64,000 nt of DNA from Woeseiaceae bacterium (GCA_035304285.1 DATGQI010000036.1:4446-68445), one strand, 5' to 3'. Counted from the stretch's first letter, positions 1 through 64,000 are shown. Numbers and translations are program-made. Notes: generated from the sequence alone by a model not told the origin.

Positions 1-165
1 CTGGACGTGCAGACGGTTGCCGACGGCACGCCGATCAGCAACTATGCATTCGACGTAACTCCCGCGCGGCTTGTAACCGGGCTGATTACGGAGCGCGGTA
101 TTTGCGACGCAAGCGAAAAGGGTCTCAGGCGGCTCTTTCCAGAGCAGGCGAAGCAGGCCTCATGA
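1..165 (+). CDS. mtnA: methylthioribose-1-phosphate isomerase, C-terminal fragment (5' end outside window)
   Basis: Frame 1 is open from base 1 to TGA at 163-165. The translation ...NYAFDVTPARLVTGLITERGICDASEKGL... matches the conserved MtnA/eIF-2B-related C-terminus. An aldolase-II (MtnB-like) gene starts 7 nt downstream. Confidence 0.8.
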   Translation: MDVQTVADGTPISNYAFDVTPARLVTGLITERGICDASEKGLRRLFPEQAKQAS

Positions 166-171
166 TCTTCC

Positions 172-813
172 ATGATCAACTCTGAGATAGATGAGGGTTA
201 CACGAAGTTCGCGGTCGACTGGACCGATCGATCTCCCCTCCCTGGCTCCTCCATCGCTGAACTCGAGCGCTGGCGGCGGCCGCTTTACGAAGCAGGCCTC
301 GTCGGGTACTACCCGGAGCTCAACATCGGTTACGGGAACTTGAGCGTGCGCGCGACAGGTGGCGGGCTCTTCATCATAAGCGGCACCCAGACGGGGCACC
401 TGCCGCATACCGACCAGAGGCATTACGCGCTGGTAACGAAGGCCGACATAGCTGAAAATTCGGTCAGTTGCACCGGGGCCACGCAGGCGTCGTCGGAGTC
501 CCTCACCCACGCCGCCATCTACGAGCTGGACGCATCCATCAATGCAGTCGTCCACGTGCACAGCGAGAGCCTTTGGGAGCAACTGAAGTACTCGGTGCCG
601 ACAACGGCCGCCGATGTTGCCTACGGGACGCCGGAGATGGCCAACGCATTCAAACTACTGTACCGGCAGACACCCTTTCGGGAATTCGGCGTGGCTGTCA
701 TGGCCGGGCATGACGCAGGCCTCATCAGCATCGGCGGCAGCGTGGAGGCGGCGGCGCGGCGCATCCTGGCGTTTCATGCCGAGCGTTCTTCTCGCGGAGG
801 TTCGGCGAGCTAG
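172..813 (+). CDS. mtnB: class II aldolase/adducin-family protein, probable methylthioribulose-1-phosphate dehydratase
   Basis: 213-aa ORF with aldolase-II hallmarks (GNLSVR, SGTQTG, His cluster AVVHVHSE). Adjacency to mtnA supports a methionine-salvage role. Confidence 0.65.
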   Translation: MINSEIDEGYTKFAVDWTDRSPLPGSSIAELERWRRPLYEAGLVGYYPELNIGYGNLSVRATGGGLFIISGTQTGHLPHTDQRHYALVTKADIAENSVSCTGATQASSESLTHAAIYELDASINAVVHVHSESLWEQLKYSVPTTAADVAYGTPEMANAFKLLYRQTPFREFGVAVMAGHDAGLISIGGSVEAAARRILAFHAERSSRGGSAS

Positions 814-852
814 GGAACCAAGAAAGACACCATCGATCGGGGAGGTAGAAAA

Positions 853-1860
853 ATGAAAATTCTGAATCTCTTCTTGAGCGCCATCACCGCGCTGGTTGTT
901 GCAACCAACGCCGGCTACGCCCAGTCGATGCCGACGAACGACAGGCTGGATATACGGGAATGGCTGGTGCCCTGGGAGGACTCCCGTCCCAGGGATCCCT
1001 ACGTTGCCGACAACGGACGGGTCTGGTTCGTAGGGCAGAAGGGCCACTATGTCGCCAACCTCGTTCCTGAGTCGAACCAGTTCAACCGTTACGACCTGGC
1101 ACCGGGAACGGGGCCGCACAACCTGATTGTCGATGATAACAACGACATCTGGTACGCCGGCAACCTGGCGCGGCACATCGGCCTGCTGGACCCGGATACC
1201 GGGAGCATTACCAGGATCGAGATGCCGCACCGGGCAGCACGCGATCCCCACACGCTGACCTTCGACTCCCGCGGCGACATCTGGTTTACGGTCCAGCAGG
1301 GAAACTTCGTCGGCAAGCTGAATGCCTCGGACAGGCGAGTGCAACTCATCGAGGTGCCGACGGGGCGGGCAAGGCCCTACGGCATCGTGGTCGATTCCAG
1401 GGACGTGCCCTGGGCGGTGGCGTTCGGGACCAACAGGCTGCTCAAGGTCGACCCGCAGAACATGACGCTCGAGGAGATCGTACTGCCGAGCGAGGGCAGC
1501 AGGCCGCGGCGCCTCGTCATCACCTCCGATGACCGTGTCTGGTTTGTCGATTACGCCCGCGGCTATCTCGGGCGATACAGCCCGGCCACCGAAGAGTTCA
1601 AGGAGTGGCCGATGCCCGGAGGCTCGGACAGCCGCCCTTACGGCATGGCAGTGGACAGGAACGACAAGATCTGGATGGTCGAAACAGGGATGACTCCCAA
1701 CAGGTTCGTAGGCTTTGATGCCGCAACAGAGGAGTTCCTGAGCGTCACCGAAATTCCGAGCGGCGGTGGGACGGTGCGGCACATGGACTACTTCGCGCCA
1801 GCCGGCGAAATCTGGTTCGGCACGGACACCAACTACATCGGCCGCGCCAAGGTCCACTGA
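853..1860 (+). CDS. secreted beta-propeller protein, virginiamycin B lyase (Vgb)-like
   Basis: 335 aa with an N-terminal signal peptide (MKILNLFLSAITALVVATNAGYA). Repeated blades of the type D..G.IWF....N.IGR typical of Vgb/SMP-30-like propellers. GGAGG lies 8 nt before the ATG. Confidence 0.6.
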   Translation: MKILNLFLSAITALVVATNAGYAQSMPTNDRLDIREWLVPWEDSRPRDPYVADNGRVWFVGQKGHYVANLVPESNQFNRYDLAPGTGPHNLIVDDNNDIWYAGNLARHIGLLDPDTGSITRIEMPHRAARDPHTLTFDSRGDIWFTVQQGNFVGKLNASDRRVQLIEVPTGRARPYGIVVDSRDVPWAVAFGTNRLLKVDPQNMTLEEIVLPSEGSRPRRLVITSDDRVWFVDYARGYLGRYSPATEEFKEWPMPGGSDSRPYGMAVDRNDKIWMVETGMTPNRFVGFDAATEEFLSVTEIPSGGGTVRHMDYFAPAGEIWFGTDTNYIGRAKVH

Positions 1861-1880
1861 CCCCGGAAAGGACGACACAG

Positions 1881-2447
1881 GTGCTGCCACCAGCGCTTCT
1901 CCCGCTTGTTGTCCTGTTGCTGCTGGGCACCGCCAGCCTTACCGCGCATTGCTACGAAGACGGCGCGCCGGCGGCACACACTGGCGGCTTCGGTGAGCCC
2001 GACTGCTCGCTGTGCCACTCCGACAGCCGCAGGAATGTCGGTGGAGGCGAGCTTAAAGTTTCCGGACTGCCGCTCAGCGTCGTCGCCGATGCGGAGTACG
2101 AGATCTCCGTCCAATTGAAACACAGCAAGCTGCGAAGCGGCGGCTTTCAGCTGGCGCTCCGCCAGCAGGACGGCACGCCGGCAGGAAAACTGATTTCGCT
2201 TTCCCCGGAGACGCAGGTAATTGAGGCCGCCGGCCAGGAGTACCTGCAGCACACGAAAGACGGTATCAACGCAAACGGCGACCGTGTGATCCGGTGGGTC
2301 TTTCGCTGGATCGCCGCAGGAGTGAACGCCCCGGTCCACCTGCACGTAGCGGCGAATGCCGCCAACGACGACGCATCGGCACTCGGAGATTTCATCTTTA
2401 CGCTGGAACGCGTGCTGCCGGCGGAAGGACTACAGCCGTCTCGTTGA
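1881..2447 (+). CDS. secreted protein with a single CxxCH heme-binding motif
   Basis: GTG start 20 nt after the preceding stop. Has a signal peptide (LLPLVVLLLLGTASLTA), then HTGGFGEPDCSLCH. The rest of the protein is not a recognisable cytochrome c fold. Confidence 0.5.
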   Translation: MLPPALLPLVVLLLLGTASLTAHCYEDGAPAAHTGGFGEPDCSLCHSDSRRNVGGGELKVSGLPLSVVADAEYEISVQLKHSKLRSGGFQLALRQQDGTPAGKLISLSPETQVIEAAGQEYLQHTKDGINANGDRVIRWVFRWIAAGVNAPVHLHVAANAANDDASALGDFIFTLERVLPAEGLQPSR

Positions 2448-2835
2448 CCCGGTCGAGGCGAAAGCGGTAGGTCCTGCAGGTCTTCACAAGAGCCGGCTTC
2501 TCACCGTCGGCCAAAGGCGTGAAGCTCGAGCGACGGATCGCCCTCATTGCAGGCTTTTCGAATATCTTGTGCGAACTGCTGCGAATAGACGGGCGGACAA
2601 CCTTTCCCCGCGCGTCGATGTGGAAGCAGACCACGGCTTCTCCTTCGATACGATCACGTCGCGCGATGGAGGGATATTTCGGGAACGCGGTGATCGCCGG
2701 CACCCGCTCACCCGGCGAATCGGTGAAGTTACGGGTGTCTGCCTCATCGCCGGCGAAGGCGAACAGCGGCAGCAAAAGCAGGGCGGTGAAAAGCTGTGCG
2801 CGGCCCGGCTTTTCAGCGCTCCTGGTCATCCCCAT
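2398..2835 (-). CDS. TonB C-terminal-domain protein (periplasmic)
   Basis: Internal Met start gives the signal-like segment MGMTRSAEKPGRAQLFTALLLLPLFAFA. The C-terminal part, FPKYPSIARRDRIEGEAVVCFHIDARGKV...FEKPAMRAIRRSSF, is TonB_C-like. The upstream part of the track ORF overlaps the TPR gene. Confidence 0.6.
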   Translation of the reverse strand: MGMTRSAEKPGRAQLFTALLLLPLFAFAGDEADTRNFTDSPGERVPAITAFPKYPSIARRDRIEGEAVVCFHIDARGKVVRPSIRSSSHKIFEKPAMRAIRRSSFTPLADGEKPALVKTCRTYRFRLDRVNETAVVLPPAARVPA

Positions 2836-3346
2836 CCGGGTTGCCCTGGCGGTCGTCAATCTCGACTTCAGGCGCCACCGGGTCGACCGCGTCGAGGTAC
2901 ATCGCGCGGGCGACCCTTAAGGTCCTGGCGCCGGGATTCAGCTCCTCGCCCTTTACCAGGTCCCGGTGTGCCTTCTCGTACTCAGCCGTATTGATATAGA
3001 TCACTGCACGATTGTTGTAGGCACGCCAGCTCTGGTCGTCCCGCTCGATCAGCAGTTCGCAATACTTCAAAGCTTCCTGGTAGTTTTCGAGCATGATGTA
3101 GCCTGCGCAAAGATTCGACAGCGCTGCTTCTTCCTCTCGTGCGCCCTGCGCAACCTTCAAGCCCCGAAGCGTAAGCTCGACACCCTCCTTCGCCCGGCCG
3201 GCCAGCAGCTGTTTCGCGCCATCCTGGAGGTCGGGATTACGCGGGCCGATGACCGTGGTTGGCCCGTCCTGCATTCGGTCAGCATTCTGAGCGAAACCCT
3301 GAGGCCCCACCAAGCTTAAGATGACCATCAAGAATAATCTGCCCAT
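2813..3346 (-). CDS. TPR-repeat secreted protein
   Basis: Start moved to the internal Met (MGRLFLMVILSLVGPQGFAQ signal peptide). TPR-like helices are present (ALSNLCAGYIMLENYQEALKYCE, AYNNRAVIYINTAEYEKAHRDL). Confidence 0.6.
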   Translation of the reverse strand: MGRLFLMVILSLVGPQGFAQNADRMQDGPTTVIGPRNPDLQDGAKQLLAGRAKEGVELTLRGLKVAQGAREEEAALSNLCAGYIMLENYQEALKYCELLIERDDQSWRAYNNRAVIYINTAEYEKAHRDLVKGEELNPGARTLRVARAMYLDAVDPVAPEVEIDDRQGNPDGDDQER

Positions 3347-3410
3347 GATTCGCACCCTCTGTTCCGCCGGCCACAGCTGCCGAAACCCAGAAAGCGTTGG
3401 CCGACCCAGA

Positions 3411-4292
3411 TCAGACAAGGTTCTTCCTGAAAAATTCAAGGGTCCTCCGCCAGGCCAGTTCCGCCGCGGCTTCATCGAAGCGTGGCGTAGTATCGTTGTG
3501 GAAGCCGTGACTGGTGTCTTCGTAGGTATGTTCCGTGAAGGTCTTCCCGTGTTTCTCGAGGGCGGCCTTGTAGGCTGGCCATCCGGCGTTCACGCGCTCA
3601 TCCTGCGAAGCGTGATGAATGAGCAGCGGGGCGCGAATATGGACGACCTCCTCCGGCGAAGGCTGGGTACCGTAGAACGGTACGGCCGCCGCGAGGTCCG
3701 GTACGCGCACTGCGATCATGTTCGACACCCAGCCGCCAAAGCAAAAGCCGACGCAGCCGGCTTTTCCACTACACCACTCGTGCGCCTGCAGGTAGCGCAG
3801 TCCTGCGATGAAGTCCTCGAGCATCTCGTCCCGGTCGCGCCGGGCCTGGAGTTCGCGCCCTTCGTCGTCCGTCCCCGGGTAGCCGCCAAGAGGCGTCAGG
3901 GCATCCGGTGCAAAACCCACGAAGCCTCCAACGGCCACGCGACGCACGACATCTTCGATGTATGGGTTGAGCCCCCGGTTCTCATGGATCACGAGAACGC
4001 CAGGCAACCCGGTGTTCCGCAATGACGGCGCGGCGAGGTACCCGCGCATTTCCCCGGCACCGTCAGGGGATGCGTAATCCTCGTAACGTACTTCGATAGA
4101 GTCGTCGCCGGGGTCGACCTGCTGCGCCAGTGCGTAGTTCGGGCTCAGGCTGCCTAGAAGCGCCGACGCGGAAACTCCGGAGGCGGTATATGCAGCCGCG
4201 CGTTCAAGAAAGTCACGGCGCGTTATCATGCCGTGGGCGTAACGATCGTACAGGTCGAGAACGCGTCGATCGTAAGTCTTCTCGTCAGTCAT
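3411..4292 (-). CDS. dienelactone hydrolase family protein with Tat-type signal
   Basis: 293 aa. Twin-arginine motif TRRDFLERAAAY. DLH-type core VLVIHENRGLNPYIEDV...GCVGFCFGG...HGF. Confidence 0.8.
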   Translation of the reverse strand: MTDEKTYDRRVLDLYDRYAHGMITRRDFLERAAAYTASGVSASALLGSLSPNYALAQQVDPGDDSIEVRYEDYASPDGAGEMRGYLAAPSLRNTGLPGVLVIHENRGLNPYIEDVVRRVAVGGFVGFAPDALTPLGGYPGTDDEGRELQARRDRDEMLEDFIAGLRYLQAHEWCSGKAGCVGFCFGGWVSNMIAVRVPDLAAAVPFYGTQPSPEEVVHIRAPLLIHHASQDERVNAGWPAYKAALEKHGKTFTEHTYEDTSHGFHNDTTPRFDEAAAELAWRRTLEFFRKNLV

Positions 4293-4321
4293 CCCCTCTC
4301 GCCTCGTCTACGGGCCTGTTT

Positions 4322-4750
4322 TCACCCGCTGATGTAGTGTTCGAGTTGTTCGATGGCCTGCTGCTGGTCCGAGATGATTGCCTTGACCAGGTCCCCGATG
4401 GAAATGATGCCGATGAGTCTTCCTTCATCGACAACGGGCAAGTGGCGAATCCTCTTTTCAGTTACGGTGTTCATGCACTTGTCAACCGACTCGCTGCTGG
4501 TGGTCGTGATGACGTCGGTCGTCATGATTTCACGCACTTCCGTAGCATCGGAGGCACGTCCTTTGAGGATGACTTTTCGTGCGTAATCTCTTTCGGTGAG
4601 TATCCCGGCGAGGCTATCGCCGTCCATGACCACGAGTGCGCCGATGCCCCGGTCGGACATGAGGCGTATTGCATCGAGCACTGAAGCATCGGGCGCTATG
4701 GAGACTATATCGCGGCCCTTGCTATCGAGAAGGTGACAGACCAGTTTCAT
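4322..4750 (-). CDS. CBS-pair domain protein
   Basis: Start at the internal Met (MKLVCHLLDSKGRDIVSI). Two CBS motifs (GIGALVVMDGDSLAGILTERD; HLPVVDEGRLIGIISIGDL). Confidence 0.8.
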   Translation of the reverse strand: MKLVCHLLDSKGRDIVSIAPDASVLDAIRLMSDRGIGALVVMDGDSLAGILTERDYARKVILKGRASDATEVREIMTTDVITTTSSESVDKCMNTVTEKRIRHLPVVDEGRLIGIISIGDLVKAIISDQQQAIEQLEHYISG

Positions 4751-4877
4751 GTTGCCTCCCGGAAACCTGGATTCAAGCATCCGCGAAGGTCCCGACGCTC
4801 GCGGTTGCGGATCGTCGTTTCATTGTAGCCCTAAAGCCCGCGCGTGTGCGCTACGGCCGGAACAGCCCGCGATAAGC

Positions 4878-5007
4878 GCCCGTCTCACGGGCGACGAAGG
4901 TAGCGCCGCTCCAGGCGAATGTCGCCCGCGGGGCCGGCTACTACAGCCTTCTGTTCCAGCCACGTCGCCTGGAATCGGGCGCTCCAGGGGCCCGTCTCAC
5001 GGGCGAC
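4878..5007. repeat. cluster of REP-like extragenic palindromes (family A hairpin GCCCGTCTCACGGGCGAC x2, plus a degenerate family B copy)
   Basis: An identical 18-mer, gcccgtctcacgggcgac, occurs at 4878-4895 and 4990-5007 (stem GCCCG/CGGGC). Between them, gtcgcccgcggggccggctactacag resembles the tcgcccgc...gcgggctcctacag elements seen elsewhere. The region is intergenic. Confidence 0.6.
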
Positions 5008-5021
5008 AACCGGACCGGGTG

Positions 5022-5738
5022 TCAGTCGTCGGCGACGACGCGCCCTGCAACCTCCGAGTAGTCGAACGAGCCGCTACCCGCATCCGGGACGAGCAGGTCA
5101 CCCACAATATCGCGGACATCGATACTGCCTGAACCGTCTTCAATAGTGACGCTGCCGTCGACCTCGGCCACGGTGATACTGCCGGAACCGTCAACAATCC
5201 TGACGTCGCCGCCGGAACGCTCGATTTCGATGGACCCGGACCCATCCCTGATGGTCAGCAACCCGCCATTGTCGGTTATCCGGATCGATCCGGAACCATC
5301 GTCCAGTTCGATCGGGCCCATGACGTCGCGGACTTCGACCGATCCGGAGCGGTCCTCGATGTTGAGTGACAGTCTCTCCGGGACCCTCACGTCCAGGTGC
5401 ACGCGCGGGCTTTCGTCGAACGACCATCGCGACTTCCTGAACCACCCGTCGAGATCGGCGCGACTGCCATTTTTTCCGAGGCTGAGGACAAGGTCCTCTT
5501 CGATGACCTGCCGGGCCTCGTCTGCATCCGCATCCGGAACCTCGATGGTTGCGATGACGAGAATGCGGTTGGTGCCGGCGATGCCGCTAACGTTCAGGCT
5601 GCCTGCCCCTGCCTCGATGTCCAGTGTTTCCACGCCATCAGCATCGATAGACAGCTCGCGCTTTTCCTCCTGGCCGTTAAACGCGGCATGCACGAGGTTG
5701 GCGGCGAACAAGATCATCATCAGTAGGGTCTGCAGCAT
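5022..5738 (-). CDS. secreted beta-helix-like repeat protein (DUF4097/putative adhesin-like)
   Basis: Start at the internal Met (MLQTLLMMILFAANLVHA signal). Six tandem ~18-aa repeats built on D(G/R/A)SGS(I/V/F). Confidence 0.6.
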   Translation of the reverse strand: MLQTLLMMILFAANLVHAAFNGQEEKRELSIDADGVETLDIEAGAGSLNVSGIAGTNRILVIATIEVPDADADEARQVIEEDLVLSLGKNGSRADLDGWFRKSRWSFDESPRVHLDVRVPERLSLNIEDRSGSVEVRDVMGPIELDDGSGSIRITDNGGLLTIRDGSGSIEIERSGGDVRIVDGSGSITVAEVDGSVTIEDGSGSIDVRDIVGDLLVPDAGSGSFDYSEVAGRVVADD

Positions 5739-5892
5739 CGTTTTCTCCAGCGTGAGCGGCTCGGCTGTGGTTTGCTGATTTAGATGCCGCTCGCGCGCAA
5801 ACGGTTGCGTCATCGCCAGGGATCACCGTGCGCCTTGCCAATCACCACCGTTAGCTGACCCGGGCCTTGAAGTTCGCGCAATGACCAGCGCA

Positions 5893-6216
5893 TCAGGCCT
5901 GCTCGATGGTAAGCCTGATCGGTGCGTTGCTGCCATTCGCGACGCAGTGCGTCTCGTAGCGCTTTTCGGAGTCGGGGAAAATTACCGCGGACTCGATCGT
6001 TACGGCATATCCGATCCCGGTCCTCTTGACCCTCGACACCAGGTGACGCACGCGTTGCGCATTCTCGAGGTCGAGTTCGGTGTTAACAGCTGCGAGGCAG
6101 CTGTCGACCTCCCGGGAGAAGAGCATCTTCCCGGCAGCTTCGGCGGGTATGGCATGGGCGCCGGCGTAACCGAGCACGAGCAGGAGACTGGCAGGTATCA
6201 GGTTTTGGAATTTCAT
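5893..6216 (-). CDS. small secreted hypothetical protein
   Basis: Internal Met gives the signal peptide MKFQNLIPASLLLVLGYAGAHA. 107 aa with no recognisable domain. Two TetR-type palindromes precede it. Confidence 0.45.
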   Translation of the reverse strand: MKFQNLIPASLLLVLGYAGAHAIPAEAAGKMLFSREVDSCLAAVNTELDLENAQRVRHLVSRVKRTGIGYAVTIESAVIFPDSEKRYETHCVANGSNAPIRLTIEQA

Positions 6217-6264
6217 CTCTTGAGCTTCCTTCGAGGTTGTGCGGCGACGCCGCGGGTCCAGTTT

Positions 6265-6280
6265 CAGAACCAGCGTTCTG
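6265..6280. promoter_or_regulatory. candidate TetR operator, palindrome CAGAAC-N4-GTTCTG
   Basis: The sequence cagaaccagcgttctg is a perfect 6+6 inverted repeat, 49 nt upstream of the 5893-6216 gene start. Confidence 0.45.
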
Positions 6281-6326
6281 GATAAAAGAAAAAAAGGTCG
6301 GGTCGCTTCGGACTCGAGCCGCACTC

Positions 6327-6342
6327 CAGAACATCTATTCTG
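6327..6342. promoter_or_regulatory. candidate TetR operator, palindrome CAGAAC-N4-ATTCTG
   Basis: The sequence cagaacatctattctg has the same architecture as 6265-6280, with one arm mismatch. It lies between the tetR stop and the downstream gene. Confidence 0.4.
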
Positions 6343-6358
6343 TTATGCACAAAAAAAC

Positions 6359-6940
6359 TCAGCGGAGCGAGGACATGGTGTTGTCCACGAAACTGTTCAG
6401 CGTTTCCCTGGGGAGGCCCGAGCTTGCGAGCACCGCCAACCCGAAGAGTGCGCCGGTGAGAAAATCGCCCGCGCTTCGCACGTCCAGAGATGCCCGGACC
6501 TCCCCCTTTTCTTTCGCGGCCGCAAGTCCGATGGCGAAGGTCTTGGCGATGCGGCTTATGAAGCGCTGCAGCACATGCTTGATCTCGCTGTCGTGCGGAG
6601 CCAGCTCCATGGCCGTATGGGACAACATGCAGCCCCTGGTTCTGTCGGCGCTGGCGAGCATCTCGATGCGCTCCTCGAAGATCCTGCGAATGTCGGCAAG
6701 CGAAGCGTCGGGCTCGAGAAGCCGCAGGAACCGCTCGCGACCCATGCGATCGGCGTAGCGCTCCAGCGCCTGCTCGAACAACTCGCGCTTGTTGCCGAAC
6801 GTCCCGTAGAGTCCGTAGCGGCTGACGCCGGTTGCCTTGACGAGGTCATCCATGGAGGTGTCGGTGTAGCCCCGCGTGGAGAACACCTCCACGGCCTTGT
6901 TCAACGCTTCAGCAGGATTGAAAGCACGGGTTCTGACCAT
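6359..6940 (-). CDS. TetR/AcrR family transcriptional regulator
   Basis: 193 aa with an N-terminal TetR HTH (FSTRGYTDTSMDDLVKATGVSRYGLYGTFGNKRELF). Confidence 0.85.
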   Translation of the reverse strand: MVRTRAFNPAEALNKAVEVFSTRGYTDTSMDDLVKATGVSRYGLYGTFGNKRELFEQALERYADRMGRERFLRLLEPDASLADIRRIFEERIEMLASADRTRGCMLSHTAMELAPHDSEIKHVLQRFISRIAKTFAIGLAAAKEKGEVRASLDVRSAGDFLTGALFGLAVLASSGLPRETLNSFVDNTMSSLR

Positions 6941-6946
6941 GCTTTC

Positions 6947-6962
6947 CAGACTAGTCGTTCTG
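6947..6962. promoter_or_regulatory. candidate autoregulatory TetR operator, CAGACT-N4-GTTCTG
   Basis: The sequence cagactagtcgttctg sits 7 nt upstream of the tetR start codon. It is the third copy of the same 16-bp palindrome type. Confidence 0.4.
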
Positions 6963-6999
6963 TTTTACGCCGTCAAGCGAGATCGGGAGAAGGCTTCGT

Positions 7000-7854
7000 T
7001 TACAGGCTCTGTGCGGCGAAGGTGTCGCAGCGTTCCGGGTCGCCGTGCTCCAGGCCGGTGCGGAACCATCGTACGCGCTGCTCCGACGTGCCGTGGGTGA
7101 AAGAGTCGGGGGATACGCCGCGTCCGCTACCCTGCTGAAGGCGATCGTCGCCGATGGCGCTCGCGGCATTCAAAGCTTCCTCGACATCGCCTTCCTCGAG
7201 GAAATTGTGCCGGCGGTGGGTGCGGTTCGCCCATACCCCCGCCAGGCAGTCCGCCTGCAACTCCAGCCGCACGGACATCCGGTTTGCCTCGGCCTCCGAC
7301 AGCCGCTGGCGACTTCGGTGAACCTCGTCCGTAATTCCGAGAAGGTGCTGCACGTGGTGCCCGATCTCGTGGGCGATGACATAGGCCTGCGCGAAATCGC
7401 CGGGAGCATCAAAGCGATTCTTCAGTTCCGTGTAGAAGTCGAGATCGATGTAGGCCTTGCTGTCTGCGGGACAATAGAAGGGTCCCATGAAGGCTTGCCC
7501 GACGCCACAGGCGGTCCGTGTAGCGCCGCGAAACATCACCAGCACCGGTTCCTGGTAGCGCTGGTTGCTCGCGGCGAACACTTCGTTCCACACGTCCTCG
7601 GTGTCGGCCACGACCACCGCGACCATGTCCGCGAGCGGGTCTTCGGAGAAATCCTGTTCGCCAGGAGTCGTGGCGGTATCGGAAGGAACGTTGACCGACT
7701 GCACCCCCTCCAGAAGGAAGCTCGGATCGATACCGAAGTACATGGCCGCAAGGACAATGACGATCGTACCGATGCCGCCGCCCACCAGCGTCGTTCCCCT
7801 GGCGCTGCGCCGGTCCTCGATGTTGCTGCTCCGCCTTCTGTCCCGCCAGCGCAT
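7000..7854 (-). CDS. ypfJ: YpfJ-family neutral zinc metallopeptidase
   Basis: 284 aa. N-terminus MRWRDRRRSSNIEDRR followed by a TM segment. HExxH motif (AHEIGHHVQH). Overall layout matches YpfJ. Confidence 0.8.
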   Translation of the reverse strand: MRWRDRRRSSNIEDRRSARGTTLVGGGIGTIVIVLAAMYFGIDPSFLLEGVQSVNVPSDTATTPGEQDFSEDPLADMVAVVVADTEDVWNEVFAASNQRYQEPVLVMFRGATRTACGVGQAFMGPFYCPADSKAYIDLDFYTELKNRFDAPGDFAQAYVIAHEIGHHVQHLLGITDEVHRSRQRLSEAEANRMSVRLELQADCLAGVWANRTHRRHNFLEEGDVEEALNAASAIGDDRLQQGSGRGVSPDSFTHGTSEQRVRWFRTGLEHGDPERCDTFAAQSL

Positions 7855-7902
7855 GGTGTGTCAGCTCCTGATTGGAACGGTAGTTGCCTTTAAGAGGACC
7901 TC

Positions 7903-8724
7903 TCAGATACCAAGGTCCTTTTGCTTGTAACCCTGCGGTGGGTTGAAGAGCGCCTGATCGATGTCCGCGCTTCTCGCGGACTTAAGCCGGCTCTCGCTTT
8001 CAAGGCTGCCATCGTCGTCGAACTCGCGGCTCAGTACAGGGTAACCCTCCAACTCTTTCATGTGCCGGAACAAGTCCCGCTGCTCACCCATCACGTCCAT
8101 ACCCGAAGCGCCCGAGAATTGCTCCGCCATCCTCTCGAAGAAGGTGGCCATCGCGATCATTGAATCAGCGGCCTCACGACCGCCATCGATGTCGTCCCAG
8201 CCTGTGATGCAGAGCTCCCGTACTTTTGTGCCATTTTGCTGCACTTCGTAGTACTCGCAATCAAAGCCGTTGATCGTGTCGCTGGCGCCGGTCCGGTTCA
8301 CTTTCAAAGGTGCCGGTTTCTCCGCCTGCGTCGGGAGGTGCTGCTTCATCATCTGTTCCGCCATCGCACGCTGCTCAGGCGGCATTTCCTCGAGTGCCTG
8401 CTGCATTTGCTGCATGGCGCTGCTCATTTGCGAGCCGATCCGTTCCATCGCAGCTTCATCGATCACGTAATACTCCTTCTCCTCATGATCGATAGCGATA
8501 AATTCACGGCCCTGCTCGCGAAAGATCATGCCTCCCGACTCGTCGCTGCTGACAGACGTCACCTCCATCCGCGAAACACCGTCCTGCGTCGAGATCTCGA
8601 CCGTGCCGATGGCGGGCGGCTCCTCCCCGTAGTCCGTGGTGACCAGTTCCATGACGGAACCAGCGAAAACCGGCGAGGATGCGCCGATGGCGGCACAGGT
8701 GAAGACGAGTTTCAGACGGGTCAT
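7903..8724 (-). CDS. secreted hypothetical protein (DUF4412-like)
   Basis: Internal Met gives the signal MTRLKLVFTCAAIGASSPVFA. Contains a Met/Gln-rich central linker. The family assignment is from memory only. Confidence 0.5.
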   Translation of the reverse strand: MTRLKLVFTCAAIGASSPVFAGSVMELVTTDYGEEPPAIGTVEISTQDGVSRMEVTSVSSDESGGMIFREQGREFIAIDHEEKEYYVIDEAAMERIGSQMSSAMQQMQQALEEMPPEQRAMAEQMMKQHLPTQAEKPAPLKVNRTGASDTINGFDCEYYEVQQNGTKVRELCITGWDDIDGGREAADSMIAMATFFERMAEQFSGASGMDVMGEQRDLFRHMKELEGYPVLSREFDDDGSLESESRLKSARSADIDQALFNPPQGYKQKDLGI

Positions 8725-8844
8725 GACAGCATCCTTATTTGATACAGGGCGGCGGGCGGTGACATCGTTCCAGCCAAGCAAAATACCCGTGTCGCTGGCG
8801 TTTTGCCAGACGAGAACTTAGGGCGCCTGGACGACCCCGCTGTC

Positions 8845-11800
8845 TCAGCGCTCGAGCGTGTAGCTGAGGTCAACGCCCTCCGCGTTCTTCCCGGACGTCG
8901 CCTTGATGCCGAAACCCTTGGCGATGTCGTAGCGTACGCTGATGACATTGCCGCGCTCGAAAAGCCCGATGCCATAGCTGATGTAGAGATCCTGGGCGAT
9001 ATAGGTACCGACATCCACCGCGCCGACCCCCTGTTCATAATTGAAGTCGCTGCCGGTCACAAGGAGAGTCAACGCCCGGTCCCTCGTCGTGGCCGGATTT
9101 GTATAAACCTCGACCTGGGGCTCCTGCGGCGTGCCCGTGACAAGTACCCCCGCATTGCGGATCTGCGGATTGCCGAATATTTCCCGCTCGGCGCGAATGC
9201 GCAGGCTGGGGCTCGATGCCGGGACGCCGGGAAACTGGATCCTTCCCTCGGTGATATCCAGCAATTGCCCGTACGCTTCGAACCTGCCCTGGATGTTGTA
9301 CTGGCCGTTCGCAACCGGCATGTGCGGGCCGTCCCAGTGAAAGGCAGCGGTACCGGCGACGCGAGCCTCGGCGACGTCGAGATCGACAACCACGTCGTCT
9401 CCTAACACCAGCGCCACGGTTCCGTGAATCTCGAACGGAGTCTCGGTTGCGTCTGTTTCCTCCGTCTCTCCGTTACCGTTCGCGACGATCACGACGTCCG
9501 CGCTTTCGCTTATCTTGTCACCCGAGGTCAGATCAACGGGCGTGAGTCTCGCCCGCGGGACAACCACGTTGCCATTGATCGCCAGGCTACCCGCCCGCAC
9601 GCCCAGCACGAGGTCGGTATTCGCCACCACGGTGACGTCCGGCAGGTCGATCAGCGTCAGGTTCTCGCCCGTGAGAGACAAGTCCAGTCCCTCGCGAAAC
9701 CCGCCGAACGAATTGACACTGCTTCGGAGTTCACCGGTGCCGTCGCCGGCGCTGAACGTCGTCTGCAGATCGATCCTGTTGTCTTCGCGAATCATGCTTT
9801 GCATCTGGATGTCACTGAGCACGAGCCCGAGCGGCTCATACCTGAATGAACCATTCTTCAACGAGGCTTCCCCGGTGAACATGGGCTTGCCGAGGGTGCC
9901 TGCTACTCCCAGGTCCACATCCAGTTGACCGCTGGCGTCGTCGATCATAGGCGCAAGGCTGGCAGCAACAGCGATGTCGTTGAGATTTATCGCGAGCCTG
10001 CCTTCAACTTCGCTGTCGGCGCCCATGCTCACGTCCGCTGCCTCGAAACTTGCGTCGATCTCGGCCGAATCCGAAAAAGGCAGCGTCAATCGTCCGGCGA
10101 GCAACTGGCCGTCCACCAGGTTGAAGTGGACCTCGCCCGCACCCGTCTGGGTTGTCATTCTCTCGTCTACGGTGTTCCGGATGTCTCCCGGCGATATGAG
10201 GACGTCTCCTTCTCCCGAGAGCCCACCCTCCCCGCTGCCAATCGAGATCCCGCCGCTCAGCGTCTGCGTGAATTCAAGGTTGGTCTCGAACAGCAGACGA
10301 ATGAGGTTTACCGGGAGCGCTTCCATCTCCGCCGCCAGTGTGAGGTTCGTGCTGCCAGCCCACTCCGTCCCCAGGCAAACCCTCGCTTCCTGGGCCGGCG
10401 CCTGGACTTCCGGACTCCCCTCGCTGCCCACGAGACAGGTGCGCTCAAGCGACACCGATTTTGTCGAAAGCTGCAGGGCAGCAGGCTCCTCGAGCGCGAA
10501 CTCGAGATCTGAAGGCGTCGCGAACCGCAGAGCCTCCAGTTGGCCGCGCCAGGTGGACTGGAGTGGCTGGCGCCAGTTCTCCAAAGCCCCGTCGAACTCA
10601 AGATTCAGCTCCTTTTCCTCTCCCGCCAGGTCGACCAGCAACCGCTGGCGATCCGCCCCGGCGGAAAGCTGCACAACGACACTCTGGAGTTCACGTGCGC
10701 CAGCGGTCAGTCCCGTTCCCTCGGCTGCCAATGCCAGTGGCGTAGCGGGCGGCGCATCGATACTTCTAACCTTGAGCTCTTGCAGCGCGTAGTCGCCCCA
10801 GAACAGCTCCGACGCCTCGAGATCGAGCTGAAGGGAAGGAAACTCATCTGCCATCGAGAAGTTTCCCTGCGCCTGCAGAAAGCCCGCGACATCCGGGTGG
10901 AACGTTTGCAGGGCAGGGACGTCGAGTGAGAAATCCAGTCCCGACCGGCTACTTGCACTTCCGTCCGCCTGCAGTTCGGACTCACCGGATCTCAAGACGA
11001 GCTGCCGGGCAACCAGGTTGCCTCCCGTGTACTGGATTCCGCCCCCGCCTTGCAGTGGTTGCCCGCGAACCGAGCCATCCAGTTGGCGGATGGCAACATC
11101 CACCTGGACAGGATCGAGCTGGCCCTCTGCCGTGAAGTTGCTGCTGATGCGGCCGGGGAATTGCGGCGCTAGCGGGCTGATGTCCAGGTTTCCGGTGGCG
11201 AGATCGGCCGACCAGCGGCTCTGTGCCCAGTTATAGTGGCCGGTGCCGGCCGCCGTGCCGCCCAAGACTTCACTTTCGTGAAGAACCGCTTCGACCTGTT
11301 CGCGATTACCCTGCCCCGTCAGGACGAAAACGCCCTGCGGGAGCGTATCGGTGCGAAAAGCTATCCTCCCGTCGAAGGACCATTCCTCCAGCCTTCCCGC
11401 AACCGTTACAACCCCCGACTCACTGATGAAGCGCGTTGCTGCGTCGACCTCGTTCGACATCGGCCACTGCAAGTCGCTCCAGTCGAGGTGGAGGTCAACC
11501 ACGTTGCCGTCGAGATCGATCTCTCCCGTTGCATCCACCCTTGCCGGCGAATCCTGCACACGCAGACTCACCTCGTTCAGTCTCACGTTGCCGGCCTGCC
11601 ACGCCGCGTCCACGGTTCCGGATACCGGCTGTCCGGCGGGCCAGTTTTGCGTAAGCGCGGCCGGATCGAAGCGTTCGACCTCTGCATCCACCGCGACCGC
11701 AAACCCACCGGACCAGCGAAGCTCGCCGACGGAGGCGGCTGCGAGCATGTCGCCGCGCAAGCTAAGGCTCGACACGGAAAGCCCCTCACTGTTCCCCTCC

Positions 11801-12741
11801 GTGACGATGTCGAAAAGAAGTTCTTCCGTGCCGGCTACCGCGACGGTGCCGACGCCGCTTATTGTGTAAGCCGAAAGGTCGCCCCGCGTTTCGAGATCCG
11901 CCTCGCGCAGGTACACCTGTGGAGGTTGGTCCGGGCCAGTGCGAAGCGGCCATTGGAAATAAGGCGTCTGCACGCGCACGTCCCAGCCCGGTGTCTCGTA
12001 CAACCGGAAAAGCCGGCCTGCAACCTGCACGTCGGGGGCCGCACCCACGACATTGACCTGCAGGTCGGCAAGGCTTCCGGCAGCGATAGCTTTGAAATCG
12101 ACCGGGTGGACCTGGTCGTCGCCCAGCGGAATTGGGTAGCTCCCGGTCAACTCCGCTTCCGCCGGATAGGGCTCGGCCAGTCCGATGTCGATGGAGCCGC
12201 GCAAGGCAACCGCGGACGAATCCAGTTCGAGCCGCGCCAGTGATATCTCATCGTGCCAGTGCCCGGCGAAAGCTGCCTCGTGCAGCCGGAAAATGGGCTC
12301 GTCGGCCGGATTGATGACTTGTAGTTCAGTCACATGCACGTCCTGCATGTTGACGACGAACGGCAGCGCAAGCTTGTCGAGAAAGGGTTCACCGGGATCA
12401 TCGGGCTCGCCCGTTTCCTTCAGCCAAATGTTTACGCGATCTGCGCGAAGTTCAGGAATATCGATCGCAAGAGGGAACAGCACGAGCTGCACCGAGAGCC
12501 TGGCTCTCGCGACCTCGACCTGCACCGCTTCGCTGACGTAGGACACGTCGGTCAGGCTCAGGCCGTCCGCAATCGAGCCCTCGATCGTGGCGGCGCGCAG
12601 CTCCCCAGGGATCATAGGCACCGCACGATCCCAAAGCCAGCGGGAGCCCGACGAGGTCTGCGTCAGCCACGCCACCGCCAGCACTACGATGAGCACGACC
12701 GAAGCGATGGCCAGGAGCGCGTACTTGAGGATGTTGCTCAT
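8845..12741 (-). CDS. tamB: translocation and assembly module subunit TamB
   Basis: About 1298 aa from the internal Met (MSNILKYALLAIASVVLIVVLAVAWL signal-anchor). C-terminal DUF490-type end ...GTYIAQDLYISYGIGLF...DLSYTLER. Its ATG overlaps the tamA stop (ATGA at 12739-12743). Confidence 0.8.
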   Translation of the reverse strand: MSNILKYALLAIASVVLIVVLAVAWLTQTSSGSRWLWDRAVPMIPGELRAATIEGSIADGLSLTDVSYVSEAVQVEVARARLSVQLVLFPLAIDIPELRADRVNIWLKETGEPDDPGEPFLDKLALPFVVNMQDVHVTELQVINPADEPIFRLHEAAFAGHWHDEISLARLELDSSAVALRGSIDIGLAEPYPAEAELTGSYPIPLGDDQVHPVDFKAIAAGSLADLQVNVVGAAPDVQVAGRLFRLYETPGWDVRVQTPYFQWPLRTGPDQPPQVYLREADLETRGDLSAYTISGVGTVAVAGTEELLFDIVTEGNSEGLSVSSLSLRGDMLAAASVGELRWSGGFAVAVDAEVERFDPAALTQNWPAGQPVSGTVDAAWQAGNVRLNEVSLRVQDSPARVDATGEIDLDGNVVDLHLDWSDLQWPMSNEVDAATRFISESGVVTVAGRLEEWSFDGRIAFRTDTLPQGVFVLTGQGNREQVEAVLHESEVLGGTAAGTGHYNWAQSRWSADLATGNLDISPLAPQFPGRISSNFTAEGQLDPVQVDVAIRQLDGSVRGQPLQGGGGIQYTGGNLVARQLVLRSGESELQADGSASSRSGLDFSLDVPALQTFHPDVAGFLQAQGNFSMADEFPSLQLDLEASELFWGDYALQELKVRSIDAPPATPLALAAEGTGLTAGARELQSVVVQLSAGADRQRLLVDLAGEEKELNLEFDGALENWRQPLQSTWRGQLEALRFATPSDLEFALEEPAALQLSTKSVSLERTCLVGSEGSPEVQAPAQEARVCLGTEWAGSTNLTLAAEMEALPVNLIRLLFETNLEFTQTLSGGISIGSGEGGLSGEGDVLISPGDIRNTVDERMTTQTGAGEVHFNLVDGQLLAGRLTLPFSDSAEIDASFEAADVSMGADSEVEGRLAINLNDIAVAASLAPMIDDASGQLDVDLGVAGTLGKPMFTGEASLKNGSFRYEPLGLVLSDIQMQSMIREDNRIDLQTTFSAGDGTGELRSSVNSFGGFREGLDLSLTGENLTLIDLPDVTVVANTDLVLGVRAGSLAINGNVVVPRARLTPVDLTSGDKISESADVVIVANGNGETEETDATETPFEIHGTVALVLGDDVVVDLDVAEARVAGTAAFHWDGPHMPVANGQYNIQGRFEAYGQLLDITEGRIQFPGVPASSPSLRIRAEREIFGNPQIRNAGVLVTGTPQEPQVEVYTNPATTRDRALTLLVTGSDFNYEQGVGAVDVGTYIAQDLYISYGIGLFERGNVISVRYDIAKGFGIKATSGKNAEGVDLSYTLER

Positions 12742-14651
12742 CAGAGAAGCGGCGTGCCTATCGTGAAGTGCACACGCAGCGGTCGACCCTCGATGTCGAG
12801 CGCCTGCGCAACATCGAGGCGCAAAGGCCCGGCGATCGTGTACCAACGGATTCCGATTCCCGCGCCCTTTCGAAGCTGGAAATCGTTCCAGTCGTTGAAC
12901 GCGTTGCCGATGTCGACGAATGCGGCCGCCGACCAATTCTCCAGGACGCGCATTTCGATTTCGGCGCTTGCCGAGATAATGTGGTTCGAGCCGACGTCGT
13001 TGTCGCTCAGATCCTCGAACCTATAGCCACGCACGCTGTTGCTGCCGCCGGCTTTGAAGCGGTACTGGTTCGGCAATCGCGTCAGCGACAATGCGAGTGG
13101 CTCGCCCTCGACGTCGAGCGTGAGGCGGTCAACTTTGGCATCGGTATAACCCACTTCTGCACGCAGCAATAACTTCCAGCGGTCCCGGATGAAGTTCCGG
13201 CGCGACGAGATGTAGAGCTGGGTAAAATCGCGGTCGGAGCCCCAAAGGTCGCTCGACGTGAAGATCCAGGCCCGCTCGTGATGCCCGGTGATGTCGAAAC
13301 CGCTCCCCGTGACGGCCGGCCAGTCCCACTCGACGCCGAGCGCGATCGTCTTCACCGTATCGCTGAAAATGCCGCCGAACTCGGGATGCCGCAACAGGTC
13401 GAGAACTGCAGGGTCCGCATCGACTCCGGGGTCGTAGGAAAAGGATTCCCGCAGGTACTGGGCGAACATCGTCTCGAAGTAGCGCACCTTGCCTTCGTTT
13501 ATATCGCGGACGTACAGCCTGCCGGCGCGGAAGAAGACATCGTCGACATTGCCTGTCGCCAGCTTGATGAAATCCTCATCATCCTCGTGGCGTTTCACTT
13601 CGAGGTCCTGTTTGTCCCTCCTGAGCAGCAAGTTCGCAATCCAGAACTGTCTCTTCTCCACCTGCCTCGGAATGCGGTAGTCGGCCCGTAACGTAAACTG
13701 GTCATCCATCTCCTGGTAACCAATGCCGAGGTCAATGCGATCGCCGCGCGAGGACAGCGGTCGACGGCTCCACAACGCCTGTGTCCTGAACCCGGTATCA
13801 CTGCCAAAGCCCAATGCACCCTGGTAAGTGTTCTTCCACTCAGTTTCCATGCTGGCGACGATGTTTACGGTCGGGGGTGTTTGATCGAGCTGGCGTTGTT
13901 CCTCGACTTCGATATCCGTGAAATACCCGGTCGTCCACAGGTCCAGTCGCAGGCTTTCCACGAGGTCCGGGCGAAATGGAGTTCCGGGGGCGAAACGCGG
14001 CACGTTCGCCAGGGCGTATGGTTCAACCACGTCCTGGACGAAATCGATGGTTCCGAAGACCGCCCGCGTGCCGGTATCGAGTACCAGGGTCAGATGTGCT
14101 TCATTCGCGGCCAGGTCCAGTTCGATCGTGCGGGTGATGAAGTTCGCATTGAGGTAACCCTCGCGATGTGCCAGTGACATGGCCGCCTGTTTCTGCTCCT
14201 CCCAGATCGCCTGGTTGAGTATGCTGCCCTCTCCCAGCGGCCAGGCTCGCCGCCACTCGCGAAGATCCTCCTGTCTTTCCCCGTCCCCACGCAATTCGAT
14301 GTTCGCCTGCTTCACCCGAACCGGCGGCCCGGGCTCGATGCGCAGGTTGATCCGATACCTCTCCCGGCCGGCAGGTGCGACGCTGGTGGAAATGACAGGA
14401 TGGTAAAACCCGAGCGGCTTAAGTGCCTCCCGGGCACGCAGCCGCGCATTTTCGGTGATCTGGTCGAACTGGCCCGCCGATACGCGGGCTATTGTGCCGA
14501 AGCCCACGTCCTCCACATGGCTGCGAACATTCGCCAGCAGCGGCTCCGGTACGCCCGTAATTACCCAGGTAATTTCTTCCGCCGCCGATGTCGCGGCCAG
14601 CAGGAGCACGGCCATCGTGACGGACCCGAGCGCGCCGACACAACGTGTCAC
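12741..14651 (-). CDS. tamA: Omp85-family outer-membrane protein TamA
   Basis: 636 aa with a signal peptide, POTRA-like N-terminal region and C-terminal beta-barrel ending ...GIGIRWYTIAGPLRLDVAQAL...HFTIGTPLL. Translationally coupled to tamB. Confidence 0.8.
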   Translation of the reverse strand: MTRCVGALGSVTMAVLLLAATSAAEEITWVITGVPEPLLANVRSHVEDVGFGTIARVSAGQFDQITENARLRAREALKPLGFYHPVISTSVAPAGRERYRINLRIEPGPPVRVKQANIELRGDGERQEDLREWRRAWPLGEGSILNQAIWEEQKQAAMSLAHREGYLNANFITRTIELDLAANEAHLTLVLDTGTRAVFGTIDFVQDVVEPYALANVPRFAPGTPFRPDLVESLRLDLWTTGYFTDIEVEEQRQLDQTPPTVNIVASMETEWKNTYQGALGFGSDTGFRTQALWSRRPLSSRGDRIDLGIGYQEMDDQFTLRADYRIPRQVEKRQFWIANLLLRRDKQDLEVKRHEDDEDFIKLATGNVDDVFFRAGRLYVRDINEGKVRYFETMFAQYLRESFSYDPGVDADPAVLDLLRHPEFGGIFSDTVKTIALGVEWDWPAVTGSGFDITGHHERAWIFTSSDLWGSDRDFTQLYISSRRNFIRDRWKLLLRAEVGYTDAKVDRLTLDVEGEPLALSLTRLPNQYRFKAGGSNSVRGYRFEDLSDNDVGSNHIISASAEIEMRVLENWSAAAFVDIGNAFNDWNDFQLRKGAGIGIRWYTIAGPLRLDVAQALDIEGRPLRVHFTIGTPLL

Positions 14652-14819
14652 GCCTGAAACTCAACGTCTGCTGATGTCGACATTACTGCATGTGAACCGG
14701 TAACAATTACAAACTCGACGCGCCGCAACTGCCGACGCCTGCGGTGCCGGCAATGATGCTTGCAAAAAACCTGCCACGCTAACTCGCACCAATCCTGGCG
14801 CAGTGTAGGGGAGCGCCCT

Positions 14820-15548
14820 TCAGCGGATCGCGAACGTCGCGTGAATCTGCACGCTGAAACTCTGTTGGCCTGGCGAGATGCTCGGTGCAGCCGCCTCCGC
14901 CATATCGTAACTGCGCGACATCATCGGCCGCGGGGGACCGCCACCGTAGGACGTGGAGAGCGACAGGACTTCACCGAGCTGAACTCCCGCGAGACGGGCG
15001 AGAGACTCCGCGCGTGCCCGTGCGTCAGCCATCGCGGTCTCACGAGCCTCTTGTTCCAGGCCTTTCGTATCCTTGACGCCAAACTGGATGCCGTGGATCG
15101 AGTTTGCGCCTGCGTTGATTACCGCCGCCAGCACATCGCCGATCTTGTCGATGTCGTCGATCTTCACGTTTACGACATTCGACACGCGGTAACCGGTGAT
15201 GCGATTCTGTCCCGGCTCCTGGTAATTCTGCTCTGCCCATATGCTGTAGTTGGATGTCTGGATCCTCTCCGGGTCGATGCCCTGTTCATCCAGCGCTGCC
15301 ATGATCTTCTCGATGATCGACTCGTTCTCGCGCGTTGCCTCTACGACAGTCTCGGCCAGGATCTGGACACCCGCGCTCACGGAAGCCTGGTCGGGCGCCC
15401 CCGAGGCCTCACCCTCGCCCGTCACCGTGATGCTGCGCACTTCTGTGAAAGTGTTGTGTTGATCCGTACATGCGGCCACGGACATTGCCGCCAACAAAAT
15501 CGTTGCGTTTAGCGTTGCCGGCCACTTGATCGGTCGTGATGTTTTCAC
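14820..15548 (-). CDS. SIMPL-domain (DUF541) periplasmic lipoprotein
   Basis: GTG start at 15548 is preceded by AAGGAG. Lipobox LLAAMSVAAC. SIMPL-like body (ITVTGEGEASGAPDQASVSAGV ... GQQSFSVQIHATFAI). Confidence 0.75.
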   Translation of the reverse strand: MKTSRPIKWPATLNATILLAAMSVAACTDQHNTFTEVRSITVTGEGEASGAPDQASVSAGVQILAETVVEATRENESIIEKIMAALDEQGIDPERIQTSNYSIWAEQNYQEPGQNRITGYRVSNVVNVKIDDIDKIGDVLAAVINAGANSIHGIQFGVKDTKGLEQEARETAMADARARAESLARLAGVQLGEVLSLSTSYGGGPPRPMMSRSYDMAEAAAPSISPGQQSFSVQIHATFAIR

Positions 15549-15727
15549 GTTACAGCTCCTTTTTGTTGACGCACCACCGGGCGCCCGCATTTCGAACGCT
15601 CCGGAAGGAGCGCGCATTCTAGTCGATGTTCGTAGCGCATCCCCGATCGCGCGATTTGACAATTTCCCGTGCAATCAGGTTCCTGGCAATTGACACTGGC
15701 GAATGCCCTGTGCAACGATCCTTCCTC

Positions 15728-15812
15728 GTTTGATAAAGGCACACCTTTCGAAAGGAAGGGCCGCAAAGCCACCGGTCTAAGGGAATATCCTATGACAGCG
15801 GGGTTGCCGACA
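15728..15812 (+). promoter_or_regulatory. c-di-GMP-I (GEMM-I) riboswitch aptamer, copy 1
   Basis: AAAGGCACACCUUUCGAAAGGAAGGGCCGCAAAGCCACCGGUCUAAGG...GACAGCGGGGUUGCC matches the GEMM-I core as in Vc2: GGCAAACC..UCGAAAG..GGACGCAAAGCC.CCGG.CUAA...UAGCGGGGUUACC. Includes a GAAA tetraloop hairpin (CCUUUC/GGAAGG). Confidence 0.85.
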
Positions 15813-15979
15813 CGACAGCTACTACGCGACGAGCATTCCGAAGCCCGTTCGCAGGCAACCCGCCCTCATAGATGCAGCGGACCAGACTGAGAGTCTGCCG
15901 CCAATTCCCGCCCGGAAACCGCGCGGTGTCCTTATTCGGACACGGCATTCGACCGTGTCGGTGCGGACGGGAGAGCAGC

Positions 15980-17347
15980 ATGTCAGTCAAAGCCATAAGA
16001 CTTCGCGATACCGGGAAAATCGGCCGGCGAACCCAGCCCAGGCCATGCACCATCCGCCCGACCAGCTTAAAGCAACTGAGACAGTGTCTCGAGCGAGGCT
16101 CAGCATACCTGGCGCCGTTTCGTCCGATGGGTGCCAATAGCTCGTCCACGGATTGCACGTCCGCGACGGCGGGCACGGTCATCGATATGACCGGATTTGA
16201 CGAAATCATCAACATAGATGCCTACAACGATACCGCTGTCGTCCAGGCAGGCGTTCGCCTGGGGAGGCTGGCGAGCGCCCTTGCAGAGCACGGCCTCGAG
16301 CTTGCGGGAAGCCATGACCTCATGAGCCGAACCGTCGGCGGGGCGGTGGCCGGCGGCTGCATCGGCCCCTCGATCTCCAGCGACGGCGCCTACTTCGCCT
16401 CGCAAGTGCTGAGCATGAAGCTCGTTACCCCTTCCGGGCGCCTGCTGGCGCTCTCCCGCGAGAAGCAGAACCTGCTGAATGCGTTCCGACTCAGTTACGG
16501 AATGCTCGGGGTAATCTACGAGGTGACGCTGAAAGTGCGGCCGATCAGCCCGTTTGCAGTGTCGCACCGGCGCTGTTCGATTGCCCAATTCGCCGCCGCG
16601 GCGGAAAAACTGTCCCGGACCGACATCGGCATCAAGTTCTACCTCCTGCCGTTTCGCGATTGCGCGTACCTCGACCTGCGGCGGTACAGCCGCGAAGCCA
16701 CCTCCACGCATAAGATCCCGTGGAAGCTGAAGGACTGGGGGGAAAGTACAGTGCTGCCGCAGGTCTTCAAATCGTTGAACCGCATCGTCCCGGTAGCGGG
16801 CGTGCGTTACCGCATCATTGACGAGATCAGCAAGGTCACGCAGAACATCGTCAACAACAGGCTCGTGACGTCCGGCAGCAACTCCACTGCGCTCGCGAGC
16901 GGAGATCACGCGAAGCACCATGGTGAACGGCTCAGGTATTCCACCTGGATGTTCCCCGCGGCTGATTTTTCGATCGTCGTCCAGGCGTACAAGGATTTTT
17001 GCCTGCGCATCAGGAACGAAACCGGATTCCGCTGCGATATGCCGACTGTCGGGTTCAGGTTGTGCCGCGACCAGTCGGCCTTGCTTTCACCATCCTTCGA
17101 TGAACCGATGTTCGTATTGCGCGCCGTGTCTACGCAGGCGCGTGGTTGGGAAGACTTTGCCATCGATTTCGGTGAGTTCGCCCAGCACTGGGGAGGGATG
17201 CCGTTCTTCAACCAGACACGCGGGCTGTCGCCTGGGTACGCAGGACAGGTGTTCGGCAGCAGGCTCGACTTCTTCAAGCGGATGCGACGGCGCATCGATC
17301 CCGAAGACAGGATGATGAACCCGTTCTTGCTGCAGTATTTTCTCTGA
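15980..17347 (+). CDS. FAD-binding (PCMH-type) oxidoreductase, ALO/DprE1-like
   Basis: Start at the internal Met, preceded by GGGAGAG. Has an FAD_binding_4-like segment (...VVQAGVRLGRLASALAEHGLELAGSHDLMSRTVGGAVAGG...) and a C-terminal oxidase-type domain ending ...RIDPEDRMMNPFLLQYFL. It is the only gene downstream of riboswitch 1. Confidence 0.75.
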   Translation: MSVKAIRLRDTGKIGRRTQPRPCTIRPTSLKQLRQCLERGSAYLAPFRPMGANSSSTDCTSATAGTVIDMTGFDEIINIDAYNDTAVVQAGVRLGRLASALAEHGLELAGSHDLMSRTVGGAVAGGCIGPSISSDGAYFASQVLSMKLVTPSGRLLALSREKQNLLNAFRLSYGMLGVIYEVTLKVRPISPFAVSHRRCSIAQFAAAAEKLSRTDIGIKFYLLPFRDCAYLDLRRYSREATSTHKIPWKLKDWGESTVLPQVFKSLNRIVPVAGVRYRIIDEISKVTQNIVNNRLVTSGSNSTALASGDHAKHHGERLRYSTWMFPAADFSIVVQAYKDFCLRIRNETGFRCDMPTVGFRLCRDQSALLSPSFDEPMFVLRAVSTQARGWEDFAIDFGEFAQHWGGMPFFNQTRGLSPGYAGQVFGSRLDFFKRMRRRIDPEDRMMNPFLLQYFL

Positions 17348-17372
17348 CGGACGCCGGCATCAAGCCTCGAAC

Positions 17373-18647
17373 TCATGAGGAATGAGCAATGGCCGCCGGC
17401 TTTCGGGGAACTTCCTTCTCACGCGATGCAGCTAAGGCCGCGCGTACGTCCTGCCCGCTCGGGTACTGGTACACGTGCAGGCCGAACTCTCCGACGATCG
17501 ACAAGATGTGGTCGAAGATATCGCTCTGTATACCTTCGTACTCCACCCACGCCGTCGTGTTGGTGAACGTGTAGATCTCGATCGGCAGCCCCTGGCTGTC
17601 CGGGGCGAGCTGGCGCACGATCATGGTCATCTGCTGGTTGATCTTCGGATGGTTTTTGATGTAATTCAGGATGTACGCGCGGTAAGTGCCGATGTTCGTG
17701 AGGCGCCGCAGGTTCACGCCCTCCCTGTCTTCGTCACTCAGGCTCGCCGCATAATCCCGGAGCTGCTCTTCTTTCCGGTCGATGTACTCCCGGAGCAGCG
17801 CGAAGCGCCGGAAGCGCTGCACTTCCTCCTCGGTCAGGACCCGAATGGATTCGATGTCGATGCGTATGGAGCGCTTGATCCGGCGCCCGCCTGATTCGGA
17901 CATGCCGCGCCAGTTGCGGAACGAATCGGAAATCAGCGCGTGCGTGGGAATGGTCGTGATGGTCTTGTCCCAGTTCTGCACCTTGATGGTGTGCAGCGCC
18001 ACGTCTATCACGTCACCGTCGGCGTCGTACTTCGGCATCTCTATCCAGTCGCCGACGCGCACCATGTCCTGCGCCGTGAGTTGCACGCTCGCAACGAGCC
18101 CGAGGATCGTGTCCTTGAATACGAGCATCAGCACGGCGGTCATTGCGCCGAAGCCACCAAGCAGGAGCGTCGGCGACTTTTCTATGAGCGTGGCGACAAT
18201 GAGGATCCCGCCGACGATATAGATAACCAGCTGCGCCAGCTGGACGAAGCCCTTGATCGGCTTGTGGCGGGCAGCCGGCTTCAGCGAGTAGATGTTGTTG
18301 ATCGCGCTAAGTGCAGCCGCGAGGCTGCGCACGACCATCAGGATGACGGTCGCCATGGCGACGTTGCGGATCAGGCTGACCCACACATCCGGCAGGTCCG
18401 GGATCAGCCGAACGCCGCTGTAGATGATCAGGGCAGGCACGACCAGCGCGAACCGGCCGAATACCTTTTCTCCGGAGAGCGCGCCATGCCAGTCCTCGCG
18501 CGTATGCCGTGTGACGACGTTGGAGGCACGGGTCAGGACAAGCCTGGTGATGAAGTGCGCAGTGACGGCGGCAAACAGCAACAGTAGCAGTGCAGTCGCC
18601 GACATCAGTGCCGGGTGTATTTCGTTTAGTTGTTCAATCATCGGCAT
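17373..18647 (-). CDS. ybdG: MscS-family miniconductance mechanosensitive channel (YbdG/MscM-like)
   Basis: 424 aa. Long collinear similarity to E. coli YbdG as I recall it (GDWIEMPKYDADGDVIDVALHTIKVQNWDKTITTIPT...SGGRRIKRSIRIDIESIR...MIVRQLAPDSQGLPIEIYTFTN). Confidence 0.8.
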   Translation of the reverse strand: MPMIEQLNEIHPALMSATALLLLLFAAVTAHFITRLVLTRASNVVTRHTREDWHGALSGEKVFGRFALVVPALIIYSGVRLIPDLPDVWVSLIRNVAMATVILMVVRSLAAALSAINNIYSLKPAARHKPIKGFVQLAQLVIYIVGGILIVATLIEKSPTLLLGGFGAMTAVLMLVFKDTILGLVASVQLTAQDMVRVGDWIEMPKYDADGDVIDVALHTIKVQNWDKTITTIPTHALISDSFRNWRGMSESGGRRIKRSIRIDIESIRVLTEEEVQRFRRFALLREYIDRKEEQLRDYAASLSDEDREGVNLRRLTNIGTYRAYILNYIKNHPKINQQMTMIVRQLAPDSQGLPIEIYTFTNTTAWVEYEGIQSDIFDHILSIVGEFGLHVYQYPSGQDVRAALAASREKEVPRKPAAIAHSS

Positions 18648-18793
18648 TCTTGCTTCCGCCGCGACCTTAACGGCTGTCGCCGCATTTATCCAGCCACGAG
18701 TGGCGCGTTATCAATCCAAATCCCGGCATCGCGCATCTAAGTGTATTGACGGCGCGAATCACGGCACAGGCCATTCTTCGGGACGCGCCGGAC

Positions 18794-18821
18794 TTGTGTT
18801 ATGGTTCTCTAGTGTTATACT
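18794..18821 (+). promoter_or_regulatory. candidate sigma-70 promoter of the RND operon (TTGTGT-16 nt-TGtTATACT)
   Basis: -35-like ttgtgt at 18794-18799, and an extended -10 (tgt tatact) at 18813-18821. Lies 84 nt upstream of the first adaptor gene. Confidence 0.4.
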
Positions 18822-18835
18822 CAACTATAACACTA
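18810..18835. promoter_or_regulatory. candidate repressor operator, 10-bp inverted repeat TAGTGTTATA-N6-TATAACACTA
   Basis: A perfect 10+10 palindrome overlaps the putative -10. An additional half-site-like tgtgttat lies at 18796-18803. Confidence 0.5.
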
Positions 18836-18904
18836 CCACTAGCAATCCGGTTTACTCGGTCTGAACGCGGCGGGATGAGCAGGTCCTGCCGCCCTGGTGA
18901 GATA

Positions 18905-19978
18905 ATGACTAAAAAATCAATCATTTACTACCTCTGTGTTCTTTCCGCCGCCGGCGTCGCAGGTTGTGGTGCCGGCGAAGCCAGCGTCGGGGAGGTCCCG
19001 GAGACGGAAGTTCTGATGCCGGTCGAGGTTGTGCTTCCCGAGTCCATGGACATGTTCGAGACTTTCGAGACGGCGGCGACCATCGAGTCCGACGCCGAAG
19101 CAGCCGTCCTTACGCGTGCCGCCGGCGAAGTTGTCGAGATCCTGGTGGAGGAAGGTGAGCGCGTCGAGGAAGGACAGGTACTGGCACGCCTTGACGGAGA
19201 GCGGCTCCGCCTGCAGATGCAAAAGGCCAAAGCCAGCCTGGACATGACCTCGAGGGAATATGAGCGCTTCGTGAGTTTGCGGCACCGCGGCCTCGTGAGC
19301 GCGTCGGCGGTCGAAGGTCTGAAGTTCGACGTGGATGCTCTTCGCGCAACCTACGAATTGATGCGCCTGAACTACCACTACACGAAGGTCCGGGCGCCGA
19401 TCTCGGGTGTGATCTCGAGCCGGGACGTAAAGGTCGGTACCCACGTCGACGCCGGCGCGCCCGTTTTCAGCATCACCGAGACCTCAAAACTGGTGGCGTA
19501 CCTGCACATACCGCAAGTAGAACTCTCGAGGATCAACACGGGTGACGAGGTCCTTGTACAGGCGGACGCGATCCCCGGACACGAGTTCAGGGCGAAGCTC
19601 TCGCGCATCAGCCCGACGATCGACGCCCGGAACGGTACCTTCCGCGCCACCGTCTACATCGACAACAGGGAACAACTCCTGGCCCCGGGCATGTTCAGCC
19701 GCTTCGGCATAAATTTTCAAGAGCACGCGGACGCGCTGGTGGTCCCGACACGCGCACTCGTAGAGGAGGACGGCGTTCACGTGGTGTACGTGGTGAACGA
19801 CGGTTCGGCCAAACGTCGTGTGGTGCAGGTCGGAATTGCTTCGCGAGGCGTGACGGAAATCCTGGCAGGTCTCGACTCGAGCGACAGAGTGGTGGTTACG
19901 GGCCAGGCAAGCCTCCGCGACGGCAGCAAGGTCTTAGCGAGCCTTGCCGGTGACGCAAGCGACCGCGGCACGGGCTAG
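18905..19978 (+). CDS. efflux RND periplasmic adaptor (MFP) subunit 1, lipoprotein
   Basis: Start at the internal Met (MTKKSIIYYLCVLSAAGVAGC lipobox). HlyD/MFP pattern (coiled-coil hairpin, ...YTKVRAPISGVIS..., beta-barrel and MP domains). Confidence 0.85.
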   Translation: MTKKSIIYYLCVLSAAGVAGCGAGEASVGEVPETEVLMPVEVVLPESMDMFETFETAATIESDAEAAVLTRAAGEVVEILVEEGERVEEGQVLARLDGERLRLQMQKAKASLDMTSREYERFVSLRHRGLVSASAVEGLKFDVDALRATYELMRLNYHYTKVRAPISGVISSRDVKVGTHVDAGAPVFSITETSKLVAYLHIPQVELSRINTGDEVLVQADAIPGHEFRAKLSRISPTIDARNGTFRATVYIDNREQLLAPGMFSRFGINFQEHADALVVPTRALVEEDGVHVVYVVNDGSAKRRVVQVGIASRGVTEILAGLDSSDRVVVTGQASLRDGSKVLASLAGDASDRGTG

Positions 19979-20025
19979 CTAAGCGTCGTGAATAATGAGG
20001 AATTGCGGGGAGCGCTGTTTCAGAG

Positions 20026-21132
20026 ATGGAGATGACTATGGTTCCGTGGCGTCGGCGGGCAGCGTTGCTGATGCTGTCGGTGATGATCGTTGCGTGCGGA
20101 CAAGGCGCGGGCGAAGAAGACATCGACACGAAGGAAGAAGCCCCCGCGATTCCCGTCGAAATAACCACACCATCGCGAGGGGACATCTACGCCGTTTACT
20201 CCGGGACCGCACCAATAGAGGCATTCGCTGACGCGCAGGTGATTGCGAAAGTAGGTGGTGAGGTTCGCGAGATTTATGTGGAGGAAGGCGACGACGTGGT
20301 TGCGGGACAGGTCCTGTTGCGCCTCGACGGAGACCGCCTGCGTTTCGAAGCGCAACAGGCTGAAGCGAATCTTCTCAAGCTGCAGCGCGATTTCCAGCGC
20401 AACCTGGACTTGAAAGACCGCAGTCTCATAAGCGCCGGCGACTTCGAGAAAATTCAGTACGAGATGGAGGCGCTACAGGCAACTGCGAGCCTTGCGAAAC
20501 TGGAACTCAGCTATACGGAAATCCGCGCGCCTATCGCGGGCATCGTTTCCCATCGCTATGTAAAGGTCGGGAACACGATCGAGGTCAATGCGCCCACTTT
20601 CCAGATCACAAGCCTGGAACCCCTCGTTTCCTACCTGCATGTGCCGGAGCGCGAGTACCGTCGCATCGAGCGTGGGCAAACCGCGACAATCGCGGTAGAC
20701 GCTTTGCAGGGGATTCGCTTCGAAGGCACGATTGCGCGAGTCAGCCCTGTCGTCGACCCGCTGACCGGCACCTTCAAGATCACGATTGAAGTATCCGATT
20801 CGAGCCGAAGCCTGAAACCCGGGATGTTCGGTCGAATCAGCATCGTATACGACAAGCACGAAAACGCCCTGCAGATCCCGCGTAACGCCATCCTCCAGGA
20901 GGCGGGGGAGCCCGCGGTGTTCGTCGTGAATGGCGATACGGCTCACCGCCGCCCGGTCAGCACCGGGTACGTCCAGGGCACCCGGATAGAGATACTCGAC
21001 GGCCTGGCCGACGGCGACCGCCTGGTTCTCGTAGGGCAGACGGGCCTGAAGGACGGATCGAAGGTGTCGGTGATAAATGCCGACGAAGCGGATATCAGCG
21101 CTGCCAGCACCAACCTGCCGGCGTCCGAATAG
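20026..21132 (+). CDS. efflux RND periplasmic adaptor (MFP) subunit 2, lipoprotein
   Basis: 368 aa. Lipobox LSVMIVAC. Paralogous MFP pattern (...YTEIRAPIAGIVSHRYVKVGN...). Confidence 0.85.
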   Translation: MEMTMVPWRRRAALLMLSVMIVACGQGAGEEDIDTKEEAPAIPVEITTPSRGDIYAVYSGTAPIEAFADAQVIAKVGGEVREIYVEEGDDVVAGQVLLRLDGDRLRFEAQQAEANLLKLQRDFQRNLDLKDRSLISAGDFEKIQYEMEALQATASLAKLELSYTEIRAPIAGIVSHRYVKVGNTIEVNAPTFQITSLEPLVSYLHVPEREYRRIERGQTATIAVDALQGIRFEGTIARVSPVVDPLTGTFKITIEVSDSSRSLKPGMFGRISIVYDKHENALQIPRNAILQEAGEPAVFVVNGDTAHRRPVSTGYVQGTRIEILDGLADGDRLVLVGQTGLKDGSKVSVINADEADISAASTNLPASE

Positions 21133-21152
21133 ACCAGGGGCGAACCGCAAAC

Positions 21153-24100
21153 ATGCGTCGACTGATAGAAATTGCCACGGAACGTCGCGTCACGATCGTG
21201 ATGTTTACCATCGCAATAGCACTGTTCGGAATGGTGTCCCTGTCGCGGCTTAACCTGACGCTGTTGCCGGATATCTCCTACCCCACGATCACCATTCGCA
21301 CGGAACTCACCGGTGCGGCACCGATCGAGGTGGAGAGCCTGTTGACCAAGCCGATCGAGGAAGCGGTCGGCGTCATCAGGAACGTGCGCCTGGTTCGTTC
21401 CGTGTCGCGTGCCGGCCAGTCGGACGTCACGCTGGAATTCGCCTGGGGTACGGATATGGATATCGCGGGCGTCGACGTTCGCGAGAAGGTCGACATCATT
21501 GAGCTGCCGCTGGAAGCGGACCGCCCGCTCCTCTTGAGGTTCGATCCCTCGTCCGAGCCGATCGTCCGGCTGGGACTGCTACAAAAAGGCGCTGGCGCCG
21601 GGACCGGCAGCACCAGCGAGGGCCAGCTCAAGGAACTGCGCAGGCTGGCGGAGGACAGGATCAAGAACGACCTGGAAGCGGAGGAAGGTACGGCCGCGGT
21701 CAAGGTCAGTGGCGGCCTCGAAGATGAAATCCAGATCCAGGTTGACCAGCAGAAGCTGTCGCAGCTCGGCATAAGTATCGAACTCATCGCCGAGCGGATT
21801 CGCGCCGAAAACGTCAACCTGTCGGGAGGGCGGCTGGAAGAAGGCGCGCAACGATTCCTGGTGCGCACGCTCAACGAGTTCCAGACGGTCGAAGAGTTCT
21901 CGAACGCAATCGTCGCGAACGTGGCGGATCGTCCTGTCTACCTGAGAGACATAGCAACAGTCAGCCGCGGCTACAAGGAGCGCGAGGCGATCACCCGCGT
22001 GAACGGCGAGGAATCGGTTGAACTCGCTGTCTACAAGGAGGGAGATGCGAATACCGTACAGGTTGCAAGGCGGATCGACCGGCGGCTGGAGCAGGTCCGG
22101 GAAACGCTCCCGGACGATCTGGAGCTGGTAAAGATTTACGACCAGTCGAAATTCATCTCGGCGGCAATCGGCCAGGTAACCTCTGCCGCGATCTCGGGCG
22201 GCGTTCTCGCCATCCTGGTCCTGTACGGCTTCCTCCGTGATGCCAAGGCAACTTCCATCATCGCGCTCGCTATCCCGGTGTCGGTGATTGGTACCTTTCT
22301 CCTGATGTACACGAACGATGTGTCGCTCAACATCATGTCGCTCGGCGGTATAGCGCTGGCCGTCGGCATGCTCGTCGACAACTCGATCGTCGTTCTGGAG
22401 AACATCGTCCGGAAGAAGGAAGAGGGTCAGGGCGATCTCGAAGCAGCAAGAAACGGGACAAGTGAGGTGTCTGGCGCCGTGATGGCTTCTACCCTGACCA
22501 CGATCGCCGTGTTCTTCCCGATGGTGTTTATCAGCGGTATCGCAGGTCAGCTGTTCCGCGACCAGGCGCTGACCGTCACTTTTGCCCTGATACTCTCACT
22601 GGTGGTGGCGTTGACCCTGATACCGATGCTCGCGGCCCTCGGCGGCCGTAGCCGATATGTCGAGGCCGGCGAGGAAACCGCTCCCAATCGCTTCACCCGT
22701 GGTGTTGCATTCATCGTGCGGCTGTTCGCGTACCTGTTCGCTGCCGTGCGCCAGGTATTCTGGGCGCTGCTCTGGATACCTTCCTGGTCCTTCCAGAAGC
22801 TCAACAACGCGGCAGCGAATCGTTATGCACCTCTCCTGGAATGGTCGCTCGGGCATCGCGCGGCTGTGGTTGCAGGCGCGCTCGCGATCTTCGTCGGGTC
22901 GATGCTGCTCATCCCGAGGCTCGGGACAGAGTTGATCCCGCAGCTGTCTCAGGGAGAATTCAATGTCGACCTGCGGCTGGCACCTGGCGCACCCCTCTCC
23001 GAAACGGACCGGGCAATCCAGGCTGCAGAACAGGCAACCGGCGACATCGACACCATCGCCCTCAACTATTCTGTGGCAGGCACAGGCAACAGGCTCGATG
23101 CCAGCCCGGTAGACGCCGGTGAAAACACGGGCACCCTCAGCGTCACGCTCGAGGCCGGCGCGGGCCGCGAGGCCGAGCAGGCGGCGATGCGCGCAATGCG
23201 AGACGCGCTCTCGCACCTGCCCGGCGTCCAGTACGAGTTCAGCCGTCCTTCGCTGATGAGCTTTTCCAACCCCTTGCAGATCGAGATCTCGGGCTACGAC
23301 CTCCTCACACTCGAAGCCGTCAACCGGGACATCGTCGATGCAATGGGGCAGTCGGATCGGTTTACGGACATCCGGACGACGATTGAGATGGGTAACCCGG
23401 AAATCCAGATCGTGTTCGACCAGGAGCGCGCAGCCGCACTGGGCCTGTCGGTCCGGGACATCGCAGACCGGGTCGTGGCCAACGTGCGCGGCGAACTTGC
23501 CACTCGCTATACGTGGCGCGACAAGAAAATTGACGTGCTTGTGCGAAGTGTCGACCGCGAGAACGCAAGTATCGGGGATGTCCGGAGCCTGATCGTCAAT
23601 CCGGCATCTGAGCGACCGGTTACGCTCGAAGCCGTAGCTGCAGTCGGCGTCGCGCGAGGGCCATCCGAAATTCGTCGCGTTGCCCAGGAACGGGTTGCGA
23701 TCATTACTGCCAACCTCGCTTTCGGCGACCTTGGCGCCGCCGCGGCGGAAGCCCGGGACATCATCAATCGCACTCCTATGCCTGCCGGAGTGGCTGCGAT
23801 GGTCTCCGGCCAGAACGAAGAAATGCAGGAGTCGTTCCGCTCGATGCAGTTCGCGTTGATACTGGCGGTGTTCCTCGTATACCTCGTGATGGCGTCGCAG
23901 TTCGAGTCACTGATCCACCCGTTCGTTATCCTGTTCACCATCCCGCTGGCCCTCGTCGGCGCGGTGCTGGGGCTTTACGTAACAGGGACGACCGTAAACG
24001 TGGTCGCATTCATCGGCGTGATCATGCTCGCCGGAATCGTCGTGAACAACGCAATCGTACTGGTAGACCTGATCAACCAGCTGCGTGCCGAGGGAATGGA

Positions 24101-24377
24101 AAAGACTGCGGCGATCATGACCGCAGGCCGCGCCCGCCTTCGCCCGATCCTGATGACTACTCTGACGACGGTTCTCGGCCTGCTGCCGATGGCGATCGGC
24201 TTCGGCGAGGGCGCGGAAGTCCGGACACCGATGGCCATTACCGTCATCGGCGGCCTGCTGACGTCGACGATACTGACGCTGGTGGTGATCCCGGTGGTGT
24301 ACTCGCTCCTCGATCGCAAAAAGTACGCCAGGCTAGAGATGGCGGCAGGCAACCTTCCTGCGCCGGCCCGCACCTGA
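21153..24377 (+). CDS. RND efflux permease (AcrB/HAE-type) 1
   Basis: 1074 aa with 12-TM RND architecture and conserved segments (LGGIALAVGMLVDNSIVVLENI; AGRARLRPILMTTLTTVLGLLPMA). Confidence 0.9.
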   Translation: MRRLIEIATERRVTIVMFTIAIALFGMVSLSRLNLTLLPDISYPTITIRTELTGAAPIEVESLLTKPIEEAVGVIRNVRLVRSVSRAGQSDVTLEFAWGTDMDIAGVDVREKVDIIELPLEADRPLLLRFDPSSEPIVRLGLLQKGAGAGTGSTSEGQLKELRRLAEDRIKNDLEAEEGTAAVKVSGGLEDEIQIQVDQQKLSQLGISIELIAERIRAENVNLSGGRLEEGAQRFLVRTLNEFQTVEEFSNAIVANVADRPVYLRDIATVSRGYKEREAITRVNGEESVELAVYKEGDANTVQVARRIDRRLEQVRETLPDDLELVKIYDQSKFISAAIGQVTSAAISGGVLAILVLYGFLRDAKATSIIALAIPVSVIGTFLLMYTNDVSLNIMSLGGIALAVGMLVDNSIVVLENIVRKKEEGQGDLEAARNGTSEVSGAVMASTLTTIAVFFPMVFISGIAGQLFRDQALTVTFALILSLVVALTLIPMLAALGGRSRYVEAGEETAPNRFTRGVAFIVRLFAYLFAAVRQVFWALLWIPSWSFQKLNNAAANRYAPLLEWSLGHRAAVVAGALAIFVGSMLLIPRLGTELIPQLSQGEFNVDLRLAPGAPLSETDRAIQAAEQATGDIDTIALNYSVAGTGNRLDASPVDAGENTGTLSVTLEAGAGREAEQAAMRAMRDALSHLPGVQYEFSRPSLMSFSNPLQIEISGYDLLTLEAVNRDIVDAMGQSDRFTDIRTTIEMGNPEIQIVFDQERAAALGLSVRDIADRVVANVRGELATRYTWRDKKIDVLVRSVDRENASIGDVRSLIVNPASERPVTLEAVAAVGVARGPSEIRRVAQERVAIITANLAFGDLGAAAAEARDIINRTPMPAGVAAMVSGQNEEMQESFRSMQFALILAVFLVYLVMASQFESLIHPFVILFTIPLALVGAVLGLYVTGTTVNVVAFIGVIMLAGIVVNNAIVLVDLINQLRAEGMEKTAAIMTAGRARLRPILMTTLTTVLGLLPMAIGFGEGAEVRTPMAITVIGGLLTSTILTLVVIPVVYSLLDRKKYARLEMAAGNLPAPART

Positions 24378-24381
24378 CGCG

Positions 24382-27300
24382 ATGAAACACACCGAAATTG
24401 CGGTGAGGCGACCCGTCACGACGTTCGTGATATTCGTCGCGCTTGCCCTTGTTGGCCTGATCTCCTCACGCCTTCTTCCGCTCGAAAAGTTTCCCGATAT
24501 CGAGTTCCCGGGAATATTCATCCAGGTTCCGTATGAGGGCTCAACACCGGAAGAAGTCGAACGGCTGATCACCCGTCCCATCGAGGAAGCGCTTGCCACC
24601 TTGAGCGGCGTCGAGAGAATGGTCTCCACCTCGAGCGAAAGCCAGGCGGAAGTGTTCCTCGAATTCGGGTGGGACCAGAGCATGGGCGCGAAAGGCATAG
24701 AAGCGCGCGCCAAGGTAGACGGGATCCGCCATGAACTTCCGGAGGATGTCCGGCGGGTTTTCATCTTTACCGGCTCGCTCGGCGACCAACCGGTCTTGCA
24801 ACTGCGCATCTCCAGCCAGCGCGATCTCTCCGACAGTTACGGGTTACTGGACCGGCTGCTGAAACGCCGCATCGAGCGCGTGGAGGGAGTGTCGCGAGTC
24901 GACCTCCAGGGAGTCGACCCGAAGGAGATTCGGATACTGATAGACGCCGACAGGATGTCGGCCCATGGCGTGGATATCGATCAGCTCAAACAGCTTCTCG
25001 AGCAAAGCAACTTCGCCGTCAGCGCGGGTCGTATCACCGACAGCGGGCAGCGTTTCAGTGTGCGTCCACGGGGAGAATTTGCGTCCCTCGAGGAGATCCG
25101 CAACCTGGTCATCGACAGCAGTAACCTGCGCCTCAAGGACGTTGCCGCCGTCGAGATGCGCAGTCCGGACCGTGACTACGGACGTCACCTGAACCGCAGC
25201 TATGCGATCGGCCTCGCCGTCAGCAAGGCGACCGGGGCTAACATGGTCGAAGTGTCCGACCGCGTCATGAAGGAGATTGAGGAGATAAGCCAGCTGCCCC
25301 AGATGCGCGGCATAGAGATATTCGACCTCGACAACCAGGCTGACAGCGTACGGAAGTCTTTGGGCGATCTCCTGCAAGCCGGTCTGATCGGAGCGCTTCT
25401 CGCAGTGGTGGTGCTGTACCTGTTCCTGCGTCACATCACGACGACACTTATCGTCATCGCCGCTGTGCCTTTCGCCCTCACTATTACCCTCGGCGTCATG
25501 TACTTCGCGGACCTGAGCCTCAACATCCTCAGCATGATGGGACTGATGCTTGCTGTCGGCATGCTCGTGGATAACGCCGTCGTCGTCACGGAAAGCATCT
25601 TCCGCCGGCGCGCCATTAATCCGGAGCAACCATTCCAGGCCACCCTCGCCGGCGTCAACGAGGTTGGGCTTGCTGTCATCGCAGGAACGGCAACGACCAT
25701 CATCGTCTTCGTACCGCTAATGTTCGGCACGAAGACCGACATCTCCATTTTCATGACGCATGTCTCCGTTACCATCATGGTGGCACTGGTTGCGTCGCTC
25801 TGCATCGCGCAGACGCTCGTGCCCATGCTTGCCGCCCGGGTTCCCGCGCCACCACCGGCGAAAGAGGGAGCCTGGATGACGAGGCTGACCAGCCGCTACG
25901 CCCGGAGTCTCGGCTGGATACTCGGTCATCCATGGTGGACCGGCGTCGGAGTGGTGCTGATCTGCGCAGTCGGCGTCATGCCGTTGATGCTGAATCTCGT
26001 CAAGTTCGACGCTTTCCCGCAGGATGCGGGCCGACGGCTGTACATGCCCTACCATCTTGAGGGGCAGTATCCGCTGGAAACGGTCAAGAACGCGGTGGAC
26101 AGGGTGGAAGCATACCTTTTCGAGAACCAGGAAGAGTTCAATATCCGCGCTGTGTACAGCTACTACGACAAGGGCGAAGCGCAGTCGACGTTGCTGCTTA
26201 CTGACGAAGAGGACGCGACTCTCTCGACCTCGGAAGTCATCGAGCGAATCAAGGAGAACCTGCCGGTCATCGCGATCGGTAAACCGAATTTCCAGTTCGA
26301 CCAGCAGGGCGGAGGTGAAGGCTTCAGCCTGCAGGTCTCCGGCGACTCCACGTCGCGTCTCAACGAACTGGGAGCAGAAGTAGTGCGCCTGCTCTCGGGC
26401 GTCGAAGGACTGGAAGACATCCGCTCCGACGCGGAGTCGGGTGAGCGCGAGGTGCGGGTCTCGATCGACAGGATCCGTGCGGCACAGGCCGGCCTCACGA
26501 CAAGGCAGATCGCCGACGCAATAGCAGTCGCCATGCGCGGCCAGAACCTTCGCGAGTTCCGTGGCGAGAGTGGAGAAGTGGAAGTGCGGCTGGCGTTTCG
26601 GGAAAGCGACAAGCAAAGTATCGACCAGCTCGGAGGGCTCCCGCTGTACACGGGCGACGGACGCCGGATCAGGCTCGGGAGCGTCGCCGATTTCGAGATG
26701 GGCTTCTCACCGGACTCGATCCGGCGCACCGACCGCCAGACCGGGGTCGTGCTGAGCGCGAACCTTGCAGGCGACGCCACTCTCGATACCGTGCGGCCGA
26801 AAGTCGAGGCGCTGATGGGGCAGTTCGAGTTGCCGCCCGGCTACAGCTGGAAATTCGGCCGCGGCTTCGAGCGACAGGATGAAACACAGCAGATGATGTT
26901 GCAGAACATCGTGCTCGGTATCGCCTGCATCTTCCTCGTTATGGCAGCGCTGTTCGAATCGCTGCTGTTTCCGTTTTCCATCATCCTGGGATCAATCGTG
27001 TTCTCGATCTTCGGCGTGTTTCTCCTGTTCGCCGCGACGGGTACCACCTTCACGTTCATGGCTTCGATCGGCATCATGATCCTGATCGGGGTCGTGGTGA
27101 ACAATGGCATCGTTCTGATCGACCATGTGAACAACCTGCGCCTGCAAGGCCTCCCCCGGAACGCGGCAGTTATCGAGGCCGGACGCGACCGGCTGCGCCC
27201 GATCCTGATGACCGTTGCCACTACCATCGTGGGTCTCGCACCCCTGGCAGTCAGCACCACGCAGATCGGCGGCGATGGCCCCGCTTACTTCCCCATGGCG

Positions 27301-27462
27301 CGCGCCATCATCGGCGGGCTGGCATTTTCCACGATCGTGTCCCTGCTGGTGGTGCCAGCGTTCTACTGTTACTTCGACACCCTGTCCGCATGGGGTCGCA
27401 AGGTGATGCGAACTGCACGCGGCCACGTAGGCCGCGCCGACACCGCCGGCGCTGGCGGCTAA
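24382..27462 (+). CDS. RND efflux permease (AcrB/HAE-type) 2
   Basis: 1026 aa. Starts 4 nt after the previous stop. Same RND signatures (MGLMLAVGMLVDNAVVVTESI; AGRDRLRPILMTVATTIVGLAPLA). Confidence 0.9.
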   Translation: MKHTEIAVRRPVTTFVIFVALALVGLISSRLLPLEKFPDIEFPGIFIQVPYEGSTPEEVERLITRPIEEALATLSGVERMVSTSSESQAEVFLEFGWDQSMGAKGIEARAKVDGIRHELPEDVRRVFIFTGSLGDQPVLQLRISSQRDLSDSYGLLDRLLKRRIERVEGVSRVDLQGVDPKEIRILIDADRMSAHGVDIDQLKQLLEQSNFAVSAGRITDSGQRFSVRPRGEFASLEEIRNLVIDSSNLRLKDVAAVEMRSPDRDYGRHLNRSYAIGLAVSKATGANMVEVSDRVMKEIEEISQLPQMRGIEIFDLDNQADSVRKSLGDLLQAGLIGALLAVVVLYLFLRHITTTLIVIAAVPFALTITLGVMYFADLSLNILSMMGLMLAVGMLVDNAVVVTESIFRRRAINPEQPFQATLAGVNEVGLAVIAGTATTIIVFVPLMFGTKTDISIFMTHVSVTIMVALVASLCIAQTLVPMLAARVPAPPPAKEGAWMTRLTSRYARSLGWILGHPWWTGVGVVLICAVGVMPLMLNLVKFDAFPQDAGRRLYMPYHLEGQYPLETVKNAVDRVEAYLFENQEEFNIRAVYSYYDKGEAQSTLLLTDEEDATLSTSEVIERIKENLPVIAIGKPNFQFDQQGGGEGFSLQVSGDSTSRLNELGAEVVRLLSGVEGLEDIRSDAESGEREVRVSIDRIRAAQAGLTTRQIADAIAVAMRGQNLREFRGESGEVEVRLAFRESDKQSIDQLGGLPLYTGDGRRIRLGSVADFEMGFSPDSIRRTDRQTGVVLSANLAGDATLDTVRPKVEALMGQFELPPGYSWKFGRGFERQDETQQMMLQNIVLGIACIFLVMAALFESLLFPFSIILGSIVFSIFGVFLLFAATGTTFTFMASIGIMILIGVVVNNGIVLIDHVNNLRLQGLPRNAAVIEAGRDRLRPILMTVATTIVGLAPLAVSTTQIGGDGPAYFPMARAIIGGLAFSTIVSLLVVPAFYCYFDTLSAWGRKVMRTARGHVGRADTAGAGG

Positions 27463-27578
27463 CGGCCTGCAGGAGCCGACGTAAAGCGAAAGCACCGGGG
27501 ATACGAAATGCGCGCCTGGTCCCCTCGGGGCGGCGGCGAATCCGGGCGAGCTCGCTGTTCTTTCATCCACCTTCACAC

Positions 27579-27603
27579 TCGCCCGCATGGCGGGCTCTAC
27601 GAG
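27579..27603. repeat. REP-like palindrome, family B (TCGCCCGCatgGCGGGCTCTACGAG)
   Basis: Stem GCCCGC/GCGGGC followed by a ctac(g)ag tail. Near-identical elements occur at 34101-34125 and 59953-59976. Sits at the stop codon of the 27597-28403 gene. Confidence 0.5.
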
Positions 27604-28403
27604 CCAGAACGCCTGCGGCGATGTCTGGCGACGAGCAGCGTTGACCCAAGCAGCACGGCCATTTGCCAGTCGAAGGCGCCACCGCCACTGCGATGGTGAT
27701 GGTGGTGTCGATTTGGGTCGTCGCGGTTGAAGTCCTCGAGCGGCAGGAATCCAAGACCGGAATCGTCTTCCGGCCCGATGTCGGCAACAAAGGCGCCATC
27801 GTAGGTATCGTACAACTCGATCAACAGGTCGTAGCTTCCGGTGGGATAGCCGGTTTCGAGTTCCGTTACCACCACGTACTCATCGTCGCTGGTGGCGCCA
27901 TAAATGCTGAAGGGTTCGGTAACGGCGTATTCATTCCACGGCCCCCCTTCATAGCTCAGGTACAAGACAGCGTAGACATCGGCAACTTCGAAGTACGTGT
28001 CTGCGTCGAACAGAACGTCCAATCCATGGAAGTAGCCATCCTGGTCGTCGTCGTTGAAAAGCTGCACGTCCGCGTAGTAGAACCAGAAGTCGTTCGAGGC
28101 AGATTGGTATCCCTTCGATTCGATCGCCGCGGTGCCGGATGAAGCTTTGCCGCTGGTCGTTGCCGGACCCGGTTTCCGGCGGAGTCCTTCAGTCACCAGG
28201 GGATCGAAGGCATCGCTGGTCCGGGCCTTCAGGGACATTCGCTCGCGCCCGCCCTTGTCAAAGTAGAGGGTCGTGGATTCCCGCTCCTCGGCTTGCTCAG
28301 GCTGCTGGTCGCCAGCCGCAGAAGTCTGTCCGATGCCAAGCCCGAGAAACGCGGCAATGACAGCGCGCCCGATCCATTCTCTCGTGGTTGTAAACGTGAA
28401 CAT
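27597..28403 (-). CDS. secreted acidic protein with GlyGly-CTERM-type sorting signal (choice-of-anchor-like)
   Basis: Start at the internal Met, preceded by AAGAGGA. Signal peptide present. The Asp/Tyr-rich body ends in HHHHHRSGGGAFDWQMAVLLGSTLLVARHRRRR (Gly-Gly-Gly, then a TM helix, then an Arg cluster). Confidence 0.6.
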   Translation of the reverse strand: MFTFTTTREWIGRAVIAAFLGLGIGQTSAAGDQQPEQAEERESTTLYFDKGGRERMSLKARTSDAFDPLVTEGLRRKPGPATTSGKASSGTAAIESKGYQSASNDFWFYYADVQLFNDDDQDGYFHGLDVLFDADTYFEVADVYAVLYLSYEGGPWNEYAVTEPFSIYGATSDDEYVVVTELETGYPTGSYDLLIELYDTYDGAFVADIGPEDDSGLGFLPLEDFNRDDPNRHHHHHRSGGGAFDWQMAVLLGSTLLVARHRRRRSGS

Positions 28404-28536
28404 GACGAAGTCCTCTTTGCCGCACATCCGGTGCTTGTACGCATTAAAGGACAGTAACGATGAATCGAGGCTGAACCCGCGGGCGCGTTTCATGAACGGA
28501 TAATGAACGAGCCCACATGCCGCCTGGCCCTCGGCT

Positions 28537-29487
28537 TTACGAGGCCTCGCGCATGCCCGCGAGGTCTGCTTCCGCGGCGATGAAGCCGAAGGAGTCCCAC
28601 CCATCGGTGCTGGTGATCTCCTGCAGGCGTCTCCGCGCCTCCGCCCGGTCGCCACTGTAAAAAAACCAGTTCGCGATGCCGTAAGCCGCGGCTGCACCGG
28701 TCGGATTGCCTGTGTCGTCGGATGCCAGGGCAGCCAGCGACAGCTCCCCCTTGTAGAAGAGACAAAGACGGTGATAGACGGTGTTCTCGATGACGTTCAT
28801 GTCAGCGGTAATATCGTCAAGCGTCTGCTCAGCTTCCGCGGGCTTGCCCATGCGACGCAGGATCATGTAACGCCAGTGCGTTGTCGACACGCGGTTGTCG
28901 TCATTTCCACCCGTGTCGTAGGCTGCCTGAAACGCCCGGTAAGCGTTAGGCCAATCGTGCTTCAGGTAGTACGCGAGCCCCAGGTGATACCAGATGTTTC
29001 CGTGGAGTGTGCTCACCGGGATATTCAGCGCATTTGGCATACCGTCCGGCTCGATCGTGTTCTCCTCGTTTTGGATCAGGTCCGCCGCAAATTCGAGATC
29101 TTCGATTGCGCGCCGGAACTCTCGCACCGAGATGAGCCGATGACCGCGATGCCGGTACATGCGTGCGTCGCGCGGATGCTTTTCCATGCCCTCCGAAAAG
29201 ATGCGGATTGCGCTGCGGTAATCCCCGGTATACGCCATGCGCCGGCCGTACCAGATGATGCTGTCCGCATCCCCCGGGTGCTGCTCGTAGGCGGCTCTTG
29301 CCGCGTCGAGTTTCTCGAGAGCAGCATTATCCGGCTGTCCCGAAACAAGCGCTTCTCCAAAGAGCGTATAGCCTTGCACCCCCTTCGGCAGCTCCGGCGC
29401 GCCGTCACCGGGAGAAGCCGCAGCGACGGATGCCGTGGAAGCCAGGAAGGTCCAGACCGCAATGGCGATGATCAACCTCGATATCAT
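28537..29487 (-). CDS. secreted TPR-like helical repeat protein
   Basis: 316 aa. Signal peptide MISRLIIAIAVWTFLASTASVAA. Repeated helical hairpins (YRSAIRIFSEGMEKHP; WPNAYRAFQAAYD). ATGA overlap with the upstream peptidase gene. Confidence 0.5.
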   Translation of the reverse strand: MISRLIIAIAVWTFLASTASVAAASPGDGAPELPKGVQGYTLFGEALVSGQPDNAALEKLDAARAAYEQHPGDADSIIWYGRRMAYTGDYRSAIRIFSEGMEKHPRDARMYRHRGHRLISVREFRRAIEDLEFAADLIQNEENTIEPDGMPNALNIPVSTLHGNIWYHLGLAYYLKHDWPNAYRAFQAAYDTGGNDDNRVSTTHWRYMILRRMGKPAEAEQTLDDITADMNVIENTVYHRLCLFYKGELSLAALASDDTGNPTGAAAAYGIANWFFYSGDRAEARRRLQEITSTDGWDSFGFIAAEADLAGMREAS

Positions 29488-31727
29488 TCGAGACCCATCG
29501 CCGCGATCGTCTCGATACGGTCAGCAATGTCATTCAGCACCTCCGCCACCAGCGCAATCTGCGGCCCGACCGCCTCGTAGTCTCGCTGTTCGATCGCCTC
29601 GCGCACCCCCGGGATGGTCTTGACGCCGTAGCCCGTGTAAAAGCCCGGGGCGTAAATGTGGTGCTTGTACCAGGGGCGTCCCATAAGCCCCTCTTCCCGC
29701 GTCAGCAAGCGTTCGCTCGTGTACAGGAGCTCGTTAATTTCGCTGGAGCGAACCGTGCTGCCACTCATCACCTCCTCATACTCCGCGGCCGCCTCCTGCA
29801 GGCGCGTCAGCGCATTCTGCAAAGGCGCGAAGTTGAAGTGGGGCACCGGTTGCTCATGTGCCGGAGGGCCGAGCGTCATCGTCGGATCCAGTGCGGCATC
29901 GTACGCACCGTTCTCCAGCAGCCTGTTGTTCAGTGCCGTCTCCTCCCGCATCGAATCCGCAAGCTCCTCGAGCTGCGTTACATACAATGCGACATTATCG
30001 GCAAAGCCGGTGAACTCGAACGGCAGACGCGGTGCATTCGCCAGCCGCAGCGTCGCCCGCCCGCCAACCTTCGACAGCGCGACGCCATAGACGAGACCGG
30101 GGTCGCGCCACGTCGTGTAGTGTTCGTAGGTGTCGTAGAGCGTGTGGTAGCTGCCGCCCCCGCCCTCACCGCCGAAGCCCAGGTTTGCAGAGGCTACACC
30201 CAGGTGTTGCAGGAACGGTGTGTAGTCGGATCCGGAACCCATGGGGTAGATCCTCAGGTCTTCGCGTTTCTCGGCCTCATCCCTGGCTTTGCCATCGGAC
30301 GCGTTTACAACCAGCTGCTTCCTCCGGCGCTCCTTGAGCGTCAGGCCGGTCTGCGGGTCTATAACGTCGTCCGCAACCTGGTTCAGAAATCGCTCCAGTA
30401 CATGGCTGCCGCCGATACTGACGAAGCCCCGGCTGTTGCTATCGGTGTTGAGGTAAGCCACGGCGTGTTCGCGGAGTTCGTCCGCATGGTGTTCGGCCCA
30501 TTCAGTCGAGCCGATCAGCCCCGGTTCCTCCGCATCCCAGGCTGCGTACACGATGGTTCGTGCGGGCGGAATCCCGTCCTCTGCCAGCGCTGCGACCGCC
30601 TTCGCCTCCGACAGCATCGCGACCAGTCCTGAAACGGGATCGGCGGCGCCGTGATTCCATCCATCATGATGGTTGCCGCGGATGATCCACTCATCCGGCC
30701 ACTTTGCGCCGTCCAGCCGCGCTATCACGTTGTACGCGGTGACGCGGTTCCAGTTGAAAGAGACTTTAAGACGCACCCTCGCCGGTCCCGGACCGAGGTG
30801 ATAAGTGATCGGCAAAGCGCCGCGCCATTCCGCCGGCACAACTGCGCCGTCCAGCGCCGCAAGCAGCGGCAACGCATCGCGCTGCGAAATCGGCAGAACC
30901 GGGATCTTCGTGATGGTCGGCGAGTTCGCAACCGTCAACCGTTTCGCCGACTTCGTCGCGCCGATACCAGGAGTGAGGACATCGCCGGGATAGGTCGGCA
31001 TGTCCATGACCGATCCCCGTTGCACAGCGCTTTCGTGCTTGAAAGGCCCCTTTGGATAGGCATCGCCTTGCGCATAACCATCGTCGGCAGGGTCGGAATA
31101 GATGATGGTGCCGATCGCGCCTTTTTCTCCGGCAAGCTTCGGCTTGATGCCGCGCCATGACCTGCCGTACTTCGCAATCGCGATCTTGCCGCGCACGTCG
31201 ATCCCGTGCCGCTCGAGCAACTCGTAATCGCCGGGGATGCCATAGTTGACGAAGACTAGTTCTCCCTCCACTTCGCCGTCGGTGGAGAACGCGTTGTACG
31301 GCGGCAATAGCTCGTCCCGTACCGAGGTGGACGGATCCTCTGGTAAGGCGTCCTCTTCAAGCAAAGCCGTGTACGTATGCGGCGCGACTAATTCAAGCTC
31401 GCGAGTAGCAGGCGTCGGCAGGAGGATCTCATATTCCTCGATCTCGACGTCATAGCCCCAGGACTCGAACAGGTCGGCAATGTAACGGGCGTTCTCACGG
31501 CCCGCGCGTGAGCCGACATGATGAGGCTTAGCCGACAGGTGCCGCAGCCATTCATCCTGGTCGGCTGCACTTATGTCTTCGTCGAAAGCCTTCTCGAGTT
31601 CGCGCTGCGCTCCTGTCGTCTCCTCGTCGAACCCCGCCAGGTGAGTGCCACTCTCGCCCTCTGCGTTATTCGCAGCGGCAAATGCAAAAGCGGCCGGCAT
31701 GAGAAGCGCGCCAAGTAATACCTTCAT
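29484..31727 (-). CDS. M28-family peptidase, glutamate carboxypeptidase II-like (PA domain plus TfR-like dimerisation domain)
   Basis: 747 aa with a signal peptide. Motifs RGNHHDGW, WDAEEPGLIGSTEWAEHH and YHTLYDT are typical of the GCPII/NAALADase-type M28 subfamily. Confidence 0.8.
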   Translation of the reverse strand: MKVLLGALLMPAAFAFAAANNAEGESGTHLAGFDEETTGAQRELEKAFDEDISAADQDEWLRHLSAKPHHVGSRAGRENARYIADLFESWGYDVEIEEYEILLPTPATRELELVAPHTYTALLEEDALPEDPSTSVRDELLPPYNAFSTDGEVEGELVFVNYGIPGDYELLERHGIDVRGKIAIAKYGRSWRGIKPKLAGEKGAIGTIIYSDPADDGYAQGDAYPKGPFKHESAVQRGSVMDMPTYPGDVLTPGIGATKSAKRLTVANSPTITKIPVLPISQRDALPLLAALDGAVVPAEWRGALPITYHLGPGPARVRLKVSFNWNRVTAYNVIARLDGAKWPDEWIIRGNHHDGWNHGAADPVSGLVAMLSEAKAVAALAEDGIPPARTIVYAAWDAEEPGLIGSTEWAEHHADELREHAVAYLNTDSNSRGFVSIGGSHVLERFLNQVADDVIDPQTGLTLKERRRKQLVVNASDGKARDEAEKREDLRIYPMGSGSDYTPFLQHLGVASANLGFGGEGGGGSYHTLYDTYEHYTTWRDPGLVYGVALSKVGGRATLRLANAPRLPFEFTGFADNVALYVTQLEELADSMREETALNNRLLENGAYDAALDPTMTLGPPAHEQPVPHFNFAPLQNALTRLQEAAAEYEEVMSGSTVRSSEINELLYTSERLLTREEGLMGRPWYKHHIYAPGFYTGYGVKTIPGVREAIEQRDYEAVGPQIALVAEVLNDIADRIETIAAMGLE

Positions 31728-31745
31728 GAAACTCCTTGGATCCTA

Positions 31746-32558
31746 TTATTCGGCTACGATGCGAGCACGGAACTCCCGCAGTCTTTCCTTTACCGTCGCA
31801 CGGTGTTCGTCGCCCATGCGAAGCAGGAGTTTTTGTCCGGGTGAGAGCTCTTCCAGCTCCGGGTCCGCAAACTCGTAGAGTACGTGCGGCCGCGTAAGGA
31901 TCAACTCCCCTCCCGGCTCCGGAGTTGCCAGCAGGTGGTCGATAACTTCGATCACCCGGTCGTTGAAGTAACCATCCGGATAACCCAGACCGATGTAGGC
32001 CTTCTGGAACAGCGGGAAGAACCGACGGTAAAGTTCTTCCACTTCCGCAACATCGGCGTTCTCGACCATGCCGACAATCGCGTCGTATCGCTCGTAATTT
32101 TCCGGAGCGATGACGTACTCCCCTTCTTCTTCAGTTTCGTTCACTGCCAGCTGGCCGCCGATACCGCTCATGGGCTTTATTCGTTCCGCGATTTGCTCCC
32201 GCGGCAGGTTGTCGATGGTGGCGACGACACGTTCAACCAGGTTTTGCTCGATCAGCCGCTCCGAGAGCGCCGGGCCGAACAACTCCGAAAGTTCGAGGCT
32301 GAAGTACTCGTCGCTTTCTTCCAGGGGAGGCAGTGGCCGCAGCTCCGGCTGCCCGGCCGCTTCCTCTCCTGTCGTCTCGAGTGGGTGATCGGGCGCAACG
32401 GGCGGCGCCTCTTCCACCGTCTCCGGAGGATCTGTCCGGACGTCTGGCTCTATGTCGCTCGCAGTACGGTCGCTTTGCCACCAGTAAAATGCCAGCGCCG
32501 CCGCCAGCGCAATGGCCAGCAGAACGGGAATAAGCCACTGAAGTACGTCTTTGCGCAT
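31746..32558 (-). CDS. membrane-anchored hypothetical protein (DUF3014-like)
   Basis: 270 aa with an N-terminal TM helix (WLIPVLLAIALAAALAFYWW). The family name is recalled from the overall layout and is not verified. Confidence 0.5.
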   Translation of the reverse strand: MRKDVLQWLIPVLLAIALAAALAFYWWQSDRTASDIEPDVRTDPPETVEEAPPVAPDHPLETTGEEAAGQPELRPLPPLEESDEYFSLELSELFGPALSERLIEQNLVERVVATIDNLPREQIAERIKPMSGIGGQLAVNETEEEGEYVIAPENYERYDAIVGMVENADVAEVEELYRRFFPLFQKAYIGLGYPDGYFNDRVIEVIDHLLATPEPGGELILTRPHVLYEFADPELEELSPGQKLLLRMGDEHRATVKERLREFRARIVAE

Positions 32559-32703
32559 CGCGAAGTACTCTTGAAGTCACCGCCTCCGGGCAGCGCCGAA
32601 TGCCGCACCCCTAATCGTCATAGCGTTCGATTGGGCAGCAAACATCCTAACAGGTTTATCATTTGGAAAAGAACGAGCTTCGACTGCTATCCTGTCTGAC
32701 CTC

Positions 32704-34068
32704 ATGCACCGGAGTTCCAAAATGGGCGTTCGCATGCTCGGCAAGGCCACCTGTATTGCGGCCGCGCTGGCAGTAGCTGGTTGCGGGGAAGAGCAGCGTA
32801 TGGAGTCCGCTCCTGATCTCGATGACCTGGCGCGGAAGTATGTTGTTCTCGAACTGACGATGGGTCTCCATGACGACAATCACGTCGATGCCTACTTCGG
32901 CCCGGAAGAGTTGAGGCAGATCGCGCAGGAGTCACCTCTCACGTTGACCGAGATCGCCGATGAGGCCGGAGCACTCGCGGAACAGGTTGCGAAGTGGCCC
33001 GGCAACCGCAGCGACAGGATGCAACTCGGGCGGATTGATGGACTGCAACGACGGCTGCGCGCGCTCTCAGCGAGAGTTGCGATCAACCAGGGCCAAACCT
33101 TCTCTTTCGATGAAGAATCCCGGCTGCTCTTCGGCGTGACGGCGCCGGATTATGACGCGGCGCACTTCGAGGACATACTGCAGCGCATCGACGAACTTCT
33201 GCCCGGCGCCGGAAGCCTTTCAGCGAGAGTCAACGATTTCCAGAACCGGTTCGTTATTCCGCCGGACAAGCTCGCTGCCGTCTTCGATGCCGCTATCGCA
33301 GAGTGCCGGCGCCGAACGCTCGAAAAAATAGATCTCCCCGAGGAAGAGTCCTTCAGCCTCGAGTATGTCACCGAAAAACCATGGTCAGGCTACAACTGGT
33401 ACCAGGGCCGGTCGCAGAGCCTCATCCAGATAAATACCGACCTGCCGATTTTCATCAGTCGGGCGGTCGATCTCGGTTGCCACGAAGGGTATCCGGGCCA
33501 CCATACGTTCAACGTACTGCTGGAGAAAAACCTGGTCCAGCGGGAAGGATGGGTTGAATTCACGCTGTACCCGCTGTTCAGCCCGCAGTCGCTGATCGCC
33601 GAGGGCAGCGCCAACTACGGCGTGGAACTGGCTTTCCCGGGAAACGAGCGCGTGGAGTTCGAAAAACTGGAGCTGTTCCCGCTGGCGGGACTCGACCCCG
33701 CCGAGGCCGACCGGTATTACGCCTTGCAGGAATTGCTGGACCGGCTGAGTTATGCGGGGAACGAAGCGGCGAGAGACTATCTTGACGGCGACATCGACCG
33801 GGAACAGGCGGCCAGGTGGCTCGAGGAATATGCACTAGCGTCACCGGAGCGAGCGCGCCAAAGGGTGGATTTCTTCGACACCTACCGCAGTTACGTAATC
33901 AACTACAACCTGGGCCAGGACCTCGTGCGTGGGTACGTGGAGCGCGGGATCGGGCCGGAGGGCGAGCAACAGGGGGCGCTGGAGGAGCGGCGCTGGAAGC
34001 GGTTCACGGAAATGCTGTCGACCCCGACATTGCCCTCAGACCTGGCGGAGACAACGGACGCCCGTTGA
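32704..34068 (+). CDS. lipoprotein, DUF885-like putative metallopeptidase
   Basis: Lipobox AAALAVAGC. Motif HEGYPGHH is typical of DUF885. The start could instead be Met 32722 or Met 32734. Confidence 0.6.
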   Translation: MHRSSKMGVRMLGKATCIAAALAVAGCGEEQRMESAPDLDDLARKYVVLELTMGLHDDNHVDAYFGPEELRQIAQESPLTLTEIADEAGALAEQVAKWPGNRSDRMQLGRIDGLQRRLRALSARVAINQGQTFSFDEESRLLFGVTAPDYDAAHFEDILQRIDELLPGAGSLSARVNDFQNRFVIPPDKLAAVFDAAIAECRRRTLEKIDLPEEESFSLEYVTEKPWSGYNWYQGRSQSLIQINTDLPIFISRAVDLGCHEGYPGHHTFNVLLEKNLVQREGWVEFTLYPLFSPQSLIAEGSANYGVELAFPGNERVEFEKLELFPLAGLDPAEADRYYALQELLDRLSYAGNEAARDYLDGDIDREQAARWLEEYALASPERARQRVDFFDTYRSYVINYNLGQDLVRGYVERGIGPEGEQQGALEERRWKRFTEMLSTPTLPSDLAETTDAR

Positions 34069-34100
34069 GGAATCTATGCATCGACGCAGGTAGAAAGATG

Positions 34101-34125
34101 TCGCCCGCAGTGCGGGCTCCTACAG
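34101..34125. repeat. REP-like palindrome, family B (TCGCCCGCagtGCGGGCTCCTACAG)
   Basis: Located between convergent genes. Matches the 27579 and 59953 copies. Confidence 0.5.
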
Positions 34126-34174
34126 CGGTCGATTCCAAAGCCGCTGTCAATCGTTCGGACAGGAGGCTGTAGTG

Positions 34175-34191
34175 GCCCGTCTTCGGGCGAC
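34175..34191. repeat. REP-like palindrome, family A variant (GCCCGTCTTCGGGCGAC)
   Basis: Differs from the two copies at 4878 and 4990 only in the loop. Confidence 0.5.
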
Positions 34192-34208
34192 CCGCAATCC
34201 TGGCAACA

Positions 34209-35429
34209 TCAGGGCGCGGAAGTTACCTCCTCCGCAACCGCTTCACCGGTCGCGCAAGCGAGGGTGAAGCCCAGCATTCCATGTCCTGTATTGAGGAACA
34301 GGCCGCCGATCGCCGTCCGGCCGACCCGCGGCCGCCCGTCCGGCGTCATCGGGCGCACGCCGCCCCATCGCTGCATGTCGCCTGCATCGTAATCGGCAGC
34401 AAGCGGCGCAACCCGTCGCGCAATCTCCACCAGGCTATCCAGCCTGGCATCGTCGTGCCGCGTCTCATGGCCTACAAAGTCGGCAAAGCCGGCGATGCGT
34501 ATAACCGGACCGAGCTTGCTCAACACAATGCGGTGCTTCAGGTCGGAAATGCTCGCCGATGGCGCATGCGGTCCCGGAGGCAACGTAATACTGTAGCCGC
34601 GCACCGGGCAGATAGCGGGATCGATCCTGTGTGGCTCAAGCAGCTTGGTGCTGCCGGTACCGAGGCAAACGACAACTGAGTCCGCGGTGTAATCGCCCCG
34701 GTCGGTGACGACCCCCCGAACGCGGTTGTCTTCCACAACCAGTCTTGCCACTGTTTCGCGCAGGCGAAACTGAACCGGTATTTCGCGCTGCAGCCAGTCG
34801 GCAAGCCCTTCAGTAAATTTCCTCGCGTCGGCAACATGGTCGTCGCGAGAGTACGTCGCAGCGATGAAATCACCGCGCATCTCGGCAAGCGCAGGCTCAA
34901 GCTCCAGCGCTTCGCTTCGCGTGACCACCTCTGTGACGCAGCCGTACTCCCGCTTCAGCAAGACGGATTTCCGCGCGCGAGCCACCTCGTCGGGAAGAGA
35001 CAACAGGACCAGTTTACCGGCACGCGCGAAGTCGAACTCGAGCGGCACGGCCTGCATCAAGCGCTCCATCAAGGCAGCAGAACGCATGGCGACCTCGAGC
35101 ACCGCAAACGTATTGTCGCGCGCCCGCACCTTCGTGCACTGGCGCAGAAACTGCCTCCCCCACCGCAGGAAGGCCGCGTCCGGCTTTAGCCGGACGAGAC
35201 TACCGGCATCCTTTCCTGCCAGCAGGGCCGGCATCTTGCGCAGGAATTCCGGGCGCGCAACGGCGTCAGTAAAGCTGTAGGACAACTGGCCGGCATTCGC
35301 GCGGCTCGTGCCGGATGCGACGCTATCGCTGGCTTCCACCACGGTGACGTCATGGCCCTTCTGCGTCAGGTACCACGCTGTCACAACGCCGGTCACCCCG
35401 GCGCCGAGCACGAGTACACGCTTTTTCAC
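34209..35429 (-). CDS. FAD-dependent oxidoreductase, D-amino-acid dehydrogenase (DadA)-like
   Basis: Rossmann start VKKRVLVLGAGVTGVVTAWYL, giving a GTG start at 35429. No strong SD, and an alternative GTG exists at 35477. DAO-family body to the C-terminus. Confidence 0.7.
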   Translation of the reverse strand: MKKRVLVLGAGVTGVVTAWYLTQKGHDVTVVEASDSVASGTSRANAGQLSYSFTDAVARPEFLRKMPALLAGKDAGSLVRLKPDAAFLRWGRQFLRQCTKVRARDNTFAVLEVAMRSAALMERLMQAVPLEFDFARAGKLVLLSLPDEVARARKSVLLKREYGCVTEVVTRSEALELEPALAEMRGDFIAATYSRDDHVADARKFTEGLADWLQREIPVQFRLRETVARLVVEDNRVRGVVTDRGDYTADSVVVCLGTGSTKLLEPHRIDPAICPVRGYSITLPPGPHAPSASISDLKHRIVLSKLGPVIRIAGFADFVGHETRHDDARLDSLVEIARRVAPLAADYDAGDMQRWGGVRPMTPDGRPRVGRTAIGGLFLNTGHGMLGFTLACATGEAVAEEVTSAP

Positions 35430-35792
35430 GTTGCGGCCGAAATGTGCGGGTACAGCGAATGAATGAGGGATCGGCACGGAAACATCGGCTACTCCGGCTG
35501 ACGCGCGCCAGCGCTTCTTGCAATGTGGTGAAACAGTTTTACTGCCATGGGGCCTCAGGTATTCTTCCGCCCTGCACTTTCGAGATCGAATAATGACAAG
35601 TTCGCCGTTCACTGTCGAAGAACAGGTCAAAGCGCTTGTCCGATAACGACATGACTCGAAAGAGGGGGCCAAAAAGATGTGCTGTCCTGGTCATATCGTG
35701 AAACGCACCCCGCGCCGGAGTCGGCGTTGGGCGCGAAACAATCCCTCGCATTCGCGCTCAGCCGGACAAAAACGAAATCCATCGGAGATGAC

Positions 35793-37817
35793 ATGAAGCA
35801 CCGAACGAAGTATGGACTTTCAGCGCCGGAAAGGTTTCGGCACGCTCGCCTGGCGGCATTGTCGGCCGGACTGGTCGCTGCTGCGGGACTGCAGGCGGCC
35901 GTTGCGGCTCCCGGAACCGAGAACGGCCAATGGCACTATCTCGGCGGCGATTCGGCTCACACACGTTATTCACCGGCCGACCAGATCGACAAGGGGAGCT
36001 TCGGTGAGCTGGAGGAAGCCTGGATCTGGGACGGCGCGAGCTTCAATGCGCAGAGCGGCCGCTCCACCCCGAGCTATATCAATGGCAGGTTGTATACGGT
36101 GGCGGGACCCCGCCGCCATGTCGTCGCCATCGATCCGGAAACAGGTGAGACGCTTTGGTCGTATCGCGAGCCCAACACCGCGCGCTGGGAATACTCCATG
36201 CGCCAGGACTATGGCAAAGGCGTGGCCTACGCGGAAGTCGACGGGCGCGACGTCATCTACATTATCTCGCCGGCATTCTTTCTTACCGCGCTGGACGCGG
36301 AGACCGGGCGTCCGCTCGCGGGCTTTGGCAAGCGCGTGCCGATCGAAGGCTTTCCGGAGACAGGCGTAGTCGACCTGCTGGCCGACCTCGGGCATGACTA
36401 CGACCCTTACGAGGGCATTTCGCTGGAGAAGGGCTACATAACGTCGTCGTCGCCGCCGATCGTCGTGAACGGTGTGGTCGTCGTCGGCAACTCGGCGGAA
36501 CAGGGCTACAACCAGTCGAGAATCGAAAACATCCCGGGAGACATCCTGGGCTACGACGCCAAGACCGGCGAATTCCTGTGGAAGTTCAACGTCCTCCCGA
36601 AGCCTGGCGAGTTTGGCCACGAAACCTGGGAAAACGACGCGTGGAAATGGACCGGTGACATTTCTTCGTGGGCGCCGCTGTCGGCAGACCAGGAGCGCGG
36701 CATCGTCTATATCCCGACGAACGGCGCGACCCTGGATTTCTACGGCGGTTTCCGTCCCGGCGACAACCTGTTCAGCACCAGCCTCATCGCGCTGGACGTG
36801 AAGACCGGCAAGCGCGTGTGGCATTTCCAGCTTGTGCATCATGACATCTGGAACTACGACACGCCGACGGCACCGGTTCTCCTGGACGTCAACATGGATG
36901 GCAAGGAAGTCCCGATTGTCGTGCAGGTCACCAAACAGTCATTCGCCTACACGTTCAACCGCGTGACCGGCGAACCGATCTGGCCGATCGAGGAACGGCC
37001 GGTGCCGGCATCGAAGATGCCAGGCGAGAAGCTGTCGAAGACACAGCCCTTCCCGACAAAACCGGCGCCTTACGATATCCAGGGCCTGACCCACGACGAC
37101 CTGATCGATTTCACGCCGGAACTGCGCCAGGCGGCGATAGACATCATCTCCGATTACGCCATAGGTCCGCTGTTCAACCCCCCGCTTCATCGTGACAACG
37201 ATGAAGGATTGAAAGGCGCGCTATGGTGCCCGGGCGACATAGGCGGCGTGAACATCGACGGCCCGCCGGTTGCGGACCCCGAAAGCGGCATTCTCTACGT
37301 CACGTCCCGCAAGCACTGCTCGACGCGCGTGATGGCGCCCGGTGCAGAGCGCGACGCGCGCATAGAAAAACCGACCGGCACGACCATCGCCGACTACGCG
37401 GTGCTGACCGGCTTCGGCGTCAGGGGACCGGACGACCTCAACCTGTTCAAGCCTCCCTACAGCCGGATTACCGCGATCGACATGAACACGGGCGAGCATC
37501 TCTGGTACATCCCTGTCGGCGAAACTCCCGAAACAGTGCTCAACCATCCGAAGCTCGAGGGGATGGACATTCCCAATACGGGCACCGGAAGGGCAGCGCC
37601 CATGGTCGTGACGAAGTCCCTGCTGATTTACGCAGCCGACGCCAGTGACGGCACGCCGCACCTGTTTGCAGTCGACAAGGCGAGCGGCCGGCAGGTAGGG
37701 AAAATCGAGGTCCCCGACCGAAGCTCGTACGGCATGATGACTTACGTTCACGACGGGAAGCAGTACATCGTACTGCAGACGGGAAGCAAGCTGACCACCC
37801 TCGCGCTGGCGGAGTGA
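35793..37817 (+). CDS. PQQ-dependent dehydrogenase (soluble quinoprotein, 8-bladed propeller)
   Basis: ATG at 35793 is preceded by GGAGA. Signal peptide present. Quinoprotein repeats (W..YGGD...RYSP; ALD..TG...W). Confidence 0.8.
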   Translation: MKHRTKYGLSAPERFRHARLAALSAGLVAAAGLQAAVAAPGTENGQWHYLGGDSAHTRYSPADQIDKGSFGELEEAWIWDGASFNAQSGRSTPSYINGRLYTVAGPRRHVVAIDPETGETLWSYREPNTARWEYSMRQDYGKGVAYAEVDGRDVIYIISPAFFLTALDAETGRPLAGFGKRVPIEGFPETGVVDLLADLGHDYDPYEGISLEKGYITSSSPPIVVNGVVVVGNSAEQGYNQSRIENIPGDILGYDAKTGEFLWKFNVLPKPGEFGHETWENDAWKWTGDISSWAPLSADQERGIVYIPTNGATLDFYGGFRPGDNLFSTSLIALDVKTGKRVWHFQLVHHDIWNYDTPTAPVLLDVNMDGKEVPIVVQVTKQSFAYTFNRVTGEPIWPIEERPVPASKMPGEKLSKTQPFPTKPAPYDIQGLTHDDLIDFTPELRQAAIDIISDYAIGPLFNPPLHRDNDEGLKGALWCPGDIGGVNIDGPPVADPESGILYVTSRKHCSTRVMAPGAERDARIEKPTGTTIADYAVLTGFGVRGPDDLNLFKPPYSRITAIDMNTGEHLWYIPVGETPETVLNHPKLEGMDIPNTGTGRAAPMVVTKSLLIYAADASDGTPHLFAVDKASGRQVGKIEVPDRSSYGMMTYVHDGKQYIVLQTGSKLTTLALAE

Positions 37818-38236
37818 GCAGGGATGCTGTTGCGATGACCCGCCCGCTACTCCGCTCCACAGGTGCCGTCCTGGCGGTACTCGGGACGTTCGCGGTCACC
37901 CTCTCCCATGCCGATCCACCAACGATCAACGACGGGATCTATACGGAAGAACAGGCACAAGCCGGCGAAGAGCTTTACGCCGAACACTGCCTGACCTGTC
38001 ACGACAAGAAATACTTCCGACCCGTCCTGAAGGCGTGGGAGGGGCAGCCTCTCGGCGTCCTTTACACCGTGATGAGCGCGTCCATGCCGGAATCCAATCC
38101 TGGCGCGCTCCCCAGGGCGGATTATGTCGATATACTCGCCTACATACTCTCGCTCAGCCGCTATCCGGCCGGCGATGCGGAGCTTGACTACAGGGACGGC
38201 GTCCTGGACGAGATCGTGATATCCGGCCGCGAGTAA
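37814..38236 (+). CDS. mono-heme cytochrome c, probable electron acceptor of the PQQ dehydrogenase
   Basis: GTGA overlap with the dehydrogenase stop (alternative ATG at 37835). Signal peptide present. CLTCH heme motif and a distal Met (SASMPES). Confidence 0.75.
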   Translation: MSRDAVAMTRPLLRSTGAVLAVLGTFAVTLSHADPPTINDGIYTEEQAQAGEELYAEHCLTCHDKKYFRPVLKAWEGQPLGVLYTVMSASMPESNPGALPRADYVDILAYILSLSRYPAGDAELDYRDGVLDEIVISGRE

Positions 38237-38250
38237 GCTCAAGCGCCGTA

Positions 38251-38517
38251 TCAGACCAGCGTGAGCCTGCCTTCCTCATCGATGTCGAGCGTCTTGTCCT
38301 CGCAGAACTCTGCGTAAGTTTCGGGAACGGCGAGAACCGTGCGGCCTTCGTACTCGTAGGTCGTATCATTGGGCGCCGGAGACTGCAAAGCCAGCGAAAG
38401 ACCGCCGGCATTCTCACTGCGGACAATACGCAGGCACCGATCCTCGGTGTCGGCCTCAGATGCATTGGAAATCGCCTTGTCGAACTGTTCAAGAACTGTG
38501 TCGGTTACGGTTAGCAT
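38251..38517 (-). CDS. small hypothetical protein (88 aa)
   Basis: Internal ATG is preceded by a strong AAGGAGGAAAC. No recognisable motif. Last gene on the ectoine-cluster strand. Confidence 0.5.
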   Translation of the reverse strand: MLTVTDTVLEQFDKAISNASEADTEDRCLRIVRSENAGGLSLALQSPAPNDTTYEYEGRTVLAVPETYAEFCEDKTLDIDEEGRLTLV

Positions 38518-38536
38518 GTTTCCTCCTTCTACCTTA

Positions 38537-38565
38537 CAAAATTGCCGCCTGTCATTAACAGGCAA
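38537..38565 (-). terminator. candidate intrinsic terminator after the SSS transporter gene
   Basis: The minus strand reads ttgcctgttaatgacaggcggcaa followed by ttttg. The stem is imperfect and the U-tract is short. Confidence 0.4.
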
Positions 38566-38577
38566 CACCGAAACTTC

Positions 38578-40011
38578 TTACGCTCCGTTCGCGTAACTGC
38601 TGACGGGCGACGATCGCGGCTCCGACGCACGCGACAACGCAAACGCCAGTACCAACCCCGAAACTATCCCCGGCAATCCCTCGTACACCATCGTGTGCAA
38701 CTCCGCCGCCCGCCACAGCAAAGCGGCGGCAACGCCTCCCACCATCGCCACGATAGCGCCAGCCTCGCTGATGCGTCGCCCGACCGCGTAAAGCGTCAGC
38801 AACGGGGCAAATGCCGACGCCAGCGTTGACCACGACAAAATGACAAGCTGGAAGACGCTTCGGGTTTCGCTCATCGCTATTCCCAAAGCAAGCAAAGTCA
38901 CCACTGCCGTCGCAGTCTTGGCCTGCCACGTGCTGTCCAGCCGTTCCGGGAATAAATCATGTGTAATCGCGGCCGAACAACTGAGCACCAGTGAGTCTGC
39001 CGTAGACATCGTCGCCGCAAAAATTCCTGCAAGAATCACGCCGACCAGTACCGGTGGAAGAAGCTCGAGCGCTATCGTGGGTAAGGCGAGTTCCGGATCC
39101 ATCCCGCTCAATTCCGGCAGGTAAAGGCGTGACAGCAGGCCGACCCCGGTCGCAAGCGCATAGAACACGGTGAAGAAACTGTAGTACCAAGCACGGGCGC
39201 GCATCATGTTGCCCGCTTCGTCCAGCGCCATGAACCTGACCATCACGTGCGGCTGGCCGACGACCGAGAACCCGGCAAACATCCAACCGAGTACGAACAA
39301 TCCCATGCCCAGTGCCCCGGGGAACAACAGGTCGGCGGGGAACAGGTCCAGGTAACCCGGGATATCAGAAAGTTTCTGCACGGTTCCCGAAAACCCGCCC
39401 TGGCCCTGCAGGGCGACCGTGAACAAAAGCGTCATCGCCGCCAGCATCACGATCGACTGCGCCGCATCCGTCCAGATCGACGCCCGGATACCGCCGGCGA
39501 CGCTGTAGGCCAGGATCATCGCTGCGACGACGACGGCACCCACGGCCGGTTCCCATCCGAGAACGCCCTGCAGCGCCTTGCCGCCGGCGCTGATTTGCGC
39601 GGCTGCGTAGGCGCCCAGGAAAGCCACCATGACGATGGCGGCGATTCTTCGCCAGGCACGGAACTCCTCCCCGTGCCAGCGTGCGACGACGGCCGCGAAT
39701 GAGGCTTCATCGGTCCTCTCCGTCGATTTCCTCAGTTTCTTGTGGATGAAGAGCGACCCGACAAAGTCGCCCAGGATCCAGCCCACCATCAGCCAGGCTG
39801 CAGACAGGCCGGTCGCGTACGTAAAGCCGATCACGCCGATGAACATGTAGCCGGAATTGTTGGTCGCGACTGCTGACAGGCCGCAGAGCCACGGCGAGAC
39901 GGCGCGGCTTGCCAAGTAATAGTCGTTCCTGGATTTCCTGGCTCGCGCCGCCGATGCAAGCCCGATCACCACGAACGCCAGCAGGATCGCCAGGAAAGAT
40001 GCTTCGATCAT
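38578..40011 (-). CDS. sodium:solute symporter (SSS family, PutP-like)
   Basis: 477 aa with about 12-13 TM segments and SSS signatures (YYLASR, GGIRASIWTDAAQ). Immediately downstream of ask in the ect operon direction. Confidence 0.8.
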   Translation of the reverse strand: MIEASFLAILLAFVVIGLASAARARKSRNDYYLASRAVSPWLCGLSAVATNNSGYMFIGVIGFTYATGLSAAWLMVGWILGDFVGSLFIHKKLRKSTERTDEASFAAVVARWHGEEFRAWRRIAAIVMVAFLGAYAAAQISAGGKALQGVLGWEPAVGAVVVAAMILAYSVAGGIRASIWTDAAQSIVMLAAMTLLFTVALQGQGGFSGTVQKLSDIPGYLDLFPADLLFPGALGMGLFVLGWMFAGFSVVGQPHVMVRFMALDEAGNMMRARAWYYSFFTVFYALATGVGLLSRLYLPELSGMDPELALPTIALELLPPVLVGVILAGIFAATMSTADSLVLSCSAAITHDLFPERLDSTWQAKTATAVVTLLALGIAMSETRSVFQLVILSWSTLASAFAPLLTLYAVGRRISEAGAIVAMVGGVAAALLWRAAELHTMVYEGLPGIVSGLVLAFALSRASEPRSSPVSSYANGA

Positions 40012-40048
40012 CCGCTTGTAATCCGGTGCCCGGCGCGCAGGTTACACG

Positions 40049-41551
40049 TCATGCAGCGCGCTGCGGCCTGCTTCCGCGCGTTCCGTCCACCTGCCTCGAC
40101 TGCCTTCCACCCTGTTCAATCAGCGCCCCGTGCAGGGCGATGATCGATTTGTCGTAGTCTTCTTCCGCCAGGATGAAAAGTATGTCGACGTTGCGAATCA
40201 ACTGGTGCAGGCCGAGCACTTCCACGCCTGCCTTTGCGAGCGCCCCCACGGCGAGGGCCGTAAGGCCTGTTACGTCCAGGTCGCTGCCGATCGCGGATAC
40301 GATAGCTACTTTGCGCGTCGTCACACGCGCAGAGCCGAAGTTTTCGCGCAGGTCGCTCACCACGCGATGTACGGCCTTGAGGGAGCCGGCGAGGTAGTGG
40401 ACGATCGTGTTGGCGTTCGAGGTTTTCGTGACTACCCGCACGCTATGCCGCTTCAGCGTCTCGAGGATCGCCGCGTCATAACCTTTGACTCCCACCATGT
40501 CCTGCTCGAAAAATTCCAGCGCAATGACGCTGCGCATGCCGGTAATGATTTCAGCCTGGGGAACACCCGAGACGTAGTCGCTCGTTATCTGTGAGCCGTT
40601 GTCGTCCGGATCGAAGGTATTGCGAATGCGGAGGGGAATGTTCGCCTGGCGCAGTCCCTTGGCGGCGCGAGGGTGAATCGCCTCCATCCCCATGTTGGAA
40701 AGCTGGTCCGCGACGTCGTAGTTGGTCCGCTCGATCTTGCGCACGCGTTCCCGCCCGATCAGCTTCGGGTCGCCACTCGAGAGGTGGAATTCCTTGTGGA
40801 TGACCGCTTCGCAGGCGCGGGTGAGTACCGCGACCCGCGACAGCGTGACTTCGCTGTAGCCGCGGCCGTAGCTCTGGATCGTGCCGGCCCGACTATGGGC
40901 ATAGCCGGTGAGGACTGGCAGCGTGGTTGAAAGGTCGATATCGCTCAGGGCTTTGCCAATGCGGTTGTCCAGGCTAAGGTTCGCCTCTTCCCGCCAGCCG
41001 GTAAGGTCGACAAAAACCGCGTTCACGTTGTGCTCTTTCAGCAGCAGCGTCGAGTTATGCGCGCTGTGTGCTTCCCCGACCGCTGCAAGCATTTCCCGAA
41101 CCGTATCGAGATGCTCGCTCAGGCTGAAATGACCGTACGAGCAGAGGCGATGCAGGTCGATGAGGCAACTCCTGACGCCCTCGATGCGTTCCCGCACGAA
41201 TCGGTCGGCGATTTGCCGGTCGGGGTGATCCCCGAACATACGGGCGTTGATGGCGCGCATGTCGCTGCTCACTTCGCTGATGGCATCGCCCCAGGCCCAT
41301 TCCGATTCCGACCCTGCGAACAATGCATGCACGCCGGGCTCGCCCGTCTTCTTGTCCTCCAGCAGCTTATCGGTGATGCCACTGTAGGCGGACACGACGA
41401 AGATCCGGTTATAGAGCTCGGCGCCGGTGCGCCGGCCCAGGAATATGTTGCCGAGCACGGAATCGGCATCCGACATCGAGGTGCCACCGATCTTCTCGAC
41501 CGTGTGCCTCGCGCTCTGCTGCACGTTTTCCTGTTTGCCTTCCCGGGTCAC
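40049..41551 (-). CDS. ask: ectoine-associated aspartate kinase (Ask_Ect)
   Basis: GTGA overlap with the ectD stop. N-terminus HTVEKIGGTSMSD is typical of Ask_Ect. C-terminal ACT domains present. Confidence 0.85.
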   Translation of the reverse strand: MTREGKQENVQQSARHTVEKIGGTSMSDADSVLGNIFLGRRTGAELYNRIFVVSAYSGITDKLLEDKKTGEPGVHALFAGSESEWAWGDAISEVSSDMRAINARMFGDHPDRQIADRFVRERIEGVRSCLIDLHRLCSYGHFSLSEHLDTVREMLAAVGEAHSAHNSTLLLKEHNVNAVFVDLTGWREEANLSLDNRIGKALSDIDLSTTLPVLTGYAHSRAGTIQSYGRGYSEVTLSRVAVLTRACEAVIHKEFHLSSGDPKLIGRERVRKIERTNYDVADQLSNMGMEAIHPRAAKGLRQANIPLRIRNTFDPDDNGSQITSDYVSGVPQAEIITGMRSVIALEFFEQDMVGVKGYDAAILETLKRHSVRVVTKTSNANTIVHYLAGSLKAVHRVVSDLRENFGSARVTTRKVAIVSAIGSDLDVTGLTALAVGALAKAGVEVLGLHQLIRNVDILFILAEEDYDKSIIALHGALIEQGGRQSRQVDGTRGSRPQRAA

Positions 41552-42507
41552 GCTGCGCTCCGCATCAGCGGGCCCGTTACCGGCTGCACTGGCGCCACGT
41601 GCATTCGGGATGCAATGAACTCGGGGCGAGGGGTTGCGGGCCCGAAAGGCGCCTCGAGGCGGTTTGATACAGCGTTGTAGACGATGAACGCATTGCTCCG
41701 GGGAAGCGGCGTGATGTTGCTGGCCGAACCGTGCATGGTATTGCAGTCGAAAATGATGACGGTACCTGCGGGGCCGGTGGGCGCAGCGATGCCGCCCTCG
41801 GCTGCCAGCCAGGCCAGCGACTCGTCGTCCGGTACGCCATACTCCTGTTGCTTGAGAGAACTCCTGTAGTGGTTATCCGGAGTCTCGCCAATGCAGGTGA
41901 CATAGTGCCGGTGTGAGCCCGGTAAGAGCATGAGGGGCCCGTTGTGCGGTGTGTTCTCGGTCAGCAACACGGTCATCGACAACGCCCGCATCCGCGGCAT
42001 GCCGTCCTCGACGTGCCATGTCTCGAAGTCGGAGTGCCAGTAGAATTCCTTCCCGCGGAACCCCGGCTTGTAGTTCATGCGTGACTGGTGAATATAGATG
42101 TCGTCGTTCAGCAGGAACCGCGCAACTTCCGCGAGTCGGGCGTCGGCGGCAAGCCGCGCGAACGTCCGGTCCTGTTCGTGTATGCGAAAAACCGAGCGCA
42201 CATGGCCGGAGCCCGGCTCACTGATCAGCGTTTCCGGTTCCAGCGCGCTCTGTCCTGCGCCACGCAATCTCGCAGCCGCGCTGCAAAGGGTCTCGACTTC
42301 ACCGGCGTCAAAAATATCCCGCAGTACCAGGAAACCGTCTTGCTCGAATGACTGCGTATCCTCCTTGGAAAGCGGCGCGTCAGGAGTCCAGCTTCCATGC
42401 ACCACGTCGTCGAGGCGCGGAAGTACCTGCGCCTCCGTCGCTTGCCGGGACGGATATGCGTCTTCCCGCGGTTTCCCTGCAATCCTGTTCGCTGCGACCT
42501 GGCTCAT
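41548..42507 (-). CDS. ectD: ectoine hydroxylase
   Basis: Contains the EctD signature [21 protein letters not shown] overlap with ectC. Confidence 0.9.
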
Positions 42508-42896
42508 ACCGCCTCCGCCTGTAGCGGGTAAGCGCCGCTTTCGTCGTGGACTTCCAGCCCGTTGAGTGGCGGGTTGAAGACGCAGGCCATCGTCATTTCC
42601 GAAGTAGCGCGAAGTATGTGCGGGTCGTGCTTGTCGAGCGCGTACATGACGCCGGGACGTATCGGAAACGTCTCGCCGGTTTCCTGGTTCTCGATCGAAC
42701 CCTCGCCTGCGACACAGTAAACGGACTCCAGGTGATTCCGGTAGTGCATCGGCAGCTCGGCGCCTTCGTAAATGGTTGTGATGTGGAAAGAGAAGCCCAT
42801 CGCGTCTTCCTTCAACAACAGGCGCACGCTGTTCCAGCCCGGTGTCTCGACCAGTCGTCTGCTCTTCTTCGCATCATCAAGATTTCGAACAATCAT
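42504..42896 (-). CDS. ectC: L-ectoine synthase
   Basis: 130 aa cupin. MIVRNLDD...[23 protein letters not shown]... is typical of EctC. Confidence 0.9.
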
Positions 42897-42909
42897 GTGT
42901 ATACCCCTC

Positions 42910-44214
42910 TTACGCCGCTGCCCTGTCGGCCTTGTCGAGCACGGCTCTTACCGAACGCGCCATGATGTCGAGACCGCGTACTAGCTCCTCGTCGGAAATT
43001 GTCAGCGCCGCGAGGCACTTGACGATTTCGTCATCACTGCCGCTCGTTTCGATAACCAGTCCGTCAGCGAATGCTTTCCTGACCACGTGGCCTGCGAGTT
43101 CGCCGGAAGGCATCTCAAGACCGCGCATCATCCCACGACCCTTCACGGCGGTCCGGGCAAGGCCGTTCGCGCGCGCGATATCATCAAGCTTCGTCTTCAG
43201 TAGCTGACCTTTGTCGTATATCGACTGCTCGAAAGCGCTGTCGCGCCAGAAGTGCTCGAGTGCGGCACGCGCCGTAACGAATGCATGGCAATTGCCGCGG
43301 AAGGTGCCGTTGTGTTCGCCCGGTAGCCATTCGTCGAACTGCCTGTCTATCAATACGAGCGCCAGCGGCAGACCGTATCCGGAAATGGATTTGGCCATGG
43401 TGACGATGTCGGGCTTTACCTTCGCCGGTTCAAAGCTGAAGAACGTCCCGGTCCGACCCGTACCGGCCTGGATATCGTCGACGATGAATAGCGCTCCGTG
43501 TTTGCGCGCAATCGCCGCAATCTTCCTGAGCCAATCGTAGTCGGCGACGTTCAGGCCGCCCTCGCCCTGGACTGTTTCCACGAGCACTGCGGCGGGAGCG
43601 TCGACACCACTGGATCCGTCTTCGAGCATCTTGTCCAGGTACGCTGCAGTATCGACCGATGGTCCGAAGTAGCCGTCGAAAGGCATTCGCGTGACGCCGC
43701 TCAAAGCCACGCCCGCACCGTTACGATGGAAGCCGTTGGCAGTAGTCGCTAGCGCCCCGAGGGTGACGCCGTGAAAACCGTTGGTGAATGCAATGACGTT
43801 CTGGCGCCCGGTCACCTTGCGCGCAAGTTTCAGTGCTGCCTCGACGGCGTTCGCGCCGGTCGGACCGGGAAACTGCACGACGTAGTCCAGCTTGCGAGGC
43901 TTAAGGATCGTTTCATGGAGCTCGGCAAGAAATCTTTCCTTGCTCTCGCTGTACATATCGAGGCTGTGTGTAATGCCGTCACTGCTGATGTACTCGATCA
44001 GTGCTTTCTTGAGTTCCGGATGGTTATGCCCGTAGTTGAGCGTCGAGCAACCCATCAGGAAGTCGAGGTATGCGGTGCCATCGCGGGTATAAAGCCACGA
44101 GCCCCTGGCGCGGTGGAAAATCCGGGGAAAGTTTCGTGCGTAGCTTCGAACCTGCGATTCGAGCAGCTCGAAAGTCTCGACGGCGGGTTCGCTGTCCCTT
44201 TTCTGTTCAGACAT
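42910..44214 (-). CDS. ectB: diaminobutyrate--2-oxoglutarate transaminase
   Basis: Start at the internal Met (MSEQKRD...). [12 protein letters not shown] and a class-III aminotransferase body with Lys in [11 protein letters not shown]. Confidence 0.9.
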
Positions 44215-44239
44215 GGTGTTCCTCTGTGGTGAGATGTGA

Positions 44240-44806
44240 TTACGTGGCGCTGCGCGCACTTCGCTTGGAATTCAGCGGGCTAATGGTGATAAGCCGCTCG
44301 CTCGCGTGCCGGCCCTCGAAGTGCCGCTCCTCGTCGAAGCAGGCAGTCTCCTCAAGGGCAGCATTCGCCCGCTCGGCAACCGAGCGGAACAAGGCATGCG
44401 ACGCGTGATTGTCAGGCGTTATCGTCGTCTGCATGCGAACGACGTCACCTAGTTCCTGGCGTTCGAGTAAATCGAACAACATTCTTCGCGCCAATCCCAG
44501 GCCGCGAGCCCGTTCGTGTACCGCTACCTGCCAGATAAAGAGCGTCGACGGGTCGGCGGGACGGCGGTAGCCCGAAACCCAACCGACAGCCTCGCCATCC
44601 ATTTCCGCGAGCACTGACGTTTCGGCGAAATCCCGGCACTGCAGGAGGTTGCAGTACATCGAGTTCTGGTCCAGTGGCGGGCAGGCGGCAACGAGTCGCC
44701 AGATGCGCGAGCCGTCCGTGGAAGCAGGCCTCCTGAGCGATACCTGTCGCGAAGCCGCTTTCTCGCCGATCCGCGGCGCTTTGCTGTCTTCTTTGGGTAC
44801 TTGCAT
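44240..44806 (-). CDS. ectA: L-2,4-diaminobutyrate acetyltransferase
   Basis: 188 aa GNAT. NSMYCNLLQCRDFAETSVLAE and WQVAVHERARGLGLA are typical of EctA. First gene of the ectABCD-ask order. Confidence 0.85.
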   Translation of the reverse strand: MQVPKEDSKAPRIGEKAASRQVSLRRPASTDGSRIWRLVAACPPLDQNSMYCNLLQCRDFAETSVLAEMDGEAVGWVSGYRRPADPSTLFIWQVAVHERARGLGLARRMLFDLLERQELGDVVRMQTTITPDNHASHALFRSVAERANAALEETACFDEERHFEGRHASERLITISPLNSKRSARSAT

Positions 44807-44831
44807 AATTAGTTTGATAGTCTAACTAATT
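44807..44831. promoter_or_regulatory. inverted repeat AATTAGTT-N9-AACTAATT abutting the ectA start codon (candidate EctR/MarR operator)
   Basis: A perfect 8+8 AT-rich palindrome in otherwise GC-rich DNA, directly 5' of the ectA ATG. A divergent MarR gene is adjacent. Confidence 0.35.
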
Positions 44832-45015
44832 CAGGCCCGGATTTAAACCGCGTGGCGGCCTGTCATTCAAAAATCTCCGGGAAGTTGCTTAGTATACCGA
44901 AGTAAATTGAAGCCCGTGCGCGCTCACTGCTGGCGAGCGGCGACGGAATCTGCGACAAAGAGGAGTTTGCGCGGTGGTGTTCTTCTCCCGGGCTGCAGCA
45001 TCGAAGGATTCGCCG

Positions 45016-45501
45016 ATGGAAAATCGTTCCGATAGCGCGCTGATCGCGCTGCGCCGCATCTTGCGAGCGACAGAGTTGAACTCGCGGCTCCTCGCCAGCC
45101 AGACGGGGCTGACGACGTCGCAGTTCATCATCCTGCAGATCGTCGCTCGCGAGAGCAAGGTGCTGCCGAGCGCCGTCGCAAAGTCCGCGGGACTGACGCA
45201 GGCGACGGTCACGTCGCTGGTAGACAAGCTGGAGCGCCACGGTCTCGTGAAGCGCAGGCGTGATACCGAGGACCGGCGGCGCATATGGGTTGAAGCGACC
45301 GCGGCCGGGCGTAAGGCGCTTGCCGATTCACCGGATCTGCTGCAGGACCGTTTCCAGGTCGCATTCCTCAAGCTTGCCGAATGGGAGCAAGCGATGATCA
45401 TCGCGGCGCTGGAGCGGGTATCAGCGATGCTGGACGCCGCTACACTGGATGCTTCGCCCGTCCTCGACATCGGCGAGCTGGATCGCTTGCTGAATAGCTG
45501 A
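45016..45501 (+). CDS. ectR: MarR-family regulator, EctR-like
   Basis: Start at the internal Met (MENRSD...). Winged-helix MarR core (LTTSQFIILQIV...ATVTSLVDKLERHGLVKRRRDTEDRRR). Divergent from ectA, as for EctR of methylotrophs. Confidence 0.7.
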   Translation: MENRSDSALIALRRILRATELNSRLLASQTGLTTSQFIILQIVARESKVLPSAVAKSAGLTQATVTSLVDKLERHGLVKRRRDTEDRRRIWVEATAAGRKALADSPDLLQDRFQVAFLKLAEWEQAMIIAALERVSAMLDAATLDASPVLDIGELDRLLNS

Positions 45502-45553
45502 ACCTGACTGCCGCGGGCGGCTTCCGGAATGCCTTGGATGAGCCCACCACGTC

Positions 45554-46495
45554 TTAGTGGAGAGGTTGACCTTCCTCCGCCGCCCGCGGCCCGCCACTCT
45601 TCAAGACCAGAACATCCGCCCTGACGCGTTGAACGACACGCTCTGCAGCGCTGCCGGAGAACATCCGGCTCAATCGTCCGCCCCGCCGGGCGCCGAGAAC
45701 GATCAGGTCGGCATTCATCGGCTCCGACATTTCCTCCAGCGTTTCGACCAGCTTGCCTTCGTGAATGTGGATGCGCTCCCGCGGCAATCCGTGCGCTGCC
45801 GCCATATCGAAAACGCGGCCCATGCGGCGATCGTAACGACTGGTGCCCATGTCGTCCTCGGGATCGGGCGCCGCGGGTTCGACTGCCTGGGGCAGACCTG
45901 CCTCGCCGAACGTATGCAAGGCGTGCGGCTCCTTGCCGAGCTTTCGTGCGAGCTTCGCGGCATGGTCGAGAATTCGCGCGTCCAGCGAATCGACGGCGCC
46001 ACCGTCAGCACTTGGCCGCTCGATAGCTCCAACGATCTTGTCGCCGCTCTTGTGTTGCGGGTTGACAACCCAGACCGGAGCGGGACACGAGCGGATCATC
46101 GAAAAGTCATGACCGGTCAGGGTCATTTCCTCGAACCGGGAGTGGTTGTTGCGGCGAATCAGTACCAGCGATGGCGATATCCTCTGCACTACTTCGAGTG
46201 CATCTTCCTCCACCGATGACGATGCCCTCACCTCGCCGCTTGCAGACACGCCGGCGGCAGCAAGGTCCTTCAGCAGCTTGTCGAGCGACCTTCGGCAACG
46301 TTCGATGAGCTTCTGCCGCACCCTGCGGACCCGCTCCCGCCGTCCTGGCAGCGCCGGCGGCAGCTCTGCCTCATCGAACATGCAGCAGATGTAGAGTTCC
46401 TCCTGCAATGCCCCGGCCACTTCCCGCGCCCGCCGTACCAGGTTGGGATGCGGAATGGAGCCAAAATCCATGACCAATAATTGACCGCTTTTCAT
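45554..46495 (-). CDS. tandem universal stress protein (UspE-like)
   Basis: Start at the internal Met (MKSGQLLVMDFG...). Two Usp domains; the second ends ...ADLIVLGARRGGRLSRMFSGSAAERVVQRVRADVLVLK. Confidence 0.7.
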   Translation of the reverse strand: MKSGQLLVMDFGSIPHPNLVRRAREVAGALQEELYICCMFDEAELPPALPGRRERVRRVRQKLIERCRRSLDKLLKDLAAAGVSASGEVRASSSVEEDALEVVQRISPSLVLIRRNNHSRFEEMTLTGHDFSMIRSCPAPVWVVNPQHKSGDKIVGAIERPSADGGAVDSLDARILDHAAKLARKLGKEPHALHTFGEAGLPQAVEPAAPDPEDDMGTSRYDRRMGRVFDMAAAHGLPRERIHIHEGKLVETLEEMSEPMNADLIVLGARRGGRLSRMFSGSAAERVVQRVRADVLVLKSGGPRAAEEGQPLH

Positions 46496-46549
46496 AAGCC
46501 TCGCCAGAACTGAACACCGTGGTCGTATAACTACCGGTGCAAGCACGAG

Positions 46550-46565
46550 TGCAAGAAGCGGGCCA
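46550..46565 (-). promoter_or_regulatory. sigma-54 promoter, near-consensus (TGGCCC-N5-TTGCA)
   Basis: The minus strand reads tggcccgcttcttgca. One mismatch, with the GG and GC dinucleotides intact. About 55 nt upstream of the USP start at 46495. Confidence 0.55.
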
Positions 46566-46652
46566 TCGGCGGGGCACGGCAGCGTCAGCTGCGTCATGGC
46601 ATCCGTCGGTGCCGCATCCGGCTGCAGCGACGCACCCGGGACGCTTTTTCCG

Positions 46653-46668
46653 TGGCACAGAATTTGCA
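46653..46668 (+). promoter_or_regulatory. sigma-54 promoter, perfect TGGCAC-N5-TTGCA
   Basis: tggcacagaatttgca, 82 nt upstream of the ATG at 46750. Confidence 0.8.
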
Positions 46669-46749
46669 ACCGCCTCATCCATAAGGAATAAATTGACCTT
46701 CCATCCGGCGAGAACTGATGCCAAAGACGCTTCGCACCCGCTTTTCCCA

Positions 46750-49191
46750 ATGAGTAGCCAACGCGAGGTAGTGATCATTACCGGCATTGCCGGGGGGATC
46801 GGGTCCAGGGTCGCGTCAGCGCTGGAAGACGAATTCTGCGTAGTCGGAATGGACCTCGACTGCGAAGAGGACGAACGGAATTTCCCGGTGGACCTGAGTT
46901 CCGACGAGTCCGTCGACTCTGCCCTCCGGAAGATCCGTGAGCGTTTCGGCAAGCACCTTGCCTCTGTTGTTCATCTTGCCGCCTACTTCGATTTCTCGGG
47001 TGAGGACAACCCCCTGTACCAGGAGGTCAACGTTGATGGCACGCGCCGCCTGCTCGACGGGCTGCAGGGTTTCGAGGTCGAACAGTTGCTCTACTCGAGC
47101 ACGATGCTGGTCCACGAACCGACTGAGCCCGGTATTCCTGTCACCGAAGATTCGCCTCTCGGGCCGGCGTGGAAATACCCGCAGTCGAAACTAGAGACTG
47201 AAAGGATTATTGAGCGTCACCACGGCGGCATCCCGTACACGATGCTTCGCATCGCGGGCGTCTACGACGAGAACTGCAAGGTGCCGACGCTTGCGCACCA
47301 GATGCAACGGATCTACGAGCGGCGCTTGCAGGGCCACCTGTTTGCGGGCGACGTCACGACCGGACAGTCGTTCGTACACCGGGACGACGTGGTGGACGCC
47401 ATTTGCCTTGCCGTCCGCCGTCGTTCTCGCCTTGAGGAGACTCCCGCTCTCCTGATCGGTGAGCAAGGCGTGCTTAGCTACCAGGAATTGCAGAGCGAAC
47501 TTGCGCGGCTCATCCATGGCGAGAACTGGCTGACGAAATCGATTCCGAAACCGGTCGCCCGGGTGGGCGCATGGCTCCAGGAAAAGGGCGAGAAAGTTAT
47601 CCCGGATGCCATAGACCAGGGCAACGAGCCGTTCATCAAGCCCTTTATGATCTCCATGGCGGACGACCACTACGAACTCGATACCAGCCTTGCCCGCGAC
47701 AATCTCGGCTGGGCGCCGCGTCACTCCCTGCGCGACGAACTCCCGCTGATGGTCGACATGCTGAAGCGCGACCCGGAGGAATGGTATCGACGCAACAAGC
47801 TGGCACTCCCCGTATGGCTCATGAGCGATGAGATCGACGACGCCGAAATCGAGAACCTCCGCCAACAACACACGCAACTTAAACGCCGCGAGCACCGCGA
47901 CAATCTCTGGGCACACTTCCTGACGATTGCGCTCGGCGGATGGCTCATCACGGCCCCCCCAACGCTCGGCTACCAGTCGGCCGCTCTCGCCGCCAGCGAC
48001 ATCGCCTGCGGCGTCATGGTGATGCTGTTCGGCGCCTTATCCCTGTCGTGGCGGATGGCGTGGGCGCGGCTGGTAAACGGCGCTATCGGCGTCTATCTCC
48101 TGTTCGCTCCCTTGTTGTTCTGGGCACCCACGGCGGCCGCCTACCTGAATGCCACGCTGGTCGGGGCGCTCATCATTGCGTTCGCCATGGTGACGAGGCC
48201 ACCGATCGGCGTCAGCATGATTGCCCGACTCACAGGACCGGACGTGCCGCCGGGCTGGGAGTACTCCCCATCATCCTGGACGCAGCGCCTGCCGATCATC
48301 GCGCTGGCGTTCGTCGGGCTCTACTTCTCGCGATACCTGACGGCCTACCAGCTCGGGCACATCGGTGAGGCCTGGGACCCGTTCTTCGGCGACGGCACGG
48401 AGCGCATCATCACCTCGGATCTGTCGCGGGCATGGCCGGTGCCGGATGCCGGAGTCGGGGCCGTGACTTATATGCTGGAGATCCTCACCGGGCTTATCGG
48501 AAGCCGGCGTCGCTGGCGGACGATGCCATGGATGGTGCTGCTATTCGGGTTCATGATCGTACCGCTCGGTGTCGTCAGTATCTTTTTCATAATCATCCAG
48601 CCCATCGCCATCGGAACCTGGTGCACGCTCTGCCTTCTCGGCGCAGCGGCCATGGTGGTGCAGATTCCGTACTCGCTGGATGAACTCGTCGCTACCTGCC
48701 AGTTCCTCGGCCAGCGGCGCAGGCAAGGACAACCGCTGTGGCCGGTGCTTTTGCACGGGGACACCGCGGCTGGCGGCAAGGAAGAGCCTCAGGACAGTTT
48801 CGAGCAGTCCCCGCGGGAGATCAACCGCGAGATGTGGGGAGGAGGCGTGAATCTTCCCTGGACTCTGGCAGCCAGCATTGCCATCGGGATATGGCTCATG
48901 GGCACCCGGTTGGTCTTTGGCACCGAGGGCGCTATGGCCAACAGCGACCACCTCATCGGCGCACTGGTAGTAACGGTGTCCGTGGCGGCACTGGCCGAAA
49001 TTGGACGCGCCGCACGCTATCTCAACGTGTTGTTCGGCGCTGCGTTGATAGTCGTTCCGTGGATACTCGATGGCGGCAGTTTGCTGGCCGATATCGCGAG
49101 CGTAATAGCCGGCTTGTTGTTGATCCTTTTTGCCCTGCCGCGTGGCAGTGTACGCCACAGCTACGGAAGCTGGGATCGCTTCATATTCTGA
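46750..49191 (+). CDS. fusion protein: NAD(P)-dependent epimerase/SDR domain plus large polytopic membrane domain with VKOR-like CxxC
   Basis: Start at the internal Met (MSSQREVVIITGIAGGIGSRV, Rossmann TGxxGxxG). YPQSK catalytic motif. After about 400 aa there are many TM helices, including a ...GTWCTLCLLGA motif resembling the VKOR active-site helix. Confidence 0.65.
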   Translation: MSSQREVVIITGIAGGIGSRVASALEDEFCVVGMDLDCEEDERNFPVDLSSDESVDSALRKIRERFGKHLASVVHLAAYFDFSGEDNPLYQEVNVDGTRRLLDGLQGFEVEQLLYSSTMLVHEPTEPGIPVTEDSPLGPAWKYPQSKLETERIIERHHGGIPYTMLRIAGVYDENCKVPTLAHQMQRIYERRLQGHLFAGDVTTGQSFVHRDDVVDAICLAVRRRSRLEETPALLIGEQGVLSYQELQSELARLIHGENWLTKSIPKPVARVGAWLQEKGEKVIPDAIDQGNEPFIKPFMISMADDHYELDTSLARDNLGWAPRHSLRDELPLMVDMLKRDPEEWYRRNKLALPVWLMSDEIDDAEIENLRQQHTQLKRREHRDNLWAHFLTIALGGWLITAPPTLGYQSAALAASDIACGVMVMLFGALSLSWRMAWARLVNGAIGVYLLFAPLLFWAPTAAAYLNATLVGALIIAFAMVTRPPIGVSMIARLTGPDVPPGWEYSPSSWTQRLPIIALAFVGLYFSRYLTAYQLGHIGEAWDPFFGDGTERIITSDLSRAWPVPDAGVGAVTYMLEILTGLIGSRRRWRTMPWMVLLFGFMIVPLGVVSIFFIIIQPIAIGTWCTLCLLGAAAMVVQIPYSLDELVATCQFLGQRRRQGQPLWPVLLHGDTAAGGKEEPQDSFEQSPREINREMWGGGVNLPWTLAASIAIGIWLMGTRLVFGTEGAMANSDHLIGALVVTVSVAALAEIGRAARYLNVLFGAALIVVPWILDGGSLLADIASVIAGLLLILFALPRGSVRHSYGSWDRFIF

Positions 49192-49215
49192 CCAGATTAC
49201 GTGCGACGCGGTGCG

Positions 49216-49635
49216 CTAGTCCTCTTCGGCTCGCAGCATTTCATCGGCAATCTGCTCGGTGATCGGGTGGAACATGCCTAGCCCGCAGGAAGCTCCGGGA
49301 GCGAAACCGAAACCCCAGTCCTGGAGCACCGTTACCATATCGACGCTGCACAGGCTGCCCACCGACGAGCGGTACATCAAGGTATCGTTCCTTCGCAGTC
49401 CGGGACATCGGTGAGGAAGGTCGTTCCGGTAGACGGTATTGCCGCGCATGCGAAAGATGAGGGTATCGGCATCAACGATAACGATGTCATCTATATCGTT
49501 GATGCGGACGCAGTGCCTTGCTTCGAGATCGCGCTCCTCCGTCTCAGCCGCGTCCTCCTGCGCGAGGCTCCCGGTACCGCTGGCTGCGCCTGCCAGGATC
49601 AGGATGCCGAACAGTTTTACATAGTTCACTGACAA
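49216..49635 (-). CDS. small secreted Cys-containing hypothetical protein
   Basis: 139 aa. Signal peptide MSVNYVKLFGILILAGAASG. Four Cys in the mature part. No confident family. Confidence 0.5.
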   Translation of the reverse strand: MSVNYVKLFGILILAGAASGTGSLAQEDAAETEERDLEARHCVRINDIDDIVIVDADTLIFRMRGNTVYRNDLPHRCPGLRRNDTLMYRSSVGSLCSVDMVTVLQDWGFGFAPGASCGLGMFHPITEQIADEMLRAEED

Positions 49636-49779
49636 ATTCTCCTGTGCTTGCCGACTTGCGGTTCTCGCGGTGTAACAGCAGTTTTTTCAACGTTTATGTA
49701 ATTGTTACCAGGTACCGCTTTCCGACTGACAAGGGCTCGCGGAATTCCGGTTCGCCAGAACCTCAAGCAACGAAGAAGG

Positions 49780-50073
49780 TCATTCGAGATCGGCGTCCGG
49801 CACGCCTCCCTCCAGCTTGTCGCGGTCAATGCTTTCATCCACCGGCACCTGCACCCAGTTGCCCTGGTCATTCTTTTCGAACCTGCGCTGCACCTCCAGC
49901 ATTGCCGCTTCGTGAGCGGTTTCGTCCAACTCGGAGTCCGCTCTCTCGCCGCTCATCGCAGTGGTCTCCCATACCCTGCGATATACCGCAAGGTACATGC
50001 GCTGCGCGTTCTCCGGCAGCTTTCTCCGCAGGGACTGCGGAAGGTCGTCAAGTTCCTGATAAGGCTCGTGCAT
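49780..50073 (-). CDS. chaB: ChaB-family protein
   Basis: 97 aa. DLPQSLRRKLPENAQRMYLAVYRRVWE...ETAHEAAMLEV aligns with E. coli ChaB as I recall it (DLPESVKHVLPSHAQDIYKEAFNSAW...ETAHKVAWAAV). Confidence 0.8.
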   Translation of the reverse strand: MHEPYQELDDLPQSLRRKLPENAQRMYLAVYRRVWETTAMSGERADSELDETAHEAAMLEVQRRFEKNDQGNWVQVPVDESIDRDKLEGGVPDADLE

Positions 50074-50098
50074 GGCAATCCTTCAATTGCCATGAAGT

Positions 50099-50114
50099 TG
50101 CAAGTTGTGTGCCA
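50099..50114 (-). promoter_or_regulatory. sigma-54 promoter, perfect TGGCAC-N5-TTGCA
   Basis: The minus strand reads tggcacacaacttgca. 25 nt separate it from the chaB ATG at 50073, and AAGGA lies between them. Confidence 0.8.
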
Positions 50115-50152
50115 CGGCCTTCTCCAGGTGTTCCCGCCGATTCAACGAGCAC

Positions 50153-50168
50153 TGGCACGACGCTTGCA
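50153..50168 (+). promoter_or_regulatory. sigma-54 promoter, perfect TGGCAC-N5-TTGCA
   Basis: tggcacgacgcttgca, 68 nt upstream of the ATG at 50237. Confidence 0.8.
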
Positions 50169-50236
50169 GCGGAGATTGCGGCACTGAACGCACTATCAGG
50201 GTCCACAGCACTCCTCTATCCACTCCATACACCGGG

Positions 50237-50755
50237 ATGAAAAATCTCATGAATGAAGAAGACCTGAAGCACTTTACAGATATCCTGAAGACCTTCGATA
50301 CCGCGATGCTCGTGACGCAGCGTGGGCGAGAGCTGCGATCCCGACCAATGGAAATCGTGGACCGCACCGATGACGGTCGCATCTGGTTCCTGACAAGCAT
50401 TGACAGCGCAAAACTCGAGGAGCTTACGGAGAATCCGGATGTAAACGTCGCGATGCAGGACGACCCCAGGTTCCTTTCCGTCTCCGGCGCTGTCCGCGCG
50501 ACGCGTGACCGGGAGAAAGTGGACGAAGTATGGAAGGAGTCGTTCGATGCCTGGTTTCCTGAAGGACGTGACGATCCGACGGTCGTGCTCCTCGAGGTGG
50601 TCCCAACCTATGTCGAGTACTGGGACCGGTCCGGCGCCGGCGGATTGATGTCAATGTTCACTTCCGCGGGGGAGGCCGCTGAGGACAGTGACGCGCATGG
50701 CAAGGTGGACTTCCCCAAGTCCGAGAGCGAGCTGCCGCGCTCGGCACGTCACTAG
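50237..50755 (+). CDS. pyridoxamine 5'-phosphate oxidase-family protein (general stress protein 26-like)
   Basis: Start at the internal Met (MKNLMNEEDLKHF...). FDTAMLVT...RSRPM...DGRIWFLT...V.V...D...ylsvsG pattern is typical of the GSP26/PNPOx split-barrel. Confidence 0.7.
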   Translation: MKNLMNEEDLKHFTDILKTFDTAMLVTQRGRELRSRPMEIVDRTDDGRIWFLTSIDSAKLEELTENPDVNVAMQDDPRFLSVSGAVRATRDREKVDEVWKESFDAWFPEGRDDPTVVLLEVVPTYVEYWDRSGAGGLMSMFTSAGEAAEDSDAHGKVDFPKSESELPRSARH

Positions 50756-50784
50756 CAGCGCGAGAAACTGTCCGACGCTGGCGC

Positions 50785-51756
50785 CTATCGCTCTTCTGCC
50801 GGGAAGTGATCCGGCTTGACCACTACGACGTCGCAATGGACATCATCCAGGATTGCTTCAGCCGTACTGCCGATCAGTAGTCTTTCGACACGTCCACGCG
50901 ATACCGCGCCCGCGACAACAACATCGATTTCCAGCTGCATCACGAGTTCTTCCAGCGCCTCGCTGGTATTGCCCGACACCAGGTGCACATGGTCGCTGGA
51001 TATGCCCGCCGATTCGGCAAGTCTCCGCAGTTCGGTCCTGCGATGCTTTTCGAGTTCTCCGGCGAGTTCACTGCTGAGACGCATGACAGGCACCGCACCC
51101 TGATTAGTTGCGGAGGCAACAGGGGCAACCATGGCTCCTGGCCGGTACGCATGGAAAAGGTGTAGCGATCCGCCGAACAGGTTTACCAGGTCGCCAGCCA
51201 CCTCGACCAGCTTCCGGTCGAGCCCCGCCTTTTTCTCCTCGGGATGGGAAGGATCGACGGCCGCAATGATGCGAAGGCCGCTGCTCAGCGGATCCAGTAC
51301 TTTTTTACAAAGCCACAGGAGCTGCGGAGCCCGCCGGATCAACTCCCAGTCCGTTGCGCCGAAAAACAGCCGGTCAATCCTCCCGTGCCTTCTTGCCGAG
51401 CGGACGATGAGGTCGGCGCCGACCTCCCTCGCCTTCTCGAGAATCGCCTCATAGCGCGGAGAATGCCACTCGACATGGCAGGTCACCTGTCCACCCTCCT
51501 CGCGAAGCGGGGCTGCCTGCGACTCCAGCCAGTTCTGCAACTCCTGCATGTATTCAATGCGCGCTCTGGCAACGCTCTCGTTGTCGAAGAGCACGCCATC
51601 GGCCAACGATCCGGCGGAATCGCACACGAACAGGTCGACCGAAGCTCCGCTTGCTATAGCAAGCTGCCTGGCCCGGTCTATAGCGAGCAGGCCCGCGCCT
51701 CTCTCGATCCGGCGGTCGGGATTCACATCTGCGAGAATGCTCTTGATTTCAGCCAT
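50785..51756 (-). CDS. tandem universal stress protein (UspE-like)
   Basis: 323 aa with two Usp domains (ADLIVRSARRHGRIDRLFFGATDWELIR; IDVVVAGAVSRGRVERLLIGSTAEAILDDVHCDVVVVK). Starts 27 nt downstream of the activator gene. Confidence 0.75.
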   Translation of the reverse strand: MAEIKSILADVNPDRRIERGAGLLAIDRARQLAIASGASVDLFVCDSAGSLADGVLFDNESVARARIEYMQELQNWLESQAAPLREEGGQVTCHVEWHSPRYEAILEKAREVGADLIVRSARRHGRIDRLFFGATDWELIRRAPQLLWLCKKVLDPLSSGLRIIAAVDPSHPEEKKAGLDRKLVEVAGDLVNLFGGSLHLFHAYRPGAMVAPVASATNQGAVPVMRLSSELAGELEKHRRTELRRLAESAGISSDHVHLVSGNTSEALEELVMQLEIDVVVAGAVSRGRVERLLIGSTAEAILDDVHCDVVVVKPDHFPAEER

Positions 51757-51783
51757 GCGCAGCTCCTGGTAAAGACCGCCGCG

Positions 51784-53115
51784 TCATGCACTCTTGTACT
51801 GTTTCAGCCTGTTATAAAGAGTCTTCAAGCTAACGCCCAGAACCTCGGCTGTTTTCTTCTTGTCGCCGTCGTAATGTTCCAGCGTCGACAGAATCGTCCG
51901 TCGCTCGATCTCCGCGAGCGGCGTACCCACGTAAAGGCGGATAAAGTCGCCGTCGCCGGGGTTCGAGAAGGAAACCCTTCCTGGAAGGTCTTCCATCTTG
52001 ATCTCGCTGCCCGCCAGGAGATGGCTGTGCAGCACGGCGGTCTTGAGTTCCAGCACGTTGCCCGGCCAGTCATAGGCCTGCAGCGCCTTTCGCGCGCGGC
52101 TGCTGAAGGTCTTGTTCTGGCCTGTTGTGGCATTCTGTTCTTTCAGGAAATGATCTGCCAGCAGCAGAACGTCATCGTCGCGTTCGCGCAGTGCGGGTAC
52201 GCGTATAGGAAACTGCGCGAGACGATAGTAAAGGTCTTCACGCAGGCGGCCGCGCCCCACGGCCTCTTCCGGATCGATATTAGTCGCGGTGATGATGCGC
52301 GCGTCGACTGCGATGTCCTGCTCGCCTCCGACAGGCCTGATCTCGTTGGACTCCAACACCCTGAGCAGCTTCGCCTGCAGCCCGGCGTTCATTTCGGTGA
52401 TCTCATCGAGGAACAGCGTGCCCCCCGAGGCGCGCTGGAAGTAACCGCGGTGATCGCGCGTCGCTCCCGTGAAACTGCCCTTCTTGTGCCCGAACAATTC
52501 GCTTTCGAGAAGTCCCGGAGACAGGGCGCTGCAGTTCAGGGAAACGAAGTCATTGCCCGCACGGTCGCTCAGTTGGTGAATAGTGCGCGCCACCAGTTCT
52601 TTCCCGGAGCCACTTTCACCTGCGAGAAAGATGCTGGCGTCGCCCGGCGCGCATTTACGCAGCAACCGGTACAAGCGCTGCATGGCCTTGGATTCGCCAA
52701 CCAGCACATCGCCACGCGGCGAGGGTGTGCTGGCCGCCGGTGCGGTGGAAGACAGCTCCGTCGAAAGATCCCGCAGATTGCGCGCAAGCCGGTCCTTGTT
52801 GACCGGCTTGCGAAAGAAATCGGAAGCACCGATGCGTATCGCACGTGGCGTTATCCTTGGATTTGGCTGGTCGCTCATCAGGTAGATTTCCGTTACCGGC
52901 GTAAGGTTTATCGATTCGAGCAAACCCAGGGTGTCATCACCGGCAAGCTGCTCATTCAGGATCGCGATCTCGGGCGTATGGCGGAGCAGAGCCTCCCTTG
53001 CCTGCGGCAGGCTCTCGGCGGTCTCAGGCAAATACCCGCACTCCCGGAACACTTGCGACAGCGTTTGTGAATTTTCGACATCGTTGTCGACTATGAGTGC
53101 ATGCGGCACGAACAT
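51784..53115 (-). CDS. sigma-54-dependent transcriptional activator (NtrC family) with atypical receiver domain
   Basis: 443 aa. Receiver-like N-terminus. AAA+ sigma-54 interaction domain (GESGSGKE Walker A, GSFTGA loop, DWPGNVLEL). C-terminal Fis-type HTH (TAEVLGVSLKTLYNRLK). Confidence 0.9.
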   Translation of the reverse strand: MFVPHALIVDNDVENSQTLSQVFRECGYLPETAESLPQAREALLRHTPEIAILNEQLAGDDTLGLLESINLTPVTEIYLMSDQPNPRITPRAIRIGASDFFRKPVNKDRLARNLRDLSTELSSTAPAASTPSPRGDVLVGESKAMQRLYRLLRKCAPGDASIFLAGESGSGKELVARTIHQLSDRAGNDFVSLNCSALSPGLLESELFGHKKGSFTGATRDHRGYFQRASGGTLFLDEITEMNAGLQAKLLRVLESNEIRPVGGEQDIAVDARIITATNIDPEEAVGRGRLREDLYYRLAQFPIRVPALRERDDDVLLLADHFLKEQNATTGQNKTFSSRARKALQAYDWPGNVLELKTAVLHSHLLAGSEIKMEDLPGRVSFSNPGDGDFIRLYVGTPLAEIERRTILSTLEHYDGDKKKTAEVLGVSLKTLYNRLKQYKSA

Positions 53116-53191
53116 CGCTCCTTCAGTTACTCATGCTCTGCATCGGGCCGCCCCTTGTAGCGACGCGGCGCAACATTCTCAGAGCCTGCTG

Positions 53192-53815
53192 TCATTGCCT
53201 GAACTCGAGCCTGAACAGTTCGCGCAGCCTGGCGAGTTCCCCTATGGGATCTTCATGGGCATCCACGCGGAGGTCGACGTTTACGCTAACGATGTCGCCT
53301 TTCGCAGGTACTACGCTCAAGGCTGCAGCCTTGCGGCCACGCCGGTCTCCTCCCTTGAGGTCTCCGGCCTTCAAAGCTTCGAGGAGACGATCGTGAAGCA
53401 GCTCTTCGGTAGACTGTTCGAAGACTTCGACCATACTTTCCACAACTTCCTCGGTGGCCAGGTAATTGCCGGCGGCCACGCAACCGGACCCAAAAATATG
53501 ACGACTCGTCTCAGCGCAGTCCTTGCCTGTCCATCCGCTTTTTCTCCCTTTGGCGTCGATGGCTATCAGCTGCCGGGAATCTGCATCCGGATCCTTTTCC
53601 AGCGCCTGGGTCAGCGCCTCGTGCGGAGGGCTTCCTGCGTCCATCTTGTCCAGCACCCGCTGGCCCAGCGTCAGGTGGGCGTAGTGTTGAGTGTTGATTA
53701 CGCCGACCCCGATGCGGGAGTAGCTGACGGTTCCGCCGACGGCCAGCGAGTAGCTGGCTACCGCCGATCCGCAGGCACCGCTTGCGCTATCGAAAGCAAC
53801 GATGGAGAACGTCAT
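53192..53815 (-). CDS. DUF1028-family (Ntn-hydrolase fold) protein
   Basis: Start at the internal Met, giving MTFSIVAFDSASGACG..., the characteristic DUF1028 N-terminus with Thr2 as the putative nucleophile. Confidence 0.75.
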   Translation of the reverse strand: MTFSIVAFDSASGACGSAVASYSLAVGGTVSYSRIGVGVINTQHYAHLTLGQRVLDKMDAGSPPHEALTQALEKDPDADSRQLIAIDAKGRKSGWTGKDCAETSRHIFGSGCVAAGNYLATEEVVESMVEVFEQSTEELLHDRLLEALKAGDLKGGDRRGRKAAALSVVPAKGDIVSVNVDLRVDAHEDPIGELARLRELFRLEFRQ

Positions 53816-53957
53816 CGCGCGTTCGCCACCCAAAGCGGCTTGTGACCTTGCTACTTCTGCCACGGGCGAAAGTGCTCAACCCGTCCTCTCCACCCTCATG
53901 TGTTGTTCCTCGATGCCTTTCACGCACTATGAGCGCGTAAACCTGCTGTGCATCGCG

Positions 53958-53973
53958 ATGCAACAAGTGTGCC
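53958..53973 (-). promoter_or_regulatory. sigma-54 promoter, perfect TGGCAC-N5-TTGCA
   Basis: The minus strand reads tggcacacttgttgca, about 140 nt upstream of the DUF1028 start. Confidence 0.8.
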
Positions 53974-54234
53974 AGAGGGTTCCATACGGATACTGCGGCG
54001 CTTCTTCCCACAAGCGTTGCCTTGAATAAAGTGACTGCCGGAGCCAGCGCTCCATTCCACGCAGCTCCGGCATCGCCGGAATGAACGGTTGCAGCAGCCG
54101 GTCCCGCGGGCCATCGTTCACTTGAGCCCTCCGCAGCTGTCACCACGGTTGCAACAAGGAAAAAATTACAAAAAGCCGCAGGATTAGCGGGGAGAAACGA
54201 GTCAGCGGATGAGCGTCAACGGTGAGCCGGTTCG

Positions 54235-56457
54235 TCAGGAGGTATTGCGTTTCCGCTGGCTTTTCCGCTTCTGCTTCTGGTGCGACTCGATCGGCACAGG
54301 CATCGTCTTGCGGATCGGCGTAGCAGTCGGCCGTCCGATGTGGAAGCCCTGCGCAAAATCGATACCCAGACGCCCGAGCAGTGTGAAGGCCGCGCCTGGC
54401 TGTACGTATTCGGCGATGGTTTTCATGCCGGCGGCCCTGCCGATTTCACCGATCATCTTCACCATTTTCTGGTCCACCGGGTTGCGTACCAGGTCCCTGA
54501 TGAAGCTGCCGTCTATCTTGATGTAGTCCACCGGCAGTTTTTGCAGGTAACTGAAGGAACTGTATCCGGTACCGAAGTCGTCTAGGGAGACCTGGCAGCC
54601 GATCTCACGCAACCCTGCTATCTGCTTCTCAACGTGGTTCAGGTGCCGCATCGCGAGACTCTCGGTAATCTCGAAGGTCACACAGTCCGCAGGAACGCCC
54701 TGTCGCGCCAGCTGCGACATGACGAATGCGGTGAGGTTCTCCGCTTCGAACGCGTTGGCGGAAAGATTCAGCGCGAAGCGAAGGTCCGGCGCGTCCTGCC
54801 GGTATCTTGCAAGCTCGGCTATCGCCGTTTCGATGAGCCATGTGTCTATTTCCGCCATCAGCCCGAAACGGACCGCAGCCGGGAGGAATGCGTCAGGCGA
54901 AACCAGGTCACCGTTGTCGGCCTTCATCCGTAACAGTACCTCGTGGTGCGTTGTTTCACCCGTGGCTATGCATACGATGGGCTGGTAGCGCAGCATGAGG
55001 AGGTTATTGTCGATGGCCTCTCTCAGCTTGCTGATCCAGTTGACGTCAGCCGCCATCTGCTCAACGTCCCGTTCGGACATGCTGTGGAAGGCAAGCCGGT
55101 TCCGTCCCGAGGCTTTCGCCTCCCGACAGGCAATATCCGCCTGTGATATCAGATCGTCATGATCGAAGCGGTCGGAATCGATCATCGTGATACCGATGCT
55201 GCAATGCACATGGAAGATGTTGTCGTCCTCGACGTGCGCAACCTTGCGCAGGTCTTCCAGGATCGACTCCGCTAGCGCCTGTGCCGCCGGTTTCGAAACG
55301 CCGGTAGCAAGCACCGTAAACTCATCTCCCCCGAACCTGCCGACCGTTCCGATGTCGCCGACGCAGCTCTGTAGCTGGTCCGCGACCTTCCTGATCAGCC
55401 GGTCGCCCGCGGGATGACCACAGGTGTCATTGACGTACTTGAACTGGTCGAGGTCGATGAACAGCAGCGCGGCCCTGGTGCTCTCGCGCGCGACATTCCG
55501 TACTTCCCTGCGCAACTCTTCAACGAACCGGCGCCGGTTGAAGAGACCCGTCAGAACGTCATGGTTCGCCAGCCGGGAAAGCTTTTCGTTGCGTTCGCCA
55601 AGCGCCGAGGCTGTCGATGCAAGGGCCTCCACAATATCGGATATTTCCCGGTGCTTGGCGGGCTTGAACTCTACCGACAGGTTGCCTTTCGCCAGTTCGG
55701 CGATTGGCCTTTGCAGATCGGCAATGGGCGTCAGCGCGCTCAGCAGGCGCCGACGTCCGATCAGGCCGGACACGATCAACAGCAGCAGCAGCACACTGGT
55801 TGCGACCTTGATATTTGTCAAAAGCCTTGCGTGGAAGAAACCAAAGTCCAACTCGAGGCGGACGAAGCCGGCGAGACTCCTGGTACTCGGCACGTCACCC
55901 GCGGTCGGATCGAATCCGAAAAGGCCTTCGCCGCCGATAGATTCAGTCCAGATCGGGGCGAGAATCTCGAACGTGTGGGCGCTGAAGACGTTGCTGTTCA
56001 CGAGGTAAGGTTCGTTCGCACCGACCAGGTCGGATAAGCGAGCGAGCAAGGCATAAGAGACCGGCTCAGCCGGTACGCTGTGGTAAAGGCCGCTATCGAT
56101 GGAGTAGAACGGGCTGCCGTCTTCGTAGTAATAGGTGACCCTGTCAATCTCCGGATAACGTCCCACGAAGCTCTCCAGGCGCGGAATCACCTCGGCGTCG
56201 CGCTGCAGGTAAAGGGGCGCCCCGAGTTCGTTCAACTCGCCGGTCCACTGCAGCGCCCAGCGGCCGTAGTTATCCTGCAGCACCCACTGCCCGCCCCAGT
56301 AGAGGCCGCCGATTGCGAGGGCGCCGACTACCGCTGTGATCATGAGCTGAAGGGACAGGATCTCGTTGATCAGCAGGCGCTTGCCGCGGCGGTTTGACTT
56401 CCGTCGCGCCGCCAGCCTTGCGCGGTTTTGCTCCGGAAGTGGGGCGGTCGCAGTCAT
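54235..56457 (-). CDS. membrane-bound GGDEF-EAL protein (diguanylate cyclase/phosphodiesterase) with periplasmic and HAMP-like regions
   Basis: 740 aa with two TM helices. GGDEF motif RFGGDEFTVLA. EAL domain (EVLLRM, DDFGTGYSSFSYL). ATGA overlap with the upstream lipoprotein gene. Confidence 0.9.
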   Translation of the reverse strand: MTATAPLPEQNRARLAARRKSNRRGKRLLINEILSLQLMITAVVGALAIGGLYWGGQWVLQDNYGRWALQWTGELNELGAPLYLQRDAEVIPRLESFVGRYPEIDRVTYYYEDGSPFYSIDSGLYHSVPAEPVSYALLARLSDLVGANEPYLVNSNVFSAHTFEILAPIWTESIGGEGLFGFDPTAGDVPSTRSLAGFVRLELDFGFFHARLLTNIKVATSVLLLLLIVSGLIGRRRLLSALTPIADLQRPIAELAKGNLSVEFKPAKHREISDIVEALASTASALGERNEKLSRLANHDVLTGLFNRRRFVEELRREVRNVARESTRAALLFIDLDQFKYVNDTCGHPAGDRLIRKVADQLQSCVGDIGTVGRFGGDEFTVLATGVSKPAAQALAESILEDLRKVAHVEDDNIFHVHCSIGITMIDSDRFDHDDLISQADIACREAKASGRNRLAFHSMSERDVEQMAADVNWISKLREAIDNNLLMLRYQPIVCIATGETTHHEVLLRMKADNGDLVSPDAFLPAAVRFGLMAEIDTWLIETAIAELARYRQDAPDLRFALNLSANAFEAENLTAFVMSQLARQGVPADCVTFEITESLAMRHLNHVEKQIAGLREIGCQVSLDDFGTGYSSFSYLQKLPVDYIKIDGSFIRDLVRNPVDQKMVKMIGEIGRAAGMKTIAEYVQPGAAFTLLGRLGIDFAQGFHIGRPTATPIRKTMPVPIESHQKQKRKSQRKRNTS

Positions 56458-57554
56458 AAGCGGCCGTTCGGGGCACGGGTATGGCTGCCGATGGCGAGGG
56501 TTCTCGCGGCATTACTCGACCGATCGGATTCGCGGACGTTCAGGTTGCGCAGCGGAGTCAGGTCCGGCACAGAATCACCGTTGCCCTCCACTACCTGCTG
56601 CGCCACCGACACCGCCATTTCGGCGATATCGGATTCGTCGGCGGCGGTGCTCAGCGCAACCCCGAGTTCCAGCAAGGCTTCGTTGAACACTGCGATACGT
56701 ACGCCGTGGCGGTCGGCGACGTCGACCATCATCCTCAGGACAGGAATGCTCAGGATTCTATTGTCGGGAAACAGCCAGAACCCATCGATATCGGGCGCCA
56801 TCCGCTTGAAAAGGTAAAGCGTCTCGCGATCGGAGGCCGCGACCTGGTACTGAAATGCGAGTTCGTTCATGGCCGTCGCGGCTTCCGCTTCCGCTATCAG
56901 TGACTCGTGACCGTCTCCGAGAATCGCGCCGATACGGCGTAGTTCGGGATCGGCCTTGAGCCATTCCTGGACCTGGAGCGACAACGGCGGGATTGCCGCG
57001 ACACCTTTGACAGGCACCCTGACACCTTTCCCCGGCTTGAAGTTGAAGACCTGGCAATAGACCACCGGCAGGGTGGACCACGTCATGGCCGCCTGGGCCG
57101 CAGAGTGACCGATGGCGATCACGATCGCTGCCCCCGATTCCGCGACGCCGGCGAACGCCTCCTCGGGCGACTGGCTCTTGTCGGACAGGTCGTAGACCAG
57201 CGGCCGGTCGAGGATCTGGCCGAGTTCCTGCGCCACCCGGTCGAACGACAGCGAACGTCCGCTCAGCACGATTGCAGCCTTCGCATCGAATTGCTTCGAT
57301 GCCTCCTTCGGCGGCGGTTCCGGTTCCTGCGCGGGCGGCGGTTCAGGCTGCTCCGGAACAGTGGTCTCCGGTTGCGGGGCGGGTTCGGCCTCCGGAATCG
57401 ACACATCGGGAGGTTCCTCGACGGAAGGTATCCCCGCGCAACCGGCCATCGCAGTTACGAGGCACAGAAGAAGGAAGCGCACGGGCGACTGTCGCAGGCG
57501 CCCGTTTCGTCGTTTGCACGATGAGGCGCTCGACAGTCCGGTTTCCTGTGGCAT
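56454..57554 (-). CDS. lipoprotein with ABC-type substrate-binding-like fold (putative sensor partner of the GGDEF-EAL protein)
   Basis: Lipobox LVTAMAGC. Pro/Glu-rich linker (EPAPQPETTVPEQPEPPPAQEPEPPPKE). Alternating beta-alpha body resembling ABC_sub_bind/BMP-type proteins. The family call is tentative. Confidence 0.55.
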   Translation of the reverse strand: MPQETGLSSASSCKRRNGRLRQSPVRFLLLCLVTAMAGCAGIPSVEEPPDVSIPEAEPAPQPETTVPEQPEPPPAQEPEPPPKEASKQFDAKAAIVLSGRSLSFDRVAQELGQILDRPLVYDLSDKSQSPEEAFAGVAESGAAIVIAIGHSAAQAAMTWSTLPVVYCQVFNFKPGKGVRVPVKGVAAIPPLSLQVQEWLKADPELRRIGAILGDGHESLIAEAEAATAMNELAFQYQVAASDRETLYLFKRMAPDIDGFWLFPDNRILSIPVLRMMVDVADRHGVRIAVFNEALLELGVALSTAADESDIAEMAVSVAQQVVEGNGDSVPDLTPLRNLNVRESDRSSNAARTLAIGSHTRAPNGRL

Positions 57555-57767
57555 CGCGACAAGCAGCTGCGCCCTTCGGCCGATTGAAGAACTTACCCAA
57601 GTGCTTGCTTCAGGGTCCGGGTATGTGTCTCAGATTAACCCTCGCGAGACGGATTGAGCGGATCACGCCGATATTATGTACAACCAGGAGCCGTTCGACG
57701 TGCTGCCGCAGATGGGCGACACCTTTTGTTGTTGACAGGTTGAATTGCGCTATGAAACGCTAGCAGG

Positions 57768-57852
57768 CGCTTGATAAAGGCACACCTTCCGAAAGGAAGC
57801 GTCGCAAAGCCACCGGTCTACGGTTTTTAACTACGACAGCGGGGTTACCAGC
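57768..57852 (+). promoter_or_regulatory. c-di-GMP-I (GEMM-I) riboswitch aptamer, copy 2
   Basis: AAAGGCACACCUUCCGAAAGGAAGCGUCGCAAAGCCACCGGUCUACGG...GACAGCGGGGUUACC. 47 of the first 50 core nt are identical to copy 1. The 3' strand ends 3 nt before the ATG at 57853. Confidence 0.85.
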
Positions 57853-59280
57853 ATGACCTTTTTATTGAACATCACCCCATGGCCTTTACTGTCGGCACTT
57901 CTGTGGATAGTGCTCGTCGTGACATCGCTATATTTCGCGCGGCCGACTGCGCACAAGGCGATTCGTGCGGCGGCCCTGGCGCTGCATCGCACGTTGAGGC
58001 TCGCCTCTATGGGCGTAAGGAAGGCGGAAGCGGGACTCGCACAACGCAATCGAGAGGTCTTGCTTGCTGCCGGGCGCGAAGCGAAGGAAAGAATCGTCGA
58101 GCGTGAGTTTGATCGTGTAAACGAAACCGTACGCAAGGATCTTGCAAACTACTCCACGCTGCATCGCGCGTTGAGCGAGTCGATCAATCGCATCGAGACG
58201 GATCACCAGGCGGCAGTCGACGTGCCGCCGGACCCACCGGGGTGGGTGAAAGCCGTCGAAGCTGTTGCGAAAATTGATTCCCGTGAAGGCAGGGTCGGCA
58301 TTGGAAACGTGCTGACTGACATACACCGCTCGCTGGTCAAGGCGCACCAGGAGGCAATGGTTGCGTATCGCGAGGCCAGTGCGGACCGTCATGCCTACCT
58401 CAGGAAGATGCGTCCCGAATGGCGCCAGATCCAGCAGACGCTGGGGCAGGTCGGCAAGAACGTCGACAGCCTGCTGAGCCGCTCCGTCACCATCGATCGC
58501 CACATGAAGGATTACGAGGACATCATCAGCGGCCACGACCGCTCTGTGTCCGTGCTGTCGTCCTCATCGCTGGTGTACTTCTTCGTGTCGGCACTCGTCC
58601 TCATGGTTGCCGCGGGCGGTGCGACGATCAACTTCTCCCTGATTGCCCGGCCCATGGCTGAAATGGTGGGAGGCACCAGCCTGATCGGAGGCTTCCGCAC
58701 CGCCGACATTGCGGCACTCGTGATCATCATGGTCGAGATTTCGATGGGACTGTTCCTGATGGAATCGCTTCGGATCACGCGGCTGTTTCCGGTCATCGGC
58801 GCGCTGCCAGACAAGGTCCGGGTGCGTATGATCTGGATCACTTTCACGATCCTGCTGATGCTGGCAACAGTCGAAGCGGGGCTGGCCTATATGCGCGAGG
58901 TGCTGCTGCACGACGAACTCGCGACCAGTGCGCTATTGCGCGGCGACGTGAGCGACGGCCTTACCGGCCAGTACCTCTGGATTACGACGGCCGCGCAGAT
59001 GGGCATGGGATTCATCCTGCCTTTCGCGCTGACGTTCGTCGCGATTCCCCTTGAGACCTTCGTCCATTCGCTGCGAACCGTGCTTGGCCTCGCCGGCATA
59101 GGCTTACTTCGGCTCACGGCGCTGCTGCTGCGTGTACTGGGGAACGCCTGCCGTTATCTCGGCTCGCTGGTCGAGCAACTGTATGACCTGCCGCTGTTCG
59201 TGCCACTGTGGCTCGAGTCGCGCTACGGCGATCTCGGATCGAAATCCAGGAGCGGCTCATTGCGGGAGGCGCGGACGTGA
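57853..59280 (+). CDS. uncharacterised polytopic membrane protein (riboswitch-controlled)
   Basis: 475 aa. N-terminal TM helix (PLLSALLWIVLVVTSLYF). About 200 aa of charged helical region. At least 5 C-terminal hydrophobic helices. I recognise no family. Confidence 0.7.
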   Translation: MTFLLNITPWPLLSALLWIVLVVTSLYFARPTAHKAIRAAALALHRTLRLASMGVRKAEAGLAQRNREVLLAAGREAKERIVEREFDRVNETVRKDLANYSTLHRALSESINRIETDHQAAVDVPPDPPGWVKAVEAVAKIDSREGRVGIGNVLTDIHRSLVKAHQEAMVAYREASADRHAYLRKMRPEWRQIQQTLGQVGKNVDSLLSRSVTIDRHMKDYEDIISGHDRSVSVLSSSSLVYFFVSALVLMVAAGGATINFSLIARPMAEMVGGTSLIGGFRTADIAALVIIMVEISMGLFLMESLRITRLFPVIGALPDKVRVRMIWITFTILLMLATVEAGLAYMREVLLHDELATSALLRGDVSDGLTGQYLWITTAAQMGMGFILPFALTFVAIPLETFVHSLRTVLGLAGIGLLRLTALLLRVLGNACRYLGSLVEQLYDLPLFVPLWLESRYGDLGSKSRSGSLREART

Positions 59281-59915
59281 GAAAACTTCTTGGCGCGCTG
59301 GCAGCCGTCGTGCTGCTCGGCTGCACCCAACCGACCCCGGGCAACACCGGCGTATACATGCTGCTCGACACATCCGGTACATATCGGGAAGAGCTGCAAA
59401 AGGCGGAACAAATCATCCGCTACACGCTGTCCAGGCTGGACGCGGCGGACACATTCGCCGTGGCTCGCATAGACACCGGCAGCTTCAGCGAGAAGGACAT
59501 CGTGGCCAAGACCTCCTTCGACGACCGCCCCAGCACGATCAACCGGCAAAAGCGCCTGTTCGCGGAGCAGATCAGTACATTCGTCAGCGATACCGAATCC
59601 TCGCCCTACACCGATATCACAGGCGGATTGTTGCAAGCGGTCGAGTTCCTGAATGAGAAAGGCTCGGGCAGGAAAGCGATCCTGATCTTCTCGGATCTGA
59701 AGGAAGACCTGCAGGACGGATACGTTCGTAACGATATTCCCTTCGACCTCGACGGCTTCGAAGTGATCGCATTGAACGTGACGAAGCTGCGCTCCGATAA
59801 CGTAGATCCGCGCGAGTACCTCTCGAGGCTCAGCACGTGGCAGGCGCGGGTGGAAAACTCGGGTGGCCGGTGGAGGGTGATCAATGATCTGGACGGCCTG
59901 GAGGGCCTGCTGTAG
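59277..59915 (+). CDS. lipoprotein with VWA-like domain (MIDAS-type DxSGT motif)
   Basis: GTG start overlaps the upstream stop (GTGA) and is preceded by GGGAGG. Lipobox AVVLLGC. VYMLLDTSGTY...YTDITGG...ILIFSDLKED follows the VWA beta-alpha pattern. Confidence 0.65.
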   Translation: MRKLLGALAAVVLLGCTQPTPGNTGVYMLLDTSGTYREELQKAEQIIRYTLSRLDAADTFAVARIDTGSFSEKDIVAKTSFDDRPSTINRQKRLFAEQISTFVSDTESSPYTDITGGLLQAVEFLNEKGSGRKAILIFSDLKEDLQDGYVRNDIPFDLDGFEVIALNVTKLRSDNVDPREYLSRLSTWQARVENSGGRWRVINDLDGLEGLL

Positions 59916-59952
59916 GAGTTTTGCGAGCAAGTGCGAATCCGCTTGAGCGAAT

Positions 59953-59976
59953 TCGCCCGCAGTGGCGGGTTCTTAC
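59953..59976. repeat. REP-like palindrome, family B (TCGCCCGCagtgGCGGGTTCTTAC)
   Basis: Located between convergent genes. Related to the 27579 and 34101 copies. Confidence 0.45.
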
Positions 59977-60030
59977 CCTCACTCGTATCCGCCTTGCGCA
60001 GGCATGCGCCGGTGTCTCCACCGAAAATAA

Positions 60031-61104
60031 TCAGGCTCCCGGTTTCGTACCCGCAACGGTAACGCGGTCGCGCCCCTCGCGCTTGCTCTGGTAGAGAGCG
60101 GCATCGGCAAGTGCGACCAACTGCTCCGGCGATACGGAGTCGCCGCGATTGCGCATCGCAACGCCGATGCTGATGCTAGCCGGCACGGAACCACCTCGTG
60201 TACGTATGGGCAGCGAGCGCATACCCTCGCAGATGCGCTCGCCGAGGGCCCTGCAGCCTTTTTCGTCAATGTCTTGGACGATGACGAGGAATTCCTCTCC
60301 ACCCCAGCGGCAAACGATATCCTGCGGGCGCACCGAGGCGACGATTGAGCCGGCCACGCGGCGCAGCACCTGGTCGCCCACCTGGTGCCCGAACTGGTCG
60401 TTGACCTGCTTGAAGTTGTCGATGTCGGCGAGGCAGATGCCGAGGGAGTGGTTGTGCTTCTGTGCTTCCATCAGCGCCGAGCTCAGGAGATCGGTGGCGC
60501 CGCGTCGGTTCCAAAGCCGGGTCAGGGGATCAAACATAGCCTGCCGACGTGCTTCGCCGAGCTTGGTGACCATCGCCGACTGCGCGTTGCTCAACTCGAC
60601 AGAAAACAGCTCCCTTTGCGCCATGTCACCCAAATCGGTGAGCGTGGCGGCGAAATCGGGATCGGGTTTTCGCGGTTTCAGGTCCATGACGCAGAACGTG
60701 CCGATCGTTTTGCCTTCGGAATCCCGAATCGGGAAACCGGCGTAGAACCTGATTTTCGGAGCCTTGCAGACCACGGGACTGCTCATCATGTAGAGATCTT
60801 CAAGCGTGTCCGGAACCACCATTTGCCTGCCCTCGCGGATCACCTCCGCACAAAGGCTCTTACTCATCGGTAGCTCCGTGACCTGCCAGCCTGAAACGGA
60901 CTTGAACCACTGCCGGTCCCCGTGTACGACCGTGATTGCCGCGATGGGTACGTTCAGTGCGCGCCTCGCGAGCCGTGTGATGCGCTCAAAGCGTTCTTCC
61001 AGGGGAGTATAGAACGGATCCAGCGAATGCAGATTTGCGAGTTTCAGCGTTGCCGTACTCGCCACGGTACGGCTTAAAGCTGTCTCATCATCGAACCTGG
61101 ACAT
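60031..61104 (-). CDS. GAF-GGDEF diguanylate cyclase with I-site
   Basis: 357 aa. GAF-like N-terminus. RPQD (RxxD I-site) lies five residues before GGEEF. Confidence 0.9.
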   Translation of the reverse strand: MSRFDDETALSRTVASTATLKLANLHSLDPFYTPLEERFERITRLARRALNVPIAAITVVHGDRQWFKSVSGWQVTELPMSKSLCAEVIREGRQMVVPDTLEDLYMMSSPVVCKAPKIRFYAGFPIRDSEGKTIGTFCVMDLKPRKPDPDFAATLTDLGDMAQRELFSVELSNAQSAMVTKLGEARRQAMFDPLTRLWNRRGATDLLSSALMEAQKHNHSLGICLADIDNFKQVNDQFGHQVGDQVLRRVAGSIVASVRPQDIVCRWGGEEFLVIVQDIDEKGCRALGERICEGMRSLPIRTRGGSVPASISIGVAMRNRGDSVSPEQLVALADAALYQSKREGRDRVTVAGTKPGA

Positions 61105-61259
61105 TCCGCGAACTCTCGTGATGGAACCAGTACTCTGACAGGCTCGCCTCGTACTACGAATCCTGTATCTTTTAGAACAAGTACTTCCTATGGCGCCAGC
61201 TACTGGTTCACGTTAGCGAAGCGTGAACTGGTCCGCGATGGCGGCGCGGAGCATGTTAA

Positions 61260-62039
61260 TTGGAAACGAACGTCATCTGGCTGGGCTTCGTTGGGAGCCT
61301 TCTGGCCGGCCTCTGCACCGGCGTCGGCGCATCCGCGATTTTCCTGGTGCGGCGGCTCTCGGACCGGACCGAGGACGTGCTTCTCAGTTCCGCGGCGGGA
61401 GTCATGCTTGCCGCAACCTTCTTCTCGCTGCTACTGCCCGCCATCGGTTACGGCGAACTCCTGTATGCCAGCAAGGCAACTGCCGTGGCCGTGGTCGTAG
61501 GGGGCTTCCTCCTCGGTGCAGTTGCGCTTCATCTCATCCACAGATTCGTTCCGCATGAACACTTCCTGGCTGGCCGTGAAGGACCGGACACCGCCACCTT
61601 GAGTCGCATCTGGCTGTTCGTGATTGCCATCACCCTGCATAACTTCCCCGAAGGCATGGCAGTCGGCGTGGGCTTCGCGGGCGGGGACCTCGGCAACGGC
61701 ATCGCGCTGGCAACGGGGATCGGCATGCAGAACATACCGGAGGGGCTGGCTGTCGCCGCGTCCTTGCTGGCCATTCGCTACACCAGGATGCAAGCCTTCC
61801 TCGTGGCCTGCCTGACCGGCCTGGTCGAACCGATAGGGGGCCTCGTCGGAAGCGTCGCTGTCGCAGTTGCCGAGCCCCTGATGCCGTGGACGCTCGGTTT
61901 CGCGGCCGGCGCGATGCTGTTCATTATCAGTGACGAGATAATCCCGGAGACCCATCGCGGCGGTTACCAGACACTGGCGACATTTTCAATGCTTGGCGGC
62001 TTCTCCGTAATGATGTTTCTTGACGCAACGCTGGGATGA
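61260..62039 (+). CDS. zupT: ZIP-family divalent metal transporter (ZupT-like)
   Basis: TTG start as given by the ORF track. 259 aa, about 8 TM helices. HNFPEG and QNIPEG motifs are typical of ZIP/ZupT. Confidence 0.75.
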   Translation: METNVIWLGFVGSLLAGLCTGVGASAIFLVRRLSDRTEDVLLSSAAGVMLAATFFSLLLPAIGYGELLYASKATAVAVVVGGFLLGAVALHLIHRFVPHEHFLAGREGPDTATLSRIWLFVIAITLHNFPEGMAVGVGFAGGDLGNGIALATGIGMQNIPEGLAVAASLLAIRYTRMQAFLVACLTGLVEPIGGLVGSVAVAVAEPLMPWTLGFAAGAMLFIISDEIIPETHRGGYQTLATFSMLGGFSVMMFLDATLG

Positions 62040-62072
62040 CGAGTTTCTGCGGCGATACGGTAAGCTAGCGAG

Positions 62073-64000
62073 ATGACAGATCCCCTCGAGCAAAGCTCCC
62101 TCCGTTATCACAGCCTGCCGACGCCGGGCAAACTCGAAATTGCATCGACCAAGCCGCTGTCTAACCAGCTCGACCTCGCGCAGGCGTATTCGCCCGGAGT
62201 TGCGTACCCGTGCCTGCGTATCAAATCCCGGCCTGACGAAGCCGCGCTGTACACGACGCGCGGCAACCTGGTGGCGGTGATCACCAACGGTACCGCCGTG
62301 CTGGGGCTGGGTAATATCGGCCCGCTGGCTGCCAAGCCCGTGATGGAAGGCAAAGCCGTCATCTTCAAACGCTTCGCCGGCATCGACGTCTTCGACCTGG
62401 AGGTAGATGAGACCGATCCGGATATGCTCGTCGAAGTGATCGCGCGGCTCGAGCCTACTTTCGGCGGAATCAACCTGGAGGACATCAAGGCGCCCGAATG
62501 CTTCGAGGTGGAACGGAAGCTGCGCGCACGCATGAACATCCCTGTGTTCCATGATGACCAGCACGGTACCGCTATCGTGTCCGCGGCCGCGATCCGGAAC
62601 GGCCTGCGCCTGGTGAACAAGACCATCGAGGACGTGAAACTGGTATCGACCGGCGGCGGCGCGGCGAGCCTCGCCTGCCTCGACCTGCTGGTGCGCATCG
62701 GCCTGCCGCCGGCCAATATCACGCTGGTGGACCTGCAGGGGGTCGTTTACGAAGGGCGCACGGAGGATATGAATCCTTACAAGGCCCGGTACGCCCGCGC
62801 GACGGAGTTGCGCACCCTGGGCGAGGCGATCGAGGGGGCGGACATCTTTCTCGGCCTTTCGGCACCGGACGTGCTCAGCGCGGACATGGTGCGAACCATG
62901 GCGGACCGGCCGCTCATTCTGGCTTTGGCAAATCCGACGCCTGAGATACTGCCGGAAGTTGCCCGCGAAGCTCGCCCGGACGCGATCATGGCCACGGGCA
63001 GGTCGGATTACCCGAACCAGGTGAACAACGTACTCTGTTTCCCGTTCCTGTTCCGTGGCGCGCTGGACGTCGGCGCCACCGCGGTAAACGACGAAATGGA
63101 GATAGCCTGCGTCCATGCCATCGCCGACCTGGCGCTCCTGGAATCGAGCTACGAAGTCGCGAGCGTGTACCAGGGCGAGGCGCTGCGATTCGGCCCTGAC
63201 TACCTGATCCCGAAGCCCTTCGACCAGCGGCTGATGGCGCACGTATCTTTCGCCGTGGCGAAAGCTGCCATGGACAGCGGAGTTGCGGCCCGGCCGATCT
63301 CCGACCTGGAGGCTTACCGGCAGAAGCTCAAGAGCTTCAGCCATCGCACCGCCCTGTTCATGCAGCCGGTAATTGATGTCGCCAAGCGGGGTCGGGAACG
63401 GCTTGCGTACGCAGAAGGGGAAAGCGACAGCATTCTTCGCACGGTCCAGACAGCGGTGGACGAGGGTATCGCCGATCCTATTGTCATTGGACGCGCGGCG
63501 GTCGTTGCCAACAAAATCCAGGCGCTCGGCTTGCGGCTGCGCGAAGGCATTGATTTCGAACTTGTGGACCCGCAGCAAGACCCGCGCTACCGGGAATATT
63601 GGCAGTTCTACCACTCACGCGTGGCGCGCAAAGGCGTCTCGGTCGAAGCGGCCAAGGAAGCCATGCGCACGGACAACACCGTCATAGCGGCGTGCCTCGT
63701 GGCGCTGGAGGACGCCGACGCGATGATTTGCGGCACGGTAGGCCGCTTCGACCGGCATTTGCGCCACATCATAGACATCATCGGGGTGGAGTCTTCCGAG
63801 CGGAGGATCTCCTCGATGAGCGTGCTGATCCTGCCGCAAGGTCCATTGTTCATAGCAGATACGCATATCGGGATTGACCCGACGGCGGAACAGATCGTCG
63901 ATACCACGCTTGCCTGCACTGACCGGATCAGCGACTTCGGCATCAAGCCGCGGGTAGCGCTGCTGTCGCATTCCAATTTCGGCTCATCGCGCGCCCCTGC
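62073..64000 (+). CDS. maeB: NADP-dependent malic enzyme with C-terminal phosphotransacetylase-like domain, 3' end outside window
   Basis: Open frame from the ATG at 62073 to the window end. It is absent from the track because no stop lies in the window. LRYHSLPTPGKLEI...AYSPGVA...TNGTAVLGLGNIG...FHDDQHGTAIV match MaeB. The 542-aa antisense ORF is spurious. Confidence 0.85.
   Translation, partial: MTDPLEQSSLRYHSLPTPGKLEIASTKPLSNQLDLAQAYSPGVAYPCLRIKSRPDEAALYTTRGNLVAVITNGTAVLGLGNIGPLAAKPVMEGKAVIFKRFAGIDVFDLEVDETDPDMLVEVIARLEPTFGGINLEDIKAPECFEVERKLRARMNIPVFHDDQHGTAIVSAAAIRNGLRLVNKTIEDVKLVSTGGGAASLACLDLLVRIGLPPANITLVDLQGVVYEGRTEDMNPYKARYARATELRTLGEAIEGADIFLGLSAPDVLSADMVRTMADRPLILALANPTPEILPEVAREARPDAIMATGRSDYPNQVNNVLCFPFLFRGALDVGATAVNDEMEIACVHAIADLALLESSYEVASVYQGEALRFGPDYLIPKPFDQRLMAHVSFAVAKAAMDSGVAARPISDLEAYRQKLKSFSHRTALFMQPVIDVAKRGRERLAYAEGESDSILRTVQTAVDEGIADPIVIGRAAVVANKIQALGLRLREGIDFELVDPQQDPRYREYWQFYHSRVARKGVSVEAAKEAMRTDNTVIAACLVALEDADAMICGTVGRFDRHLRHIIDIIGVESSERRISSMSVLILPQGPLFIADTHIGIDPTAEQIVDTTLACTDRISDFGIKPRVALLSHSNFGSSRAP

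Follow-up and report, generated by a model that had tools for sequence, protein, structure and literature searches.

A c-di-GMP-I aptamer-led operon of Woeseiaceae encoding an orphan membrane protein and a predicted VWA lipoprotein

Comparative analysis of a 64,000-nt stretch of DNA from a Woeseiaceae bacterium (GCA_035304285.1 DATGQI010000036.1:4446-68445; the whole stretch is referred to as the window) revealed an operon in which two genes form a real, translationally coupled, and tightly co-conserved unit of no described family. Gene 1 (57853–59280) starts with ATG and encodes a 475-aa orphan inner-membrane protein, and gene 2 (59277–59915) starts with GTG at 59277 and encodes a 212-aa predicted VWA/MIDAS lipoprotein; all coordinates are on the plus strand unless stated otherwise. 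In the reading that we favor, to which we give a probability of roughly 55%, the operon is self-contained, its products form a complex in which the VWA protein is held on the periplasmic loops of the gene 1 product, and the c-di-GMP-I riboswitch in front of gene 1 acts as a translational OFF switch. A literature search found no paper describing the gene 1/gene 2 operon, which appears to be a cargo not described before, placed behind a riboswitch of a known class.

Organization and conservation of the operon

The two genes overlap by the tetranucleotide GTGA, with the stop codon of gene 1 (59278–59280) lying within the start of gene 2 at 59277, and the Shine-Dalgarno (SD) sequence of gene 2, GGGAGG (59264–59269), is located inside the 3' end of gene 1, 7 nt upstream of the GTG. 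These coordinates bear out the translational coupling that a preliminary description of the window had proposed from the GTGA overlap and the GGGAGG sequence. The 4-nt overlap is present in 108 of 140 scorable loci and persists across lineages in which the identity of gene 1 falls to about 35%. The triad of aptamer, gene 1, and gene 2 was found in all 80 Woeseiaceae species loci; gene 2 adjoins gene 1 in 79 of them, and the remaining locus ends at a contig edge. When the search was anchored on gene 2, gene 1 was present wherever upstream DNA was available, and none of the 153 loci carried gene 2 without gene 1. The co-occurrence check that the preliminary description had suggested thus showed a tightly co-conserved pair, preceded by the aptamer throughout the family. 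Within Woeseiaceae, the operon belongs to the core (80/80 species), occurring once per genome and in conserved synteny, and in loci elsewhere its neighbors are unrelated housekeeping genes. Downstream of gene 2, a tentative, weak terminator-like hairpin (CCCGC-AGTG-GCGGG followed by TTCTT, 59956–59974) was read from the sequence; the hairpin stayed below the threshold of the terminator scan.

In the window, the operon is flanked by a HAMP-GGDEF-EAL gene (54235–56457, minus strand) and a GAF-GGDEF gene (60031–61104, minus strand). The pair had accordingly been described as flanked by c-di-GMP enzymes, which is correct for the window but does not extend to its relatives: a GGDEF-EAL neighbor occurs in about 20 of 80 loci and a GAF-GGDEF neighbor in about 8 of 80. 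We therefore excluded these genes from the operon unit and rejected them as parts of the system.

More distant marine relatives carry the gene 1/gene 2 pair without any riboswitch. Judged by this distribution, the two genes form an older module, to which the predicted c-di-GMP control was added in Woeseiaceae specifically. Contrary to what had been proposed for the pair, it is therefore not intrinsically a c-di-GMP output system.

The aptamer leader and the predicted sign of regulation

The c-di-GMP-I (GEMM-I) aptamer occupies positions 57769–57852, and its last base is position −1 relative to the ATG of gene 1. The window RNA matched Rfam RF01051 with 72.1 bits (gathering score 35, E = 3.5e-12) over model positions 1–87 of 87, which confirms the GEMM-I aptamer previously noted before the pair. 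A model of our own placed the aptamer directly against the gene 1 ATG in 80/80 Woeseiaceae loci, and likewise in 17 related metagenome loci. The distance from the aptamer ACC to the AUG was 3–5 nt in all 79 leaders examined, and the ATG is invariant in 46 aligned non-identical leaders. Alignment of the window aptamer with RF01051 revealed equivalents of the ligand-contact bases G20, A47, and C92 (which we take to be the Vc2 numbering): the G preceding the GC pair in AAAGGCA, the A in GCAAAGCC, and the CC following GGGGUUA. These bases are invariant or nearly so in the 46 orthologous leaders.

Helix P1 is formed by the 5' strand CUUG (57770–57773) and the 3' strand CAGC (57849–57852), the latter being positions −4 to −1 of gene 1. 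Three of the four P1 pairs form in the window aptamer, and the orthologues carry strand combinations such as GAUG/CAUC, AGUG/CACU, AAUG/CAUU, and GUUG/CAAC. The P1 pair between alignment columns 24 and 109 alone occurs as five pair types (AU 15, UG 7, CG 4, UA 4, and GC 2), both sides change in 3/4 P1 pairs, and 70% of the P1 cells are paired across the alignment. Helix 3 exhibits compensatory changes at 6/6 pairs. Over all aptamer helices in the 46 orthologous leaders, 92% of cells are paired, compared with 84% in shuffled alignments, and none of 500 shuffles reached the covariation score of the aptamer. The two hairpins and the closing P1 of the aptamer are supported by covariation. By its match to the model, its ligand-contact bases, and its covariation, the window RNA is a genuine c-di-GMP-I aptamer that is predicted to bind the ligand.

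Analysis of the leader indicated that the SD of gene 1, GGGG (57841–57844), lies in the second hairpin of the aptamer, within its 3' strand, 8 nt upstream of the ATG. It corresponds to alignment columns 99–102, which are paired with columns 64–68 in 32–46 of 46 sequences, depending on the pair, and reads GGGG or GGAG in the orthologues. Comparative alignment of upstream regions allowed the promoter of the operon to be recognised. Across an alignment of 72 Woeseiaceae upstream regions, a −35-like TTGACA (57732–57737) is conserved to at least 70%, and the motif TATGAAACGCT (57751–57761; family consensus cTGTGAAACnCT), 15 nt past the −35 box, is strongly conserved in these 72 loci and may represent either a half-site for a regulator or a −10 box of the extended type. 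This motif precedes the 5' strand of P1 by 8 nt in the window and by 8–14 nt across the loci, and the transcript of the operon therefore probably starts just upstream of the aptamer. A generic sigma-70 promoter and terminator scan of the window returned nothing relevant at the operon; the TTGACA box went uncalled because the downstream box is not TATAAT-like.

With the SD of gene 1 inside an aptamer helix and the covarying P1 reaching to position −1, the leader is built in a way that suggests that c-di-GMP most likely represses translation of gene 1. Binding of c-di-GMP would stabilise P1 (−4 to −1) and the helix containing the SD, thereby hiding the ribosome-binding site, and would also lower gene 2 through translational coupling, so that the complex would be made when c-di-GMP is low. 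The terminator scan found no terminator in the leader. In the Vc2 riboswitch, ligand-dependent formation of P1 is reported to repress translation (PMC11705072). The predicted repression of gene 1 argues against a biofilm or adhesion device that is turned on by high c-di-GMP.

With the opposite sign, c-di-GMP would turn translation of the same operon on and the pair would serve as an adhesion device of sessile or biofilm cells; for example, the leader might misfold over the SD and start codon when unliganded, and present the AUG once the aptamer is bound and compact. We regard this as a real, if minor, possibility, for which the adhesion record of VWA/MIDAS domains and a known precedent speak: Vc1, upstream of gbpA, is a GEMM-I ON switch although it is a close relative of, and highly similar to, the OFF switch Vc2 (PMC11705072). 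The unconstrained minimum free energy (MFE) fold of the window leader also points in this direction, pairing the SD strand with codons 8–15 of gene 1. However, pairing between leader and coding region showed no conserved alternative across 79 loci, the real sequences being slightly worse than codon-shuffled ones (mean z +0.56), and the coding region was rejected as an anti-aptamer strand. In the bound fold, moreover, both the SD and the last four leader bases (−4 to −1) necessarily fall within helices, and the conserved position of the promoter leaves almost no leader 5' of P1 and hence no space for an upstream anti-sequestor.

The two proteins and their predicted contact

The gene 1 family comprises 749 representative clusters (50% identity) at E ≤ 1e-3, with full-length members down to about 27% identity. 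Gene 1 gave no match by sequence in Pfam, NCBIfam, PADLOC, or the PDB, and a Pfam search of 76 diverse homologues returned scattered coiled-coil noise only. PDB sequence and profile matches (to GPCRs, and borderline ones to MCP and coiled-coil proteins) were rejected as compositional, the GPCR matches reflecting transmembrane bias. Foldseek comparison of the gene 1 model with the PDB found no relative (best E = 0.11, TM ≤ 0.23), so that gene 1, for which the preliminary description had recognised no family, remained an orphan after profile and structure searches for remote homologues.

The AF2 monomer model of gene 1 (pLDDT 80, pTM 0.56) and hydropathy analysis place TM1 at residues 11–28 and further helices at residues 30–123, 150–226, 229–271, 283–305, 320–363, 372–394, and 397–458. 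One N-terminal and at least five C-terminal transmembrane helices had been proposed; TM1 was recovered, while the C-terminal part resolves into four clear transmembrane helices and one Arg-striped amphipathic helix. Helices 30–123 and 150–226 are modeled as an antiparallel hairpin about 14 nm long (residues 30–226, 57940–58530). By the positive-inside count, loop 3 has five Lys/Arg residues, and loops 2 and 4 have two each and are acidic. Together with the AF2 monomer, this count predicts a cytoplasmic helical domain (residues 29–237), a periplasmic N-terminus, and a cytoplasmic C-terminal amphipathic helix. The earlier view of gene 1 as a scaffold in the envelope is at odds with this topology, in which the large helical domain is placed in the cytoplasm.

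Residues R65, N66, E79, R80, R84, D96, R179, H180, W190, and R191 of the hairpin are invariant and are common to homologues linked to gene 2 and to solo homologues. The tip of the hairpin, V-P-P-D-P-P-G-W (residues 124–131, 58222–58245), contains the invariant P126, P129, and W131 together with P125 (at least 90% conserved), and is kept in the solo homologues as well. Two glutamates of the four-helix TM2–TM5 bundle (residues 238–400, 58564–59052), E295 and E341, are intramembrane, and a third, E304, sits where TM3 reaches the cytoplasm; E304, G299, and T309 are invariant.

Several candidate identities of gene 1 were rejected. A methyl-accepting chemotaxis signaling domain in the hairpin, the conserved tip of which would bind CheA/CheW, found no support from MCPsignal (0/76 members at E ≤ 0.01), and the PDB profile matches at E = 0.014–0.022 fit coiled-coil bias. 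For a YhgE/Pip/EsaA-type "1+5 TM" protein, in which the large domain separating TM1 from TM2 is extracytoplasmic, there was no Pfam or NCBIfam match, and the positive-inside rule puts residues 29–237 in the cytoplasm. A stator of the MotA/ExbB/TolQ/ZorA type likewise lacked any Pfam, PADLOC, or fold match, the one hint being MotA at E = 0.43 in the profile-versus-PDB search; on the partner side, gene 2 encodes a VWA lipoprotein without a transmembrane helix, unlike a MotB/ExbD/TolR-type partner with its transmembrane Asp. The MotA hint, and the general resemblance of the pair (a VWA protein encoded beside a membrane protein whose cytoplasmic coiled coil is very long), could also suggest a module for conflict or for defence against phages, for instance a Zorya-like membrane motor or a VWA-containing conflict system. 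We consider this extremely unlikely: PADLOC was blank for both proteins, the operon is not part of a variable island but a core feature present in single copy and in conserved synteny, with housekeeping genes around it, and no MotB/ZorB-like partner, ATPase, or nuclease is encoded nearby.

Gene 2 has a signal peptide, MRKLLGALAAVVLLGC, that meets the lipobox pattern [LVI][ASTVI][GAS]C, and its product is predicted to be a lipoprotein. The Cys of the lipobox L-L-G-C16 (59313–59324) is invariant in 50 homologues, in a signal peptide that is otherwise variable, and a lipobox was found in 145/153 homologues; position +2 is Thr, not Asp. The whole mature part, of about 195 residues, is a single VWA domain, joined to the lipid by a tether of about 9 residues. 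The MIDAS loop D31-T-S-G-T35 (59367–59381) reads DTSGT in 152/153 homologues, and the full set D31-x-S33-x-T35, T112, and D140 is invariant in the 50 homologues, with Thr in place of the second Ser. Foldseek comparison of the AF2 model (pLDDT 78) with the PDB gave 100 matches at E ≤ 1e-3, of which the best 50 are essentially all VWA proteins (best E = 1.7e-7, TM about 0.5). The top matches include ITIH1, TFIIH p44, NorD, integrin, CLCA1, and α2δ (α2δ-1), and Cachd1 is also among the matches. By sequence, gene 2 scored below the cut-offs of Pfam VWA_2 (18.8 bits versus 27, E = 0.0026) and TIGR03436 (17.5 versus 81), and PADLOC returned no match. Modeling thus supports gene 2 as a VWA-fold lipoprotein with a complete predicted MIDAS that is divergent by sequence, and the invariant Cys and MIDAS residues strengthen its initial description as a VWA-type lipoprotein with a MIDAS-like motif.

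In Saccharospirillum and Reinekea, gene 1 stands alone at its locus, and a profile search for distant members of gene 1 returned 23 proteins, all from this group. A divergent 463-aa gene beside the solo gene 1 proved to be neither a gene 1 paralogue nor a hidden VWA protein. Comparison of linked and solo gene 1 homologues, a contrast judged at the gene 1 locus and involving essentially this one solo lineage, revealed that conserved positions specific to the linked proteins are concentrated in the periplasmic loops (10/15) relative to the hairpin (5/42; Fisher p = 1.2e-4). The loop 2 motif P267-M-A-E270-M-V-G273 (58651–58671) is 85–100% conserved in linked proteins and may be where the gene 2 product makes contact. 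In the solo clade the motif has decayed, but L084, the nearest relative of that clade that is linked to gene 2, still carries it. E270 is invariant only where gene 2 is present. The decay of the periplasmic loops in solo gene 1 argues that the two products contact each other in the periplasm through these loops.

The solo genes could be taken to mean that the two genes are merely co-transcribed and that their products act independently, gene 2 being a free periplasmic or outer-membrane lipoprotein. This is quite improbable, as gene 2 never occurs without an upstream gene 1, the 4-nt overlap is kept in lineages where gene 1 has strongly diverged, and the periplasmic loop motifs decay exactly where gene 2 is absent. 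In the favored reading, the two products would form a complex in fixed proportion, with the VWA lipoprotein on the two short periplasmic loops. Gene 1, taken as the core because it is able to exist alone, would be joined by gene 2 as an obligate accessory adding a metal-dependent periplasmic binding site, and the complex might serve in envelope sensing or anchoring. The MIDAS face of a VWA domain is on the side away from its N-terminus; given the tether of about 9 residues, contact between the MIDAS and the loops is therefore geometrically uncertain.

This geometry also bears on the proposal that gene 1 is an ion channel or an ion-coupled machine and gene 2 its extracytoplasmic auxiliary subunit, with the MIDAS ligating a loop acid such as E270. 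The conserved acidic residues E295, E304, E341, and E401 in or at the ends of the transmembrane helices, the dependence of E270 on gene 2, and the α2δ-1, Cachd1, and CLCA1 VWA domains among the Foldseek matches are in line with it. However, neither the sequence nor the fold of gene 1 resembles that of any known channel or transporter, the matches of gene 2 span all kinds of VWA so that those to channel subunits carry no specific weight, and the arrangement is geometrically awkward, given a short lipid tether on the side away from the MIDAS. We therefore hold a channel or ion-coupled machine to be unlikely.

A more elaborate version of the complex, which we think distinctly doubtful, is a transmembrane device in which the MIDAS-VWA domain would sense a ligand or load and signal through the transmembrane bundle to the hairpin tip, which would recruit a partner. 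Under the control of a minimal, platform-less c-di-GMP OFF riboswitch, such a device would be built only in the planktonic or exploring state of low c-di-GMP, ahead of the switch to sessility, and would act as an early surface-contact sensor. The ligand would come from the envelope or a surface, or the stimulus would be mechanical load, and the 14-nm coiled coil would serve as an "antenna" with an invariant Pro-rich tip.

Relation to known systems

Woeseiaceae are benthic Gammaproteobacteria and among the most abundant, cosmopolitan bacteria of marine sediments. To our knowledge, almost nothing is known of their second-messenger physiology, and a literature search found no paper linking Woeseia with c-di-GMP. 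The operon provides a family-wide, riboswitch-marked predicted target of c-di-GMP (80/80 species) with two uncharacterised products. It offers three handles: an orphan membrane family (749 clusters) without a Pfam, PDB, or fold relative and with an unusually long cytoplasmic coiled coil; a minimal VWA/MIDAS lipoprotein with a dedicated partner, for which the comparative evidence indicates a contact surface; and a GEMM-I aptamer that, doubling as its own predicted expression platform, would be a natural and uncomplicated setting in which to examine how c-di-GMP controls translation. Riboswitches ahead of hypothetical genes are common, and the operon overturns no current ideas.

The leader resembles Vc2 (tfoY) and Vc1 (gbpA) of Vibrio cholerae in its RF01051 class, its hairpin with a GAAA tetraloop, its second hairpin, and its equivalents of G20, A47, and C92, and its P1, once formed, should repress translation as that of Vc2 is reported to do. 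Unlike Vc2 and Vc1, the Woeseiaceae leaders (80/80) have no separate expression platform, since the SD is itself an aptamer strand and P1 ends at −1, and the downstream genes show no relationship to tfoY or gbpA. The ligand-stabilised aptamer helices of the SAM-II, SAM-III/SMK box, and preQ1 translational riboswitches are reported to include the SD, so that ligand binding occludes the ribosome site directly (PMC3303485, PMC10622847). The Woeseiaceae leader would follow the same SD-in-aptamer logic, with a different ligand and a different fold.

Myxococcus CglB is a VWA lipoprotein adhesin of the outer membrane. Gene 2 shares the VWA fold, a complete MIDAS, and an envelope-facing location with CglB, the PilY1 VWA domain, BatA/BatB, and NorD, with homology seen at the level of the shared fold; it is predicted to be lipid-anchored like CglB, and the VWA domain of NorD is among its Foldseek matches. 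It differs from CglB, PilY1, BatA/BatB, and NorD/NorQ in being a minimal single-domain VWA protein with a dedicated orphan membrane partner, and, in contrast to the bacterial VWA/MIDAS envelope systems, its locus has no MoxR/NorQ-type ATPase, pilus, or Glt genes nearby. The combination of an extracytoplasmic MIDAS-VWA domain with a polytopic membrane protein recalls the eukaryotic auxiliary proteins α2δ of CaV channels and CLCA1, which acts on TMEM16A, by analogy only, as gene 1 shows no similarity to any channel. Finally, gene 1 is reminiscent of methyl-accepting chemotaxis proteins, which it matched at borderline E values: in both, a long antiparallel coiled-coil hairpin, predicted in the case of gene 1, projects from a membrane anchor into the cytoplasm and carries a conserved tip. 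It differs from them in that none of the 76 diverse members matched the MCPsignal or HAMP families of Pfam, in its PPxxPxW tip, and in the position of the hairpin, which is placed between TM1 and the four-helix transmembrane bundle rather than at the C-terminus.

Gene 1, gene 2 and their co-conservation

Gene 1 (57853..59280, + strand, ATG start, 475 aa) and gene 2 (59277..59915, + strand, GTG start, 212 aa) share one GTGA between the stop of the former and the start of the latter, and GGGAGG lies 7 nt 5' of the 59277 start, confirming the translational coupling noted in the preliminary description. The nearest homologues of both proteins, 90–95% identical, come from Woeseia and Woeseiaceae MAGs. 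The 80 best loci in a one-genome-per-species collection all belong to Woeseiaceae or to unclassified Gammaproteobacteria, and their gene 1 identities are 72–91%; gene 2 directly follows gene 1 in 79 of them, and the remaining locus ends at a contig end. A metagenome scan anchored on gene 2 to find distant pairs revealed a gene 1 homologue immediately 5' of gene 2 in every locus with room upstream, including those where gene 1 has diverged to 35–63% identity. The two genes are thus co-conserved, and the 4-nt start/stop overlap is retained in 108 of 140 scorable loci. Around the distant pairs lie housekeeping genes that are unrelated, among them those for DsbA, TetR, polyprenyl synthase, ABC-F, and RlmL, which argues that gene 1 and gene 2 move as a self-contained two-gene module. 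The c-di-GMP enzymes described beside the pair are indeed present in the window, with a 366-aa lipoprotein-like ORF (56454..57554, − strand; lipobox ...AMAGC, Pro/Glu-rich linker) and a HAMP-GGDEF-EAL gene overlapping it by 4 nt (54235..56457, − strand) on one side, and a GAF-GGDEF gene (− strand) and then a ZIP transporter on the other. The ORF and the GGDEF-EAL gene, kept together and divergent from gene 1, adjoin it in only about 20 of the 80 loci, and the GAF-GGDEF gene adjoins the pair in only about 8 of this Woeseiaceae set, so the enzymes are chance neighbours outside the unit. The 366-aa ORF, with no match in Pfam or NCBIfam, could encode a periplasmic sensor that partners the DGC/PDE.

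An exhaustive HMMER search for gene 1 over 1.84 billion cluster representatives (E ≤ 1e-3) yielded 749 clusters, typically of 460–500 aa and aligning end to end, down to about 27% identity. No convincing Pfam family was found for 76 diverse members, the family profile met only TM-bias and coiled-coil noise among all PDB sequences, and Foldseek of the gene 1 model against the PDB returned nothing (best E 0.11, TM ≤ 0.23). NCBIfam and PADLOC were also empty for gene 1, and on these searches it is an orphan family, as first supposed. An anti-phage defence system is unlikely, given the empty PADLOC result and a context of conserved core genome. The AF2 model of gene 1 is all helical (pLDDT 80, pTM 0.56), with TM1 at aa 11–28, an antiparallel hairpin of about 14 nm (94 residues × 0.15 nm) formed by helices 30–123 and 150–226, and further helices at 229–271, 283–305, 320–363, 372–394, and 397–458. 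Topology was derived from the protein sequence by the positive-inside rule: the loop 307–325 carries five K/R and the acidic loops 263–283 and 347–377 two each, and R30, immediately after TM1, is invariant. On this distribution, both the hairpin and the Arg-striped helix at the C-terminus would be cytoplasmic, and nothing but residues 1–10 and two short loops would face the periplasm; the preliminary interpretation is corrected in that the big helical domain probably lies in the cytoplasm. Invariant residues along the hairpin (R65, N66, E79, R80, R84, F86, D96, R179, H180, W190, and R191) and a tip bearing P126, P129, and W131 suggest that it is not merely a spacer.

In gene 2, the lipobox Cys16 is invariant and the signal peptide variable, and Woeseiaceae proteins share about 80% identity over the mature part. 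Foldseek matches of its AF2 model (pLDDT 78) are nearly all VWA domains, with E down to 1.7e-7, including those of ITIH1, TFIIH p44, NorD, integrin I-like domains, CLCA1, and alpha2delta. The MIDAS residues D31-x-S33-x-T35, T112, and D140 are invariant, and DTSGT occurs in 152 of 153 homologues from all clades sampled. With 18.8 bits against the Pfam threshold of 27, gene 2 is a divergent VWA by sequence profile, and its initial assignment as a VWA lipoprotein with a MIDAS motif is borne out.

Gene 1 residues that accompany gene 2

In Reinekea marinisedimentorum and five Saccharospirillum-type loci, gene 1 has no gene 2 beside it and lies between yjeF and a gene for an FKBP isomerase, and a related metagenome contig, L084, has the order gene 1, gene 2, FKBP, its gene 2 being 63% identical to that of the window. 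When 20 non-redundant gene 1 sequences linked to gene 2 were compared with 9 solo sequences, conservation confined to the linked set proved to be concentrated in both periplasmic loops and at the outer ends of TM2 and TM4, most clearly in the motif P267-M-x-E270-M-V-G273 and at E341. Among conserved positions, 10 of 15 in the loops are linked-specific versus 5 of 42 in the cytoplasmic hairpin (Fisher p = 1.2e-4), the solo state being essentially one lineage and gene 2 absence being read at the loci only. The L084 protein, the linked gene 1 nearest the solo clade (54% identity to a solo protein, 36% to the window), retains the linked residues, and its solo relatives have lost them. Such loss of loop residues where gene 2 is absent would be expected of loops on which the lipoprotein docks; a role of E270 as a ligand of the MIDAS metal is speculative. 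In the Saccharospirillum-type solo loci, a divergently transcribed gene encoding a roughly 463-aa lipoprotein with a ...LSAC lipobox lies directly upstream of gene 1 (L083 4459-5850 and L166 1403-2797, both − strand; also L167, L168, and L085). This protein has no Pfam or NCBIfam match, is unrelated to gene 1 and gene 2, is missing in Reinekea, and may be a replacement partner for gene 1 where gene 2 is lacking.

The c-di-GMP-I aptamer and its distribution

The GEMM-I aptamer reported before gene 1 was recovered as a full-length match to RF01051 (c-di-GMP-I, Rfam) at 57769-57852 (72.1 bits, gathering score 35, E 3.5e-12), ending one base before the ATG. A covariance model built from orthologous leaders places the aptamer directly against the start of gene 1 at all 80 loci. 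The leader 3' end in 79 orthologues reads GACAGCGG(G/A)GUUACC-NNN-AUG, in which the gene 1 SD (GGGG or GGAG, 8 nt 5' of AUG) makes up the 3' strand of the second hairpin of the aptamer; nearly every leader has it base-paired. P1, the closing helix, pairs positions −4 to −1 with the four nucleotides that immediately precede the A-rich stretch before GGCA; it covaries (GAUG/CAUC, AGUG/CACU, AAUG/CAUU, GUUG/CAAC), five Watson-Crick or wobble types occur at one of its pairs, and only three of the four pairs form in the window. Both our own model and Rfam detect the aptamer solely at Woeseiaceae-like loci, whose gene 1 shares at least about 66% identity with that of the window. No riboswitch of any Rfam family was detected at 14 loci with more distant pairs, and scans of two solo loci, L081 of Reinekea and L083 of Saccharospirillum, were likewise empty. 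The module thus predates c-di-GMP control, and this control is a Woeseiaceae innovation. The preliminary description of the pair as a c-di-GMP system therefore does not hold for the module in general.

At locus L009 (~4061-4163), the orthologous aptamer has A for G at the G20-equivalent position (AAAAGCAC), which could be an assembly error; in GEMM-Ib, such a change shifts specificity toward 3'3'-cGAMP. At the more distant locus L139, the aptamer match (3337-3440) lies about 100 nt upstream of the start of the gene 1 protein match (3553; 66% identical), suggesting an N-terminal extension of gene 1 or another leader layout. A second c-di-GMP-I aptamer in the window (15728-15811, + strand; 82.5 bits, and 88.8 bits with the gene-1-derived model) closely resembles that of gene 1 and, unlike it, is followed by a leader of about 170 nt before 15980..17347 (+ strand), encoding a 455-aa FAD_binding_4/ALO-like flavoprotein oxidase, an unusual GEMM-I cargo. 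This locus is flanked by genes for an MscS-family mechanosensitive channel (17373..18647) and a SIMPL/DUF541 protein (14820..15674), both on the − strand. Additional, weaker c-di-GMP-I-like matches occur elsewhere in the Woeseiaceae loci L039 (3395-3500), L055 (8299-8386), and L124 (4824-4958), and these genomes appear to use GEMM-I repeatedly.

Sign of regulation and proposed role

Comparative alignment revealed a conserved promoter (window 57732-57761; same position in the related loci L001-L078) consisting of TTGACA, 15 nt, and cTGTGAAACnCT, which ends about 8–14 nt 5' of P1 and leaves almost no leader before it. The motif 15 nt past the near-perfect TTGACA, cTGTGAAAC(n)CT, is unlike TATAAT, is conserved far above a usual −10 box, and is a candidate for either an extended −10 box or a TGTGA half-site of the CRP/Clp kind. 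A terminator scan found no intrinsic terminator 3' of the aptamer, and the gene 1 coding region holds no conserved competitor strand for it; together with the SD inside the aptamer and the short leader, this indicates that the aptamer serves as its own expression platform. In Vc2, the Vibrio cholerae tfoY riboswitch, ligand-dependent P1 formation represses translation (PMC11705072), and P1 of the window is likewise expected to repress when ligand-bound. SD-in-aptamer designs of other riboswitch classes are OFF switches (PMC3303485, PMC10622847). From these parallels we infer, with a probability of about 0.6, that c-di-GMP represses gene 1 translation and that repression passes to gene 2 via coupling; the value is not higher because Vc1 (gbpA), related to Vc2, is an ON switch (PMC11705072).

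A gene 1-gene 2 complex would then be made when c-di-GMP is low, with gene 1 as the core and gene 2 as a periplasmic metal-dependent binding subunit, and envelope sensing or anchoring is the best reading of its role. A live alternative is that gene 1 is a channel with gene 2 as its auxiliary subunit. The case of the operon as such is solid, testable, and ecologically relevant, but the operon is one among many hypothetical ones marked by a riboswitch. The claim that the system is undescribed stands. It joins a known riboswitch class and a known VWA fold to an orphan protein family, gene 1, in a new combination.
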